A stretch of DNA of 64,000 bases from an uncultured Fibrobacterota bacterium. GTDB lineage: Bacteria > Fibrobacterota > Chitinivibrionia > Chitinivibrionales > FEN-1185. Of the stretch, positions 1 to 64,000 are shown piece after piece (within the stretch, counting starts at the first letter, position 1; each line of letters starts with the position of its first letter). The notes under the pieces are model-generated. The model was given only the letters and a program-made list of their open reading frames with translations, was not told the DNA's origin and made no database searches. The stretch spans positions 1-64,000 of the forward strand of contig CAVWBU010000041.1 of the NCBI GenBank assembly GCA_963753345.1, written 5' to 3'. A program made the translations under genes and the position numbers.

Positions 1-1
1 C

Positions 2-1204
2 GCCCGCAAGAAGGCATCCGACCGTGGTCGGCAGCTGGTGGCCCACGTTGTAATTTTCCTCCAGTTTCCAAAGAAGCATTTCGGGCGCCACGCCGTATGC
101 AAAAAGAGGATAGGTCGGGAAATTGAAGCCCACCGCAACAGGGGTCCTTTCTTTCCAATTGTTGTAGGAAGGCGCACACCCGACCGCCTGGCCGCCAATG
201 TATCCGGTGTCCGGATAATCCTTGGAACCTATCAGGTCTGCTTCGGCATAAAGCTTCAGGTCGTTTTCACCCAGATACTTCCACTTGAAAAACGCCTGCG
301 GCGCAAAAGAAAGCCGCCCCATAAACTTATAGCCTTGGGAGGTATACCAGTTGTTGGTATCGCCGGCAGACGAAATATACTGGTAGTTTCTGCTGGAATT
401 GTGAAACGAGGTCGGGTCTCCGCCGAATGCCGGATATGAATTGGCCGTGTACACGTCCAGAAGGTCGGAACAATCGACCCCCGCGCCTATGGTGGCAAAA
501 TGGAGGGCTAAAATGTCGTAACTGCCGAGAACGGAAGCCGACCAGTCCATGGAGGGAAACAAGGTGGAGCTGGACAAAAGCGCATCGAGCTTGAGGCTGT
601 TGAACAGGTTGCTCTGAAGATGGATTCCAAGCAGCCGCGCAAGAGGAAAATCGAAGCCCATGTTGAAGTAAATAGGGTATGTACCGGTGCGGAACATGTA
701 TTCGCCGAGGTTGCGCACATCTGGGTTGTACTTGAACTTGAAATAGCCGATTTCCCCCATGAGCCATGGAGATTCGGCGCGGCCAAGGTGATACTGGGCA
801 TAGGCTTCATCCAGGTATATGCCGGTGCTGGGGTACTTTGTGGCCACGTGACCGGCGTCGGTAAGAATCATTGGATAGGGAAAACCCAGGTCTGCGCCAA
901 GGCTTGCCTCCAGCTTGAGATGTTCCTTGTAAAACGAAGTGAATCCGATCTCCACGTCCATATCTTCGGTCCAGGCATGGCCGAAGGCGTATTTACCGGC
1001 GCCGCCGTTGAGATTGATCGCGCCCCAGTCATCGTAATTGCCGGATTCTATTTGGCCCGCCTCCAAATGCGCATAAATATGCGGCTTGAGTGTGAGCCCA
1101 TCGGGCAACAGTACCCTCCCCGCATTCCCCGAATCATTCTGGGCTTGCGCAAACGAGAATGCCGCGAGCGCAACCGCAACAAAAAAAGGCAACCTCTTAG
1201 ACAT
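2..1204 (-). CDS. Secreted/outer-membrane beta-barrel-like hypothetical protein, 3' end runs off window start
   Basis: Hand translation, absent from the ORF track: ATG at 1204 after AAAGGA RBS; MSKRLPFFVAVALAAFSFAQAQ signal peptide; open frame to the window edge with GYFKFKYNPDVRNLGEYMFRTGTYP and aromatic-rich alternating strands. Confidence 0.75.
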   Translation of the reverse strand, partial: MSKRLPFFVAVALAAFSFAQAQNDSGNAGRVLLPDGLTLKPHIYAHLEAGQIESGNYDDWGAINLNGGAGKYAFGHAWTEDMDVEIGFTSFYKEHLKLEASLGADLGFPYPMILTDAGHVATKYPSTGIYLDEAYAQYHLGRAESPWLMGEIGYFKFKYNPDVRNLGEYMFRTGTYPIYFNMGFDFPLARLLGIHLQSNLFNSLKLDALLSSSTLFPSMDWSASVLGSYDILALHFATIGAGVDCSDLLDVYTANSYPAFGGDPTSFHNSSRNYQYISSAGDTNNWYTSQGYKFMGRLSFAPQAFFKWKYLGENDLKLYAEADLIGSKDYPDTGYIGGQAVGCAPSYNNWKERTPVAVGFNFPTYPLFAYGVAPEMLLWKLEENYNVGHQLPTTVGCLLAG

Positions 1205-1284
1205 GATGAAATCCTTTCGTTTCGCCCCCCGGTTTCCGAGGGACGGCCTCACGCGAGGCACGTTCTTGTGTATTGATGAAAATG

Positions 1285-1320
1285 AAGGAAAGCGCCGGGC
1301 GGGCGGCCCGGCGCTTCCTT
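1285..1320. terminator. Probable intrinsic terminator after the GH3 gene
   Basis: Inverted repeat AAGGAAAGCGCCGGGC-GGGCG-GCCCGGCGCTTCCTT with T-rich tails on both strands, just beyond the GH3 stop. Confidence 0.65.
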
Positions 1321-1334
1321 TTGTCAAGAGACGA

Positions 1335-3767
1335 CTACTGAGTTACCGTAAAGGTTCCGCTCACGGACGGCTGCTGGTTCACGTCGGACGACGTTCCCAC
1401 ACGCACAGTATAGGTCCCGGGGAGTATTTGCCATGCCCCGTTCCCGCTGTAGTCCGCCCCGTTCGGGTTATACACCTGCATGTCTTCGGGGTACAGGGTA
1501 AAACTGACGTTCGCGGTCGCGTTGGTGTCAAGCGTCTTTGTCGGATCGAGAGGCACTTTCTGAAACCCCCTCAGGTCTTGAACGCGTACGGGAAGGCCCG
1601 CCGCGCCGGACGGCATTGACAGATACAACTCCGCGGTCTCCTTTCCCGCAACGTGTCCGATGTTCTTGACCGTCACCTGAACGTGCACCCTGTCGCCAGC
1701 CTGGATGGTGCTGGGATAAACCTGAAGACCGGAATAATCAAACGCGGTGTAGCTCAGGCCGTGGCCGAAATGGAACAGCGGCGTCCAGTTGTTCTTGTCC
1801 ATGCGGAAATAGCCGTGAGCTGTGTCCGACGAAGGATAGTTGAGCTCCACGTTACCCCCGAGAGTGAAATTCGGGAGCTGGCTGGCGGCGTTGGGAAACG
1901 TTACCGGCAGCTTGCCGCTCGGATTGACATTTCCGAAAAGGACATCGGCTATGCAATACCCCTGTTCCTCGCCCGGATAGAACGCGAACACAATGGCACT
2001 GGCCTTGGACCAGTTGCCCGGCGTTGCCGCGCTGCCGCCCGTGTACACCACGATGGTTTTCGCGGTTTTCACAGCGAGAGCCGATGCAACATCGTTGTCG
2101 CCGCCATCTGTCGCCACTATTGCAAGGCTCGGCCTGTCGGCGCCTTCGGTCTCACCGGTCACGCCGACAAAAACCACAATGTAGTCGGCAGTGGTGATGT
2201 CGGTGACGATGGTCGAGGCATTGGCCGGTTTCTGGCCAAGGTAGACACCCAAGCCTCCGAGAAGATTGGAAATTGCATTCTTGGGGTTGACGCTGAGAGC
2301 AGGATTCACGAGGCTGCTGCCGCCGGGGCCGAGCCGGCACGTACTGGCAAAGGGCCCGGTAAGGGCGATCTTTGCACCCGATTTCGGCAGGGGCAGCACT
2401 CTGCCTGTTACGGTCGGCGTCCCTGTCGGGTATTGCGCCATCGTGTCGTTGAACCCGAGGACTAGGCCTGCCGTTCCCACCTGCCGCGCAACGTTCTGGT
2501 GGTCGGTGCCCTTGAAGGTGCTCGCGAACGCCGTTGCGTTGTATCCTGAAACAAGATCGCCGAGTCTTTCGTGCGTGTAAATAATTCTCCGCACGTGCTG
2601 GTTGATCAGGCTGTCGGCCTGCTGGGAAACGGTGCCCGGGGTGTACGTGTCCGGGTTCGGCATATCGATGTCCACGCCGAAGTTCATCGCAGGAGTGAAG
2701 TCCATGTTCGCGCCCCAATCGGTCATGGCAAGGTACTTGTAGCCCCATTGGTTGCGCAGGACGTCGGTTTCGGTATACTTGTTCTGGCACGCCCAGCCCT
2801 GATTGGGCAGCAGGTGGTTGATCTGGTTGTAGGCGCCCATGACGCCCCAGCAGCCGTCGCTGCCGGACATCACGCACGGTTTCCAGTTGTAAAGATAGAG
2901 TTCCTGCAGGGAGCGCTCGCTCATGTTCGCGCTCAGGGTCTGCCGGTTGTCTTCCTTGTTGTTGCATGCATAGTGCTTGATGGTTGCGACAACGCCTTTA
3001 GACTGCAGTCCTGCGCAGTCCTTCGAGGCCATGTTGCCAGATTCGTACGGATCTTCACCGTAGTACTCCGACGCCCTTCCGCCCTGCGGATGATACACGA
3101 GGTCGAGGGCGGGACCAAGCGAACAGTTCTTCCCGAGGGCCCGGAATTCCTCGCCCTTGGAGGCTCCCTGGATAAAAGCAAGGGCCGTGTCCCAGGTGCA
3201 GGCTTCGCCCGAGCAGCACGGATACAGCGTTGCAGCAGCGCCGCTCTGCGGCCTCACGCCATGCGGACCGTCCGACATGATGATTACGGGAATCGTGGTG
3301 CCGCCGGCGGTTGCGGTGAAGTTGTCGCAGCAGCCGCCCATCATGCCCGCCCTGTCGTTCTTGGACATGCTCTTAAGGAACCCTTCGACCTGCGTCTTTT
3401 CACCCGAGACCACCGCGGTGGCAACGAGGTGCGCTACATAGTGAACGCCGGGATTGGGCGGCGTCTGCGTCGTGAAGTAGATCGAATGTTTCTCCGCCAC
3501 AAGCGGATTGACAATGCGGATCTTGCCCGTGTCGCCCGCCGTTTCGCTCAGCGGGAGAGGGGTGCCGTCCTGGGCCGTGATGGTGAGCGTGACGAAAACC
3601 GAATCGGTGTCGCCGGCCGTGACCGTATATTCGATCTTTCCGGAACCCGTGGCGGTCCCCACGTCCTGCCAATGGACCATGGCCGGAGGGACGGTAACGG
3701 TGTTGAAGCCCGCGAGCGCGGTAAACGCCACCGCGCAGATAAATCCGATAAGCTTATTCAAATTCAT
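1335..3767 (-). CDS. Glycoside hydrolase family 3 (beta-glucosidase-like) with signal peptide, N-terminal extension and C-terminal Fn3-like domain
   Basis: SDGPHGVR, GRASEYYGEDP, KHYACN, nucleophile motif MTDWG, GNVNPSGKLPVTF, FGHGLSYT. Confidence 0.93.
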   Translation of the reverse strand: MNLNKLIGFICAVAFTALAGFNTVTVPPAMVHWQDVGTATGSGKIEYTVTAGDTDSVFVTLTITAQDGTPLPLSETAGDTGKIRIVNPLVAEKHSIYFTTQTPPNPGVHYVAHLVATAVVSGEKTQVEGFLKSMSKNDRAGMMGGCCDNFTATAGGTTIPVIIMSDGPHGVRPQSGAAATLYPCCSGEACTWDTALAFIQGASKGEEFRALGKNCSLGPALDLVYHPQGGRASEYYGEDPYESGNMASKDCAGLQSKGVVATIKHYACNNKEDNRQTLSANMSERSLQELYLYNWKPCVMSGSDGCWGVMGAYNQINHLLPNQGWACQNKYTETDVLRNQWGYKYLAMTDWGANMDFTPAMNFGVDIDMPNPDTYTPGTVSQQADSLINQHVRRIIYTHERLGDLVSGYNATAFASTFKGTDHQNVARQVGTAGLVLGFNDTMAQYPTGTPTVTGRVLPLPKSGAKIALTGPFASTCRLGPGGSSLVNPALSVNPKNAISNLLGGLGVYLGQKPANASTIVTDITTADYIVVFVGVTGETEGADRPSLAIVATDGGDNDVASALAVKTAKTIVVYTGGSAATPGNWSKASAIVFAFYPGEEQGYCIADVLFGNVNPSGKLPVTFPNAASQLPNFTLGGNVELNYPSSDTAHGYFRMDKNNWTPLFHFGHGLSYTAFDYSGLQVYPSTIQAGDRVHVQVTVKNIGHVAGKETAELYLSMPSGAAGLPVRVQDLRGFQKVPLDPTKTLDTNATANVSFTLYPEDMQVYNPNGADYSGNGAWQILPGTYTVRVGTSSDVNQQPSVSGTFTVTQ

Positions 3768-3779
3768 GGTACAGCCCCC

Positions 3780-4175
3780 TTACTTGACAATGGATATCTG
3801 GATTTTGTTTTCGAACGTGCCGTAGCGCATCGCCGCGAGATAGACCCCTGCGGCAATTCTACGCTTGGATATGTTCCACATCACCGACGTGCCGGTCGGC
3901 GAGAGGTCGATCGACTCGATCCGCGCGCCGGACAGGCTGTAAATGGAGAGTTTTGCGTTTTTGGTGCCGATGGGAAGGCTGTACTGGAACGTCACGATCC
4001 CCTTGTTGATGCCGGACTTGCACGAGAGCGTTGCACGGGACACAACAGCCTGCTTAAAAGGCCGCACCCCGGTCGGGAAATCAAACGCGTCGCTGTCTAT
4101 TGTCCACTGCGCCGCGCCCGCGAGCAACGGGGCCGCTAATGCAACGGCAGCACAAATGTAATGAAGTCTTTTCAT
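3780..4175 (-). CDS. Small secreted protein that is essentially a signal peptide plus a T9SS-like C-terminal sorting domain
   Basis: GGAGGAG RBS; signal peptide; KLSIYSLSGARI...WN...AAGVYLA...KIQISIVK pattern. Confidence 0.75.
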   Translation of the reverse strand: MKRLHYICAAVALAAPLLAGAAQWTIDSDAFDFPTGVRPFKQAVVSRATLSCKSGINKGIVTFQYSLPIGTKNAKLSIYSLSGARIESIDLSPTGTSVMWNISKRRIAAGVYLAAMRYGTFENKIQISIVK

Positions 4176-4461
4176 GAATCACTCCTCCCGATTAATATTT
4201 ATTGTAGTAATACGTTTTTCGAAAACAGAATAAACGATTAACCCCCCTCCTTTCAAAACCTTTCTGTTAAAACATACAAGTAATAAAGTTGAGAAATTGC
4301 TTTACGGAGATAATCTCCCCCACTAACCCTTATATAATTTAATAAAAAAAACGCTTAATGTCTTCATATTTATTGAACAGCATTGAAATTTCGCTGAATA
4401 ACTTCTACATATTTGTTCAAGATCCACAAAACGAATCCAAGCTTATCAGCAACAGCAGTTC

Positions 4462-5535
4462 TCACAACCTGCGCAGCCAGCCGGTCACTTCTTCGCGGTC
4501 GTGAAAAAGGTGTTTGATAAACAACTCATGGCGCATGCCGTGGCGGCCCAGTTCGGCTTCGATGATTTGCCTGCACCTGACGACCTCCTCATACCGTTTC
4601 TTCATCGGCAGCTTGAGGTTGAAGATCGTAATACGGCACCATTGGCGGGCGATCCAGTTCGCCGCGAGCTTTGCAATGCGGGACGGCTGCTCCACAACGT
4701 CGCACACCATCCAGTATGCAGGATCGTTCGGCGCAAACGTGAATGCGTCGGCCCTCACGTGGCGCACAAGACCGGATCGCAGGAGTTTTGCTTCAAGACG
4801 GCCGTTGTCCACGGCCGTCACGCGCATGCCGCGGGCCGCCAGTTGCCACGACCATCCGCCGGGACTGGCGCCGAGGTCAACGGCGGAAAGTCCGGGCCTG
4901 AACATTTTTCCTGTTTGTTCATCGGACATAAAGACCTTCCATGCCTCCTCGAGCTTGAGCGCGGAGCGGCTGGGCGCGCCCGCCGGAAACCTGAGCCGCG
5001 GAATGCCCATGCGCCAGGGCGACGAATTGTTGACGAATGATATTCCGGGAATCGCGCTGTTTGTTGACGTGAAGAAAACATGGAGCCTTGTCTGCTGCGA
5101 CCCTTGTTGCGCGCCTTCATCAGCAATAAGTCCTTTTTCCGACAGCGCTTTTTCAAATGGAACCGCAAGCTTTTTGCACAGCGGACTCAATTGCTTGGCA
5201 TCGTTGGTGTCGGCAGTTTCGAGAAAGAAATTGGAAAATGAAATTCCGGCTTGCGAAACGGCATCAACTACCGGCGAAACCCTGTTTCCGGGCTCAAGCG
5301 GGCCAATCCCATCGAACGCGGCGATCATTTGACGCGCAAAGGTGACGGACGCAAAGAGAAGGTCCCTTGCACACGCAAGCGCGGCGCGCGGGTCCGCGAA
5401 CCTGAACAGCACGTACCCGCTTCCGGGCCCGGCATGCACCGATTTCCCCGGTCCGAACCTTTTTGACAATTGAGAAAATTCAAGGCAACATTCACCCTCG
5501 AAGCCGGGCCTGCAGTAGAGGAGGATGTCGGTCAT
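4462..5535 (-). CDS. rlmM: 23S rRNA (cytidine 2498-2'-O)-methyltransferase
   Basis: LLYCRPGFEGEC N-terminus, APSRSALKLEEA, AVDLGASPGGWS, FNLKLPMKKRY, HLFHDREEVT. Confidence 0.93.
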   Translation of the reverse strand: MTDILLYCRPGFEGECCLEFSQLSKRFGPGKSVHAGPGSGYVLFRFADPRAALACARDLLFASVTFARQMIAAFDGIGPLEPGNRVSPVVDAVSQAGISFSNFFLETADTNDAKQLSPLCKKLAVPFEKALSEKGLIADEGAQQGSQQTRLHVFFTSTNSAIPGISFVNNSSPWRMGIPRLRFPAGAPSRSALKLEEAWKVFMSDEQTGKMFRPGLSAVDLGASPGGWSWQLAARGMRVTAVDNGRLEAKLLRSGLVRHVRADAFTFAPNDPAYWMVCDVVEQPSRIAKLAANWIARQWCRITIFNLKLPMKKRYEEVVRCRQIIEAELGRHGMRHELFIKHLFHDREEVTGWLRRL

Positions 5536-5552
5536 GGCGGGATGGGAAAAAA

Positions 5553-5680
5553 CGAGTTTAATGTTGGAAGTTTCATGTTGAAAGTCGGATACTACGTGTG
5601 GTGATTGTTTCCATGATCATCTTTTTTTATGTTCCGGCCTTCCGGATTTACTTTCAACTTTCAACATTCAACTTCCAACT
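5553..5680. repeat. Inverted pair of degenerate heptamer arrays (GTTGAAA / TTTCAAC type)
   Basis: gagtttaatgttggaagtttcatgttgaaagt followed by actttcaactttcaacattcaacttccaact in the ligA-rlmM spacer. Confidence 0.6.
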
Positions 5681-5691
5681 ATTTGCTAATT

Positions 5692-7707
<2,016 letters not shown>

Positions 7708-8715
7708 CTAGGCGGTCGCGGAGACGTCGGCGATGATCTGATCGGTAAAATCTTCGAACACCAGGCCGGCCGCGCCGAGCACGCCGGCATTTTCGCCGAG
7801 CTGGGCAATGGCCATGTCGCAGCGCTTCCACACTTCGGGCCAGCAGAACATGGGCACGTACCGCGACACGGTGTCGATGATCACCTGGCCCGCCATCATC
7901 ACGCCGCCGCCGAGGATGATGCGGTCGGGCGACAGCGTGTTCACGATTATGCCCACGCAGCGGGCGAGTTTTTCGCATACAAGTTCGTTGACGCGGCACG
8001 CCACGGGATCGTTCTTCTTGACATAATCGTACACAACTTTCGACGTGAGGCTCTGCGGCTTTCGCAACACTTCGTGGGCGAACGGGGTCTGGTTCTTGGC
8101 GTCGAGGTTCTGGCACACACTGATGGCCATGTCGACGATGCCCGTGGCCGAGGCATACCGTTCCACGCACCCTTTCTGGCCGCAGTTGCATTGCAGGCCG
8201 TTGGTTTCGACGCAGATGTGGCCGAGCTCACCCGCCATGCCGTGTGAGCCTTTGTAAAGCTGGCCGTTGACCACGATGCCGCCGCCGATGCCGGTGCCCA
8301 GCGCGAGACACACCATGTTCTTCACGCCTTTCCCGGCCCCGAACCGCGATTCCGCGAGCGCGGTGACGGTCACGTCGTTGCCGCCGGTGGCCGGGAGCCC
8401 GAACCGCTGCTGGATGGGCTCGTATATCTGCATGCCCTTCCAGCCCGGAAGGTTCTCCGCGCCGCCGAGGATAGTGCCGTCGCGGTCCACAAATCCGGGG
8501 GTGCCTATGCCGACGCCGATGATGTTGTCTTTTGAGCCTTCCTTGAGGATAAGCTTGTCAATGAGGGTGAGAATGTTTTCGAGGACCTTTTGTCCGCCCT
8601 TCTTAGCTTCGGTGGGGATGCGGGTGAGATGACGACCCTCCCCGTCCCTGTTCATGACAATGCCCTTGAGGTTGGTTCCGCCGAGATCGATTCCTATTGC
8701 GACCTGTTCCATCAT
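7708..8715 (-). CDS. ROK family sugar kinase (glucokinase-like)
   Basis: IGIDLGGTN, LGTGIGGG, GELGH, CNCGQKGCVE; start may be up to 8733. Confidence 0.92.
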   Translation of the reverse strand: MMEQVAIGIDLGGTNLKGIVMNRDGEGRHLTRIPTEAKKGGQKVLENILTLIDKLILKEGSKDNIIGVGIGTPGFVDRDGTILGGAENLPGWKGMQIYEPIQQRFGLPATGGNDVTVTALAESRFGAGKGVKNMVCLALGTGIGGGIVVNGQLYKGSHGMAGELGHICVETNGLQCNCGQKGCVERYASATGIVDMAISVCQNLDAKNQTPFAHEVLRKPQSLTSKVVYDYVKKNDPVACRVNELVCEKLARCVGIIVNTLSPDRIILGGGVMMAGQVIIDTVSRYVPMFCWPEVWKRCDMAIAQLGENAGVLGAAGLVFEDFTDQIIADVSATA

Positions 8716-8942
8716 TCGCCTTTCTTGAATCAACCGTGCGCTGAAGAAACGGAGCTATAAAATAAAATCTTGTAACCATTAATGAAAGCACGAAATGACG
8801 GATTTTGGTGAAACAGGGGCGGGGAAACCCGATAAGGCGGGCGATGCTCAATCAATTAAAAGGCCTTCACCCCTTCCTGCGGAAACGGGCAAAGGTCTAG
8901 ACCATACCGCGTTCAAGACGAGCAGTAACGCGGGGAATCCGC

Positions 8943-10971
8943 TCAGTACTGCCGAACGACAACCTTCTGGCGTATGCTGCGGCTCCCCTGTTCAACGACA
9001 AGAAAGACGACCTGATTTGACCATGTCCTTGCAATCCTGAGGGAAGGGACGGGGCTCGAAAAAGTCCGGTTCATCAGCGCCTGCCCGTTTACCGAATAGA
9101 GCGCGACCCGCAACGGCAGGTCGGGACGAACGCCCGACAGAAGAATCGCGTCTCCGGCTATCGTGACGCGCAACTCCATCGCGGCACGGGTTGCCGACGG
9201 CAGAACGCCGGCGTTGGGCACCAGGATGAGATTGACCGTTGTGGTATCGTTGACAATTGCTATACCTGCGGAATCGCAGGCCTGATAGCCGGTCAAGGTC
9301 ACGGCAAGGGACACCGATAGGTAGCCCACGGGAATCCCCCCGATCCGGTATGCACCGTCGGCTCCGCATGTGTCAACCAGCGCCAGCGTCGTTCCGCCGC
9401 CGGCATGCGCGGTGAGCAGCACCACCGACCCTGCCGCCGGCGAGCCCGATGCGGTTTTTACCGTGCCCATCACCAGCTTTGCGGAGCCTGTGGCCAGCCT
9501 CAGCGTCACCCTTGTGCTGTCGCTGGCATTGGCGATAACGGCCTGACCGGCGCGCGTCACCGTGTTGTATCCCGGTTTCGATACGGTGAGGTCGTACGAT
9601 CCGGCGACAATGCCGGCAAACGCCGCCCAACCGGTGGCCATGGTTATTCCATTGTAGGTCTGCGGCGTCTGCCCCGCGGCCGTTCTCTGAATTGCCGAAA
9701 CCGATGCGCCGGGGATTGCCCCGTTGGCGGTGTCCTGCACAAACACGAACAGGCTTCCCCTCGGTACGGGCACAAGGGCGATGGCGACTGCGGCAGTGTC
9801 GGGATTTTTTGTGAGATTGATCGCCTCGTTGACAGGGGACGTGTAGCTAAGATAACCGGTCCTTTCCGCCACAAGGGAATAGGTGCCGATGCCAAGACCC
9901 GTAAACGAGAAGGAGCCGTTCGCCGCGGTTGTCGTTGAGTCAAGCGCGACCCATGCGCCGCCCACCACCGCCCGCTCCCGCAAAACGACGTCGGTGCCCG
10001 CAAGCGCCGCGAGCGATGCGCTGTCGGTCACGACGCCCTTGACGATTCCGGAAGGCACAATAACGGCCGCGAGCCTGAAATTCTCGGTACGGGTCACCGC
10101 CGAATCAACCGTGAACAAATTGGGAGAACTCGGCGGAAACGTAGCCTGGGGCCGAAACGGCAAGCCTGTACCCGGTGCCTTCAGGCACATCGGTAATGGC
10201 GTAGACACCATTTGCGTTTGTAAATACCGAATCCACGGTGTCGATTGTTACGGACCCGCCAACGGATGCAGTCTGCTCCAGCAGCACCTTTGCGTTCGCA
10301 ATGGCAACCGCCGTGTCCGCGGCGGTCACTTTGCCGGTGAGCGTTCCCACGCGGGTGCCCACCGGAGTGAGCTGAATGTTCTGCGTGATGGAATCGGCGA
10401 CGCTGAGGTTCAAACCCGTGGCGGAGTTGTTGTTGAGATATCCTGTTTTTCTCGCCATGATATCGTAGCGCCCGGACGAAAGCGAATCGAATTCGTATCT
10501 TCCATCCGCACCGGACATCACGGTATCGACGGGCGTCGTGGTAACAAGGCCCGTATGCAGGAAGAGAACAAGCTGCGCCCCGGCCACCGCGTTTGCCGTG
10601 CCGGCTTCGGTCACCAGTCCGGCAATTTTTTTGGTCCCGGCGCCGACCGCATTGGGCGTCAGCTGCACATCGACGGTGTCGCTTGGCGCAAGTGCGGTGA
10701 GGATCTGGCGGTTCGTAACGAACCCGGACGCGGTCACGATGAGGATTCCGGTCGTCAGGGTATTCGGAATTGACGGCAGGGAATAGCCGCCGCCCGCCAG
10801 CGTGGTGTCCGAAAATACGTTGGTGCCGGCAAGGTTCTCGTACGACACGACCGCGCCCGCAACGGCCCGGTTGTCGGATGCGCTCGTCACGGTTCCGGAA
10901 ATCGTAATTGCGCGCGTTGAGAAGGCCGCGATGAGCACCATCAATAATGCGAGACCGGTTTTTCCGCACAT
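8943..10971 (-). CDS. Secreted protein with tandem carboxypeptidase-regulatory-like beta-sandwich repeats and T9SS-like C-terminal domain; one frameshift near 10130
   Basis: ORFs 10105..10971 (signal peptide, repeats) and 8943..10211 join as ...APGYVSA / SSPNLFTVDSAVTRTENF; the repeat pattern continues across the junction. Confidence 0.8.
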
Positions 10972-11043
10972 GCTATCTGATCCTTATTAATAGATTGAGG
11001 CAACGTTCCATTTTCAACAACCGCGCTGCCCCGGAAAAAGAAG

Positions 11044-11108
11044 GAGGCCCCGGATACTATGCCGGGGCCTCGTAACCGGCGGGAAGAACACCCGTTGTTC
11101 TTCCCGCC
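11044..11108. terminator. Two adjacent strong hairpins between the repeat-protein genes
   Basis: GAGGCCCCGG..CCGGGGCCTC (11044-11071, T-rich tail on minus strand) and GGCGGGAAGAACA..TGTTCTTCCCGCC (11078-11108). Confidence 0.6.
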
Positions 11109-11148
11109 TCAGAAACACAAACCATCAGCACTCACAGACGATCGTCGC

Positions 11149-12801
11149 TTACTGAACAACGATCTGCTTGCGATACACCGCATTCCTCTGTGAAATGCTC
11201 ACCAGGTACAAGCCGCCTGTGCGGGCAATGCTGCTCGGCAGAACCACGGAAGCCGCATGCGCTTCAATGGTCGCGCGATAGACAAGCTTGCCGCTCAGAC
11301 CGTACACCGAGACAACGCCCGCGTCATTGAAATTACGCAACTGCAGGATGTGACCCGCAGTCATGACGAATTCGGGCTTTGTGGACCTGTTGTCGGCTAC
11401 CAGCACAACGCCGGTTCCGCCGGAAACGAGGAAGAAATTCTCGGTGACAGCCACAGTCACATTAAGACCGGTAATGGTCTTGGTTCCGTGACCGGCATCG
11501 TTTGCAGTCAGCGTTGTCACGCCTGCAGGAACGTCTAAAGCATATGTGCCGTTCGCGGCAACGATGGCAGAATCAACCAAAACGCCACCCTGATAAGCGC
11601 GCACGATTGCTCCGCCAAGAGGCAGGCCACTCGCCGAGTCCGCCACTCTCCCTGTAATAGCAATGCCGGGAGTCTTGACAAGCTCGAAGTCCCTCACAAG
11701 CGCGACAGCCGCAACCACGATTCCTGCATCTGTTTTGTTAGCGTGGCCGGTGGCCGAGGCAACGAGGTTATACGTGCCGGCCTGAACGCTGTCAATGGAA
11801 TAGCTGCCGTTTGCGATCGTAATTGCCGAGTCTACCAGCGTACCGCCGCCAAGACCGCCGCCAGTGCGCAACCGCACGATTGCTCCGGCAATGGGATCTC
11901 CGCTGACCGAGTCGACGACCGTTCCGGTAATCGAGACGCCGGCAGGAAGCCCGGCAAGCGCGAAGTCACGGGTGATCGCAGCGTTGGCAACGACAACGCC
12001 GGTGACCGTTTTGGTCACATGGCCCGCCGCTGCAGCAATAAGCGCATACGTGCCGGCCTGAACGCTGTCAATGGAATAACTGCCGTTGGCAATCGTAATC
12101 GCGGAGTCGATTATGGTGCCGCCGACTGCGCCGCCTGTGCGAAGACGCACAACCGCGCCGCTGATAGGATTTCCGCTCACCGAATCTATTACATGTCCCG
12201 AAATGACAATACCTGCAGGAAGACCCGGCAGCGTAAAGTCCTGGGTCAGGTTGACCGCAGCAGCAACAATCAACACCGTTTGCGTGACATGGCCGGCCGC
12301 AGCGGCTGAAAGATTGTACCTGCCGGCCTGAACATGGGTAAGCGAATACGAACCGTTTGCAATCGTTACCGTGGAGTCGACAAGCGTGGCGCCTCCGCCG
12401 ATCGTTGTCAAACGAATAATCACTCCCGCGAGCGGGTTGCCACTTGCCGAGTCAAAAACATGGCCGGCGACGGTGATGCCAGGAGGCTCTACCGCAAGCG
12501 AAATGTTTCTCGTCGTGGTACCTGCAGCGGTAACAAAAACAACCCCGGTGTAAGCCACGAATCCGTCCTTGGTCGCCGTAATGGTCTGGGCGCCTGCCGG
12601 AACACCAGCGATCGAATAGTCGCCGGTGGCGATAGTCGTGTCGGACAGCGCGGTTCCGCCGCCGGCAGGAGTGACGGTCACGATGACGCCGGCCAGCGCC
12701 GCGGCGCCCGCCGAGTCAACGACGCCGGCAACTGTCCCGGCGTTCGCCGTGAACACGCTCAGTGCAAGAATTGACAGAATAACGCTCATCTTCTTCATCA
12801 T
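11149..12801 (-). CDS. Secreted protein with about five carboxypeptidase-regulatory-like repeats and T9SS-like C-terminal domain
   Basis: AAAGGAG RBS, signal peptide, repeated ISGxVxDSxSGxPIxGA...DSAITIANGSYSIDSVQAGTY, VSVYGLSGKLV...GLYLV...KQIVVQ. Confidence 0.85.
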   Translation of the reverse strand: MMKKMSVILSILALSVFTANAGTVAGVVDSAGAAALAGVIVTVTPAGGGTALSDTTIATGDYSIAGVPAGAQTITATKDGFVAYTGVVFVTAAGTTTRNISLAVEPPGITVAGHVFDSASGNPLAGVIIRLTTIGGGATLVDSTVTIANGSYSLTHVQAGRYNLSAAAAGHVTQTVLIVAAAVNLTQDFTLPGLPAGIVISGHVIDSVSGNPISGAVVRLRTGGAVGGTIIDSAITIANGSYSIDSVQAGTYALIAAAAGHVTKTVTGVVVANAAITRDFALAGLPAGVSITGTVVDSVSGDPIAGAIVRLRTGGGLGGGTLVDSAITIANGSYSIDSVQAGTYNLVASATGHANKTDAGIVVAAVALVRDFELVKTPGIAITGRVADSASGLPLGGAIVRAYQGGVLVDSAIVAANGTYALDVPAGVTTLTANDAGHGTKTITGLNVTVAVTENFFLVSGGTGVVLVADNRSTKPEFVMTAGHILQLRNFNDAGVVSVYGLSGKLVYRATIEAHAASVVLPSSIARTGGLYLVSISQRNAVYRKQIVVQ

Positions 12802-13317
12802 TTTCTTCTCTCCTTTGTTAAATTTCGATTTTTTTTCTCCAAAAGAAACGGTACTCCTGTGCAAAAAATCTTACCGCCGTTCCCCCCTTTCTTAAAATTG
12901 GGTTGAAGAATTACATTGCACTTTGGTGCTTAAATGGAAATGTTACGAAAAAAGGTTCCGGATTAAGATCCCCCCGGAACACAACCCAACGGTTATGTAA
13001 TATGGTAGCAAACCGCGTGCAACAGCTCCGTTTCAAACGAAATCATCCTCTTATCCGGCATAATCAGCCGATACCCGTTGGAAAATATGTAGTCAATAGA
13101 CCGCGATTTCCACGTCATCATGCCAGCCCTGCAACTTTTGCGCATTGTTTTCAAGGCTTTACAAGCATGCTTGTCTTTTGAGGAGTTTCAACCTCAAAGG
13201 ATTGATACTTAAGCGGATAATGTCTGCTCTTCTCAACATTGCGAACGCTTTCGAAAAACGCTGAACTCATCCGCCAGAGCAACAACGCAGAATCCATGGA
13301 GTATTTTCCACAATCTC

Positions 13318-14130
13318 ATGACTATTACCGCCCGCATCATCGACGACGTTCCTCATTCCGCCGCCTTCAACATGGCGGCCGACCTGCATGTACTTTCCTT
13401 ATGCGACAAGACTCCGGCGATCACGGTGCGATTGTATTCATGGGAAAAGCCCTCGATAACGCTCGGCGTTTCGGAGAAACCGCACGAAACGCTCGACCTC
13501 GGAGCGCTGGAACAAGCGGGCGCTGAATGGATACGGCGCCCCACCGGAGGAAGATCGGTCCTGCACGACGGCGACATCACCTATTCCTGCATTTTCTCCG
13601 CGCATTCGCCCGGCATGGGCGCGACGCTCATGGAAACGTACCGGGTGATTTCCGATTGCCTTATGGCAGGGCTCGCTTGCGCGGGCATCGACTGCTCCAG
13701 GCACGATTCACCGCACGACCGCGTGAGACCCGGAGGCAAAACGCGGCTTCCCTGTTTCCTTTCGCCCAACCGCCACGAAATAATGGCCGGCAAAAGGAAA
13801 CTGGTCGGCTCCGCGCAGAAAAGGACCGCCGGGGCAGTGCTGCAGCACGGCTCCATTCCCGTGACCGGCGCATTCCGGAATCTGCCCGATTTCCTGCGGC
13901 TTTCGCCGCAGGAGCGCGAAGCGCAGAAATCGCTGCTCCAAGAAAAGTGCGTGTGCGTGCGGGAACTTCGGCCCGAACTTGACGAAAAAAAATTGCGATC
14001 GTGCCTGATCCGGGGATTTTGCGAAACCCTTCCCTTTGCCTGCAGCCTGTCGCCCTGGACGCCGGAGGAGATCACAACAATCGAAACAATGGCGAACAGC
14101 AGCGAATTCAAAACAAAATGGCAATCATAA
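13318..14130 (+). CDS. Lipoate-protein ligase A / octanoyltransferase (LipM-like) family protein
   Basis: NMAADL, RLYSW, IRRPTGGRSVLHD, KLVGSAQKR, LQHGSI. Confidence 0.9.
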   Translation: MTITARIIDDVPHSAAFNMAADLHVLSLCDKTPAITVRLYSWEKPSITLGVSEKPHETLDLGALEQAGAEWIRRPTGGRSVLHDGDITYSCIFSAHSPGMGATLMETYRVISDCLMAGLACAGIDCSRHDSPHDRVRPGGKTRLPCFLSPNRHEIMAGKRKLVGSAQKRTAGAVLQHGSIPVTGAFRNLPDFLRLSPQEREAQKSLLQEKCVCVRELRPELDEKKLRSCLIRGFCETLPFACSLSPWTPEEITTIETMANSSEFKTKWQS

Positions 14131-14253
14131 GCTCGGTAGCTTCTCCTCGGACCAATTCATCACTTTAATCCCCGTTTACAAACACATTCCTTAAAGTAAA
14201 GTAATGACTTTCTACCAACCAGTTGCATCATGCAGGGCAATGTCCGTCTTCCC

Positions 14254-14395
14254 GCGTTAGGCAGGACCGGAGTGGTCCCGCCATAGCGGGATTGCCGGCC
14301 GACCCTCGCCGTAGGCGACTCGGGCGGTTCGGCAACGAGGCCAACGGGCCGAGCCCGAAGGGAGGGCCGACCCGAGCGCAGCGAGGGGAACGCCC
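14254..14395 (+). ncRNA. Structured intergenic element, copy A (candidate ncRNA or repeat)
   Basis: GCGTTAGG..ACCGGAG, stem TCCCGC/GCGGGA, TTGCCG/CGGCAA, GAGGC..GCCGAG, GAAGG..CCGAC, AACGCCC; same order of motifs as five other loci. Confidence 0.6.
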
Positions 14396-14488
14396 AGCTC
14401 TATCTTACCTTTATTATCTTCTTATTCCAGCGCCCGCCGCACTTTCTTTATTATTTTCCTGTACTCGCTTTCCACTTTGGAGAAGCCC

Positions 14489-16291
14489 ATGAATCATTCC
14501 GCGGCGCGCCTCCTGTGCGCCACTCTCGTAATGTTTCTCTTGACATGCGCGCCTTCGGGGAACCGCTCCGGCGCTTTTGAGGCCGTCGACTACGCCGCAA
14601 TTCAGGAAAAGGCCGCGCACTTCGCGTGGGCAGCGGGCTCCGCGGGCGGCGAGCTGGTGCGCCCGTCGTTCTCCGATCCCCGGTCGTTCAACCCGATCAC
14701 CTCTGCGGACATTGACACAAGAGAGATAACCGGCCTCATGTACGAGGGGCTGGTGCGCATCAACCCCATTACGCTCACGCCCGAGCCCGGCCTCGCGCAA
14801 TCGTGGACCGTGTCGCACGACGGGCTGGTCTGGGACTTCTCGCTGAGGTCCGGTATCGCATGGTCCGACGGCGCGCCGTTCACCGCGCAGGACGTCGAAT
14901 TCACCTTCGACAGCCTCGTATTCAACGATTCGATAAACCCCAATTCCGCGCGTGACGTGTTCGCCATTGAGGGAAAAAAGCCGGCCGTTTCGGTCGTGGA
15001 CAGTGCCACGGTGCGCTTTATGCTCCCGGTGCCCTACGCCCCGTTTCTGCGCGCCATGGCGCAGGAGATCCTGCCGCGGCACAGGCTTGCGTCGTTTGCA
15101 AAATGGAATTCGTTTTCGGCCGCGCTCGGCGTCGCCGCCCCGCCCGATTCCATGCCGGGTACGGGGCCGTTTGTGCTTGAATCGTTCGTCGCGGGCAAGA
15201 AGACCGTGCTCAGGCGCAACCCGCTGTACTGGCAGAAGGACTCGGCCGGAAAAAGCCTTCCCTACCTTTCACGCGTGGTGTTCTCGGTTGTTAAGGACCA
15301 GAACACGGAGCTTGCTCTGTTCAAAAACGGACAGCTGGACTACCTGAAGGCAAAGGGAGAGGACTATCCCGGGCTCAAAAAGGATGAGGCCAGGGGAAAT
15401 TACACGGTGTACCGTCTCGGCCCCGCCTCGGGCAGCTACTTCGTGCTCTTCAACCAGAACGGCGGGCAAGACCCTGCGACCGGCAATTCGTTCGTCGATC
15501 CCGCGAAACATTCGTGGTTCTGCAGCCAATCCTTCCGGCAAGCTGTGGCCCTTTCTATTGATAAACAGGAAGTCATCAGAAACGTCATGAACGGTCTTGG
15601 ATACCCTCAGCGCGGGCCCATGAGCCCATCGGAAGGATATTTCTACAACCCCGCTGTTTCCGACTATCCGTTCGACACTGCGGCCGCAAAGTTCCTGCTT
15701 GCCAAAGAGGGATTCGCGGACCGCAACCACGACGGCGTTCTGGAAGACGCGGCAGGTCATCCGGTCGAGTTCACGCTGTACACCAACAGCGGCAACACGG
15801 TGCGCATCAAACTGGCCGAGGCGATCTGCAAGAACCTCGCGGCCGTGGGCATGAAGGTGCACCTTGTCCGCCTGGATTTCGGCAGCCTCACCGGGAGGAT
15901 CGACAAGCCGCCCTACGCGTGGGACGCCGTCGTGCTCGGATTGAGCGGTAACGTCGACCCGCATTTCGGATCCAACGTGTGGCGCTCCTCAGGCTACCTC
16001 CACATGTGGAACCCGGGGCAAAAAACGCCGGCCACGCCGTGGGAGGCAAGGATCGACACCATTTTCGAAAGGGCGGGCAGGGAGCTTGACAACAGCAAGC
16101 GCAAGGAGCTGTACGACGAATGGCAGCGGATCGCGGCGGCCGAGCTTCCCCTAGTCTACACGGTGCTGCCGGAGCAGATCTTCTGCCTGTCGAACAAATT
16201 CCGAAACGTCAATCCAAGCGTGACGGGCGGGCTTTTACATTCAATCGAACGGCTCTATGTGGAGACACCACAGCCGGCAGGGGGCAAGTGA
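14489..16291 (+). CDS. ABC transporter substrate-binding lipoprotein, family 5 (peptide/nickel)
   Basis: Lipobox-like LLTC, DPRSFNP, PGLAQSW, WSDGAPFTAQDVEFTF, GTGPF. Confidence 0.9.
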   Translation: MNHSAARLLCATLVMFLLTCAPSGNRSGAFEAVDYAAIQEKAAHFAWAAGSAGGELVRPSFSDPRSFNPITSADIDTREITGLMYEGLVRINPITLTPEPGLAQSWTVSHDGLVWDFSLRSGIAWSDGAPFTAQDVEFTFDSLVFNDSINPNSARDVFAIEGKKPAVSVVDSATVRFMLPVPYAPFLRAMAQEILPRHRLASFAKWNSFSAALGVAAPPDSMPGTGPFVLESFVAGKKTVLRRNPLYWQKDSAGKSLPYLSRVVFSVVKDQNTELALFKNGQLDYLKAKGEDYPGLKKDEARGNYTVYRLGPASGSYFVLFNQNGGQDPATGNSFVDPAKHSWFCSQSFRQAVALSIDKQEVIRNVMNGLGYPQRGPMSPSEGYFYNPAVSDYPFDTAAAKFLLAKEGFADRNHDGVLEDAAGHPVEFTLYTNSGNTVRIKLAEAICKNLAAVGMKVHLVRLDFGSLTGRIDKPPYAWDAVVLGLSGNVDPHFGSNVWRSSGYLHMWNPGQKTPATPWEARIDTIFERAGRELDNSKRKELYDEWQRIAAAELPLVYTVLPEQIFCLSNKFRNVNPSVTGGLLHSIERLYVETPQPAGGK

Positions 16292-16302
16292 AACAAGCGT
16301 TA

Positions 16303-16449
16303 GGAGTTGAGAGTTGAGAGTTAAGAGTTTAGAGTTTAGAGTTGAAAGTTGCGAGTTGATGGTAAAAAGCAGGACATTGTTCTATTCAGCGTTCACGCTT
16401 TGGCATTCACTCTTCACCCTCAACACTCAACTCTAAACTCTTAACTCTC
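16303..16449. repeat. Inverted pair of heptamer arrays (GAGTTDA / THAACTC)
   Basis: gagttgagagttgagagttaagagtttagagtttagagttgaaagtt and caacactcaactctaaactcttaactctc flank a short spacer. Confidence 0.8.
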
Positions 16450-16489
16450 CGCTCTTTTTCTTAACGTGAATTTTCTTGCGGGATCATAT

Positions 16490-18415
16490 ATGAAATGGTT
16501 CTACATCCTCTCTGTTCTTATCGTGGCGACGCTGGTCTCCCTGCCGCTGTTCGTGCTGCGGCCCGCAGGCGGTGCGGCGCACGGCACCGGCGTGGTGTAC
16601 AACGCCATTTACAGCGCGGACGTCAAGTCGCTCGACCCTGCGACCTGCGGCGACGTCACGTCGTCCACCATTCAGGCGAATTTCTACGAGGGCCTGTACA
16701 CGTACCACTACCTCAAGCGGCCGGTAGAAGTTGTGGAACAGCTTGCCGACGGCATGCCCCGCGTGTCGCCCGACGGCTTGACATATACGATAAGGATAAA
16801 AAAGGGCATCCTCTATCACCGCAACCCCTGTTTCGGAAAAGATCCCACGGGCGCACACGCGTGGAACACGCGCATGGTGACGGCCGATGATTTCGTGCTG
16901 TCGCTCAAGCGCGTGGCCGACTACCACGTCAACACCGGGCTCGCCTGGGCGTTTCTCGCCGACCGTATCGTGGGGCTCGACGCCTACCGCGAGAAGACCA
17001 GGCAATTCCGCATCGGCGATTTTTCCCGCTACGACATCCCGGTCGAAGGCATATCGGCGGCCGACAGCTTCACGCTCGTGCTCCGGCTCACGGCCCCGTT
17101 TCCGCAGTTCATCTATGTGCTCGCCATGAACAACGTGTACGCGCCCGTGCCGCGCGAGGTGGTCGATTACCATTTGTCCACAATGGACAACGGCCGCGGC
17201 GGCCGGGACACGGTCCCGGTTGCGGAGCGCGTCCCCGAAATCATGGAGCAGGAGCAGGTGGTGGGCACCGGCCCATACATTCTTACCGCCTTCAAACGGA
17301 AATGGACCATTGTGATGGACCGCAACCCGGAGTACCGGCAGGACTTCTATCCTGCCGAAGGCGAAGGGCCGTCGAGGGACTACGAGGGCGACAGGGCCGC
17401 GGGCCTGCTTGCCGACGCGGGCAAGCGCGTCCCCTTTATTGACAAAATCAACTTCCGCTACGTCGAGGAGGAATATGCCACCTGGATGCTCTTTTTAAGC
17501 AGGCAGGTTGACGTGACAGGAATTCCCGTGGAGACGTTCCAGGCCGTCATCACGCCGGGAAAGGAGCTCACCGATTCGTGGAAGAAGAAGGGCATCGCCC
17601 TCACCAAAGCATCGGACCCCGTGGTGTACTGGATCGCTTTTAACATGGAAGATTCGGTCCTTGGAAAAAGCAAGTCGCTGCGCCAGGCGATTTCCCTCGG
17701 CTACGACGCCGAGAACGAAATACTCATTTTGTCCAACGGCCGGGGAATTCGGGCGGTGAACGCGGTCCCGGCGACCTTTGCGGGGCACAACGAGGCCGGA
17801 CCGGGGCCGTATTTCCGTTTCGACACGCTGGCGGCCCTGCGCAAGATCGAAGATGCAAAGAAGGAACTCGCGGCCGCGGGGCTCCTTAAAGACGGGAAGA
17901 TTCCCGAGCTCAAGTTCGACATGTCCGACGGGCCCATGAACCTGCGCATGGCCGATTTCGCGCGGCAGCAGTTCGAACGGCTGGGCCTGCGGCTCAAATG
18001 CGTTTTCAACGACTGGCCCACGCTCCAGCGCAAGGTGCAGAACAAACAGATCCAGATGTACTACATGGGCTGGGCCGCGGATTATCCGGACGCGGAGGAC
18101 TTTCTCCAGTTGTTCTATTCGAAAAACATCGACAAAGGAACTAATAACTCAAATTACAAAAACCCGGTGTTCGACAGCCTGTACGAGGCGATCCGCGTAA
18201 TGCCCGACTGCCCGGCGCGCACGGCAATCTACGCACGCATGATCAACATCATCAGCGAGGACTGCCCGCTCCTGCCGATTTACGAACCGGAAAACTTCAC
18301 CCTGTACTACAACTGGATGCTCAACATCAAACAGCACCCCATGGGCTACGGCTACCTCAAGTACCGCCGCATCGACGCGAAGCTGCGGCGCGCGCTCGCG
18401 GGAAGCGAGGGATAG
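16490..18415 (+). CDS. ABC transporter substrate-binding protein, family 5
   Basis: KSLDPA, YEGLYTYHYLKRP, VGTGPY, GWAADYPDAEDFLQLFY. Confidence 0.9.
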   Translation: MKWFYILSVLIVATLVSLPLFVLRPAGGAAHGTGVVYNAIYSADVKSLDPATCGDVTSSTIQANFYEGLYTYHYLKRPVEVVEQLADGMPRVSPDGLTYTIRIKKGILYHRNPCFGKDPTGAHAWNTRMVTADDFVLSLKRVADYHVNTGLAWAFLADRIVGLDAYREKTRQFRIGDFSRYDIPVEGISAADSFTLVLRLTAPFPQFIYVLAMNNVYAPVPREVVDYHLSTMDNGRGGRDTVPVAERVPEIMEQEQVVGTGPYILTAFKRKWTIVMDRNPEYRQDFYPAEGEGPSRDYEGDRAAGLLADAGKRVPFIDKINFRYVEEEYATWMLFLSRQVDVTGIPVETFQAVITPGKELTDSWKKKGIALTKASDPVVYWIAFNMEDSVLGKSKSLRQAISLGYDAENEILILSNGRGIRAVNAVPATFAGHNEAGPGPYFRFDTLAALRKIEDAKKELAAAGLLKDGKIPELKFDMSDGPMNLRMADFARQQFERLGLRLKCVFNDWPTLQRKVQNKQIQMYYMGWAADYPDAEDFLQLFYSKNIDKGTNNSNYKNPVFDSLYEAIRVMPDCPARTAIYARMINIISEDCPLLPIYEPENFTLYYNWMLNIKQHPMGYGYLKYRRIDAKLRRALAGSEG

Positions 18416-18418
18416 GCC

Positions 18419-19758
18419 ATGACGCGATACATAGCGCGCCGCCTTGTCCAGGCGGTGTTCACGGTGCTCGGCGTGATGCTGCTCACTTTTGTGCTGTTCC
18501 GGGTGATCGCGGGCGACGTGTCGACCGCATATGTAAACCAGAAGCTGGGCGCGGAGGCGCGCCAGGCCTTTTACGAAAAGCACAAGCTCGACCGGCCGGG
18601 CGTGTTCAATTACCACAAGCGCCTGCTGATTGCCGATAACACCACAGGTCCGCACCCGTTCGAGATTTCGGACCAGGGCGGGTCGATCGCGGCGCGCAGT
18701 CTCGGGCTGCACCTTGCTTCGGCGGCGCCGGACCGGAATTCGCAGGCGTCAAATTCGCGCCTCCGGCTCGCCGGAAGGCTCGTGTTCGCCCTGTCGCCCA
18801 AAACGCCGCTTGCCTCGATGACCGACGGCAGGCCGCTCGTCTCGCAGAAAGCGGGCGCGGCCGCGCCGGCGTGGAGCATAACGCTTTCCGACGGGACCGT
18901 TCTCTTCCGGTGGACCTGTCCCGGGTGCGCACCTGCGGCGACCTTGTGGCCGCGATCGCGTCCTGTCCGGGAAACAGCGGCAAGTTGACGGCCGCGATTT
19001 CGACGTGGTCGCCCGCCTCGCTGTTCGATTCACAGTTCTTCTGGCATTTGTGGGAAAACGTGACGTTTACGGGGAGGAGCTACGCCACGAACCAGAGCCT
19101 GCTTGACATTGTGGGAGAGCGGGGCAAGTTTTCCCTCTCCATCACCGTGCCTGCCATGGTGCTCACCTGGCTGTTCGCCATGATACTCTCCTGCTTCGTG
19201 GCCTATTACCGCGACACCTGGATCGACCGTCTCGGCGTGCTTATCACCGTGCTCGGCATGTGCATCCCCTACCTCGCCTACATGCTTATGGGCCAGTGGC
19301 TCATGTTCAAGATCGCGCCCGGCTACGCGGCCGGGCTTGCGCATCCGTCAAGCATCTACGTGCCCGTGTTCATCGCCGTAATCGCCGGCCTGGGCGCCGA
19401 GGTGCGGTTCTACCGCACCATCATCCTCAACGAAATCAACAAGGACTACGTGCGCACCGCGCGCGCCAAGGGTGTTCCCCTTCCGTCAATACTGTTTTTG
19501 CACGTGCTCAAGAACTGCATGCTGCCCATTCTCACCGAGCTCATCACCACCATACCGTTTCTTATTCTGGGCTCGCTGCTGCTCGAGCGGTTCTTCGGCA
19601 TTCCGGGACTCGGGGATCTGTTGCTCACGAGCATCACGTCGCGCGACGTGCCCATTGTGACGGGTCTCACGTTCCTCACGGCAATTCTGTACGTGGTGAG
19701 CCTGCTCATCACGGATATTCTGTACGCGGTGTTCGATCCGAGGATTCATTTACAATGA
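18419..19758 (+). CDS. ABC permease (OppB/DppB-like) with large periplasmic insert; frameshift near 18900
   Basis: N-terminus MTRYIARRLVQ in 18419..18988; C-terminal DYVRTARAKG, FGIPGLG, DILYAVFDPRI in 18871..19758. Confidence 0.85.
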
Positions 19759-20687
19759 GGAATGCTACTCACCAAAAAGATATAAAAGGCGCGCCCTCCA
19801 GCCGCGGGCTGTGGGCCGACGCCGGTCTGCGCCTCCTGCGCGACAGGACCGCGGTCGCCTGCTTCGCCGTGGTCCTGGTGTACGCGATTATTGCCGTGGT
19901 GAGTCCCATGGTGTTTCCGCACTGGGGCTCGATGCACGACTACCTGCACCGCAACGCGCCGCCGTCGTGGGCCTATCCGCTGGGCACCGACGCACTGGGC
20001 AGGTCGGTGCTCATGAAGGTGCTCCTCGGCGCGCATGTGTCAATGACCGTGGGGTTTATGGCGAACGTGATCGCGCTGCCGCTGGGGATCTTTTTGGGCG
20101 CGCTCGCCGGCTTCTTCGGTCGATGGATCGACGATGTCGTGGTGTGGCTGTACACCACGCTCGCGTCCATTCCCGGCATCATCCTGCTCATCGCGCTCAA
20201 GTTCGCGTTCGCCGACAAGGTGCTGCTGCAGGGAACGCCGTTCGAGCTTGACCTGAGCGGAATGGCCGGCGTGTATATCGCCCTCGGGCTCACGAGCTGG
20301 GTGGGAACGTGCAGGCTCGTGCGGGCCGAGACCATGAAGCTCAAGGAGCTCGATTACGTGCTTGCGGCGCGCGCGACAGGCCGCGGGAACCTCGCCATCA
20401 TGTTCCATCACATTGTTCCCAATCTCATCCATATCGCAATTATCAACTTTTCGCTCGGGTTCGTGGGCGCCATAAGCGCTGAGGTGATTTTGAGCTTCCT
20501 CAACCTTGGCGTTCAGAACCTGCCGAGCTGGGGAAAAATGATCAACGAGGCGAGGATGGACCTGGTGGTCGGCCGCTGGTGGGAGCTTTCGGCCGCGGCC
20601 TCGGCCACGTTTATTATCGTGCTGGCATGGAACATTTTCGGCGACCGGCTGCGCGACGCGCTCGATCCGAAGCTGAGGAATGTCTGA
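19755..20687 (+). CDS. ABC permease (OppC/DppC-like)
   Basis: ATGA overlap with upstream stop; PLGTDALGR, DYVLAARATG, HIVPN, GDRLRDALDPK. Confidence 0.92.
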   Translation: MRNATHQKDIKGAPSSRGLWADAGLRLLRDRTAVACFAVVLVYAIIAVVSPMVFPHWGSMHDYLHRNAPPSWAYPLGTDALGRSVLMKVLLGAHVSMTVGFMANVIALPLGIFLGALAGFFGRWIDDVVVWLYTTLASIPGIILLIALKFAFADKVLLQGTPFELDLSGMAGVYIALGLTSWVGTCRLVRAETMKLKELDYVLAARATGRGNLAIMFHHIVPNLIHIAIINFSLGFVGAISAEVILSFLNLGVQNLPSWGKMINEARMDLVVGRWWELSAAASATFIIVLAWNIFGDRLRDALDPKLRNV

Positions 20688-20693
20688 TCATGA

Positions 20694-21812
20694 TTGACAC
20701 GACAAGAAACAACCGTCCGGACTGAAACCATGGCATCGGGAGAAACACTTCTGCGGGTCTCCGACCTGCGCACCTACTTCGACACCGAGAGCGGTGTGGT
20801 GAAGGCCGTTGACGGCGTGAGCTTTTGCGTGCGCGCGAACGAGCTGTTCGCGCTCGTGGGGGAAAGCGGCTGCGGCAAGAGCGTCACCGCGCTGTCGATT
20901 TTGCGGCTTGTCGCCTGCCCGCCGGGCAGGATCGCGTCGGGGCGCATCGAGCTTGACGGAAAAGACCTTCTGCGCCTTTCTGAGCGCGGCATGCAGGACG
21001 TGCGCGGCGGCCAGATAAGCATGATCTTCCAGGAACCCATGACCTCGCTCAACCCGGTCTTCACCTGCGGGAGCCAGATCGTGGAGGCCATTCTTCTGCA
21101 CCGGAAAGTCTCGCCGGGCGAAGCAAAGACCATGGCCGTGGACATGCTTGCCACCGTGGGAATTCCCGAACCGGCGCAGCGGTTCAACGAGTATCCGCAC
21201 CAGCTTTCCGGCGGCATGCAGCAGCGCGTGATGATCGCGATCGCGCTGTCGTGCAATCCCCGGCTGCTCATCGCCGACGAACCGACAACGGCGCTGGACG
21301 TCACCATCCAGGCGCAGATCCTCGACCTGCTGCGCGATCTGCAGGCGCGGGGCCAGAGCATTCTGCTCATCACCCACGATCTGGGCGTGGTTGCCGAGGC
21401 GGCGACTACGGTGGGTGTGATGTATGCCTCGCATCTGGCCGAACTTGCGGATGTAAAGGACCTCTTCAAGACGCCGCTGCACCCGTACACGCACGGGCTT
21501 TTCAGGTCGCTGCCGCGTCTGGGCGAGAAAAGGCGCAGGCTCGACGCCATTCCCGGCACCGTGCCCTCTCCCCTGCATTTTCCCGAAGGCTGCAGGTTCC
21601 ACCCGCGGTGCGACCTTGCGCGCAAAAGAGCGCAGGAAGCGGGAAGCGTTGACACAAAGGAAATCGAAAGCGGCGACGGCGCGTACCGAGTGCCTGCGCG
21701 GTGCGCAGCGCAGGACCCTCCGCTGCTCGAAGTGCGCCCCGGCCACTGGTGCGCGTGCTGGGAATGCGAGGGGTTCGCACAGGGAAAGGCGACGGATCCG
21801 TCGGAAGGATAG
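20694..21812 (+). CDS. Peptide ABC transporter ATP-binding protein (OppD/DppD-like)
   Basis: [29 protein letters not shown]-terminal Cys cluster. Confidence 0.94.
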
Positions 21813-21963
21813 AACTAAGAGTTAAGGGTTTAGAGTTTAGAGTTGAGAGTGATGAGTGACGAGTGATAAGCGAAGGATGATTTCATGACATCGGCACTTT
21901 TTCATCGATTTGATTTTTTCTTTGCGCCTTTTTGTTGATTCCTTGACTAATACGGATTAGTTC

Positions 21964-23019
<1,056 letters not shown>

Positions 23020-23036
23020 TGAACGAACAAGGAGGC

Positions 23037-23711
23037 ATGATGTCCGGACTGCTTTCGCAACTCGCAACCTGCGTCGAACGCGGCAAGATAAGCGCGGCCG
23101 CACCGTTCCCGGCGGACCTCAAGGGCGCGCCCGGCGCGGACGAGCTCACCGCGCAGGCCCTCAAGGAGGGAATCGCGCCGCAGGACGTGCTGTCAAAGGG
23201 GCTTGTGATCGGCATGTACAACGTTGGCGAGAAATTCCGGCTCAACAAGGTCTTTATCCCCGACGTGCTCATGTCGGCAAAGGCCATGTACGCGGGCATG
23301 AAACATCTGCGGCCGTATTTCACGTCGGGACAGGTGCAGCGCAAGGGCACGTTCGTGATCGGCACCGCTGCGGGCGACCTTCACGACATCGGCAAGAACC
23401 TGGTCGCCATGATCGTGGAGGGCGGCGGCTGGGAGGTGGTGGACCTCGGCGTGGACGTCTCGCTTGACAAATTCGTAAAGGCGGTCGACCAGCATCCGGG
23501 ATGCAGCGTGGGCATCTCCACCCTGCTCACGACCACCATGACCAACATGCGGAAGATCGCGGCCGCGATAAAGGACAAATTTCCGGAAACCCGGGTTATT
23601 GTCGGCGGTGCGCCGGTCACAAAAGACTTTGCGGACACAATCGGCGCGGGGTATTCGGCCGACCCGCAGGGAGCGGTGGATTTTCTCAACACGGGATCAG
23701 TTCGAGGTTGA
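23037..23711 (+). CDS. Corrinoid (cobalamin-binding) methyltransferase protein
   Basis: AAGGAGG RBS; cap domain FIPDVLMSA; base-off motif GDLHDIGKNLV; VIVGGAPV. Confidence 0.92.
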   Translation: MMSGLLSQLATCVERGKISAAAPFPADLKGAPGADELTAQALKEGIAPQDVLSKGLVIGMYNVGEKFRLNKVFIPDVLMSAKAMYAGMKHLRPYFTSGQVQRKGTFVIGTAAGDLHDIGKNLVAMIVEGGGWEVVDLGVDVSLDKFVKAVDQHPGCSVGISTLLTTTMTNMRKIAAAIKDKFPETRVIVGGAPVTKDFADTIGAGYSADPQGAVDFLNTGSVRG

Positions 23712-23806
23712 CAGTTGACGGTTGCGCACTTGTGCACTTGGATTTTCGCTTCCGGGCCGTCTTTGTTCTTTGCGGCCGCTGTACCTGTTCTCTTTGTGAG
23801 GAACCA

Positions 23807-24709
23807 ATGAAAACCATCGTCGAAACAGTCAAGTCCGGCGTCGTGCTCGTATCCGACGGCGCGTGGGGAACGTTTCTCCATGAAAAGGGCCTCGAGCCGG
23901 GCCAATGCCCCGAACTCTGGTGTATCACCCGCAGAAGCGACGTGCTCGACATCGCGAAAAGCTACGTCGCCGCCGGGGCGGACATGATCGAGTCCAACAG
24001 TTTCGGCGGAAGCAGGCTCAAGCTCGCGCATTACGGCCTTGACGGACGCGCAAAGGAGATAAACCGCGCCGCGGCGGAAATCTCGCGCGAGGCCGCGGGC
24101 CCGTCCCGCCACGTGATCGCCTCTATAGGGCCCACGGGAAAAATCCTGATGATGGGCGACGTTTCCGAAAACGAGGTCTACGACGCGTTCGCCGAACAGG
24201 CGGCCGCGCTCGAAGCGGGCGGCGCAGACGCCTGCTGCATTGAGACCATGACTGCGCTCGACGAGGCCTGCCTTGCCGTGCGCGCCGCTCGCGAAAACAC
24301 AAAGCTCGAAATCATCTGCACCTTCACCTTCGACAAGACCGTGGACAACACCTACCGCACCATGATGGGAGTGTCTCCCGCCGACATGGCAGTTGCTCTT
24401 GTCAAGGCAGGCTCGGCCGTCACGGGCACCAACTGCGGTAACGGCATGGAGCGGATGATCGAAATCGTTGCCGAAATCCGCGCCGCGGACGCGAGGACGC
24501 CGATTCTCGTCCATGCCAATGCCGGTCTGCCGGAAAACAGGGACGGAGCGGTGGTGTTTCCCGAAACGCCGGACATGATGGCAGGGCTGGTCCCGCGGCT
24601 TGTAAAGGCCGGCGCGAATATCGTGGGCGGCTGCTGCGGCACCACGCCGGAGCATATCAGGGCGATAAAGAAGGCGGTTGACAGTTTACCGTTGACGGTT
24701 GACGGTTGA
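23807..24709 (+). CDS. Homocysteine S-methyltransferase family protein (MetH N-terminal module)
   Basis: DGAWGT, GTNC, ANAGLP, GGCCGTTPEHI zinc ligands. Confidence 0.92.
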   Translation: MKTIVETVKSGVVLVSDGAWGTFLHEKGLEPGQCPELWCITRRSDVLDIAKSYVAAGADMIESNSFGGSRLKLAHYGLDGRAKEINRAAAEISREAAGPSRHVIASIGPTGKILMMGDVSENEVYDAFAEQAAALEAGGADACCIETMTALDEACLAVRAARENTKLEIICTFTFDKTVDNTYRTMMGVSPADMAVALVKAGSAVTGTNCGNGMERMIEIVAEIRAADARTPILVHANAGLPENRDGAVVFPETPDMMAGLVPRLVKAGANIVGGCCGTTPEHIRAIKKAVDSLPLTVDG

Positions 24710-25136
24710 AAGACACCGCAAAAACACGGAGGCCCGTCTGTGACGAATTGTATCATGTTGGCGTTGCGGTCTGGCGATGCAACAGCTGCCATGAAGAATG
24801 GTTTACCAGAACGAATTGGTCAAGGTAGGAACACCATTCATGAAAAGATCACTCCTCCTGCCGTTCCTGTTCCTCCTTCTCACCTGCGCGCCCAACAAAC
24901 CCAAAATCAACCAGGAGATGTACAGTACCTGGCTCCTTATTGGCAAACGTCGCCCTGTCCGGGCGAGCAAGCCATTGAAAAAATCTGGCAACTGCATCCG
25001 CAATATTGTATAGTCAATAGTGCAATAGTACTCACAGAACCATGACGGTATTGAACAACGCCGCCCTTGGCAACGGGGAACGCACGGCGGTGCTGTTCAT
25101 GTCCGAAATTCATCTCCCCGATCGACGGATTGTACC

Positions 25137-25577
25137 ATGATGCAAAAAGGCAAAAAGTCTGCGGCACGTCCCACAGCGCATGGCCACGGGATTACCGTGA
25201 ACATAAAGAAATTCCTTGCACTATTCCGCAGAGGGAAAGTGACCAATCCTCCGTTGCCGCAGCTTTTCCTTGTTGAATTTTTAGCATGGCTGGGCGCTGT
25301 CCTCATCGTTATCCCACTCCTGTCGGTGCTGCTGTCCTACGTGCTGGCAAATGCGGGTGCCAAGGACCCGCTGCTGTTTGTTGAAATCAGCCCCTGGATT
25401 ATAGGCGCGGCGATCCTTGGTTATTTCCCCAGGCTGGCATGGGTTTATACGCGGAGCGTGTATTTTACCATCGTGGGAACCGTGCTCCTGTTTTTCCCCG
25501 GCGTGATCCTGCTGTTGATGAGTCTCTTCCTGGAATTTTGCTATGCGGCGATTTTTAAGATGCCGGTGAAGATGTAG
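25137..25577 (+). CDS. Hypothetical membrane protein
   Basis: Three hydrophobic segments; no recognised family. Confidence 0.5.
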   Translation: MMQKGKKSAARPTAHGHGITVNIKKFLALFRRGKVTNPPLPQLFLVEFLAWLGAVLIVIPLLSVLLSYVLANAGAKDPLLFVEISPWIIGAAILGYFPRLAWVYTRSVYFTIVGTVLLFFPGVILLLMSLFLEFCYAAIFKMPVKM

Positions 25578-26015
25578 GTTAATAAGTATAGGCCGAAGCT
25601 CCTTGACGCGCGGGATTCTTGAGTCTTGAAAACAAGAATAAATTCAAAACTAATATCAAGATATGGAAAGGGCTCTGCCCTTTAGATCCCGCTGGGAAAG
25701 GGCAAACCACATAATGGATGGTGCGAAGCACCATTACCATACCCTTAAGAAATGAAATGACAAAATGCTTATTATATTCCCCCTCCAACCTCCCCCGCCG
25801 GGGAGGCTATTGACGGAGGGGATGGAAAGTCGCGGAGATTATCCTGGAGGTTTTTTGAGGAGTATCCATGTTGGACTGCCTTATAGTTGTGTTGGAGAGG
25901 TGGCAAAGGAACGGTTTGAGCTTGCTTTGCGGGACGGCGGAAATTGGTTTATGAATGGAGAGTTGAGAAGTCGAACAATAAGGCACGCAGACAACCAGGC
26001 GAAAAGCAGTCAAGC

Positions 26016-26369
26016 GTGAAAGTAAAGCTCAAATTGAGGCCGGGTGACAAGGGGACAAAGAAAGTTTCCGCCGAGTACGGCCACAGGCTCGTATGCGTTA
26101 GATACCGGTACGACAAAGCCGCCGCGAAACGATACAAAACCGTTGAGTTGATCGTTGAAGAAATCCCGTGGAAGCCGCGGCCCCACCCGGACGATCCGGT
26201 CTTTCTCAGAATAGGCTGGGACGAGAAAATCGCGCAGGAACGCATCAGGCACGCCGGCGGGAAATGGGACAGAACCAAAAAATTGTGGAAAATCGCTTAT
26301 GGGAAAGCAAAGGAACTCGGGCTCAGATCGAGGATACAGGAAGAAAAGGCAGGTGAAAAAAGCATATAG
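26016..26369 (+). CDS. Small basic hypothetical protein directly upstream of the attI-like site
   Basis: GTG start; LRPGDKGTKK..YGHRLVCVRYRYD..RYKTVELIVEE and AGGKWDRTKKLW segments. Confidence 0.75.
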   Translation: MKVKLKLRPGDKGTKKVSAEYGHRLVCVRYRYDKAAAKRYKTVELIVEEIPWKPRPHPDDPVFLRIGWDEKIAQERIRHAGGKWDRTKKLWKIAYGKAKELGLRSRIQEEKAGEKSI

Positions 26370-26475
26370 AGCTAGATGCTGAGGATGGATATACAAGTAG
26401 ATGAAAGAATATACTAATAGATGCTTTTATATAGAAGTAGATGAGGGTGGGAGTACACACAACGTCTAGTTGTGG
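26364..26475 (+). mobile_element. attI-like integron site with four upstream 15-bp direct repeats
   Basis: ATATA(C/G)NNNTAGATG at 26364, 26389, 26409 and 26429; simple site CACAAC-GTCTA-GTTGTG at 26458-26474. Confidence 0.6.
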
Positions 26476-26844
26476 TGCAATAAATTGTAGAAGCGATCAA
26501 GACAAATAGCCGCCGCCGAAACAAATTAGGAATCAGATTTGGAGAAATCCGTTTTAAATGCATGAAGATGCAGCGCTCTTGAGTTACGCCCCATCCTGGG
26601 GCGGAAACCCAATGATAAAACCAATACGGTTTATTATGAAAACTTCTGCCAACCATGCACGGCGTTGGGGCCAGAATTTAATAAAAATGTCGAAAAACCT
26701 CGACGGAGATGATATGATAGGAGCATAGTAAAAAGTTGTCCTACCCCAAGAAAGTTACAACAAAAAATGGTGTATTAAAATATTTTGCTAAATCAACAAT
26801 TATGCAACGATCAATCGAAAATAATCCTCAAATAGGGGGAGAAC

Positions 26845-28009
26845 ATGGCTGAATGGTATTATGCCATTGGTAATGAAAGAAAGGGCCCGGTTTCTTCTGA
26901 ATCAATTGTAGCATTTATTAAAAATGGAGAAATAAGCCCAAATACACTTGTCTGGAGACAAGGTATTGAAAACTGGATTCCTTTTACTCAATCAGAGCTG
27001 AGTAAGTCTGTAACGTTGAGCCCTCCACCGCCTCCAAAGGTGCCTGCGTCGCAAAAAAGTACTTCTGGTACCATCTTTGATATTGTTTCGTCTTTTTCTG
27101 TGAGATGCAAAGACAGTAAGATATTCTTTGCTCCAAATATCCCGGCAAACAAGCTTTCCAACGCCCTATTAGCATTCGCAAATGGGGTAGATCCTAATGA
27201 AGTTTGCCTGTTAGTTGACGATACTGTATTTGGTAATTCTAAAGACGGTTTTATTATTACGCAAACACATCTCTATTGCAAAGGCCTCAATGCCCTGGAA
27301 GGGAAAAGCGTAGATATTTCAAATATCAGGTCTGTTGCACTGACGCATGGAACAATTTTTAGTGACCTCTTTATAAACGACAATAAATTCTGTTCATTCT
27401 CACAATCTGACAAAGCAAACAGAGAGATTGTTGCTCAAATTATCCAAGCGCTCATTGGCAAAGTGCCGCCTAACCATAAAACCAATGTTCCCCTATCTAT
27501 TGACCAAGCACCTAAATATACTGATGCACAACCTGATGCAGTTGTGAGTGAACATTCTTTTAATAAAAATGGGAATTTGCGCCAGATGTGGAACGAGTTT
27601 TGGATTCGCACAATCTTATGGCACAAAATGTCAACCCACTCCCGACGCAACGTCCATTTCAAATTCTTCAATTAAATCTGTTTCTACATCAAAAACAATT
27701 AATGATAACCAGCAAACTTCTGTAATTGTGACTAGTTCATCATCCAACACAAATGGTCCTAACCCACTAATTCATTGGTTAATTTGGACAGCAGTAATCG
27801 CTATTATTGTATTTATCGGATCATGTCAATTAGGATTCTCACCAGACAACTTCTGGGATAACAATAATGCAATTGGGTATTTGGCAAATCAGCAAAAATC
27901 TGAAAACACAATATATAACATAATTTTGCTCACGATAGTAGTTCCATTATTTGTCTCTTGGTTGCCAGCATTAATTACTTACAAAATTGCTAAACATCTA
28001 AAAAAGTGA
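26845..28009 (+). CDS. GYF_2 (DUF4339) domain membrane protein; frameshift near 27571
   Basis: WYYAIGNERKGPV...TLVWRQGIENW; frames join as EHSFNKNG / ICARCG; two C-terminal TM segments; AT-rich. Confidence 0.7.
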
Positions 28010-28075
28010 TTATAAACTTACATAGAAATGATTGATAGCGGCATTGAAATGAATTTCAATGAGAGGGAATGAATT

Positions 28076-29234
28076 ATGGAATACCACCTTTCCAAAAGTG
28101 GAAAACAATCTGGCCCATTTTCCTTAGAGCAGATTAAGTCATTTCTTCTGGCAGGCACTTATAATAAAACGGACTTAGCATGGCGTATTGGAATGGATTC
28201 ATGGTTACCAATATCTTCCCTTCCAGAATTCTCGGCTGCTGACGAACCACCCCCAATACCGACCAATTTACCAATTTTTCCGCCATTGCCTCAAACACAA
28301 ATCCCTCCTTTAGACAGTAATACATCGGAACAAATAACGCCGAGTGATGTAGAGAAGAGTAAATCAAAAAAGAAAATGTCTCCCAAGGTTTACGCCTTAT
28401 TAGTAATGATCGGATTATTAGGAATTTTAGGAAAACAAATATTTGTTCAAAATAATGTTTCCAAAGAGCCTCTTAAAAGTGAAGCGACCAAGACTTCGTC
28501 CGAACCTGAGAATGCCGTAAAGAGCGGAATTCAAAATGAAGTAATCCCAAATACTGCTTCTAACGCTGTACCTGAACGTCATGGGTATGATGTGGATAGT
28601 GCATTTAAGATCGCAAATGCATTTGTGAATTCTTAAAAACTATGATAGTGCAATTATTTGTTATATGTCTATTGACAGTTTTCTTAAAGTGATATCAACA
28701 AATGATACTTCTGTTTCTTTTCAAATGCTTGCGTTATCAAAGTTGTCTTGGCTAACTTTTATTTCAAAACATTATGAACAATCTCTTTCTTATGCAAAAG
28801 ATCTGGACAAAATACTATTGGAAAGGCATCTGATATTCTCAGATAGTATTGTAAATGAACATAAAAACCAATCCATATATACAAAAATATGGAGTAATGT
28901 TGCCCTTGGCAATTTAAATGAAGCGATTCAGTTATCAGAAAATAAGAGTAAGCTGGGTTTAAACTGGGAAAAACAGGTAGATGGTTTTAAAATTACTCAG
29001 ATACTCGAAAATTCTCCTGCTGAACATGATCATTTGAAAATTGGCGATATACTTACATCCTTTAACAATATTCCCTTGGATAATATTACTATTGATTCTT
29101 TAGGTCGCCTTGTTAGCGCTTCTCCAAGAGGATCAAGAGTGTATTTGTCAATTATTCGAGACTCAAATAGAATGGCCGGATATATTACCATTGGCCTTAT
29201 AGATATCCCATATGCAACCTCCATTATCGATTAA
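28076..29234 (+). CDS. GYF_2 - Pro linker - TM - TPR-like - PDZ protein; frameshift near 28634
   Basis: YHLSKSGKQSGPF...LAWRIGMDSW; removing one T at tcttaaaaac gives AFVNSKNYDSAIICYMSID, continuous with 28665..29234; PDZ motifs LGLNW, NSPAE..LKIGDIL. Confidence 0.72.
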
Positions 29235-29414
29235 CGCGGTTTCAATACGAAAAGTGCCCGTTCCCAGAATTCTTTTTGCCGTGGAAAGGTGAATGGTATC
29301 AAAATGTTTCAGTGATTTTCATTTTTTCACGAGAAGTCTTATAATTTGGGCAAGCGGTTGCTCATCTATTTTTTTCCATTGAATGGAATAGATATTTTAA
29401 CATAGGAGAAACTT

Positions 29415-29747
29415 ATGACTATAAAATTAGAATGGCTGGAAACTTATGCCAAAGGTTGTGTTGATGTTTTTAAACCGAATGATTTTGCAAAGAATGTAAG
29501 AAATATTTCAAGAAGCCATCAGGTATTATTTGCTCAAAATCAAGGCAAGGGGAAAGCCAATCATATCGTTTTTATTGAGAATAATGTCGCATTTTTAAAT
29601 TATGAACCATTCAATGATAAGAATATTTTCCCTGGCATAATGATATTAATATTCGAAAATGTGAAGCGTCAAAAAGTAAAAGAGCTTTGGTGGAAGGATA
29701 AAGACGCATCCGAATACGCAAAGATCAAGTTTAGGCAAATTCCTTAA
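29415..29747 (+). CDS. Hypothetical protein (AT-rich island)
   Basis: AGGAG RBS, 110-aa ORF, no recognised motif. Confidence 0.55.
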   Translation: MTIKLEWLETYAKGCVDVFKPNDFAKNVRNISRSHQVLFAQNQGKGKANHIVFIENNVAFLNYEPFNDKNIFPGIMILIFENVKRQKVKELWWKDKDASEYAKIKFRQIP

Positions 29748-29920
29748 AATGATTTCATGCGAGTAATCTTTCTGTTTCCCCAAATAATTGCGCCTTCGCC
29801 ATTCCGTTCTGCGCAAATGAACAAATTGAAAGAGGATCGCTGCAAGAAAAGGACATAAAAAAAGACGAATCGGCGGCGGCGGAAAGACATAAAATCATGG
29901 TAGCGTTCCAATTTACGTGT

Positions 29921-30055
29921 CCACAACACACGCATGCCGGGCGCAAAGCCGCCCCAAATTGCCGCAGTTTTCATTGGAAAAGGCTCGTGTCCGCGCTTCG
30001 CTGGCACGAGCCTAAATTATAGGCAGCAACTTCGGCAGTGCGTGGAACGTTGTGG
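29921..30055 (+). mobile_element. Integron attC recombination site
   Basis: R'' CCACAAC / R' GTTGTGG; L boxes CACGCATGCCG / CGGCAGTGCGTG with one extra base; central hairpin GGCTCGTG..CACGAGCC. Confidence 0.8.
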
Positions 30056-30565
30056 TAATTCCTCACCGTATTGTACTGCAACACGGGGCTCCTGTGCGCA
30101 CTCCACTTCACCTCCCCCGTTTCCTTCTCTTCCCAACTTAGCTTCTTTCCCGCAGACACCGTAAAAAAACACGGACCTCATTGTCTGCAAAAACCGCACA
30201 AATGTATGTTTTAAGCATACAAATGACAGATAGTCAATATCCTTCCGGAGATTCCGTCTTTAGGTGCAGTGATGGTATTCACCTGACACCAGAAAATGCC
30301 ATGGGCTTGAATGGAACAAACATCTTTACTTCACAACTGCCGCTCCAAGGGTGCGCGCTTTTGTGTATCTAATTCCAAATTTTCACCCTCTCCGTGCCGG
30401 AGAGGGCGGGGTGAGGTTTTCGGTCTTGCCACAGGCCCCGCTACGCTGCACCCCGCGAAGCTCCCAAAGGCATTTTAATTTATTCATTTATTTATTGTAG
30501 AAGTCAATTGTCAGATAAATTCCGTATCAATACGCATCATTAAATCCCAACTTCCACCTTGTGAC

Positions 30566-30654
30566 CTCCCATCACCTCACCCGCCTCCTTCTCTTCATTC
30601 TTCTCTTTTGTATATCCTCCTCTTCCCAACCCGGTTTCCTTCCCGCAGACACCA
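30566..30654 (+). repeat. 89-bp direct repeat, left copy (right copy 31763-31851)
   Basis: ctcccatcacctcacccgcc...cccgcagacacca; one mismatch between copies by eye. Confidence 0.9.
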
Positions 30655-30694
30655 AAAACAACGCGGAATAACTTGTATGCTAAAACCGCACAAA

Positions 30695-30713
30695 TGTATG
30701 TTATAAGCATACA
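30695..30713. promoter_or_regulatory. Palindromic operator candidate upstream of the MNT antitoxin
   Basis: TGTATG-TTATAAG-CATACA ending 12 bp before ATG 30726; near-identical copy at 30203-30221. Confidence 0.6.
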
Positions 30714-30725
30714 AAGGAACGGACA

Positions 30726-31313
30726 ATGAACACCCTTGCCATGATTCTGTCCTCAAAGGCCCGTGCCGGGATTTTCAAACTCCTTTTCGGTATTGAGGCG
30801 CGGGATCTTCATCTTCGTGATATTGAGAGACGAACGGGGTTTGCCATAGGGACGGTGAAACAGGAAACATCCAAGCTCGTTCGGACCGGATTGGTTACAA
30901 AACGACTGGATGGAAATCGCACATACTTTCGTGCCAACACAAGCCATCCGCTGTACCCCGACATCCGGAACATGGTTCTCAAGAGCATAGGGCTTGCGGA
31001 TGCTCTGAAAGATGCTCTTTCCGACACGGCAATTCATTATGCTTTCGTGTTCGGCTCAATCGCCAGCGGCACCGAAAAGGCGGAAAGTGATGTTGACCTT
31101 TTTGTTATCGGGGACATCAGCCTCAGAGCTCTCAGCAAGTCGCTCAAGAAGTCTAGTTCGGAGATCGGCCGGGAAATTAACGCCCACGTAATGACCGAAA
31201 AAGAATTTGTCAAACGAAAGAAACAAAAAGAGCATTTTGTTTCGCATGTGCTCGAGTCTTCAAAATTGATGCTCAAAGGATCTGAGGATGAACTTGGCAG
31301 ATTGGGCGAATAA
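30726..31313 (+). CDS. HTH plus minimal nucleotidyltransferase (MNT) antitoxin-like protein
   Basis: N-terminal winged HTH (HLRDIERRTG..GNRTYF); FGSIASGTEKAESDVDL (GSx10DxD). Confidence 0.88.
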   Translation: MNTLAMILSSKARAGIFKLLFGIEARDLHLRDIERRTGFAIGTVKQETSKLVRTGLVTKRLDGNRTYFRANTSHPLYPDIRNMVLKSIGLADALKDALSDTAIHYAFVFGSIASGTEKAESDVDLFVIGDISLRALSKSLKKSSSEIGREINAHVMTEKEFVKRKKQKEHFVSHVLESSKLMLKGSEDELGRLGE

Positions 31314-31731
31314 CGGCTGGCTTCGCTCTCATAGAACCAGTCCTCAGGAAATTCACAACCTTCTTGATATTGTTGACCGCGATCTCAATGATGCGCAGCA
31401 AGAAGGGATTTCCGCCGACTGGCGGTTTGGAATTGCCTACAATGCCGCGCTGAAGCTGTGCACAATTCTTGTTTATGCGGAAGGCTATCGGCCCGAAAAA
31501 ACGCTTGCCCATTATCGAACGCTCCAAGCCCTGCCCTTGGTACTTGGCACGGAAAAAGAAGATGATGCTTCCTACCTTGATGCTTGTCGAACAAAGCGTA
31601 ATACCGTTGAATACGATTACGTCGGCGGAGCGACCGCGGCAGACGCTGACGAGCTTGTCAAATTCGTTTCTGATCTGAAAAGCCAGGTGATCGCCTGGAC
31701 AAGAAAGAATCATCCGAATCTGCTCGAGTGA
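31288..31731 (+). CDS. HEPN-like domain protein (putative toxin partner)
   Basis: Overlaps the MNT gene; helical pattern with IAYNAAL and RTKRNTVEYDY. Confidence 0.75.
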   Translation: MNLADWANNGWLRSHRTSPQEIHNLLDIVDRDLNDAQQEGISADWRFGIAYNAALKLCTILVYAEGYRPEKTLAHYRTLQALPLVLGTEKEDDASYLDACRTKRNTVEYDYVGGATAADADELVKFVSDLKSQVIAWTRKNHPNLLE

Positions 31732-31757
31732 ACAAACTCTCAGCGGTGAAAATTGCC

Positions 31758-32141
31758 ATGAACTCCCATCACCTCACCCGCCTCCTTCTCTTCATTCTTC
31801 TCTTTTGTATATCCTCCTCTTCCCAACCCGGCTTCCTTCCCGCAGACACCACCCCTGCCGCCGGAACGGGCGCGAGGATAACCGGCTACTGCCTGCTCGG
31901 GGTCGCCATTGCTCTTGCCGGATTTGGCGCGTACAGTTACTACGAATATATGTACACTCCTCTGACTCCGGTGACTTCGAGAGTGTATGACGAATACCCG
32001 TTCTTTCTGGTGGGAGGCTTCTGCTGCGGGTTCAGTTCAACAGTTCTTTTGCGCGCCGGGTATCACCAGAGAAGCGAATACAGGAAGTGGAAGAAAGGCG
32101 ATAGCGGCGCTCTTACCCTGGCGATTTCGTTCGAGTATTAG
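31758..32141 (+). CDS. Hypothetical secreted/membrane protein
   Basis: Signal-like N-terminus, two hydrophobic segments, C-terminal LAISFEY. Confidence 0.6.
   Translation: MNSHHLTRLLLFILLFCISSSSQPGFLPADTTPAAGTGARITGYCLLGVAIALAGFGAYSYYEYMYTPLTPVTSRVYDEYPFFLVGGFCCGFSSTVLLRAGYHQRSEYRKWKKGDSGALTLAISFEY
31763..31851 (+). repeat. 89-bp direct repeat, right copy
   Basis: Matches 30566-30654; encodes the signal peptide of 31758..32141. Confidence 0.9.
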
Positions 32142-32263
32142 CTGGACAAGAGGCAATCATCCTGAGCGACCTCCGGCGTATTCATTATGACCAGGATTGT
32201 TCGTGACAGAAGCGCATCTGTCAAATCCTCTTCCGGGAATTGTTGATTCCCGTCTTGTCTTTC

Positions 32264-32443
32264 GCGTCAGGCCGGACCGGAGGTCCCGCGAGAGCGGGAT
32301 GCCGCCGGGATTTTCAAATGTAGATTGTAGAATGATGAATGTAGATTGAAAAAGTAGAACAATTGGTTTTGTTGCATTTCTATTCTACATTCTGCATTCT
32401 ACATTCTACAATTATTGGGGCTGCCGTCTTCGGCGGGACGCCC
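32264..32443 (+). repeat. Structured element copy F, core replaced by inverted heptamer arrays
   Basis: GCGTCAGG..ACCGGAG-TCCCGC/GCGGGA-TGCCG, then TGTAGAW / TTCTACA arrays, then hairpin-GACGCCCAAATC. Confidence 0.6.
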
Positions 32444-32527
32444 AAATCTTCGTTTTTGTTTCAAAAGTCTTGGCGCAAGCCACCATTGTCCGTCAACCTT
32501 CCATCCCCTTTCTATTATATTATCCGC

Positions 32528-33067
32528 ATGCGGCCGGATATGAGGTCTCCTGCGGTTTCAGGTATGCTCTTGGGGGCTCTCGCGCTGTTTTCGGCTTTTT
32601 TTTTGTCCTGCGCGCCTTCCCGAACCGTCAAGCCCGCGCCCGGCGATGAGCGGTCGGTCCCGGAGGTGCGCGGCGGGTGCGGAGACTGCAAAAGTTCGCC
32701 GGACAGGCTCAAGAAGATCGTCGACTCCTATCTCGGCGTGCCTTACAAAACCGGCGGCATGAACAGGCGTGGGTTTGACTGTTCCGGATTCATCGTGACG
32801 GTGTTCCGGGAATATAGCGGAGAGCGGCTTCCGCGCTCGACCAGGGAGCTTAAGCGGGTGGGGCGCAAGGTTTCCAAGAACGATGCCCGGCCCGGCGACC
32901 TCGTCTTTGTCAAGGGAGGCGTTTTCGGGTCCATTAACCATGTGGGGATTTACATGGGAAACGGCGCGTTCGCGCACGCAAGCTCTTCGCATGGCGTCCG
33001 TTACGACAGGCTTGACGACGAGTATTACACAAAGCATTTTGCAATGATACGGAGGATTTTCCAATGA
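32528..33067 (+). CDS. NlpC/P60 (C40) cell-wall peptidase lipoprotein
   Basis: Lipobox FLSC; YLGVPY..GG..GFDCSGF; PGDLVF; HVGIY; HASSS. Confidence 0.92.
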   Translation: MRPDMRSPAVSGMLLGALALFSAFFLSCAPSRTVKPAPGDERSVPEVRGGCGDCKSSPDRLKKIVDSYLGVPYKTGGMNRRGFDCSGFIVTVFREYSGERLPRSTRELKRVGRKVSKNDARPGDLVFVKGGVFGSINHVGIYMGNGAFAHASSSHGVRYDRLDDEYYTKHFAMIRRIFQ

Positions 33068-33915
33068 AGATCGCGTTTGCCGGCGAGCGGGGTGCGTTTT
33101 CCGAACTTGCCGCGTCACAGTACTTCGGGCCGCGCCACGCGCTGTCGGCGGTGCCCGAGTTCGACGACGTATTCGCGGCGGTGTCGCGCGGCAGGGCGCA
33201 GCGCGGCATTATCCCCATCGAAAACTCCCTCACGGGCAGCATCCACCAGAACTACGATTTGCTGCTCGAAAAAGAACTGTTCATTACGGGAGAGATTTTT
33301 CTCCGGGTGTCCCATTGCCTTATCGCGAACCACGGCGTGCGGCGGCACGACATCCGCCGGGTCTTTTCGCACCCGCAGGGGCTCGCCCAGTGCAGGAACT
33401 TTCTCGGAAAACTCCCGCAGGTGGAACGCGTTCCGGTCTCCAACACGGCCGTGGCGGTGCGGAAGATACGCGACGCCGGGCTTCTTGACGCGGCGGCAAT
33501 CGCCTCGCTCCAGGCCGCCATCGACTACGACATGAACGTGCTCGCGCACAACATCGAGGACAACAAGGCGAACATAACCCGCTTCCTCATCCTTTCCAAC
33601 GACTGCGCGCCGTCCCCGCAGAAGACCAAACACTACAAGACCTCCGTGGTGTTTTCGCTCAAGAACATCCCGGGCGCTCTGTTCCGGGCGCTCAGCGTTT
33701 TTGCGCTGCGCGACATCGACCTTCTCAAGATCGAATCGCGGCCCGTGCACGGCAAACCGTTCGAATACCTCTTTTACCTTGACTTTGCGGGAGACTGCCG
33801 CGACGAGCGCCAGGATAACGCCCTCAACCACCTGAAAGAAATCACCATGCTCATGCGGACCCTGGGTTCTTATGAGTGCGGGAAATTGGTGGATCCTGAT
33901 TATAAGAAGAGATAA
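33064..33915 (+). CDS. pheA: Prephenate dehydratase with ACT domain
   Basis: GERGAFSE, PIENS, SHPQGLAQC, NITRF, KIESRP. Confidence 0.93.
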   Translation: MKIAFAGERGAFSELAASQYFGPRHALSAVPEFDDVFAAVSRGRAQRGIIPIENSLTGSIHQNYDLLLEKELFITGEIFLRVSHCLIANHGVRRHDIRRVFSHPQGLAQCRNFLGKLPQVERVPVSNTAVAVRKIRDAGLLDAAAIASLQAAIDYDMNVLAHNIEDNKANITRFLILSNDCAPSPQKTKHYKTSVVFSLKNIPGALFRALSVFALRDIDLLKIESRPVHGKPFEYLFYLDFAGDCRDERQDNALNHLKEITMLMRTLGSYECGKLVDPDYKKR

Positions 33916-33922
33916 GGGATTT

Positions 33923-34060
33923 GGGCGCCCCGCCGCTTTGCGGCGGCGGCCGTCCTTCCGGTCTCGGCCTTCGGCCTCGGGCCGCCTCGGCCCTATGCCG
34001 CAGTGGCGGCGGGTCCGGGCGGCACCGCGCTCTTGCGCGGCCTCCAGTTCTGCCTGGCGC
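33923..34060 (-). ncRNA. Structured intergenic element, copy E
   Basis: Reverse complement reads GCGCCAGG..ACTGGAG-CCGCGC/GCGCGG-TGCCGC..GCGGC-GAGGCCGAAGGCCGAG-CCGGAAGG-hairpin-GCGCCCAAATC. Confidence 0.6.
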
Positions 34061-34183
34061 TTGGCAGAGGGAACTCTGCACAATCTCCACACGTCTGACT
34101 CATAAGAATTCGCGTACGCTGTCTAATGAGGATTCGAGTTGGCGCAAAAATCAATTCTTGACAGAATAGATTTCTGTTACCGC

Positions 34184-34342
34184 GCGTTAGGTGGACCGGA
34201 GGGTGAGCGAGAGCGAATTGCCGCCCGATCCCTAGCCGAAGGCGGTTGGGACAGGCGGCAACGAGGCGAGCAGCCGAGTCCGAAGGGAGACCGACCCCTT
34301 TTCAGGGGTGCATGGATGCGCCCCTGAAAAGGGGGAACGCCC
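34184..34342 (+). ncRNA. Structured intergenic element, copy B
   Basis: GCGTTAGG..ACCGGAG, TTGCCG/CGGCAA, GAGGC..GCCGAG, CCGAC, long hairpin CCCCTTTTCAGGGG/CCCCTGAAAAGGGG, AACGCCCAAATC. Confidence 0.6.
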
Positions 34343-34358
34343 AAATCTTTTTTTCTAT

Positions 34359-36029
34359 TTATTCCTTTTTCCTCTTCAGCAATTCCTCCGCATGCTTCCT
34401 CGCTATCGCAGAATCTCCCCCAAGCATGCGTGCAATCTCTAACATCCGTTCCTCTTTGCCAAGCAGCTTCACCATGGTGACGGTGCGGCCGGCCTGCGCC
34501 TCCTTGTACACGTGGTACTGGCGGTCGGCCAGGGAGGCGATCTGGTGCAGGTGGGAAATGCAAAGCACCTGATGTGAGGCGCTGAGCGACGCGAGCGATT
34601 TCGCCACTTCGCCCGCGAGCACGCCGCCGATGCCGGAATCGATCTCGTCGAACACCAGGATGGGGACGTTGTCGTGCGTAGCGAGCACGGTCTTTATGGC
34701 GAGCATGAGGCGGGAGATCTCGCCGCCCGAGGCGATCTTGACAAGCGGCAGCAGCGCCTCGCCGGGATTGGTGCGCACGAGGAACTGCGCGTCCTCCATG
34801 CCCGCGGGCTGCGGCGCGTCAAAGGATGTGAAACACGTTTCCCATTGCCCGCCGGTAAAGCCAAGCGTCGCCATTTCCGCGGTGATGGCGCGGTCGAACA
34901 CCGCCGCGTGCTTTCTGCGGCCAGTCGAGAGCGCCCTGCCGGCCTTTACGCAGGCGTCAAGCGCGGCCTTTTCTGCCTTGGCAAGCTCCTCCCGGTCGGC
35001 GCCGGCGGCCGCAAGCGCGCTAAGGTCGGACGCCAATTGCTTTTCTTTCGCAATGAGGCCGTCGAAGTCGACACCGTATTTCTTCTTGAGCCGCTGGATT
35101 TTGGCGAGACGCGCATTGATGGCGTCAAGCTGCGCCGGGTCCATGGCGGCGCCGGCCTTTTCGAGGTAGGCCCCGCAATACGACTCAAGCGCCGAGAAAA
35201 CCGAGGCAGGCGCCGCCAGGTCGGCAAGCCAGGGCAAGGCGGTCGAATCGTACCGTACAAGAGTTTCCAGGCTTTTCCGGATAACGCCGATCTGCCGGCC
35301 GATACCGGTTTCGTCGGCGGCAAGAATGTCGTTGATCTTCGAGACACATTCCAGCCGCTGCGCCGACGAGGACAGGAGCGTGAGCTCCTGTTCGAGCCTG
35401 GCCTCCTCGCCCGGAGCAAGGTTCAGGCCCTTGAGTTCGTTGTGGGCAAATTCAATAACGTCTCTGCGGGCAGCAAGGTCTGCGGCCAGTCTGTCGTGCG
35501 CAGCAAGGTTCTCACGTGCCGCCACGTACGCGCCGTACCGACCGGCATAGTCGGCGGCCGGACCCGCAACGCCCGGAAGCTCGTCGATGGTGCGCCGCGC
35601 GGTTTCCGGATCGAGCAACGACTGGTGCTCGTGCTGGCCGTGAAAATCGACCAGCAGGTCGCCCACGCTCTTGAGCACCGACAGCGGCAGCGGCACCTGA
35701 TTGACATACACGCGGTTCTTGCCGCTGCGCGAAATCACGCGCCGCACGATGCACTCCCCTCCCTCGCGGGGAATACCGTTTGCGTCGAGCAGGCTGCCGA
35801 GCGGCTTTCGCATTTCGTTAAGTTCAAACACGCCGCTCACTTCTGCCTCGTCGAACCCGCCGCGCACCTGTTCGCTCGATGCGCGCTCGCCCAGGAGGAG
35901 CCCTATGGCGCCCACGAGTATCGACTTGCCGGCACCGGTCTCGCCTGTAAAGACGGAAAGCCCCTTGGAGAACTCAACGTGGACGTCCTCGATGAGGGCA
36001 AGGTTCCTGATGCGCAGTTCCCGGATCAT
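34359..36029 (-). CDS. recN: DNA repair protein RecN
   Basis: MIRELRIRNLALI, TGETGAGKS, HGQHEHQ, ASGGEISR, FDEIDSGIGG. Confidence 0.96.
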   Translation of the reverse strand: MIRELRIRNLALIEDVHVEFSKGLSVFTGETGAGKSILVGAIGLLLGERASSEQVRGGFDEAEVSGVFELNEMRKPLGSLLDANGIPREGGECIVRRVISRSGKNRVYVNQVPLPLSVLKSVGDLLVDFHGQHEHQSLLDPETARRTIDELPGVAGPAADYAGRYGAYVAARENLAAHDRLAADLAARRDVIEFAHNELKGLNLAPGEEARLEQELTLLSSSAQRLECVSKINDILAADETGIGRQIGVIRKSLETLVRYDSTALPWLADLAAPASVFSALESYCGAYLEKAGAAMDPAQLDAINARLAKIQRLKKKYGVDFDGLIAKEKQLASDLSALAAAGADREELAKAEKAALDACVKAGRALSTGRRKHAAVFDRAITAEMATLGFTGGQWETCFTSFDAPQPAGMEDAQFLVRTNPGEALLPLVKIASGGEISRLMLAIKTVLATHDNVPILVFDEIDSGIGGVLAGEVAKSLASLSASHQVLCISHLHQIASLADRQYHVYKEAQAGRTVTMVKLLGKEERMLEIARMLGGDSAIARKHAEELLKRKKE

Positions 36030-36922
36030 TCCTCGGGTCTTTCGCTGGCCTTGTGGTCCTTGCCCCACCCGAGCTTGCAGCGGAGCAGATCGAAATGCGA
36101 CCGCCCCGACAATTGCAGCAGGTTGGTCTGGTCTCCGCAGTAGTTGACAAGCACCTCGTCGCCGCTCTTGAGACGCATGTTGTCGATGCCGTCAGCGCTG
36201 AGCACGGTCTCGGCGCTGTCTTGGCTCACCACGATCCGCACCGGCTTGTCGCAGGGGAGAATAAGCGGCCGCTCCGTGAGCGAATGCGGGCATATGGGCG
36301 TGAGCAGCAGTGCCTTGACCGAGGGATCGACAATGGGCCCGCCCGCGGCGAGCGAATACGCGGTTGATCCCGAGGGCGAGGCGACGATGAGTCCGTCGGC
36401 CACGAATTCGGAGATGTACCGGTCCCCGCTCCACGCCTTAAGCGACATGAGCTTGGGCTTGTCGCTGCGGTTGACAAAAACGTCGTTGAGCGCGCGCATG
36501 CTTGTTATTTCGACGCCGGCCCTGAGCACCTTTGCCTCCAGCAGCATGCGGGTGAAGGTGGAAAAGTCGCCTTTCGCAATCCGGTCGAGGTCGGCCTCGA
36601 GGGTCTCAATGCCTATGTCGGTGAGAAAGCCCAATCCGCCGGTGTTGATGCCGACGACCGGCTTCCCGGAAAAATGCGACAGGTGCACGGTCGACAGAAA
36701 CGTCCCGTCGCCTCCCACCGACACGAGAATGTCGCTTTTCGCAAGCAGCTCCTCCTCGCTTCGGCACACGCGCGGATCGTTCGGGATGTGGATCGCGAGC
36801 GCGGGATGAAACAGCACGGGCTTGCCGGCCTTCTGAGACCACGCGATGATGCGGTCGAGAGCGGAATTGACCTTCGGTGATTTTTTAAACGCAACGATGC
36901 CGAAGGAAGTGATTGGTTTCAT
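36026..36922 (-). CDS. nadK: NAD(+) kinase
   Basis: GGDGT, GGLGFL, ALND, DGLIVASPSGSTAYSLAAGGP. Confidence 0.94.
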   Translation of the reverse strand: MKPITSFGIVAFKKSPKVNSALDRIIAWSQKAGKPVLFHPALAIHIPNDPRVCRSEEELLAKSDILVSVGGDGTFLSTVHLSHFSGKPVVGINTGGLGFLTDIGIETLEADLDRIAKGDFSTFTRMLLEAKVLRAGVEITSMRALNDVFVNRSDKPKLMSLKAWSGDRYISEFVADGLIVASPSGSTAYSLAAGGPIVDPSVKALLLTPICPHSLTERPLILPCDKPVRIVVSQDSAETVLSADGIDNMRLKSGDEVLVNYCGDQTNLLQLSGRSHFDLLRCKLGWGKDHKASERPEE

Positions 36923-37013
36923 GAGATGATCCTTGGCAGAAAAGAGAGTGATAAAGAGACAAAGCGACAATGTGAACAACCGTTTGACCTTAATTGGTTT
37001 TTTCCCTATAACC

Positions 37014-37046
37014 TCACCCCCGGCCCCTCTCCCACGGGGAGAGGGG
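37014..37046. repeat. REP-like palindrome
   Basis: CCCCTCTCCC-ACG-GGGAGAGGGG preceded by cctcaccccc; related inverted copy near 30386-30416. Confidence 0.55.
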
Positions 37047-37419
37047 AACTGTCATGTCAAAAATGTTTTGAATCCACTTGAGTGCATTGTCTTTTCTTTA
37101 ACCGCTCTCCGTGGGTGCCGCTGCAGGAAGAAAGTGACAAAGTAACAAAGTGACAAAGTAATTCTTTGTTTCCAACTTTTCAACGCTTCAACTTTTCAAC
37201 GTTTCAACGTTTTTTCAACTGCTCTCTGTGGGTGCCGCCGCAACAATGCATGGTCTTGCCGCTGCTTTGTCAAGGCGGTCACCCTGGAGGGGGTAGCGCA
37301 GGACCGGCCGCGCATGTTCAAATTACTGGTTTGTAAAGGAGCGCGGCCGGGCCGAAGCGAGGGGGACGACCCTTGGAAGTACCCGACGGGGTAAACTTCC
37401 CCCACAAGCAAATTTAAAT

Positions 37420-38766
37420 CTAATCCCTAAATTCACAAATCGACTCAAGCATCTCCCTGAATCTCGGCCACCGCCTCACAATCGCCTCGTCATTGATTTT
37501 TGTTTTTCCCATGCAGCGCAGCCCGGCCGCGGCAAAGCTCGCCGCGATGTGCGCGGGCAGGTGCTCCGACATATCGAAGCCGTCGAACTGGCGTCCTCCG
37601 TCGACAACGAGGCCGTCGGGCATCTCGCCGTGACGCGCACCCAGAAGGTTTACACATGAGAGTATCTGGGCGATGCCGTCCGGCTCGTCGCTGCGCAGGT
37701 CGGCAAGTCCGCGGAACACCGTCTGGCCGTCGCCGTAGGCCGCGAGCACCACCATGGCCGGCAGCTGGGGCACATACTGGAACAGCGGCTCGCAGTCCAC
37801 TTTCCTGCCGCTGTGGCCGCTCTTGACAATCGAGACGGTTCCGCACGATCCGAAAGAAGTCGCGCCCGTTTCCTGCGTGGCGATTGCGCCGCCCATCTTT
37901 TTGAACAGCGACAGCGTTGCCGTGTTCCACGATTCGAGCCCGGCATTTTCAATGATCAGGCTTCCCCTGGGGACAATGCATTTCGCAACGGCGAATATCG
38001 CGCCGAGCACGTCGTCCCCGGGCACGGTGATCTCGGGCTGCATTTCATCGCGCTTCGAAAAATCGGCCGCAACGGTGAACGTGACCGGCCCCTCGGACTT
38101 CTTGCCGGTCTGCATGAAGCGCATGCGCCGCACGAGCGGGTCCTCGTTTTTGTCGCGCAGGCTGTTGGTTACCGACAGCGTGTAGCCGAACGCGGGCAGC
38201 ACATGCCGCAGCGGACTGGCAAACACCGTGTCGGTGGTAAGCGACACCGCCCGGCCGAGCCCCAGCGCAAGTCCCAGAATCGGGTGCGCCTCGTCGATGT
38301 TTCTCACCGTGTCGCGCACCCGGAAGGCTTCCCCTCCGTCAAGATGCATGGTCGTTTTTCCGTTCGTTGCGGCAATAGCAAGGGTGCAGCCGAGGTCGGC
38401 GGAAAGTTTTGTCCACGCTGCAAGCCTGGCGGGCGGCAGCGGGTCTACGACCATGGTCTTGCCCAGCCCCAGAAGCGCGAACACCGCGAAATCGCGATAG
38501 GGTATTTCGTCGTACGACAGCGTGACCGGCGCGGCATTCGCATCTTCTACGGGCCGCACGACGCAGCTTCCCGCGTCGCAGGCAAAGACGGCGTGGCCGG
38601 CGAGCGCCTTTTCCCACCACGGCACAAGGGGTATGTCGGCAAGCGGCGATATTCTGGCCGCTGTCTTCGCCGCGAGCGCGATGATAATGCTTGTGAAGAA
38701 AAGATCTCCCGACGGCGGAAGCCGCACCGATCCCTTTATCTCCCTTGCGGGCCTGATTTCCAGCAC
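37420..38766 (-). CDS. EPSP synthase (AroA)-fold protein with degenerate catalytic motifs
   Basis: IKGSVRLP, ITVPGD, GDGQTVFRGLADLR, DGLVVDGG and position after tyrA; canonical KS..R, KExDR and DHR motifs missing. Confidence 0.75.
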   Translation of the reverse strand: MLEIRPAREIKGSVRLPPSGDLFFTSIIIALAAKTAARISPLADIPLVPWWEKALAGHAVFACDAGSCVVRPVEDANAAPVTLSYDEIPYRDFAVFALLGLGKTMVVDPLPPARLAAWTKLSADLGCTLAIAATNGKTTMHLDGGEAFRVRDTVRNIDEAHPILGLALGLGRAVSLTTDTVFASPLRHVLPAFGYTLSVTNSLRDKNEDPLVRRMRFMQTGKKSEGPVTFTVAADFSKRDEMQPEITVPGDDVLGAIFAVAKCIVPRGSLIIENAGLESWNTATLSLFKKMGGAIATQETGATSFGSCGTVSIVKSGHSGRKVDCEPLFQYVPQLPAMVVLAAYGDGQTVFRGLADLRSDEPDGIAQILSCVNLLGARHGEMPDGLVVDGGRQFDGFDMSEHLPAHIAASFAAAGLRCMGKTKINDEAIVRRWPRFREMLESICEFRD

Positions 38767-38767
38767 G

Positions 38768-39892
38768 CTACTCCCTTTCCCACGTCGTGATGCCGAGGTT
38801 TTTGAAAAGCTCAACCACCCGGCGCGCAGTGTCGCGCGATTCAAACGCCAGCCGGATCGTGCCGGCTTCGTTCTCCCTCACCTTGAGCACCTCGATGTCC
38901 TTGATGTTGATGTTTTCCTTTGCGCAGGCGTTGGCCATGAGCGCGATCATGCCGGGCTGGTCCTTTACAACTACGAACACCTCGGACAGCGCGCCGATGA
39001 AACCCTTGCTCGACCGCGGGATCTTCGCGCGCGTTTCGGCCGCGGCGTTGAACGCCTTGTCGAGACCGTCGCGCAGCAGGAGTTCCTTCATGGCAAGCAG
39101 CGCCGCGGCGAACTCGTCGATGAGCGGCGCGATGCGCTCCTTGTTGGTCGACAGGATGTCGCGCCACAGGGCGTACGGCGACGACGCGATGCGCGTCATG
39201 TCGCGGAAGCCGCCCGCGGCCAGCGCAAGCGTCCCCGGCGACCTGCCGTCCATGGCCGCGGCGGCATTCACCAGCGCGACGGCCAGGATGTGCGGAAGGT
39301 GGCTCACCGCCGCCGCGATGGTGTCGTGCGCTTCGGGCGAGAGCCGCACGTGTTTGCAGCCGAGATTTGCTTCGAGAAAACGCGCAAAGCCGTCCGCAAC
39401 GGGCGCAGGAACGCTGTCCCCGGGCGTCAGAACGTAGATCGCGTCCTGGAAGAGATACGGGTCGGCCGACGACGGGCCGCGCTTTTCCGACCCGGCCATG
39501 GGGTGGCCGCCGACAAAATGCACGCCGGGCGGAAGGAAGCGCCGCGCCGCGGCGACGATTTCACTCTTGGTGCTCCCGACGTCGGTGACGATGCAGCCGG
39601 CGGGAAGCCGAAGCTTCCCCAGCCGTTCGAGCGCCGCAATGATGCCGTGTATGGGCGAGCACAGGAACAGGCAGCCGGTCGATTGTATCACTGTGTCAAG
39701 CGCGTCGTAGCCGTGCCCTTCGTCGATGCAGCCGAGCGACTTCGCGGCGCGAATGGCCTGCTCCGACGAAAGGCCGACAATGCGTCCCTTGTATCCCGAC
39801 GCCTTGAGGGCAAGCCCTATGGAACCGCCGAGAAGCCCGACGCTGTAAATGGTGACGGTCTTCGGCGAGAATGCGTCCTGCCGCCGGTTCAT
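38768..39892 (-). CDS. tyrA: Prephenate dehydrogenase with C-terminal ACT domain
   Basis: VGLLGGS, TDVGSTK, GGHPMAGSE, SHLPH, GGFRDMTRIA. Confidence 0.93.
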   Translation of the reverse strand: MNRRQDAFSPKTVTIYSVGLLGGSIGLALKASGYKGRIVGLSSEQAIRAAKSLGCIDEGHGYDALDTVIQSTGCLFLCSPIHGIIAALERLGKLRLPAGCIVTDVGSTKSEIVAAARRFLPPGVHFVGGHPMAGSEKRGPSSADPYLFQDAIYVLTPGDSVPAPVADGFARFLEANLGCKHVRLSPEAHDTIAAAVSHLPHILAVALVNAAAAMDGRSPGTLALAAGGFRDMTRIASSPYALWRDILSTNKERIAPLIDEFAAALLAMKELLLRDGLDKAFNAAAETRAKIPRSSKGFIGALSEVFVVVKDQPGMIALMANACAKENINIKDIEVLKVRENEAGTIRLAFESRDTARRVVELFKNLGITTWERE

Positions 39893-40644
39893 AGCGGGTC
39901 CGGCGTCCTGTTGAGCAGATACTTCACTTCGCCCTCTTTGGTAAGCGGAATAATGCAATCGCGGTAGAACCCGAGCACCGTGTCCGGATCGACCACGTGC
40001 CTGCTCGTGCGATTCACGCGCGCCTGGGCCGAGCAGACCTTTGCACGGATCCGTTCAACGATGCGGTCTTCGATGTCGGGCCGCGTGAGCAGGGCGAGGA
40101 GTCCGCCCGCGTCTTTCGCGCGCATCAGCCTCGTGTACAGCCGTTTGTCGCGCAGAAACTTGCTTTCTGCGACGTACAGTGCGCCGTAGTGGATGCGGCG
40201 CGCAATGGCCTGCAGGGCGTACACGTCGTGCTCCACGCTCGATCCGTAGTTGGCGTCGTCGCCTTTTCTGCATAGCAGCGGCACCAGGCCCAGGTAGGCC
40301 GGCATGATCTTCGCGGAAAGGTTGACCGCATTAATGTCCTCGATGCACAGCCCCGTGGGCGGAAGGTGCACCTTCCGCCTCGGCCTTGGCAGCCGGCTGC
40401 AGAACGGACGCTCCTCGGCGACGCAGAAGCGGCCGAACCGCGCGTCCATTTCCTCCTGAAATCGGACCCTGAGCGAGAACAGGCTTTGCCGGGCTGCGCC
40501 GGTGAATCCGCTCCGGCCCGGCAGGTACACGACCGGATTGTGCCGGAATTGCGCTCTGTCAATGAGCTTGAAGATGATGGTCTCCTCGAGCCCCTCGAGC
40601 AGCGTCGTTATCCTTTCCAGGTCGAAATTGCCGCTTGCGGTCAT
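39889..40644 (-). CDS. Chorismate mutase, fungal/plant (Aro7, AroQ-beta)-type
   Basis: LEETIIFKLIDRAQF, NYGSS..D..ALQAIARRIHYG..VAESKF, IIPLTKEGEVKYLL. Confidence 0.88.
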   Translation of the reverse strand: MTASGNFDLERITTLLEGLEETIIFKLIDRAQFRHNPVVYLPGRSGFTGAARQSLFSLRVRFQEEMDARFGRFCVAEERPFCSRLPRPRRKVHLPPTGLCIEDINAVNLSAKIMPAYLGLVPLLCRKGDDANYGSSVEHDVYALQAIARRIHYGALYVAESKFLRDKRLYTRLMRAKDAGGLLALLTRPDIEDRIVERIRAKVCSAQARVNRTSRHVVDPDTVLGFYRDCIIPLTKEGEVKYLLNRTPDPL

Positions 40645-40826
40645 GGTGCGCCTTGGGTACGGTTGGGAAAAGTGTAATTGTTAAATATAAATGTTTGCTG
40701 TTTGACCAAGGCGGTTTGGGAGGATCGAGAAAGGACCTCTTGTCCTGCGACCCCGGCCAAATAATTCGCTCCTTCGACCCGTAATTCAATGATATGAAGG
40801 AGTGGGTAAGGTGAAAGGGGGCGACG

Positions 40827-41291
40827 ATGCGTACCGTAATTTACGGAATCTTGTTGTTGTTGCTCATAAGTTTCATTACGGGAAGTGTTCCCAACGAGGA
40901 CCGGTTTGTGATACCTGTGGAGAACGGGACGCCGGTTTTCCTGAATAACCCGAGGGCAACTGATGAGCAACCAGTATTTGCCGTGGGAACTACCGACAGG
41001 CTCATGGTGCTCGAATCCAAGGCAGAGGTTTACAAGGTGAGCGACCTAAAGGGAAATGTCGGATGGGTGGACAAAAGGTCGGTAAGTCCGATTCATCCGA
41101 CGGTGTCGATGGTCTTTGGTGACGCGAGCATCCAGGGATACCTTGATAATCCGGTGCCGGTGTACATTCTGGACGCCAACAATCCTTCAGCGGAGCCTCT
41201 GAAGCTTGAAAGATCGTTCGCGGCAGAATTGAAGGAAAATGTCGACCGCATGACTATCGAGCGGATAGTGGGCGAAGACGTGGCGCAATAG
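40827..41291 (+). CDS. Secreted protein with SH3-like segment
   Basis: Signal-like N-terminus; VLE..EVYKVSDLKGNVGWV. Confidence 0.6.
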   Translation: MRTVIYGILLLLLISFITGSVPNEDRFVIPVENGTPVFLNNPRATDEQPVFAVGTTDRLMVLESKAEVYKVSDLKGNVGWVDKRSVSPIHPTVSMVFGDASIQGYLDNPVPVYILDANNPSAEPLKLERSFAAELKENVDRMTIERIVGEDVAQ

Positions 41292-41458
41292 AGCGGACCA
41301 CAACCTCGTTGCGGCGGACGTGATCTCATCGGTGCTTGGTAAAAACGGTAGAAAGCCGCACGTACTTCTACTCAGCCGTTGTTCATTTTGGTGAATATAT
41401 TATATTTATTGAGGACAGGATCATCAATCGAACGGCACCAGTGAAGGAGCCACGTGTA

Positions 41459-42220
41459 ATGAAGAAAACGCTCAAAACACTTTTCCTGATGGCCATGCTG
41501 CTCGTTGTTCCGGCCGCCTGCAAGACCGGCCCCCTCATCTCGGTTGATTCAGAAGAAGTCAACCTGGGCACCATCAAACAGGGGACCAAGGCGGCGGCGA
41601 AGTACGTCTTCAAGGTGAAGAACACCGGCGACAGCGTGCTGGTGATCAGAGACGTGAGGCCCGGCTGAGGATGCACCGTGGTGGGTTTCGACACCACCAT
41701 CCTTCCCGGTCGGGAAGGTTCCATAACTCCGGAAGTGAACCTTACGAAGGCGCACGGCGGCACATTCAGCAAATGCGTGACGGTCTCCTCGAACGCGAAG
41801 AACAAGCCCGAGATGCATTTGTGCCTCAAGATGACCCTCAAGGTCCCGCTTGCCGCAATGCCTGATTACATCCAGCTGAGACGCAGTGCAAGCGGAAAGT
41901 TTGAGACCGAGGTGACGCTCTCCACCGACAAACCGGACCTCACGGTGAGGGAGGCTTCGTTCAAATCCACGGCGCAGCCGAACAACCAGAACCAGGCCGC
42001 GTGGATGTCGTCCCTGCCGGACCACCTGGAGTTCACCTTGACAAAACCGGACAAACCGACCGCCGACGGGTCGTGGGACTACAAGCTGAAGCTCTGGGAG
42101 GAACCCATGGAGCTCAAGGAAAACAAGTTCGGCGAGTTTACCATAGCCACCAATCATCCGGACATGCCGGAGCTCAAGGTGAACGGCATCATCGACGCGA
42201 GTCCGGCACCGAAGAAATAG
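41459..42220 (+). CDS. DUF1573-domain lipoprotein, probable selenoprotein (in-frame TGA 41666-41668, motif UGC)
   Basis: AAGGAG RBS, lipobox PAAC, NLGTI..YVFKVKNTGDSVLVIRDVRPG-TGA-GCT..ILPGREG..FSKCVTVSSN; both track ORFs share one frame; SECIS-like hairpin follows. Confidence 0.85.
41669..41702 (+). promoter_or_regulatory. Bacterial SECIS-like stem-loop
   Basis: GGATG/CATCC lower stem, CACC bulge, GTGGTG/CACCAC upper stem, loop GGTTTCGA, starting at the base after TGA. Confidence 0.7.
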
Positions 42221-42248
42221 GGACGTTGCGTCAGTCTGTTTTCTAGGC

Positions 42249-42279
42249 CGGGCCTTGAATTTCAAGGCCCGTTTCTTTT
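42249..42279 (+). terminator. Intrinsic terminator
   Basis: CGGGCCTTGAA-T-TTCAAGGCCCG followed by TTTCTTTT. Confidence 0.75.
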
Positions 42280-42294
42280 GGCAAGGTTCGATCC

Positions 42295-43230
42295 ATGCCT
42301 TATGCATATCTTTTCGGCCCGGTCCCATCCCGGCGGCTCGGCCTCTCCCTCGGCGTGGACATCGTTCCGGCCAAGGTGTGCAACCTCAACTGCGTCTATT
42401 GCGAGTGCGGACAAACAACCAAGCTCACGAATGAGCGCAGGGAATGGGCGCCGCCGCAGGCCGTCATGGATGAACTGTCGGAGTTCCTGGGACGCTCGCC
42501 CGTCCTCGACGTCGTGACGGTAACCGGCTCCGGCGAGCCGACCCTTAACACCGGGCTGCAGGCAATAATATCATTTGTCAAAGAGAAGTTCCCCAACTAC
42601 AAAACGGCGCTTCTCACCAACGGGACCCTCCTGCATCTGGACGACGTGCGGCGCGCGGCGGCGCTGTTCGATTTCGTGCTGCCGTCGCTCGACGCCGTCT
42701 CGGACGCAGTTTTCGCTAAAGTCAACAGGCCGCACCGCGGGCTCGACAATGGCCGGATCGTCGAGGGGATCGCGCAGTTCGCCCGCGAATACAAAGGCAG
42801 GCTGTGGCTGGAGGTGTTCATCGTGCCGGGCGCCAACGATACGCCCGCCGAGTTGTCGCTGCTCAAGGAAGCGGTCCTCGCCATTGCGCCCGGCCGCGTG
42901 CAGCTCAACACGCTCGACCGCCCCGGCGCGAGCGCCTCGGTGCGGCCCGCGACCGGCCGCGAGCTTCTTGACATTGCCGACTTCCTCCGTCCCGCTCCGG
43001 TGGAAATCATCTCGCGGTCATATACTGCAGCCGCGGGCGCCGCAAGCGATGCGGCGTTCGAATCCGTCGTGCTTTCCATGCTCCGGCGCCGGCCCTGCAC
43101 CGTGGAGGACATCGCCGTGGCTTCGGGCCGCGCCATCAATGACATCTCCGGGATTCTGCCGCTCCTCCTTGCCGAAGGAACCGTGTCGACCGAGATAGTC
43201 CTGGGCAGGGTCTTTTACAAAGTGAAGTAA
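42295..43230 (+). CDS. Radical SAM protein (COG0731-like)
   Basis: FGPVPSRRLGLSLG, CNLNCVYC, GSGEPT, C-terminal HTH-like RRPCT. Confidence 0.9.
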   Translation: MPYAYLFGPVPSRRLGLSLGVDIVPAKVCNLNCVYCECGQTTKLTNERREWAPPQAVMDELSEFLGRSPVLDVVTVTGSGEPTLNTGLQAIISFVKEKFPNYKTALLTNGTLLHLDDVRRAAALFDFVLPSLDAVSDAVFAKVNRPHRGLDNGRIVEGIAQFAREYKGRLWLEVFIVPGANDTPAELSLLKEAVLAIAPGRVQLNTLDRPGASASVRPATGRELLDIADFLRPAPVEIISRSYTAAAGAASDAAFESVVLSMLRRRPCTVEDIAVASGRAINDISGILPLLLAEGTVSTEIVLGRVFYKVK

Positions 43231-43453
43231 ACGATGCGCTATCCGCTTTGGTCCGCGTGCGCCAAGGGTTGGCTGCAGCACGGCAGGCAAGCGCGGCCGG
43301 GGAGGTCAACCCTCATAACGAAAACCGTTCGGACGTTTTTTCCTTTGCAGCGAAGTTGACACAATTGTACAATTGCAGTATGTAGTGTGCTGACTTGTTG
43401 CGATTTAGTATTTTTAAAATGTAAAAACAATGTTCATTTCAGGGGGAATACCT

Positions 43454-43846
43454 ATGCGGAAAGTCTTGGTAATGGCAGCGGTCCTCTTTTCCTTAATAGG
43501 CTGCTCCAACAATAACAAGATAACGATCGTCAATGATGCGCAGGCACCAATTTACTTCAATTTCCGCGCCAACGAAACCACCCTGGCAAGCGGCGCGTCA
43601 ACGACAATCAAGAACATTCCAAACGGAACGTATAGTTACAATACAAGTTTTGAACTGCCGGATAAAAATGTGACATCCACCACTATTTCGGGCAATGCCG
43701 GAGCCGGCAGCTTGAGATTCGCCCAGGAAAATACTAATCAGCTTCTTATATTTTCCTCGACGTACTTGAGTGGAGTCTATACCGTCTATCTGAACTTCAC
43801 GTCAACTGACTCCAGCGGTGCGACGTCAATACTGCTCGGGCCTTAG
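43454..43846 (+). CDS. Hypothetical lipoprotein
   Basis: AGGGGG RBS, lipobox LIGC, beta-rich mature part. Confidence 0.75.
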   Translation: MRKVLVMAAVLFSLIGCSNNNKITIVNDAQAPIYFNFRANETTLASGASTTIKNIPNGTYSYNTSFELPDKNVTSTTISGNAGAGSLRFAQENTNQLLIFSSTYLSGVYTVYLNFTSTDSSGATSILLGP

Positions 43847-43867
43847 CGGCAAATACTTCCCCCGTCC

Positions 43868-44266
43868 TCACCTCAACCGCACCACTGTCGCGCCTTCCCC
43901 GCCGTCTTTCCGCATTGCCGTTGTAAAGCTTCGTATCCTGGGATCATTTCCCGCTTCAAGATATTGCCTCACCGCAGTCTTGAGCACTCCGCCCTCTCCC
44001 GGCGCGGAATGCAGGCCATACCCGTGGACCACGAGCAGTTCGGCAACGCCGCGCTGTGCGCAGTCGTCAATCGCATCGCGCAGCGCGGCGAGCGCGGGAC
44101 CGGTGGTCATGCCGTGGAGATCAATGGTCGCGCGCACGCTTCCCCGCTTTGTCGTGCCGGCGGCGAACGTCTTTTTCTTCCTTCCGAGCGATGCGGCTGC
44201 GTCCTTGTCGCGGACCCCATGGCGGTCGAGATAATCGAGAATGGTTTTTTTTGGATCGGGATTCAT
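43868..44266 (-). CDS. Smr/MutS2 C-terminal domain protein
   Basis: IDLHGMT, VVHGYG, GGEGATVV. Confidence 0.9.
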   Translation of the reverse strand: MNPDPKKTILDYLDRHGVRDKDAAASLGRKKKTFAAGTTKRGSVRATIDLHGMTTGPALAALRDAIDDCAQRGVAELLVVHGYGLHSAPGEGGVLKTAVRQYLEAGNDPRIRSFTTAMRKDGGEGATVVRLR

Positions 44267-44437
44267 GGTTTTTGCTAACGTTTCATGATACCACATCGCG
44301 TGAGGTAAGAGAAGGAAAATGCGGTTTTTCTGAGAACAGATGGCAAATTGTCAATTGAGAAGGCAAGAAGTATTTCTTTCTGAGGATTCCGATTGGCGCG
44401 AGAAGAGGTAGTTGACTGAATAGAATTCTGGTGCCGC

Positions 44438-44611
44438 GCGTTTGGGGGCGACTGGAAAAATGGTCCCGCTTGAGGCGGGATGCCGCTCGGACCCGCCGCT
44501 ACCGCGGCATAGGGCCGCCGCGGCCCGAGGCCGAAGGCCGAGACCGGAAGGAGAACCGACCTCTTTTGTGAAGGCGCGTACCTGTGTGCCTTCACAAAAG
44601 AGGTAACGCCC
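44438..44611 (+). ncRNA. Structured intergenic element, copy C
   Basis: GCGTTTGG..ACTGGA, TCCCGC/GCGGGA, GAGGCCGAAGGCCGAG, CCGAC, hairpin CCTCTTTTGTGAAGGC/GCCTTCACAAAAGAGG, AACGCCCAAAATC. Confidence 0.6.
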
Positions 44612-44650
44612 AAAATCATGATACAATTCCAGAAATTACTTCCGCAATTA

Positions 44651-45664
44651 TCACCTGGGAACCACGACCTGAAGTCTCTGAACTTCCTGTCCGTTTCGAA
44701 CTTCGCACACATGCATTCCGGGAGCAGCGGCAATGGCGGCGCTGGCCCGCGTGCCGACCGTGACCCTCCCTGTCCCGCACACAACCTGCGCCTCTTTGAC
44801 GCCGGACAGCGAGAACAGGGTGAGCACGGAGCCTTGTTTTACATTTGCAATCTGCATGAGGCCGTTGCCGCACGACACAGCCCGAAGACCGCTGCGCGTT
44901 TCCCTGCCTGTCCGCTGCGGACCGGCCGCAGGCGGCTGCACGGCCGTCGCAATCGTCCCGACGCCGGTGACGCCCCAGAGCACGAGATAGCTTCCCGCGG
45001 TTTTCTTGAGAAGTTTGACGCTGGTGAGCGTCTTTGCCGAATTCGCAGTGACGCCAAATCCGTTGAGGGCGTGACCGTAGTTGTCACCCGGAGAATTCGT
45101 ATTGCTCCACTTTTGCATGGCAGAGTCGACATAGAAAACGCCGGTAGCCAGACCTTGATCATAGTCATTCAGCGTAAAAGTGGAAGTTGCCGGACCATCC
45201 GAATAGTTGAGTACGGCGTCGATTGTTGTGGATCCTTCTGAGCTTGTCAAGGCAAGGTAGATTTTCGAGTAATTTCCCTGCGGAACGGAAAAGGAGACAG
45301 AATCATTATTCTTTAGATAGTGAGTTTGAGGATCAGTGCTATCCACATTAGAGAAATTCAAAAGCATCTTTGGATGATTGGCATTAGCAGGATACAGGGC
45401 ACTGTCGGGAAGTGTGTGTCCTGTATAGTTCAGATGAACAGCAACAGCGTGCGTCACATATCCGTCCCCGCCTCCTCCACCGTCAATACCCATTGTCCAT
45501 GTATAGATTTTCCCGTTTGAAAAAGTGGAAACGGCCCGTGCGTTGAGAAGTGATTTGATATTCACCTGAACCGTATCGGCCTGTACCGCGGCCGCAAAGC
45601 CAAGCACCAGCGCGGCAGTCCAGCCCGCAACAGACATACCGCTTGAACCGTAAACATTCTTCAT
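44651..45664 (-). CDS. Secreted beta-sandwich protein with T9SS-like C-terminal domain
   Basis: GAGGGG RBS, signal peptide ending AVQA, LTLFSLSG...PGMHV...RLQVVVPR. Confidence 0.75.
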   Translation of the reverse strand: MKNVYGSSGMSVAGWTAALVLGFAAAVQADTVQVNIKSLLNARAVSTFSNGKIYTWTMGIDGGGGGDGYVTHAVAVHLNYTGHTLPDSALYPANANHPKMLLNFSNVDSTDPQTHYLKNNDSVSFSVPQGNYSKIYLALTSSEGSTTIDAVLNYSDGPATSTFTLNDYDQGLATGVFYVDSAMQKWSNTNSPGDNYGHALNGFGVTANSAKTLTSVKLLKKTAGSYLVLWGVTGVGTIATAVQPPAAGPQRTGRETRSGLRAVSCGNGLMQIANVKQGSVLTLFSLSGVKEAQVVCGTGRVTVGTRASAAIAAAPGMHVCEVRNGQEVQRLQVVVPR

Positions 45665-45841
45665 ACCGCAAACCCCCTCGTTTCGAATAGTGAAATTCTT
45701 GAGAAATCCATCACCCATAATATACCTTTTTCACGTTTTTACGCCAGATTTTTTCGCCGCAGCCCGCGGCATTGTTTTATCTTGTAAAGGCTTTATCCGT
45801 ACACAGGGCGATCTTTCATCCGGCCAAGAAAGCAAATCCGC

Positions 45842-46711
45842 ATGTGCGAACTCTGTATGAAACATGGAGCGGGCGGCAAGTGGTATCTCAATGCCGCCCA
45901 TTACGCGGATGAAATCGTTCGGAAATACAACCTGCGCGACTATCTGCTAGAGCAATACAGAAACTTCGAGCAGGTGCCGCTACGAAAAGTAAACGGGGTC
46001 AATCCGGTCGGATTCGATTACAAACTGAAAATTCCCCTTATCGGACGCCTTCTCAAGCGCATGGCCGAGCGCATGCTGCACAGCACGAGGCCTCCACGGA
46101 ATCCATTTCGAGCCGAAGGCCACATCGGGCAGGTAGTTCCCCTTGAGGATGCCACGGCAATCCTCGAATGCTGCGCTGCGGAGCCCATCATAGAAAAGAA
46201 CTGCATGTGCCGCTACATGAGCAGGGGAATCCAGGAAGCGTGCTGCATCAATTTCGGAGTGATGTCGGACATCATTTCGAAACTGCCGCGGTTTATTCCC
46301 GTTAAGGACAAGTTCTTCCTCAGCCGGAAGGAGGCCGTCGAAAAGTTCACGGCCTTTAACAACAAGGGATACATCGGTACCATCTGGTTCGGGCCTTTCC
46401 CGTATATCAACAACCTGTGTTCCTGCGCCACGCCCGAATGCGCGGGCATACGTCCCCGTCTCGACTTCGGCATCAAGTCAATTTACAAGGCGGAATACGT
46501 CGCCGATGTCCGCGCCGAAAAATGCAACGGCTGCGGCAGGTGCGCTTCGGTGTGCCAGTTCGGCGCCTTGAGCCGGGCGGGCGACGGACAAATAATGACC
46601 GTCGATTACAACAAATGCTACGGATGCGGCACGTGCAGGCATGCATGCGCGCAGGGCGCGCTGTATCTCCAGTCGCGCGACCTCTATCCGCAGATCGAGG
46701 AGAAATACTGA
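45842..46711 (+). CDS. 4Fe-4S dicluster-binding protein
   Basis: MCELCMKHG..KWYLN, CMCR, CNGCGRCASVC and CYGCGTCRHAC. Confidence 0.88.
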   Translation: MCELCMKHGAGGKWYLNAAHYADEIVRKYNLRDYLLEQYRNFEQVPLRKVNGVNPVGFDYKLKIPLIGRLLKRMAERMLHSTRPPRNPFRAEGHIGQVVPLEDATAILECCAAEPIIEKNCMCRYMSRGIQEACCINFGVMSDIISKLPRFIPVKDKFFLSRKEAVEKFTAFNNKGYIGTIWFGPFPYINNLCSCATPECAGIRPRLDFGIKSIYKAEYVADVRAEKCNGCGRCASVCQFGALSRAGDGQIMTVDYNKCYGCGTCRHACAQGALYLQSRDLYPQIEEKY

Positions 46712-46726
46712 GGAGCCGTCTTGACA

Positions 46727-46981
46727 ATGGGTAAACGGACCACCATTCGCATCGATTATTCGGTGTGCGGCGACGGCGGAAAAATAGACCCCCGTGCATG
46801 CGCCGCGTGCATGCGCGCCTGCGGGCCCGCCCTCTTTAGCCTTCACCAGACTTTCGGCGCCGTGGAAAAAGACACGTGCAATCCGCAGCACTGGAGGATA
46901 ACGCCGCTGTGGGTTTCGCTTTGCACGCGGTGCAACAAGTGCGTGGAAGCGTGCCCGGAAAAGGCCATTACGGTAAAATGA
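46727..46981 (+). CDS. Small ferredoxin
   Basis: CAACMRAC and CTRCNKCVEACP. Confidence 0.85.
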   Translation: MGKRTTIRIDYSVCGDGGKIDPRACAACMRACGPALFSLHQTFGAVEKDTCNPQHWRITPLWVSLCTRCNKCVEACPEKAITVK

Positions 46982-47988
46982 AAAGTTCTGAGATCAACCT
47001 CGTCATCGGCGGCGCAGGCATGCTCGGCCACGATATTGTCGCCCAGCTGCTTTGCAGGGGCAAACGCGTGCGCGTGCTTGACATACAGAAATTCGACGGC
47101 GACCGGGCCGAGGCAATTGCCGGCGACATCCGCGACCTGGAAACGGTGTGCAATGCCTGCAAAGGGGTCGACGCGGTCTTTCAAACCGCCGCCGCCGTGT
47201 GGGACCCTGCCCTTTCTCGGCGCGCCTACGACACCGTGAATGTGGACGGAAACCGGAACGTAATCGCGGCATGCCGGCGTCTCGGCGTGCCGAAGCTCGT
47301 GTTCACAAGCACCATGGACGTTGTGGTGCACGGCGCGAGGCCGGTGGTTTACGGAGACGAATCGCTCCCCTATCCGCCCGCCGCTCCAAAGGACCATTAT
47401 TCGCGCACGAAAATCCTGGCAGAGAAAATGATGCTTGCCGCCAACGGCCCGGACCTGGCGGTGTGCATCCTACGGCCGGCGGGCATGTACGGCCCCAGGG
47501 ACAAATACCACGTGCCGAACATCCTGAAGGCGGCGCAAGGCGGAATGAACATCCGTCTCGGCAACGGTTCCGCAAAATTCTCGCACGTGTACTCGGAAAA
47601 CGTGGCGCACGCCCACGTGCTTGCGGCCGAACGCCTTCACCCGGGCTCGCCGGTTGCGGGCCAGTGCTACTTCGTCACCGATCACGAGCCGGAAAACCTG
47701 TTCGACTTCATGGCGCCGTTCCTGCGGGAACTGGGATTCCCTCCTGCAAAGCTCCGGATTCCGTACCGGGCCGCCTACGCGCTTGCCGCCATAGCGGAGC
47801 TTGCGGCCCCGAAATCGACGTTCAGCCGTTTCTCGGTTGTCCAGACCTGCGTCGACCACACGTTCTCCCATGCCAAGGCGACCAGGGATTTCGGCTATGA
47901 GCCGATTATATCAAAGGAAGAGGCATTCAGGAGGACGGTTGCGTGGCTCAAGAAAGAATGGAACGGAAGTTCAAAGTTGAAAGTTTAA
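46978..47988 (+). CDS. Extended SDR, 3-beta-hydroxysteroid dehydrogenase/epimerase family
   Basis: IGGAGMLG, NVDG, YSRTK, RPAGMYGPRD, ENVAHAH. Confidence 0.9.
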   Translation: MKSSEINLVIGGAGMLGHDIVAQLLCRGKRVRVLDIQKFDGDRAEAIAGDIRDLETVCNACKGVDAVFQTAAAVWDPALSRRAYDTVNVDGNRNVIAACRRLGVPKLVFTSTMDVVVHGARPVVYGDESLPYPPAAPKDHYSRTKILAEKMMLAANGPDLAVCILRPAGMYGPRDKYHVPNILKAAQGGMNIRLGNGSAKFSHVYSENVAHAHVLAAERLHPGSPVAGQCYFVTDHEPENLFDFMAPFLRELGFPPAKLRIPYRAAYALAAIAELAAPKSTFSRFSVVQTCVDHTFSHAKATRDFGYEPIISKEEAFRRTVAWLKKEWNGSSKLKV

Positions 47989-48075
47989 AGTTGACGGTTA
48001 GTGGTTGACGGTTGCAACGCACTTTTCTTGTTGAGCTGCTCGTCACAGATTTCGCTGTCGGTTTTCTTGCTTTTT

Positions 48076-48224
48076 GCGTTAGGGGCGACTGGAAGTCCCG
48101 CCGTTGCGGGATTGCCGGTCGACCCCGCCGCCAGGCATAGGGGCGGACCGGCAACGAGGCGACCAGCCGAGCTGGAAGGAGAACCGACCCGCCCCCGAGG
48201 CTTGCCGAGGGGCGGGTAACGCCC
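48076..48224 (+). ncRNA. Structured intergenic element, copy D
   Basis: GCGTTAGG..ACTGGA, TCCCGC/GCGGGA, TTGCCGGTC/GACCGGCAA, GAGGC..GCCGAG, CCGAC, CCCGCCCC/GGGGCGGG, AACGCCCAAATC. Confidence 0.6.
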
Positions 48225-48255
48225 AAATCTAACCGGTTATCCTGCCCTCAATTCA

Positions 48256-48831
48256 TTACCCTGCGAACTGCTTCTCCACGAATTTCCAGTTGATAATCTT
48301 CCAGAACGCCTCGAGATAGGCCTGCCGGTTGTTGCGGTAGTCAATGTAGTATGCGTGTTCCCACACGTCGCAGACCAGCACGGGCGTCTTGCCGTCCTTC
48401 TGGGGCATGGCGGCGTTGCTCGTGTTGACAATAGAGAGCCGCTCGCCGCTTTTTACCAGCCAGGTCCAGCCGGAGCCAAAGTTGCCCACGGCCGTCGAGA
48501 CGAACAGGTCGCGCAGCCCCTCCGGCGACTTGAAGTCCCTTGCGATCGCTTCGGCGAGCGCGCCCGACGGCTGCTGCGAATCCGGGGCCATGCACTGCCA
48601 GTAGAACGAGTGGTTCCAGTGCTGCGCCGCGTTGTTGAAAATGGGGCCGCTTGCCTTTGCGCAGATCTGTTCAAGGGTCATGGATTCGAACTCGGTTCCC
48701 TTGATCAGTTTGTTGAGGTTGTTGACATATGCGTTGTGGTGCTTGCCGTAGTGGTATTCAAGGGTTTCCGGGGAAATCGCGGGCACCAGCGCCGTTTTCG
48801 CAAAAGGCAATTCTGGCAGTTTGTGTTCCAT
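48256..48831 (-). CDS. sodB: Superoxide dismutase, Fe type
   Basis: AAGGAG RBS; HYGKHH, FNNAAQHWNH, FGSGW, DVWEHAYY. Confidence 0.95.
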   Translation of the reverse strand: MEHKLPELPFAKTALVPAISPETLEYHYGKHHNAYVNNLNKLIKGTEFESMTLEQICAKASGPIFNNAAQHWNHSFYWQCMAPDSQQPSGALAEAIARDFKSPEGLRDLFVSTAVGNFGSGWTWLVKSGERLSIVNTSNAAMPQKDGKTPVLVCDVWEHAYYIDYRNNRQAYLEAFWKIINWKFVEKQFAG

Positions 48832-49168
48832 ATGGTCTCCTTGCGCGTGTGAGAAGGTTGTTGTGGAGTGGCGGCCCGGCACCTCCCTCATTATCGGTAC
48901 GCAATACCGACCCGCAACCTGGGATAATTTATAACAGAGTGAAGTAAGATTGCAAGAAGCTTGCCAAGACGGGTGCAGGCACAAGCAAGGCAGGCTATTT
49001 CGCGGACCTCCGAAGCCACGGTCGCACATGGGAAAAACATGCATGCTCGTTCTCATTTTGGGAATATGTTTTTGCAGAAAAGAGAAAGTCCGTCCGCTTG
49101 CATGATGCTTCGGCTCTGTCTCTATTTGCACCACGCTTATGAAACAAAATATGGTATATTTACACGAT

Positions 49169-50581
49169 ATGAACCACGATGTCTCCCACAACCCGGCAAG
49201 GCGCGATTTTCTCAAGACCTCGACGCTGGCCGCCGCAGGCTTGGCCGCCGCAACCACGGGCATCGGCAAAGTCTTCGGCACAACTGCCGGCTTCACGCCC
49301 GGCATGCAGATCAACCCCTCCATAGACAACCTCCGGGTGGTCGCGTGCCGCAATCCGGCCATGGAAACTTCCTCTCCCCTTTTGTGGGACACCGTCTCAC
49401 AGAACAGCGTGGTTGATCCGGCGCAGGTTTCTCTCACCTTGGACAAGATGGCCTGCGCGCTTGCGCAGGTGACGGATGTTCAAAGCGCATGGTCAACGAT
49501 ACTCCGGAAGCCCGATGCGAAATCATGGCAGGATGTGATTGCCGCGATCAAGGTCAACTGCTCCGGCAGCATGCATCCCCGGGCGGCTATTATCGACAAA
49601 GTCTGCAGAGTGCTCAACGGGTTCGGCGTTCCGTTTCCCAACATCACCCTCTACGACACCACCGACCCGGTCGTGACGTATTTCGCCGGATTCAAAGGGA
49701 CCCTGCTTCCCGCGGACATCGTGGTGAGCGGCGGGGGCGACACGTTTCCGGTCGTGGTGATGGGCGAATCGCTCAAATGCACCACGCTCATCCAGAACGC
49801 GGACATTCTTATCGATATCGCATCAAACAAGCCTCACATCGCAACGTGGGTCGGGCTCACCATGACCTGCAAGAACCACGTGGGCACCGTCAACCGCGCC
49901 CTGCCCACGGGCTCCAACTGCCCGCAGAACCTCACCCAGCTTTTCGAGATCAACAAGCACGACGCCATCATCGGCACTCCGGCCACGGGCGTCCCGTGCA
50001 GGCAGCAATTGTGCATCATCGATTCACTCTGGTCTTCCAACGTGGGCGACTGGAGCTCCCTGCCCAACTGCGCCCTGTATTACCTGGTGATGGGCACCTT
50101 CGGCCCGGCCGTGGACTACTTGACAACGAGGAAGATCCGCATCGACATGATGAAATGCACCACGCACCCGGACGCCCTGCTCAACCAGTTCATTACCTAT
50201 TTCGGGTACTCGGATGCGGAAAGGGACAACCTCACCTCGCTCACGCCCGACCAGAACGCGGGCCGCGGGTGGGTCGAAGTCCCCATCACGCGTATCGAAA
50301 ACGATCCTGCAAGCCGGCAATGGCCGGATGCCGAAACCTGCGAACTTGTCATTGGAGAAAACAGGGTGCTCAGGTTCTCCTTTCCCGCCTCCGAGCCCGT
50401 ACTGGAAGCTTCGATCTGCTCACCCGACGGAAGGCTCGTCTGCTCCCTTCGGCCTCAGGCGCCGCGGCGCTTTGTCTGGGACGGCAGCACCTCCGTTGGC
50501 GCCAAGGCCGGCCGCGGCTGGTACTATCTTCATGTGAAGGGAGCGCGCACCACAAGGTCTTTTCATTTGGCGCAGATGTAA
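49169..50581 (+). CDS. Tat-signal DUF362-like protein with T9SS/FlgD-like C-terminal domain
   Basis: ARRDFLK twin-arginine motif; AIKVNC, KPH..GLTMTCKNHVGT; ICSPDGRLV..WDG..GWYYL. Confidence 0.75.
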   Translation: MNHDVSHNPARRDFLKTSTLAAAGLAAATTGIGKVFGTTAGFTPGMQINPSIDNLRVVACRNPAMETSSPLLWDTVSQNSVVDPAQVSLTLDKMACALAQVTDVQSAWSTILRKPDAKSWQDVIAAIKVNCSGSMHPRAAIIDKVCRVLNGFGVPFPNITLYDTTDPVVTYFAGFKGTLLPADIVVSGGGDTFPVVVMGESLKCTTLIQNADILIDIASNKPHIATWVGLTMTCKNHVGTVNRALPTGSNCPQNLTQLFEINKHDAIIGTPATGVPCRQQLCIIDSLWSSNVGDWSSLPNCALYYLVMGTFGPAVDYLTTRKIRIDMMKCTTHPDALLNQFITYFGYSDAERDNLTSLTPDQNAGRGWVEVPITRIENDPASRQWPDAETCELVIGENRVLRFSFPASEPVLEASICSPDGRLVCSLRPQAPRRFVWDGSTSVGAKAGRGWYYLHVKGARTTRSFHLAQM

Positions 50582-50886
50582 ACCAACCTGGCCGTGCGTT
50601 TCCGTTTGGCCCCTTCCCCGCAGTTATGCGTTTAACTCAACAATCCCTCTTTTTCATAAAAAAAAGCAATCTCTTGCCGTTTTCGTTATATTAAAAATGT
50701 GAAGGGGGGGGCGGACTGGAATTTCTTCCGTGCCGGTGTTGCGCAATGCGACAGTGCGGCCGGAAAAAAGGTTTATTGCTTTTTGCAATTTGCTCGCATC
50801 GCCCGTTCTGTCCATTTGCCCGCGGGCATAATGTTTGCCCGCAACGCGCAGCACCCCCCCCCTTCCCGCACCACCGGATTGCTCAT

Positions 50887-53800
50887 ATGCGCGGACCGAT
50901 TCAAATCTGCAATAGTCCCTTTTGTAAAGAGCTTTCCGCTGCCGCGCTCTGGATTGTCATGGCCGCGCACGCGGCGCTGCCCGCGCGCATGTATTGGACC
51001 AGCCCGGCGGGCGGCGACACGAGGTGGAGCAACGAGGCCAACTGGAGCGCAACCAGGGCGCCGCGACCGGGCGACACCGTGGTCTTCGGCGTCAAGGGAA
51101 AGCGTCTCGCGCCCTGCAACCTCGACGCGGATGCGGCAGTTGCGGACATTTATTTTCGTGCAGCGTATACCCAAAGGTTCGATTTCGGCGGTAATGTTCT
51201 TTCGGTGACCGGCGACACCTGCGACCTCCGTTCAGGCGGGGAAATCGGCGACGGCGATAGGCGGGGCGGCATAGTGTTCGAGCCGGCGGGAACGCTCGCC
51301 TTTTTTCCCGGATCGCAAGCAATCCTCCCGAATGTCACCGTTAGGTGCATGCCCGGCGGCGCGGTGGTCTGCCGCGAATCCGGCTTCCGGGCCGATACGC
51401 TTTCCTTTGTCGCCGGGACGTTCCGCTGCGGATCAAATCTGGCGCATCAGGCGGGGGTGGTTCAGTCGAGCGGCGGCGGCCTCAGTCTTGATTCCTCGGC
51501 GCTGGCGGTGTCAGGTGCAATTGTCAATTTCGCGGGACTTGCGCCCCTCTCGTCCGCAAACGGGACCCTTGTTTTCCGCGGGGCCGCGTCCCAGCGGATT
51601 GTCTTTCCGCCCGACTCGGTCCGCATCCACTGCTTGATCCAGGACGGCGGAGGGGGAACGGTGATTTCGAAAATTCCGGGCTCGGTCCTGTACGTGGACA
51701 CCCTGACGATCCGCTCCGGTATCATGATGCTTGACGACTCGGCATCGCTCACCCTCGGCGCTTTCCAGTCTATGCACGGCGGCCTTGTGATTCCGGCTTC
51801 CGCAAGGTTCACCCTGCGCGGCAACGCCGATTTTTCCGGGCTCGACTCGCTTGGCGCGGCCGGCCCGGTGCTGTGCGCGGGCCTGCAATCGTGGGTGACT
51901 CTCACGCCGAAAATCGGGGTGCAGTTCCCGCGGGTGGAAGTAACTGCAGGCAGATTGCAGCTTGCCGGCAACGGGCTTTGGGCAGACTCCGTCCGGTGCG
52001 CCGCAGCATGCACGATTTCCCTCGGAACACGCCTCGTTCACGCCGTTCGGGCGATCTCTCTGGAGCAAGGCGCGGTTGTCAATTTTGAATCCTCGGTCCT
52101 CAGGTTCGCCGGAGGCAGACTCGACTTGTCGGGATGCGGCGGCATTCTGCCGGGAACGGGCTGCATCGAATTCAACGGTGCATCGCCCCAGGTCTTTGCG
52201 CCGGCCGCGGGAAAGATGTGTCCGTCGGTTTTTCAAAACGGAACGGGCGGAACCACGCTTTCCGGATGCGATCTTCTCGCCGGCAGTCTCGCTATCGGCG
52301 CCGGGACATTCAACCTGAACGGCTACTCTGCAGCGGTCGACACTCTCAGGGGCAATCCCGCGGGCGACAACGATTCGCTCAAGATAGGCTCCTCACCCCC
52401 GTCGGCAATAAATGCGCGGGGAAGCGTGTTTCTTGACCAGATGGCAGTTTCGGGAGACATCCGGCTCGAGCTTTCGGGTGCGAAACAGGATCTGCGGGTC
52501 CCCGGCAATTGTCATATAGTCAAGTTGACGCAATCCGGTTCCTCCCGTGCCGCGGTGAGCGCCCCCGCGGGAGCGAAGCTGGCCATCGATACGCTGTGCA
52601 TCCGCTCGGGCACGCTCGATCTCGGCGGCTCTTCGGGCCCGTTCATCGCAAATGTCCAGTCGCTGTCCGCCGGCGGCGGCGAATCAGCTTCGGCGGCTCA
52701 ATCGTGCGCTTTTCGGGCGACACGCTGGATCTCTCCCGCTGCGCGGTGCCGTCTTCGCAGCAGGACGGCGGCATCGAGTTCTGCGGAGCCAGACCCCAGG
52801 TATTCATACCGGCGCCGGGCGCAGTCTATCCGGCCATTATTGCAAGCGGGCCCGGCCCCACAACCGTTTCGGGATCTGGTTTTTCGTGCGCAAGGCTTTC
52901 GGTTGCCTCGGGCGGCACGCTGTTGCTCGGCACCGCGCTCACCCACGCCGTTTCCTCGCGAATCCAGATCGTTGGAACGATTGATTTCGGCACCTCAACG
53001 TTGTCGGTCGCGGCCGATTCCGTGGACCTGTCGGCCGCCGCATCTCTTGTTCCGGGCAACGGCACATTGTCGTTTACCGGCGCGAACGGCACGCAGATCT
53101 TCGTGCCAAAGGCCGGCGCGCTGAACCCGAACATCATCAAGCCGCGCAGCGGAACCGTTGTCCTGGGCGGGCCGTGCGCAGCCAAGAAATTATGGATTGC
53201 GGACGGCACCTTCGACTGCGGCAATTACAAATGCGAACTCACGGGATTCTCCGCGATCGGCGGCTCGCTTGCGGTCGGTTCGGACAGTCTCATCGTCTCC
53301 GGCAACGCCCTGTTCGCCGGTCTCACGGCAGTTTCCGCCGCTGCCGCGCCTATTGTGGTGAGGACCTCTTCCGCCTCACCCGTCTCGGTTTTCTCCACGG
53401 GCGACAGGGAAATAGGCAACCTCGTTCTGCTGGCCGCCGGTGCGGGAGGGCCGGCGCGCATCATTGCCGCACCCGGGACCCACCGCGTGAGCCAATGCAC
53501 CTTCGCGTGGAGCAGGTCCCAGGACAGCGCCGTCTTCGATTTCCGCCAGAACAACGCCTCCCTTTCCGTAAGCGATTCCGCGGGGGTCCTCATCCGGGGT
53601 GCGGGAATTGACAAGGGACGCATTTACATGGGCAACGGCACGTGGACCTTTACGGGCAGCTTCGCGCTCGCAGACTACGAGCGCGACGGTTCGAAGATTG
53701 TTTTCACGGCCGACACGGGAATTCAGACCCTTTCGGCGCCGCTTCCGCTCGGCGACGTGACGCATTCCGGAGCGGGCAGGCTGCAGCTTCTCTCAAATGT

Positions 53801-55355
53801 CAAATGCCGTTCCTTCTCACAGACGGCGGGCATTCTCGATTTCAACGGGTACGCGGTTTCTTCGGAAGGCGACATCTCGGTTGCAAACGGGTCCGACTCT
53901 TCGATAGCGCCGTCCCCCCGCGGATGGAAGATGGAAACCCTCGGCTCCGCTTCGCTCAGCGGCGGCATAAGGAATTACCTCACCATTGCAAGCGCCGCGC
54001 AATGCACCCTGAGTGCGGCAGTCTCCCTCCGGGCCCGTTATGCGGTCCTCAAAAACTGCAGGGCGCTCCTGCAGAAAGGGACCGCGAGCAAATGCATCGA
54101 CAGCCTCGGCAACAGCAATTGGCTCTTTTCAAACAGGCCGGCGCCGCCTTCCGGGCTTTATGTGCGGCGGGGAAACGGCGCCGTTTCCCTTCTATGGAAC
54201 CGGAGCCCCGCTGCCGATGCGGTGCGTTACTTGGTTTATGCGGGAACAAGCGCTGCGGCCCTTTCGAAACGCGACTCCACCGACTCGCCTCAGGACTCGG
54301 CGCGGACAATCGCCAATTTGACAAATGGGCATTCGTACTATTTCTCCGTTACCGTGCTCGACAGCACCGGTTGCGAAAGCGATTTCTCGGGCCAGGTTTC
54401 GGCCATTCCCGATTCGGGATTGCTGGAAATCAGCGCGGGCCGCGTCTCATTCGGAAGAGTTACCGTCGGCACGGTGGACGACACCGCCATTTCGCTGTTT
54501 AACGGCTGCACCGACACGGTGGTTATAGCTTCCATAAAAGCAAGCTCCGCGGCCTTTGCCTGCAGCCTCACCTCGTGGCGGATTCCTCCCCGGCAGTCGG
54601 TGTCGGACACCCTGACGTTCAGACCGCTTCGGCAGGGGACGGATTCGGCAGTTATCGTGATTCGCAGCAATGCGATGTCGAGCCCCGACACCATCCGCGT
54701 GTCGGGCACGGGAACCGCCCCACGGCTGTGCGCCGTGCCGGATTCGGCCCTTTTCGACGTTCCCGGACCGGCCGCAACGGCCTTCATCCGCGTCATCGTG
54801 GTAAAAAACACTGGAAACGACACCCTCAGAATATCCCAGATCACCCGGCTGGTTACGGACGATTATATTTCGGACAGCCTGTTTACGCTGTCGCAGATCC
54901 GGGATCTTGCCCCCGGGGATTCATGCTTCGACACCGTGCGATTTTCTCCCGGGAAAGCCGGCACCTATGCGGCGAAGTTCCTTGTCAAGAGCAATTGCAC
55001 GACCCCGTCCGACACCATCTTCGTGACCGGAAAATGCGGGGCGGCCGCAGCACAACCGGCGCCGGCGCCGGTCCCCAGGGATTTTGCGTTCCAGGAGGCC
55101 TCGGTTGAGGGCCGTACGGTTGTCTTCAGGTACGCGCTTCCCGTTGCTTCCCGGGTGACGCTTGACATTTACAACGCGATCGGAAGGTTCCTCGAACGGC
55201 CGCTGGAAAGCGAGCAGAGTCCGCATGAATGCCAGTTCTCATGGGACGGCTCGCATGTGTCACGAGGGATTTACTTCTGCAAGTTCAAGGCGGCGGATTC
55301 GGACGACGCGGACCCCAAGTTCATGAAGACGATCCGCATCGTTTTCTCCAAATAG
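50887..55355 (+). CDS. Large secreted protein: beta-helix-like repeats, Fn3, ASH/Ig-like domains, T9SS-like C-terminal domain; frameshift near 52681
   Basis: YW..GGD..WSNEANWS start; repeated LDLS..GGIEF.GA.PQVF.P; frames join as SAGGG / ISFGGS; Fn3 PAPPSGL..WN..LTNGHSYYF; IYNAIGR..WDG..GIYF; start uncertain. Confidence 0.75.
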
Positions 55356-55515
55356 CGCGCATAGCGCGCACAAAAAACACCCTCCGTACCGGCAGGAAAA
55401 AAAGATCCGCCGCATGCGTGCCCGGTCTGCTTGTGAGGGGGGGCAGTTAACCGGACAATCGCACACGGCGGACTGTTCTCTTTATGGCCCCGAACAAACC
55501 CGCGCGCACCGACGC

Positions 55516-56967
55516 TCACCTGAAGTCTGCGTCAGACAAACCGTGAATTATGATGTTGTCAAGCCCCATGACGACCGTGTCGCCCTTGTTTTCCCACGCG
55601 GCAAACTCAATTCTATCGATGCTGTCGCACACGGAGCTCCAGGTGAGGCCGTCGGCAAGCTGCTTTGAACCAGCCGGCGCCGTAATGTCCGCCGGACGAA
55701 TGGTTATCGTCTGCCATGTAGGCGGACACAACAGCACCGTGCTCAATTGCCCCCACCACTGGGCCGCCGTGTATCCGGCAAGCGCTTTGTGCGACCTGAA
55801 CACCACCCTGATGTGGCCTTTTCCCATCAAAGTAAACGTGAGCGAGGTCATCGCCGTAAGGTTCGCGTAGCCGCTGCCGCGAGGCGAAATCGGACAGGTA
55901 ATGTAGGCGTAAGGCGCCGTCAGAGCGGGAGGCGTGATCCCCATGAGAAACGTCACAATGAAACTTTTCCCGCTGTAGGCATTGACATCCGTAATTCCCA
56001 GCGAGAATTGCTGTGCCGTGCCCGGCGGAAGCAGCTGCGTCGTGCCGCCGTCCTTTGCATCGGTCACCACCTGCCAGCCGCTCCGGCCGGTTATCGGATT
56101 AAGGCACGATAGGCTGTCTCCGTCGTCGAAATCGTCAAGCACGACAAAGACGTCACCCTCATCGTCCACCTGAACGAGCTGCCCATTCACTACCCGATAG
56201 TACTTGACTAGAGAGAAATCCTTCCCCGCATACCATGCCGGTGCGGTCAACGAATCGTATGCCGTGAACAAAACGGCAAACGTCGGCGACAGCGTGGTCT
56301 GGTAGAAACTGTAGGATACGGCCGTGCCTGCGGCGTTTTCGACAAAAGCAACGTCCCTGATATACAGCGTGTCGGCGGTTGCACGGTCGACCCGCACAGG
56401 GAGATAATTGACGGTTGTGCCGCGGTGGAAGCTGATGTCGTGCTGACCGACGGGAACATTCGGTAGAACATAGAAACCGCCTGCGTCGGGCTTCACGCTG
56501 CTCTGGCATCCGGGAACAAATACCGACACCGAGGTCGGATCGATACCGGCACTCACAAGAAGCCTGCCTTTATAGGTGATGGTAGGCTCCATGTACAGCA
56601 CAACGATTGAATCCATATTGGACCGGACCTTGGAAACAAGCGCCGCAATCCCGCTGTCCCTGTTCCCGCATACGGCAACAAAGCTCCCCGAAGGAAGGCT
56701 GTCGAAACCGCAAAACCCATCCACGTCGGTGGTTTTTGTCCACCGGGTGAGCACACTGTCGTCATGCTGGGTTATTTCAATTCTCTTGAGTGTCACCTGA
56801 GCATTTGAGTAAGCGTTCCCGTTGTAGTCGGTCACCATGCATTCCACCCTGCCGTTCCCCGCCTGCGACCCGGTGCCCGCGACCGTCGCCGGAGAAGAAC
56901 ACTCGATGCATGCGGAAACGACCAACCCCGCCGCAATCGCAATTGCTAGACAAACGCGAGTCCTCAT
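55516..56967 (-). CDS. Lipoprotein with carboxypeptidase-regulatory-like domains and C-terminal CBM11/CIA30-like domain
   Basis: Lipobox VSAC, AGTGSQAGNG, VLDDFDDGD..GW..TD..DGG..LDNI. Confidence 0.72.
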   Translation of the reverse strand: MRTRVCLAIAIAAGLVVSACIECSSPATVAGTGSQAGNGRVECMVTDYNGNAYSNAQVTLKRIEITQHDDSVLTRWTKTTDVDGFCGFDSLPSGSFVAVCGNRDSGIAALVSKVRSNMDSIVVLYMEPTITYKGRLLVSAGIDPTSVSVFVPGCQSSVKPDAGGFYVLPNVPVGQHDISFHRGTTVNYLPVRVDRATADTLYIRDVAFVENAAGTAVSYSFYQTTLSPTFAVLFTAYDSLTAPAWYAGKDFSLVKYYRVVNGQLVQVDDEGDVFVVLDDFDDGDSLSCLNPITGRSGWQVVTDAKDGGTTQLLPPGTAQQFSLGITDVNAYSGKSFIVTFLMGITPPALTAPYAYITCPISPRGSGYANLTAMTSLTFTLMGKGHIRVVFRSHKALAGYTAAQWWGQLSTVLLCPPTWQTITIRPADITAPAGSKQLADGLTWSSVCDSIDRIEFAAWENKGDTVVMGLDNIIIHGLSDADFR

Positions 56968-57842
56968 GATTCCTTCGGCTCCTCCGGTTGGGGCTGCGGC
57001 GGCTGTTTCCCGTCGCCTGCGGCAAGCGGGAACAGTTGAAAATTGAGCTGGCACACGGTCTGCGATGGGGTTTTGTCCTCCACGGCAATGTGCAGTATTT
57101 CCTCTTTGAAATCCCGTATCCTCTTTTTGATTGTTTCAAAACAGGGGCCGGACACGCCGAGCGTGAGCGAGCTCACCTCCCGCTTCTGCGGGTCGTATCG
57201 TTCCAGCGCCTCTTGTCCGAGCCGGATCATTTCGTGATGATAATTTCGAAGCATCAGCGAGTTCATTTCCGCCTTGGACGAAATAAGCGTGTCGCACAGC
57301 TCAAGCCTTCCGTTGTCGTTGCGCTTGACAAGATTGAGATGCAGCAGCACTTCCAGCGCCTTTTTCGCCTGGCTTGGTGTGATTGCTGGATTGATGCTCG
57401 TTGCGATCCAATCGCAGTCTTCGCGGAAATCGGGCAGGGTTATCAGTTCGCGGATCGCGCTGTAATACCAGTTCGAATAAAATTCGTATTGTTTTTCATC
57501 GAGATACGTCAGATTGGTGCGTCGCCTGCGCTGCATCATGGCGGCAAAGGCATTGTTTTTCGTCCGGTTGTTTCTGGCATTTACAAATTCAACAAGTGCC
57601 CGGAAGTAATCGGTTTCCTTGTCCGAGAGCCGCATGGCGCGAGCATATTTCTCCATCACTTTCGGAGAAAGCTGGCGCCTGCCGGAAATGATATCCTTGA
57701 ATAGACTTGGCGATACTCCGGATTCTTTGGCAAAGGAACGGAAGGAAAAACGCCGGCTGTTTTTTTTCCGAAAGGAATAGAAATCCTTTAGAAAGAATCG
57801 GTAGTCGGTATATTCGAATATTTTGAGTGAACGAATTGCCAT
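56964..57842 (-). CDS. TIGR02147 family protein (N-terminal HTH, DUF4423-like C-terminus)
   Basis: IFEYTDYRFFLKDFY, FSFRSFA, WYYSAIREL, REVSSLTL, QLNFQLFPL. Confidence 0.88.
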   Translation of the reverse strand: MAIRSLKIFEYTDYRFFLKDFYSFRKKNSRRFSFRSFAKESGVSPSLFKDIISGRRQLSPKVMEKYARAMRLSDKETDYFRALVEFVNARNNRTKNNAFAAMMQRRRRTNLTYLDEKQYEFYSNWYYSAIRELITLPDFREDCDWIATSINPAITPSQAKKALEVLLHLNLVKRNDNGRLELCDTLISSKAEMNSLMLRNYHHEMIRLGQEALERYDPQKREVSSLTLGVSGPCFETIKKRIRDFKEEILHIAVEDKTPSQTVCQLNFQLFPLAAGDGKQPPQPQPEEPKES

Positions 57843-58449
57843 GGCAAGTAATATAATACAGAAAACGGCTTTTTGAAACAAGTATTTGATGGATATTGAA
57901 CTATTTTTGCGAACACAAATAACCATAACTCATTGATATTAAATGCGTATGAATGGAATAATGTTGCGAACAAACTTCTTTTTGCGAACATAATTTGGGT
58001 GGAATTTAAGACATTCTTTCCGGCAGAACCAAAATACCCTTCTCATAATTCCAAGAAGACTTTTCTCCCATCCCACACTCCTGGCTTGCCTGCATTCCTA
58101 TTGTTCCAAACCTTAAAACAAATTATTATGGCTCAAAGAGATGTACGCCTTCGCAGACCCTATATTCATCTTACTTCAAGTAAGAAAAAATAGGTGGTCA
58201 CTTCACCAATAAATTGATAGATTAATCTATGTCGGAATTGATGAAATGTTTACACTGATCCGATCATGACGGAAAACTGGCATTGAACCTATAATAATTG
58301 AGCGAACCCCTTGATCTCAAATAAACATCGTGGTATGATTAGTGCAACAAAGTCACGAGGTTATGCAGGGCAGGTTGGAATGCGGTTGATGCGGGCAAAA
58401 GATTTCTTCCTTACGCCAGGCGAAATTTCCGGGAAGCAACCTTGACATC

Positions 58450-59649
58450 ATGAAATCAACGCCCAACAAGAGCATCGTGGTCATTATTGCGGCAGTCGCG
58501 GTCTCGTGCATTTTTTGCTGTACTTTATTGCACCGCTGTGCAAGCGCACCTAATACGGTTGTCACACCGTGGGCAGCGGTGGGCGGATGCGGGTCGAGCG
58601 CAGGCAGCGCAACCGGCGACGTGCTGGTGAAGTGGATTGGAAACGGCGTGTCCGGAGCATTGTTCGACGCCGAACTCATCATGAGCGAAGGCGCGCTCAC
58701 CGACAGTTCCCTTGTTCGCGGCTCCGAATACGACGGAAGGCTCCGCATCAAGACCACGACCGCACTCCTGAGCCTGTTCTATCATCCGCCAAGAATCATG
58801 GATATCAAACTCAGCATGCCTTTTCTTATGCGGGAAGGAATCAGCACGAATACCGGCGGGTTCGGAGACCTGCTTCTGGACCTGTGTCGCAAATGGGGCA
58901 CGTCCGGCGACATCCAAACCGGCCTCTCGCTCATTTTTCCGACGGGCTATGCAGACATAATGAATACGGGCATTGAACCATTGGCATCCGACAATCAATT
59001 GGGCGGCGGACTGTTCAGCGCTTCGGCGCGCGGGAGCTACACGTTCGATTTTGACTGGGGAATCATCAACCTGGGAGCGACCTACTCGGCCGGAGTTTTT
59101 GCGATAAGAACAACCGAGTACGGATGCGATTCCACGGGCACGAAGATTAGTTCACAGCGTCAGGAATTTCAATTTGCCCGAGAAGGGTGGGGCGCGCGCA
59201 ACGACGCGGGCGTGTTCTCCCCGGACTATCTGGGCGCGTTTGTAGACTTCGGAATCAGGTCCCAAGGCTTCACGCACGGATTCAGCATCAACTACTCGTA
59301 CCCGCTTGCCCAGGGGAATGTCGAGATTTTCGACGTCCCGACAACGTATTCCCTTGCCTTGCCCACAAAGGCTGCGGCCCAGGCCTACGTAGATACCTCG
59401 GCTTCCGCGTCCCACGGGGATACCACGAATATCATCCTCAGGCAAGCCAGCGACGGGTCCTGGTATTATCTGAGAAAATCCCCTACGCCGAGGCCGACGC
59501 CGCCTTCGGTCACGTTGCAATACACCATTGAGAAAAGCGACATGATGTTCCCGATACTCGTTGGCGGCATTGTCAAACTGGAATATGCGAACAGGCTCAA
59601 CCTTGCGGGTATTTCCTTTGGCGTTGGATTCAAGTTCCCGGTCTATTGA
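58450..59649 (+). CDS. Hypothetical outer-membrane barrel-like protein, paralogue 1
   Basis: Hydrophobic N-terminus, PWAAVGGCG, KWIG, FGDLLLD, FPTG, QLGGG, C-terminal GVGFKFPVY. Confidence 0.75.
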   Translation: MKSTPNKSIVVIIAAVAVSCIFCCTLLHRCASAPNTVVTPWAAVGGCGSSAGSATGDVLVKWIGNGVSGALFDAELIMSEGALTDSSLVRGSEYDGRLRIKTTTALLSLFYHPPRIMDIKLSMPFLMREGISTNTGGFGDLLLDLCRKWGTSGDIQTGLSLIFPTGYADIMNTGIEPLASDNQLGGGLFSASARGSYTFDFDWGIINLGATYSAGVFAIRTTEYGCDSTGTKISSQRQEFQFAREGWGARNDAGVFSPDYLGAFVDFGIRSQGFTHGFSINYSYPLAQGNVEIFDVPTTYSLALPTKAAAQAYVDTSASASHGDTTNIILRQASDGSWYYLRKSPTPRPTPPSVTLQYTIEKSDMMFPILVGGIVKLEYANRLNLAGISFGVGFKFPVY

Positions 59650-59689
59650 CAAAAGCAGAGGGCCGAAACCCGACGAAAGAAGAAAGGAC

Positions 59690-60829
59690 ATGTGGATGCC
59701 ACTTCAGCGCTGTACAATCATCACATCCCTCATTCTTGGGGCATTGGTTTTTTCAGCCTCCGGGCAACCGATGCAGGTTGGGGAAAACGGCCTCGGCCTG
59801 TCGGGTGACCTGCATCTGAAATGGATCGGCAAAGGCATTGCGGGAAAATTGATCGACGCCGAAGTCGTCGTGAGCGAAGCAATGATCGCCGACAGCTCAA
59901 AACTTGGCGGATCCGAATACGACGGAATGTTCCGCACGAAGATCACCCAGGCGCTGGTGAGTTTCTATGTCCATCCCGGGAAGGTCCTCGATCTCATGCT
60001 CAGCATGCCTTTTCTAATCAAGCAAGGTCCTGACGGAAAAACCGGGCCGTTTGGCGACTTGCTGGTCGATGTGAGCCGTTCCTGGGGCACCCTCAACATG
60101 GTCGCGGCGGGCCTTACCCTCAACTTTCCAACCGGATATTCGACAATCATGAGTGACAACACGACGTTCCTCTCTTCCGAAAATCAGTTGGGCAGCGGTC
60201 TCTTCGGTGCGACCGCGCGGGCAAGTTATGGATTTGCTCCGGACTGGGGTATCATCAACGTGGGAGCATCGTACTCCGCAGGGCTTTTTGCGATCAGGAC
60301 CTCTGAGTACGGGTACGACCCCAACACAGACAATATTAACTTCGACACCAAAACCTTCCAGGTGGCACGCGACGGATGGGCCGCGCGCAACGACGCCGGC
60401 GTGGTCACGCCGGATCATGTCGGCATGTTTGCAGATTTCGGCATCAAGACGGAAACGGTCAACCATGGCATCAGCGTCGGCTACTACTATCCGACTGCAC
60501 CCATGGGGTACGAAATACTTGACAAAGGCAACACCGCGTCCACGTTTTCCACAAAAGCCCAAGCGCAGGAATACCTCGACTCCTCAAACCACGCAAGCAG
60601 TACCACCTATTTTGTGGCCGGCCAGCGCGCGGACAACACGTGGGAATACCTCAGTAGAACGACCTTTACAACCAAGGCACTCCCTTCTCTCATTCTTCAA
60701 TACAACATCGAAAAGAACGACATGCTATTTCCGATATTTCTCGGCGGCATGGTGAAAATGGATTACGACAACAGACTTAATTTCTCGGCATTTTCACTGG
60801 GGGTCGGGTTCAAGTTTCCGGTGATCTAG
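59690..60829 (+). CDS. Hypothetical outer-membrane barrel-like protein, paralogue 2
   Basis: AAAGGA RBS; collinear with 58450..59649 (GSEYDG, WGIINxGA, ARNDAGV, GVGFKFPV). Confidence 0.78.
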   Translation: MWMPLQRCTIITSLILGALVFSASGQPMQVGENGLGLSGDLHLKWIGKGIAGKLIDAEVVVSEAMIADSSKLGGSEYDGMFRTKITQALVSFYVHPGKVLDLMLSMPFLIKQGPDGKTGPFGDLLVDVSRSWGTLNMVAAGLTLNFPTGYSTIMSDNTTFLSSENQLGSGLFGATARASYGFAPDWGIINVGASYSAGLFAIRTSEYGYDPNTDNINFDTKTFQVARDGWAARNDAGVVTPDHVGMFADFGIKTETVNHGISVGYYYPTAPMGYEILDKGNTASTFSTKAQAQEYLDSSNHASSTTYFVAGQRADNTWEYLSRTTFTTKALPSLILQYNIEKNDMLFPIFLGGMVKMDYDNRLNFSAFSLGVGFKFPVI

Positions 60830-60875
60830 AATTGCAAAACACAACAATATTTCAACCTTATTGAAAGGACGACTC

Positions 60876-62003
60876 ATGCGCACTGGGATTCGTTTTCGGA
60901 AAGTTCCCGTGGTTTTGTCGGCACTCCTTTTGTTTGTCTTAACAAGTCAGGCAGCACCCGGACTTACCCTGGGAGGACAATTTGTTCCACAGGAAAGCCT
61001 TATGGTATTCATCGACATGGGAAACTCCGCCATGTCGGGCCGCGACAAACAACCCGACCTTGCTACAGACCCTCATTTGTGGAAATTCGAAATGAGCCCG
61101 GCAAACTACGACTGGCTGCTGGCAAAGGAACCCGTCTGTGTCGACGCGTATAATGTGCTCGCGGCTCCCTTGGGCGGCCCCATCATGCCCTTCCTCAAGA
61201 GGCTCCACGTGGATTATCCGAATTACTACTTTGGGGTAATGCAATTGTCCAACTCCGGCTGGGAGCTCAAGGACCATTTCTCTCCCGGCAAAGCCGAAGT
61301 CACGGCACTCTTGACAAAGGCAAACATCCTCAAGGCCAACGTGACTATCGCGGGTATTGTCAGCATGCTCAACAATGTCGAAGTCCAGAACAAAGATACC
61401 GCCAACTACCTGCAGCTTGTTGCGGCCATGGTCAGTAACATCCGGACCAACCTGGGAACCTTGCAATACAGTGGCGTTACCTATACCGTGCCATACGTCC
61501 ACGCCGGTTATCCGGTTGAGGCGAAAGACAGCCCGGATGGGTCGGTCCAGTACGATACCTCGCATATCCAGACCAAGAGCATCATGAGGCAGATTGCACA
61601 GATTCCCACGCTCGTCACGGATTGCGTGATAATTCCCACAAATGGATTGACGGTCTGCATGAACTGCACCCCTGCGGGCTACTACGACCATTACGACTCA
61701 GCCGGGAGCGCGGGGTGGGGACTCCGCGCCGCCGACTCGGTGCTGGGCCGGTGCTGGATACCTCCTGTCAACAATTGCTCCACACTTGCCACTGCCCCGC
61801 AACATCAGATTCCTTGTTTCATGTTTCCGCATTGCAGAAAGTCATGTTTCGACGGCGCCAACTGGTCCGTGTTTGACAATGCGGGAAAATCGTTCAGCGT
61901 GTATTCACCGAACGGAAGATCAATAGCAATCGCCGCTGGCGCCACAATTAGAAACCAGAAGCTGTTGCCGGGTGTCTATTTCGTCCGCGCCGATGTCAGA
62001 TGA
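60876..62003 (+). CDS. Secreted SGNH esterase-like protein (SASA/DUF303, CE6-like) with T9SS-like tail
   Basis: GNSAMSGR (cf. GQSNMxG), late His in YYDHY, VYSPNGR..PGVYFV. Confidence 0.68.
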   Translation: MRTGIRFRKVPVVLSALLLFVLTSQAAPGLTLGGQFVPQESLMVFIDMGNSAMSGRDKQPDLATDPHLWKFEMSPANYDWLLAKEPVCVDAYNVLAAPLGGPIMPFLKRLHVDYPNYYFGVMQLSNSGWELKDHFSPGKAEVTALLTKANILKANVTIAGIVSMLNNVEVQNKDTANYLQLVAAMVSNIRTNLGTLQYSGVTYTVPYVHAGYPVEAKDSPDGSVQYDTSHIQTKSIMRQIAQIPTLVTDCVIIPTNGLTVCMNCTPAGYYDHYDSAGSAGWGLRAADSVLGRCWIPPVNNCSTLATAPQHQIPCFMFPHCRKSCFDGANWSVFDNAGKSFSVYSPNGRSIAIAAGATIRNQKLLPGVYFVRADVR

Positions 62004-62048
62004 TTTTCGGTTGGTGAATGAGGAACATTATAAAGGGGGAGCTTTGCA

Positions 62049-63237
62049 ATGAGGAATTCGGTCGAATCAAAAATCAAGGCAGGAATTTTCCTGTCACTCA
62101 TCACACTTCTCCCCTTTTCCGCGTTCGGGCAGGCCGGGCTCACTCTGGGAGGGAAATTCGTGCCCCGGGATTCAATCTACGTGTTCTTTTTCCTCGGGAA
62201 TTCCGTCATGTCGGGAAGAGACACGCCGCCGGACACGATGGCCGATGCTCATGCCTGGAAATATGTCATGACGAATAATTGTTACGGCTATGCAAAGCCC
62301 TGCCCGCCGCAATATTCCTGGCAACCCGGTGTTGATCCGATGTGTTTCGACTCGAAAAATCCTTTGGGCACTCCTGGGGTGGTCAAGTACAGCCCAGGTA
62401 CGCCTTTTCTCAAGAGAATGGCCAAGGACTATCCCGGCTACTATTTCGGCGTTGCTCAACTGTCCGGCTCTGCGTGGAAGTTTGACGGGCATTTTCAGCC
62501 GCCGACTGCCGGCGATTATAAAGCTATGAGTGACGCAAGCGCAACGCTCTCAAACCAGAACTGTCCATATTGCAGGAATGGTGATGATTTTCAACATAGT
62601 GGAAATTCAGTACAGTGACGGCGATTCCACGTACGCCGGAGTTGTCAATTATTGCGCAAATATCGACAGCGATCGCAACACTACATTCCGCGCCGATGTC
62701 GGCATCGACAGCCTTCCGCTTATTCAATCCGATTATCCGGTCTTAGCCGGCGACCCCAAGAAGCCAACCACCGACGACTACAGCATCACCGGTCCCTGGG
62801 CGGGTGCGATACGGGCGCTCATTGCCCAGAACAAACTTGCGGCGAAAACCATCCCGAACACCGTGCTCATTCCCACCGACAGCCTCACCATGTATACCGA
62901 GGACGGATTATATACTCATTACAACCACAACGGGGATTACAAATGGGCAAACCGTGTTGCCGACTCGATCTGCGCGCGAAATTGGGGACCTGCAAACCTG
63001 TGCGCCGCGACTCCGGCCTTTTCGGCAATCAGGAGTCAGTCGATTCATGGAACGTCACCTTCATCCTACGCGATATTCTTTGACGGCCGCAACTGGTCTG
63101 CATTCGACAAGGCGGGAAAATCGTTTGAAATGTTCCTGCCCAGCGGAAGAGTCGTCAGGAACGCGACAGGCGACCGGCTCAGGAACGAAAATCTCAGGCC
63201 CGGGATTTACATTATAAGGAACGTTGCGGACAAATAG
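62049..63237 (+). CDS. Paralogous secreted SGNH esterase-like protein; frameshift near 62530-62560
   Basis: GLTLGGKFVP, GNSVMSGR, PFLKR..YYFGV in 62049..62618; IAGMV, QSDYPV, LYTHY, PGIYII in 62530..63237. Confidence 0.68.
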
Positions 63238-63286
63238 GAAAATTATCAATTATGTATTCATGTAACATTCACAGAAAGGACCCCCC

Positions 63287-64000
63287 ATGGTCAAACTCTT
63301 CAAGCCGCTGATGCTTTCGGCAATGGCGGTCACGTTCTTTGGCGGCGTTTGTGTTCAATCCGCGGAATACCCGAAAACCGGGGCTGCCTGCGCCACGCTG
63401 GCAACGCAGGGTTGCTGGACCTGGTATCACGATCCCAGGGCTGTTTACTATAAAGGAACGCAGGAAAAAACTTACGTGGGCTATTTCCATTCTGACAACA
63501 ACCCGGGCGAGGCTGGAATCGCCTCATACGACCACGCAACAGGCGCAATCCAGACATTTAACTTAAAGACCAATTTCGGATTTGACGACCATAATACCAC
63601 CACGTTGACTATTCTGCCCGACGGCCGCATCATCACCTTTTACTGCGTGCATTACGGCGCGGCATGGTACAGCCGCATTTCGACGAATCCGGAAGACATT
63701 TCAGCCTGGGGCGCGGAAAAAACGGTCAATGTCGCATGCACCTATCCAAACGTCTGTCAATTGAGCGCCGAGAACAACAGGCTCTACTTGTTTTTCAGAG
63801 GCCCCTCCACGGAAGGCGGCGACGCAGGAATGCCCTATTACCAGACCAGCAACGACGGCGGCGCAACGTGGAGCACGGCGGTCAAATACTTTTTCGGCGG
63901 CACCGAGGCGGCGGGCATGAGGCCGTATTGCAAATACTGCTCAAACGGAAAAGACAAGATTTACATGCTCATCGAACAGGACAACCGCAACAATCCGCCG
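63287..64000 (+). CDS. BNR-4 repeat-type secreted protein, runs off window end
   Basis: Hand translation: AAAGGA RBS; MVKLFKPLML..; GCWTWYHDPRA, DDHNHP, LPDGR, TYPN, LYLFFRG, SNDGGATW, RPY. Confidence 0.82.
   Translation, partial: MVKLFKPLMLSAMAVTFFGGVCVQSAEYPKTGAACATLATQGCWTWYHDPRAVYYKGTQEKTYVGYFHSDNNPGEAGIASYDHATGAIQTFNLKTNFGFDDHNTTTLTILPDGRIITFYCVHYGAAWYSRISTNPEDISAWGAEKTVNVACTYPNVCQLSAENNRLYLFFRGPSTEGGDAGMPYYQTSNDGGATWSTAVKYFFGGTEAAGMRPYCKYCSNGKDKIYMLIEQDNRNNPP

Follow-up and report, generated by a model that had tools for sequence, protein, structure and literature searches.

The DNA analysed here, called the window below, is a stretch of 64,000 nucleotides from an uncultured Fibrobacterota bacterium of the order Chitinivibrionales (contig CAVWBU010000041.1, positions 1 to 64,000), and all features discussed lie on its plus strand. 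Two open reading frames, 41336..41668 and 41678..42220, share one frame and are separated solely by a TGA at 41666-41668, as was described in a first-pass annotation of the sequence that proposed an exported selenoprotein at this place. Translation from the ATG at 41459 with this TGA read as selenocysteine (Sec, U) confirmed a read-through protein of 253 residues, ...VIRDVRPG-U-G-C-TVVGFDTTILPGREG..., with the surroundings of Sec reading ...RPG-U-G-C-TVVGFD...; the coding sequence at 41459..42220 includes one Sec codon and a TAG stop. The start methionine aligns with a methionine in most orthologues, and the ribosome-binding site noted earlier is present as a Shine-Dalgarno-like GAAGGAG at 41443..41449, 9 nt upstream of the ATG. 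The terminator proposed 3' of the gene (42249-42279) was recovered as a stem-loop at 42249-42271 with 10 pairs, 7 of them G-C, followed by a T tail, TTTCTTTTGG (42249..42281 with the tail), but the scan that returned it is weak when taken alone, with 1 site found against 1.3 expected in shuffles. An Rfam search of 41400-42300 gave nothing other than a sub-threshold suhB match in the terminator region.

Residues 1-22 (41459..41524) form a predicted N-terminal signal sequence, a hydrophobic core followed by VVPAAC. A hydrophobic N-terminus occurs in 31/31 aligned homologues and supports predicted export as a conserved property; in the structure model this region appears as a low-confidence helix (residues 4-14). 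In bacterial lipoproteins the signal peptide closes with a lipobox of the consensus [LVI][ASTVI][GAS]C. The window protein has Pro at position -3, its lipobox-like Cys22 is found in only 4/31 sequences, and a relative of 57% identity has Thr in its place. Of the exported lipoprotein postulated earlier, the predicted export stands, while lipoprotein status is not established from these sequences.

The earlier assignment of a DUF1573 domain agrees with the Pfam search, in which PF07610 matched residues 27-119 (41537..41815), across the Sec codon, with an E-value of 1.2e-19 and 70.6 bits against a gathering cut-off of 26.1. The HYDIN/VesB-like Ig family PF22544 matched the same stretch (E 1.8e-10). 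The AlphaFold2 model built on the 31-sequence alignment (mean pLDDT 87.5, pTM 0.68) contains two beta-sandwiches behind an N-terminal helix, the first formed by residues 27-128 with high confidence and the second by strands within residues 131-245. For this second domain (~residues 131-245, 41849..42193) no family was found in the Pfam scan. Reading the locus as public annotation does, with one gene for a small exported peptide up to 41668 and another for a protein of 180 residues from the GTG at 41678, would cut through PF07610, a single domain, and through a beta-sandwich that is modelled as one unit. The 180-residue open reading frame does open at that GTG and such fragments exist in databases, but no motif resembling a ribosome-binding site was seen ahead of 41678, and the homologues with Cys in place of Sec are single proteins of ~240 residues. 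Two separate products can in practice be dismissed.

Conservation of the in-frame TGA

Homologues were searched for in 41 genomes (the genome itself and 40 relatives of the same order) and a match was obtained in all 41, with exactly one TGA in 23 of the 60 listed homologue matches. The aligned Sec column (residue 70, 41666..41668) was checked at 31 loci of the order, 30 from the relatives and the genome itself and one being a paralogue of the latter. It holds TGA in 22/31 and TGC or TGT in 9/31, at identities reaching down to 31%, and the statement that the TGA takes the place of a conserved Cys was borne out by this count. The context of the column is PG[U/C]GCT(V/L)V. The invariant columns of the 31-sequence alignment are G37, N55, C70 (Sec or Cys), G71, C72, D78, P83, G84, G101, N112, W182 and G225; U/C70 and C72, the ends of the U-G-C motif (residues 70-72, 41666..41674), are the only conserved Cys/Sec pair, and no further Cys column is conserved. 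The gene has an in-frame UGA aligned to Cys, the Sec/Cys pair by which bacterial selenoprotein genes are recognized. The UGA is likewise conserved between organisms, occurring in orthologues from 22 genomes of the order and across two phyla.

The wider distribution was obtained with a degenerate DNA pattern, derived from the invariant columns near the TGA and scanned against one genome per prokaryote species. Out of 58 matches, 29 were DUF1573 homologues with this TGA and the other 29 were unrelated. The TGA-form records comprise 19 from Fibrobacterota/Chitinivibrionales and 10 from Acidobacteriota/Thermoanaerobaculia. A protein-pattern scan with CGCTVVx[YF]D, which is able to find Cys forms only, returned 76 loci, mostly from Fibrobacterota and Acidobacteriota; single Cys-form records include the labels Deltaproteobacteria, Desulfobacteraceae, Planctomycetales, Phycisphaerae, Armatimonadota and Bacteroidota.

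At the level of the codon itself, assembled contigs of other sequencing runs agree with the window. No letter change is listed at 41666-41668 in the spanning contigs of DNA runs X1 (study P1, possibly the sample from which the window itself derives) and X4 (study P2) or of the RNA library X20 (study P13); the contig of run X5 begins only at 41663 and so fails to bridge the Sec codon. The X20 contig differs at 41644, 41662 and 41728, all outside the TGA and, by frame reading, all at synonymous third positions. In comparison with the nearest relative, pN/pS was 0.16 for the part before the UGA and 0.14 for the part behind it; a relative of 79% identity gave 0.21 and 0.29, respectively. Both halves are therefore kept as coding sequence.

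These results bear on whether a nonsense mutation, a lesion in a pseudogene or an error of sequencing could explain the TGA. Public gene calls do take it as a stop: among the 120 closest listed public proteins, 41 are fragments (173-198 residues) that commence downstream of the TGA and lack the domain, the remaining 79 being Cys forms of 228-290 residues with PF07610. Since gene callers treat TGA as a stop, databases miss the selenoprotein across the whole order. A lesion or error should not hit one and the same column in 22 Chitinivibrionales genomes and again in 10 records from Acidobacteriota, nor appear in contigs of other runs, and it is further opposed by the purifying selection on both flanks and by covarying hairpins, described below, that are confined to TGA forms. 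The chance of such an artefact is negligible. On evidence that is comparative throughout, the in-frame TGA at 41666-41668 is judged to be a genuine selenocysteine codon.

Selenocysteine machinery in the genome and the order

All components of the Sec machinery for which a check had been suggested, tRNA-Sec, selA, selB and selD, were found in the genome, selA and selB in more than one frame. The selA gene and the SelB winged-helix domain lie directly downstream of tRNA-Sec. The active-site place of SelD, whose Sec/Cys state was looked at in this genome only, reads GGCSAK and represents a Cys form.

UGA read-through occurs in bacteria, and the codon could be translated as Trp, Cys or Gly by a near-cognate or suppressor tRNA or under an altered code. 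TGA, however, closes 461 of 1028 long coding-like open reading frames of the genome and is their commonest stop, which shows that it is a normal stop here. Among 53 tRNAs the anticodon UCA is present only in tRNA-Sec, and the column is occupied by Cys in all non-TGA homologues. The TGA form also co-occurs with SelA, which was found in 21/22 TGA-form genomes (the sole miss being a genome of 73% completeness) versus 3/18 genomes in which no TGA form was detected; SelA and a partial TGA match occur together in one more genome. Insertion of an ordinary amino acid instead of Sec is, in view of these observations, very improbable. Counted from the other side, the TGA form is present in 22 of the 25 genomes that are SelA-positive among the 41 searched, 21 of them column-checked and one with the partial match.

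The most serious alternative to a functional gene accepts the family as true selenoproteins and regards this copy as a relic, whose product in this strain would be a 69-residue stub or the 180-residue protein from GTG 41678, the selA and selB genes being broken. In comparison with the intact genes of the same-genus genomes G004 and G002, selA has one apparent frameshift in this assembly (two frames) and selB has two (three frames). These are three shifts in ~3.3 kb, versus none in rpoB and rpoC, which are unbroken over 7.7 kb together. On the other hand, one of the selB shifts adjoins an A9 run, where assemblies err, further indels elsewhere in the window were listed by the first-pass annotation, tRNA-Sec and selD are intact, and the DUF1573 gene is otherwise undamaged, with the low pN/pS of 0.14-0.16 on both sides of the UGA. 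A selA of the same species was sought in one metagenome scan, and nothing closer than 75-81% identity was found. The frameshifts may be assembly errors or real decay of the machinery in this strain; a relic is considered unlikely, though it weighs more than the other alternatives.

RNA structure downstream of the UGA

The region 41660-41720 folds at -30.2 kcal/mol versus a shuffle mean of -21.9 (z = -2.8), a value matched by 2/200 shuffles, which indicates that a hairpin is present in this sequence. A hairpin starting at the base next to the UGA, with the pairings GGAUG/CAUCC and GUGGUG/CACCAC, had been described previously. A structure 3' of the UGA does covary, but not in that register: across the 22 Sec forms the earlier pairing is 74.4% paired, which 292/500 shuffles reach, and its upper helix 60.6%. 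The conserved register, 3 nt off the earlier one, consists of two adjacent hairpins. Hairpin 1 (41678..41700) has a 7-bp stem (41678-41684 / 41694-41700) and a 9-nt loop (41685-41693). Hairpin 2 (41701..41718) abuts it, with a 7-bp stem (41701-41707 / 41712-41718) closed by the tetraloop GGUC (41708-41711). The two loops start 16 nt and 39 nt after the UGA, respectively.

In single-sequence folds both abutting hairpins were seen in every Sec form and neither of them in Cys forms, and RNAalifold gave both helices independently. Over the 22 Sec forms 92.5% of the cells of the two-hairpin structure are paired, a proportion reached by 0/500 shuffles, and slid controls gave 32-54%; the 9 Cys forms, at 47.7%, equal the shuffle mean. 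Hairpin 1 is 99.4% paired in the 22 Sec forms versus 61.9% in the 9 Cys forms, and hairpin 2 92.2% versus 25.4%. The set was enlarged to 32 Sec forms of two phyla by 10 distinct sequences (1 Fibrobacterota, 9 Acidobacteriota), whose search pattern fixes columns 13, 14, 19, 25, 26 and 29, these being invariant by construction. In this set 91.0% of the structure is paired, again with 0/500 shuffles reaching the value; hairpin 1 is 96.9% paired with 3 pairs changed on both sides, and hairpin 2 has 4 pairs changed on both sides. The latter hairpin shows C-G to U-A double changes, CCCGGUCGGG to CCUGGUCAGG, in 4 sequences, in which a synonymous change of a Pro codon is paired with an Arg-to-Gln change. 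The covariation for which a check had been suggested was found in the Sec forms, with two hairpins instead of one.

Both hairpins overlap strongly conserved codons. The GGUC loop of hairpin 2 is invariant in 22/22 Sec forms of the order, and its two Gs (G43, G44) open a Gly codon that is invariant and is also shared by the Cys forms; the sequence conservation is therefore due in part to the protein. The wobble base of this Gly codon is U in 22/22 Sec forms of the order versus 2/9 Cys forms.

In the bacterial SECIS (bSECIS) model of bSECISearch, as given in a 2026 review, the loop has 3-9 nt with a G in its first two positions, the stem has at least 4 bp and the distance from UGA to loop is 16-37 nt (PMC13188914, text and Fig. 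2 legend). The conserved SECIS loop G is placed ~20 nt after the UGA in the work on the SelB structure (PMC4605307). Hairpin 1 of the window, with 7 bp, the 9-nt loop GUUUCGACA and 16 nt, fits the model in all four respects; among the orthologues, L016, L026 and L030 have no G in the first two loop positions, and in Acidobacteriota the hairpin closes to a tight loop of 3-5 nt. The loop of hairpin 2 always opens with GG, GGUC being found throughout the order, and this hairpin agrees with the model in loop and stem in all 22 Sec forms, yet its 39 nt exceeds the 16-37 nt of the model.

The decoding RNA would be a module of two hairpins, the canonically spaced hairpin 1 and the abutting GGUC hairpin 2. 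From this anatomy, SelB carrying Sec-tRNA(Sec) would dock on the structured RNA downstream of the UGA and insert Sec there in place of termination. Whether hairpin 2 is the site bound by SelB, with hairpin 1 as a folded spacer, is about evenly balanced; hairpin 1 as the site is a somewhat weaker candidate, and both hairpins together, or something else, appear rather unlikely. With hairpin 1 folded, the path from the UGA to the loop of hairpin 2 could shorten to ~9 + 7 nt plus the helix base, near the canonical distance. A literature search on tandem or second-hairpin SECIS elements returned nothing relevant, and a two-hairpin SECIS with a GGUC loop 39 nt from the UGA is possibly a new point. 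The conserved element in any case offers a concrete test case for the maximal distance between SECIS loop and UGA.

Taken together, the locus 41459-42220 is most probably a single gene for an exported 253-residue protein that has two Ig-like beta-sandwiches and in which Sec70 is inserted through the UGA and a two-hairpin RNA; we give this reading, derived from sequence comparison, a probability of about 85%. The selenoprotein interpretation of the first-pass annotation is supported.

Relation to known selenoproteins and possible function

It had been left undecided whether the family is already catalogued as Sec-containing, and this is the case. The selenoprotein table of a 2022 review lists a 'DUF1573 domain-containing protein, pfam07610, UGC' and cites Zhang and Gladyshev 2007 for it (PMC9312934), and the DUF1573 UGC family is also listed in the 2026 review (PMC13188914). 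It was first described by Zhang and Gladyshev in 2007 under the name OS_HP2, with two selenoproteins from deltaproteobacterial worm symbionts (PMC1976440). The window protein has PF07610 together with Sec in UGC, the definition that these reviews give to the DUF1573 selenoprotein, and it is therefore a new member of a listed family and not a new kind of selenoprotein. The NCBIfam profile NF041425, 'OS_HP2 family (seleno)protein', matched residues 36-124 with 70.3 bits, below its cut-off of 100. Judged from published descriptions and this profile, by which OS_HP2 was compared, the window gene is a new, un-annotated and divergent two-domain branch of the catalogued family. The words 'Fibrobacter' and 'Acidobacteri' do not occur in the 2026 review (PMC13188914). 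The present data extend the range of a catalogued, uncharacterised family to peat and sediment Fibrobacterota and to Acidobacteriota.

Concerning function, the Sec/Cys switch at a single column strongly suggests where the functional site of DUF1573 lies. From this switch alone we infer that, after export, Sec70 and Cys72 may act on the surface of the Ig domain, either as a redox-active selenenylsulfide or as ligands of a soft metal, and we lean towards thiol-disulfide-type redox chemistry in the cell envelope. Export is uncommon among bacterial selenoproteins, and the predicted signal sequence marks a protein of the catalogued DUF1573 selenoprotein family as exported. No clear functional lead was obtained from neighbouring genes, and the fold matches comprise only Ig/PapD-like scaffolds. 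A radical SAM gene is the next gene after the DUF1573 gene in 24/31 loci of the order; it was found beside 0/76 Cys-form loci and 0/10 Acidobacteriota Sec-form loci and belongs to a very large family (7912 matches). On these grounds it was dropped as a functional partner and is regarded as local synteny.

Further selenoproteins may exist in the genome, the whole-genome screens being crude. A Pfam analysis of 10 read-through candidates gave a domain spanning the TGA only in a rhodanese-like open reading frame. The many TGAs aligned to Gly or Arg in a screen of paralogues were judged to be antisense frames, in which TCA Ser codons are read backwards, and were rejected.

The relation of the gene to the Sec trait of the order may differ from that described in an earlier survey. 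This survey, of 2006, reports FdhA or a Sec-containing SelD in every selenoproteome examined, with 75 Sec-using organisms (PMC1794560). In the present set, 18/25 SelA-positive genomes gave no match to the molybdopterin-oxidoreductase family, and a match with an in-frame TGA was found in only 4/25. The genome of the window (completeness 94%) likewise has no match to this family and hence no FdhA. A second point that is possibly new is that across the order selA is accompanied by the DUF1573 protein and not by FdhA or SelD. A further-reaching and rather doubtful proposal is that in Chitinivibrionales the DUF1573 protein, and not FdhA or SelD, maintains Sec decoding, by way of a bipartite SECIS that occurs in two phyla and combines a spacer hairpin with a SelB-binding GGUC hairpin at 39 nt. 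If the DUF1573 family were the main reason for keeping selA and selB, the order would be an exception to the FdhA-or-SelD rule.

Compared with the known OS_HP2/DUF1573 selenoproteins, the window protein is alike in having PF07610 and a U-G-C aligned to the C-G-C of Cys homologues. It differs in falling below the NF041425 cut-off and in its second, unnamed beta-sandwich domain, and its hosts are Chitinivibrionales (Fibrobacterota), with Acidobacteriota, whereas the OS_HP2 examples of 2007 are from deltaproteobacterial worm symbionts. With the bacterial SECIS consensus the RNA shares a stem-loop within the coding sequence just 3' of the UGA, and the loop of hairpin 1 of the window begins with GU. 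Unlike the consensus, which has one hairpin, two abutting hairpins are conserved here, and the hairpin with the best loop lies, at 39 nt, beyond the modelled distance from the UGA, and the one with the right spacing is without the leading G in some orthologues.

In Foldseek comparison the tandem beta-sandwich fold resembles the PapD-like Ig domains of the HYDIN/ASH/SPD-2 type and PDB entry 2qsv, with probabilities of 1.00 and E-values from 1.5e-8 to 1.6e-5 among the matches listed and a TM-score of 0.73 on the target for 2e6j. Entry 2qsv is a Porphyromonas gingivalis protein of unknown function and 2e6j a single HYDIN domain. The TM-scores over the whole model are only 0.24-0.38, so the likeness is limited to the fold of the domain, and the descriptions of the listed matches include no redox protein and no selenoprotein. 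Sequence searches of the PDB with the protein and with its profile found no solved relative, the best E-value being 0.023 (profile). Vicinal Cys/Sec redox motifs are known from C-X-C peptides and from the GCUG end of thioredoxin reductase. The U-G-C motif is similar to these, by analogy only, in the short spacing of one or two residues between Sec and Cys, from which a selenenylsulfide could arise, but the fold and the location differ, and the motif is found here without a flavin or a thioredoxin domain.

Selenocysteine machinery of the source genome

The genes for tRNA-Sec, SelA and SelB lie in a row on contig C14 of the assembly from which the window derives, at about 5369-8853 (a region holding loci L001, L003 and L276). 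Compared with the intact genes of the same genus, selA carries one apparent frameshift in this assembly and selB two, and a run of nine adenines (A9) adjoins one of these shifts; rpoB and rpoC are intact in the same assembly. SelD of this genome is a Cys form. A search for molybdopterin oxidoreductases of the FdhA type, covering the source genome and 40 relatives of the same order, gave no match in the source genome. Among the 25 genomes of the order in which SelA was found, 18 likewise had no match.

A rhodanese-like candidate selenoprotein

A second selenoprotein candidate is a rhodanese-like ORF on the minus strand of contig C40 (69303-69812, locus L176). Its in-frame TGA corresponds to residue 104 in the motif YCAHQH-U and is spanned by the Pfam Rhodanese domain (residues 44-133). 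A hairpin, CUCUGC[AGUUG]GCAGAG, is situated 25 nt 3' of the UGA. Homologues from three relatives, with 27-34% identity, carry Cys at this column (YCRGPYC, YCYGELC). No close orthologue of the ORF was found among the 40 relatives.

Gene neighbourhood of the DUF1573 gene

Downstream of the DUF1573 gene, a radical SAM gene is encoded on the plus strand of the window (42295-43230). One source labels it 'wyosine synthetase-like'; its product exceeded no NCBIfam cut-off. The same gene order was found in 24 of the 31 loci of the order, namely all 22 Sec forms and two Cys forms, often with a gap of 8-40 nt between both genes. Elsewhere, this radical SAM gene adjoined none of the 76 Cys-form loci and none of the ten Sec-form loci of Acidobacteriota. 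The radical SAM gene may be an operon partner of the DUF1573 gene, or the arrangement may reflect mere synteny.

Upstream in the window, on the minus strand, a chorismate mutase gene of the plant/yeast type (39889-40644; TIGR01802, 173.9 bits against a cut-off of 170.9) shares about 70 nt with the beginning of a prephenate dehydrogenase-ACT gene (38768-39958).

Comparison with Sec forms of Acidobacteriota

The open frames of the Acidobacteriota Sec forms (loci L128-L160) comprise 373-780 residues from stop to stop, much longer than the Fibrobacterota proteins of roughly 250 residues, and their architecture is probably different from that of the latter.
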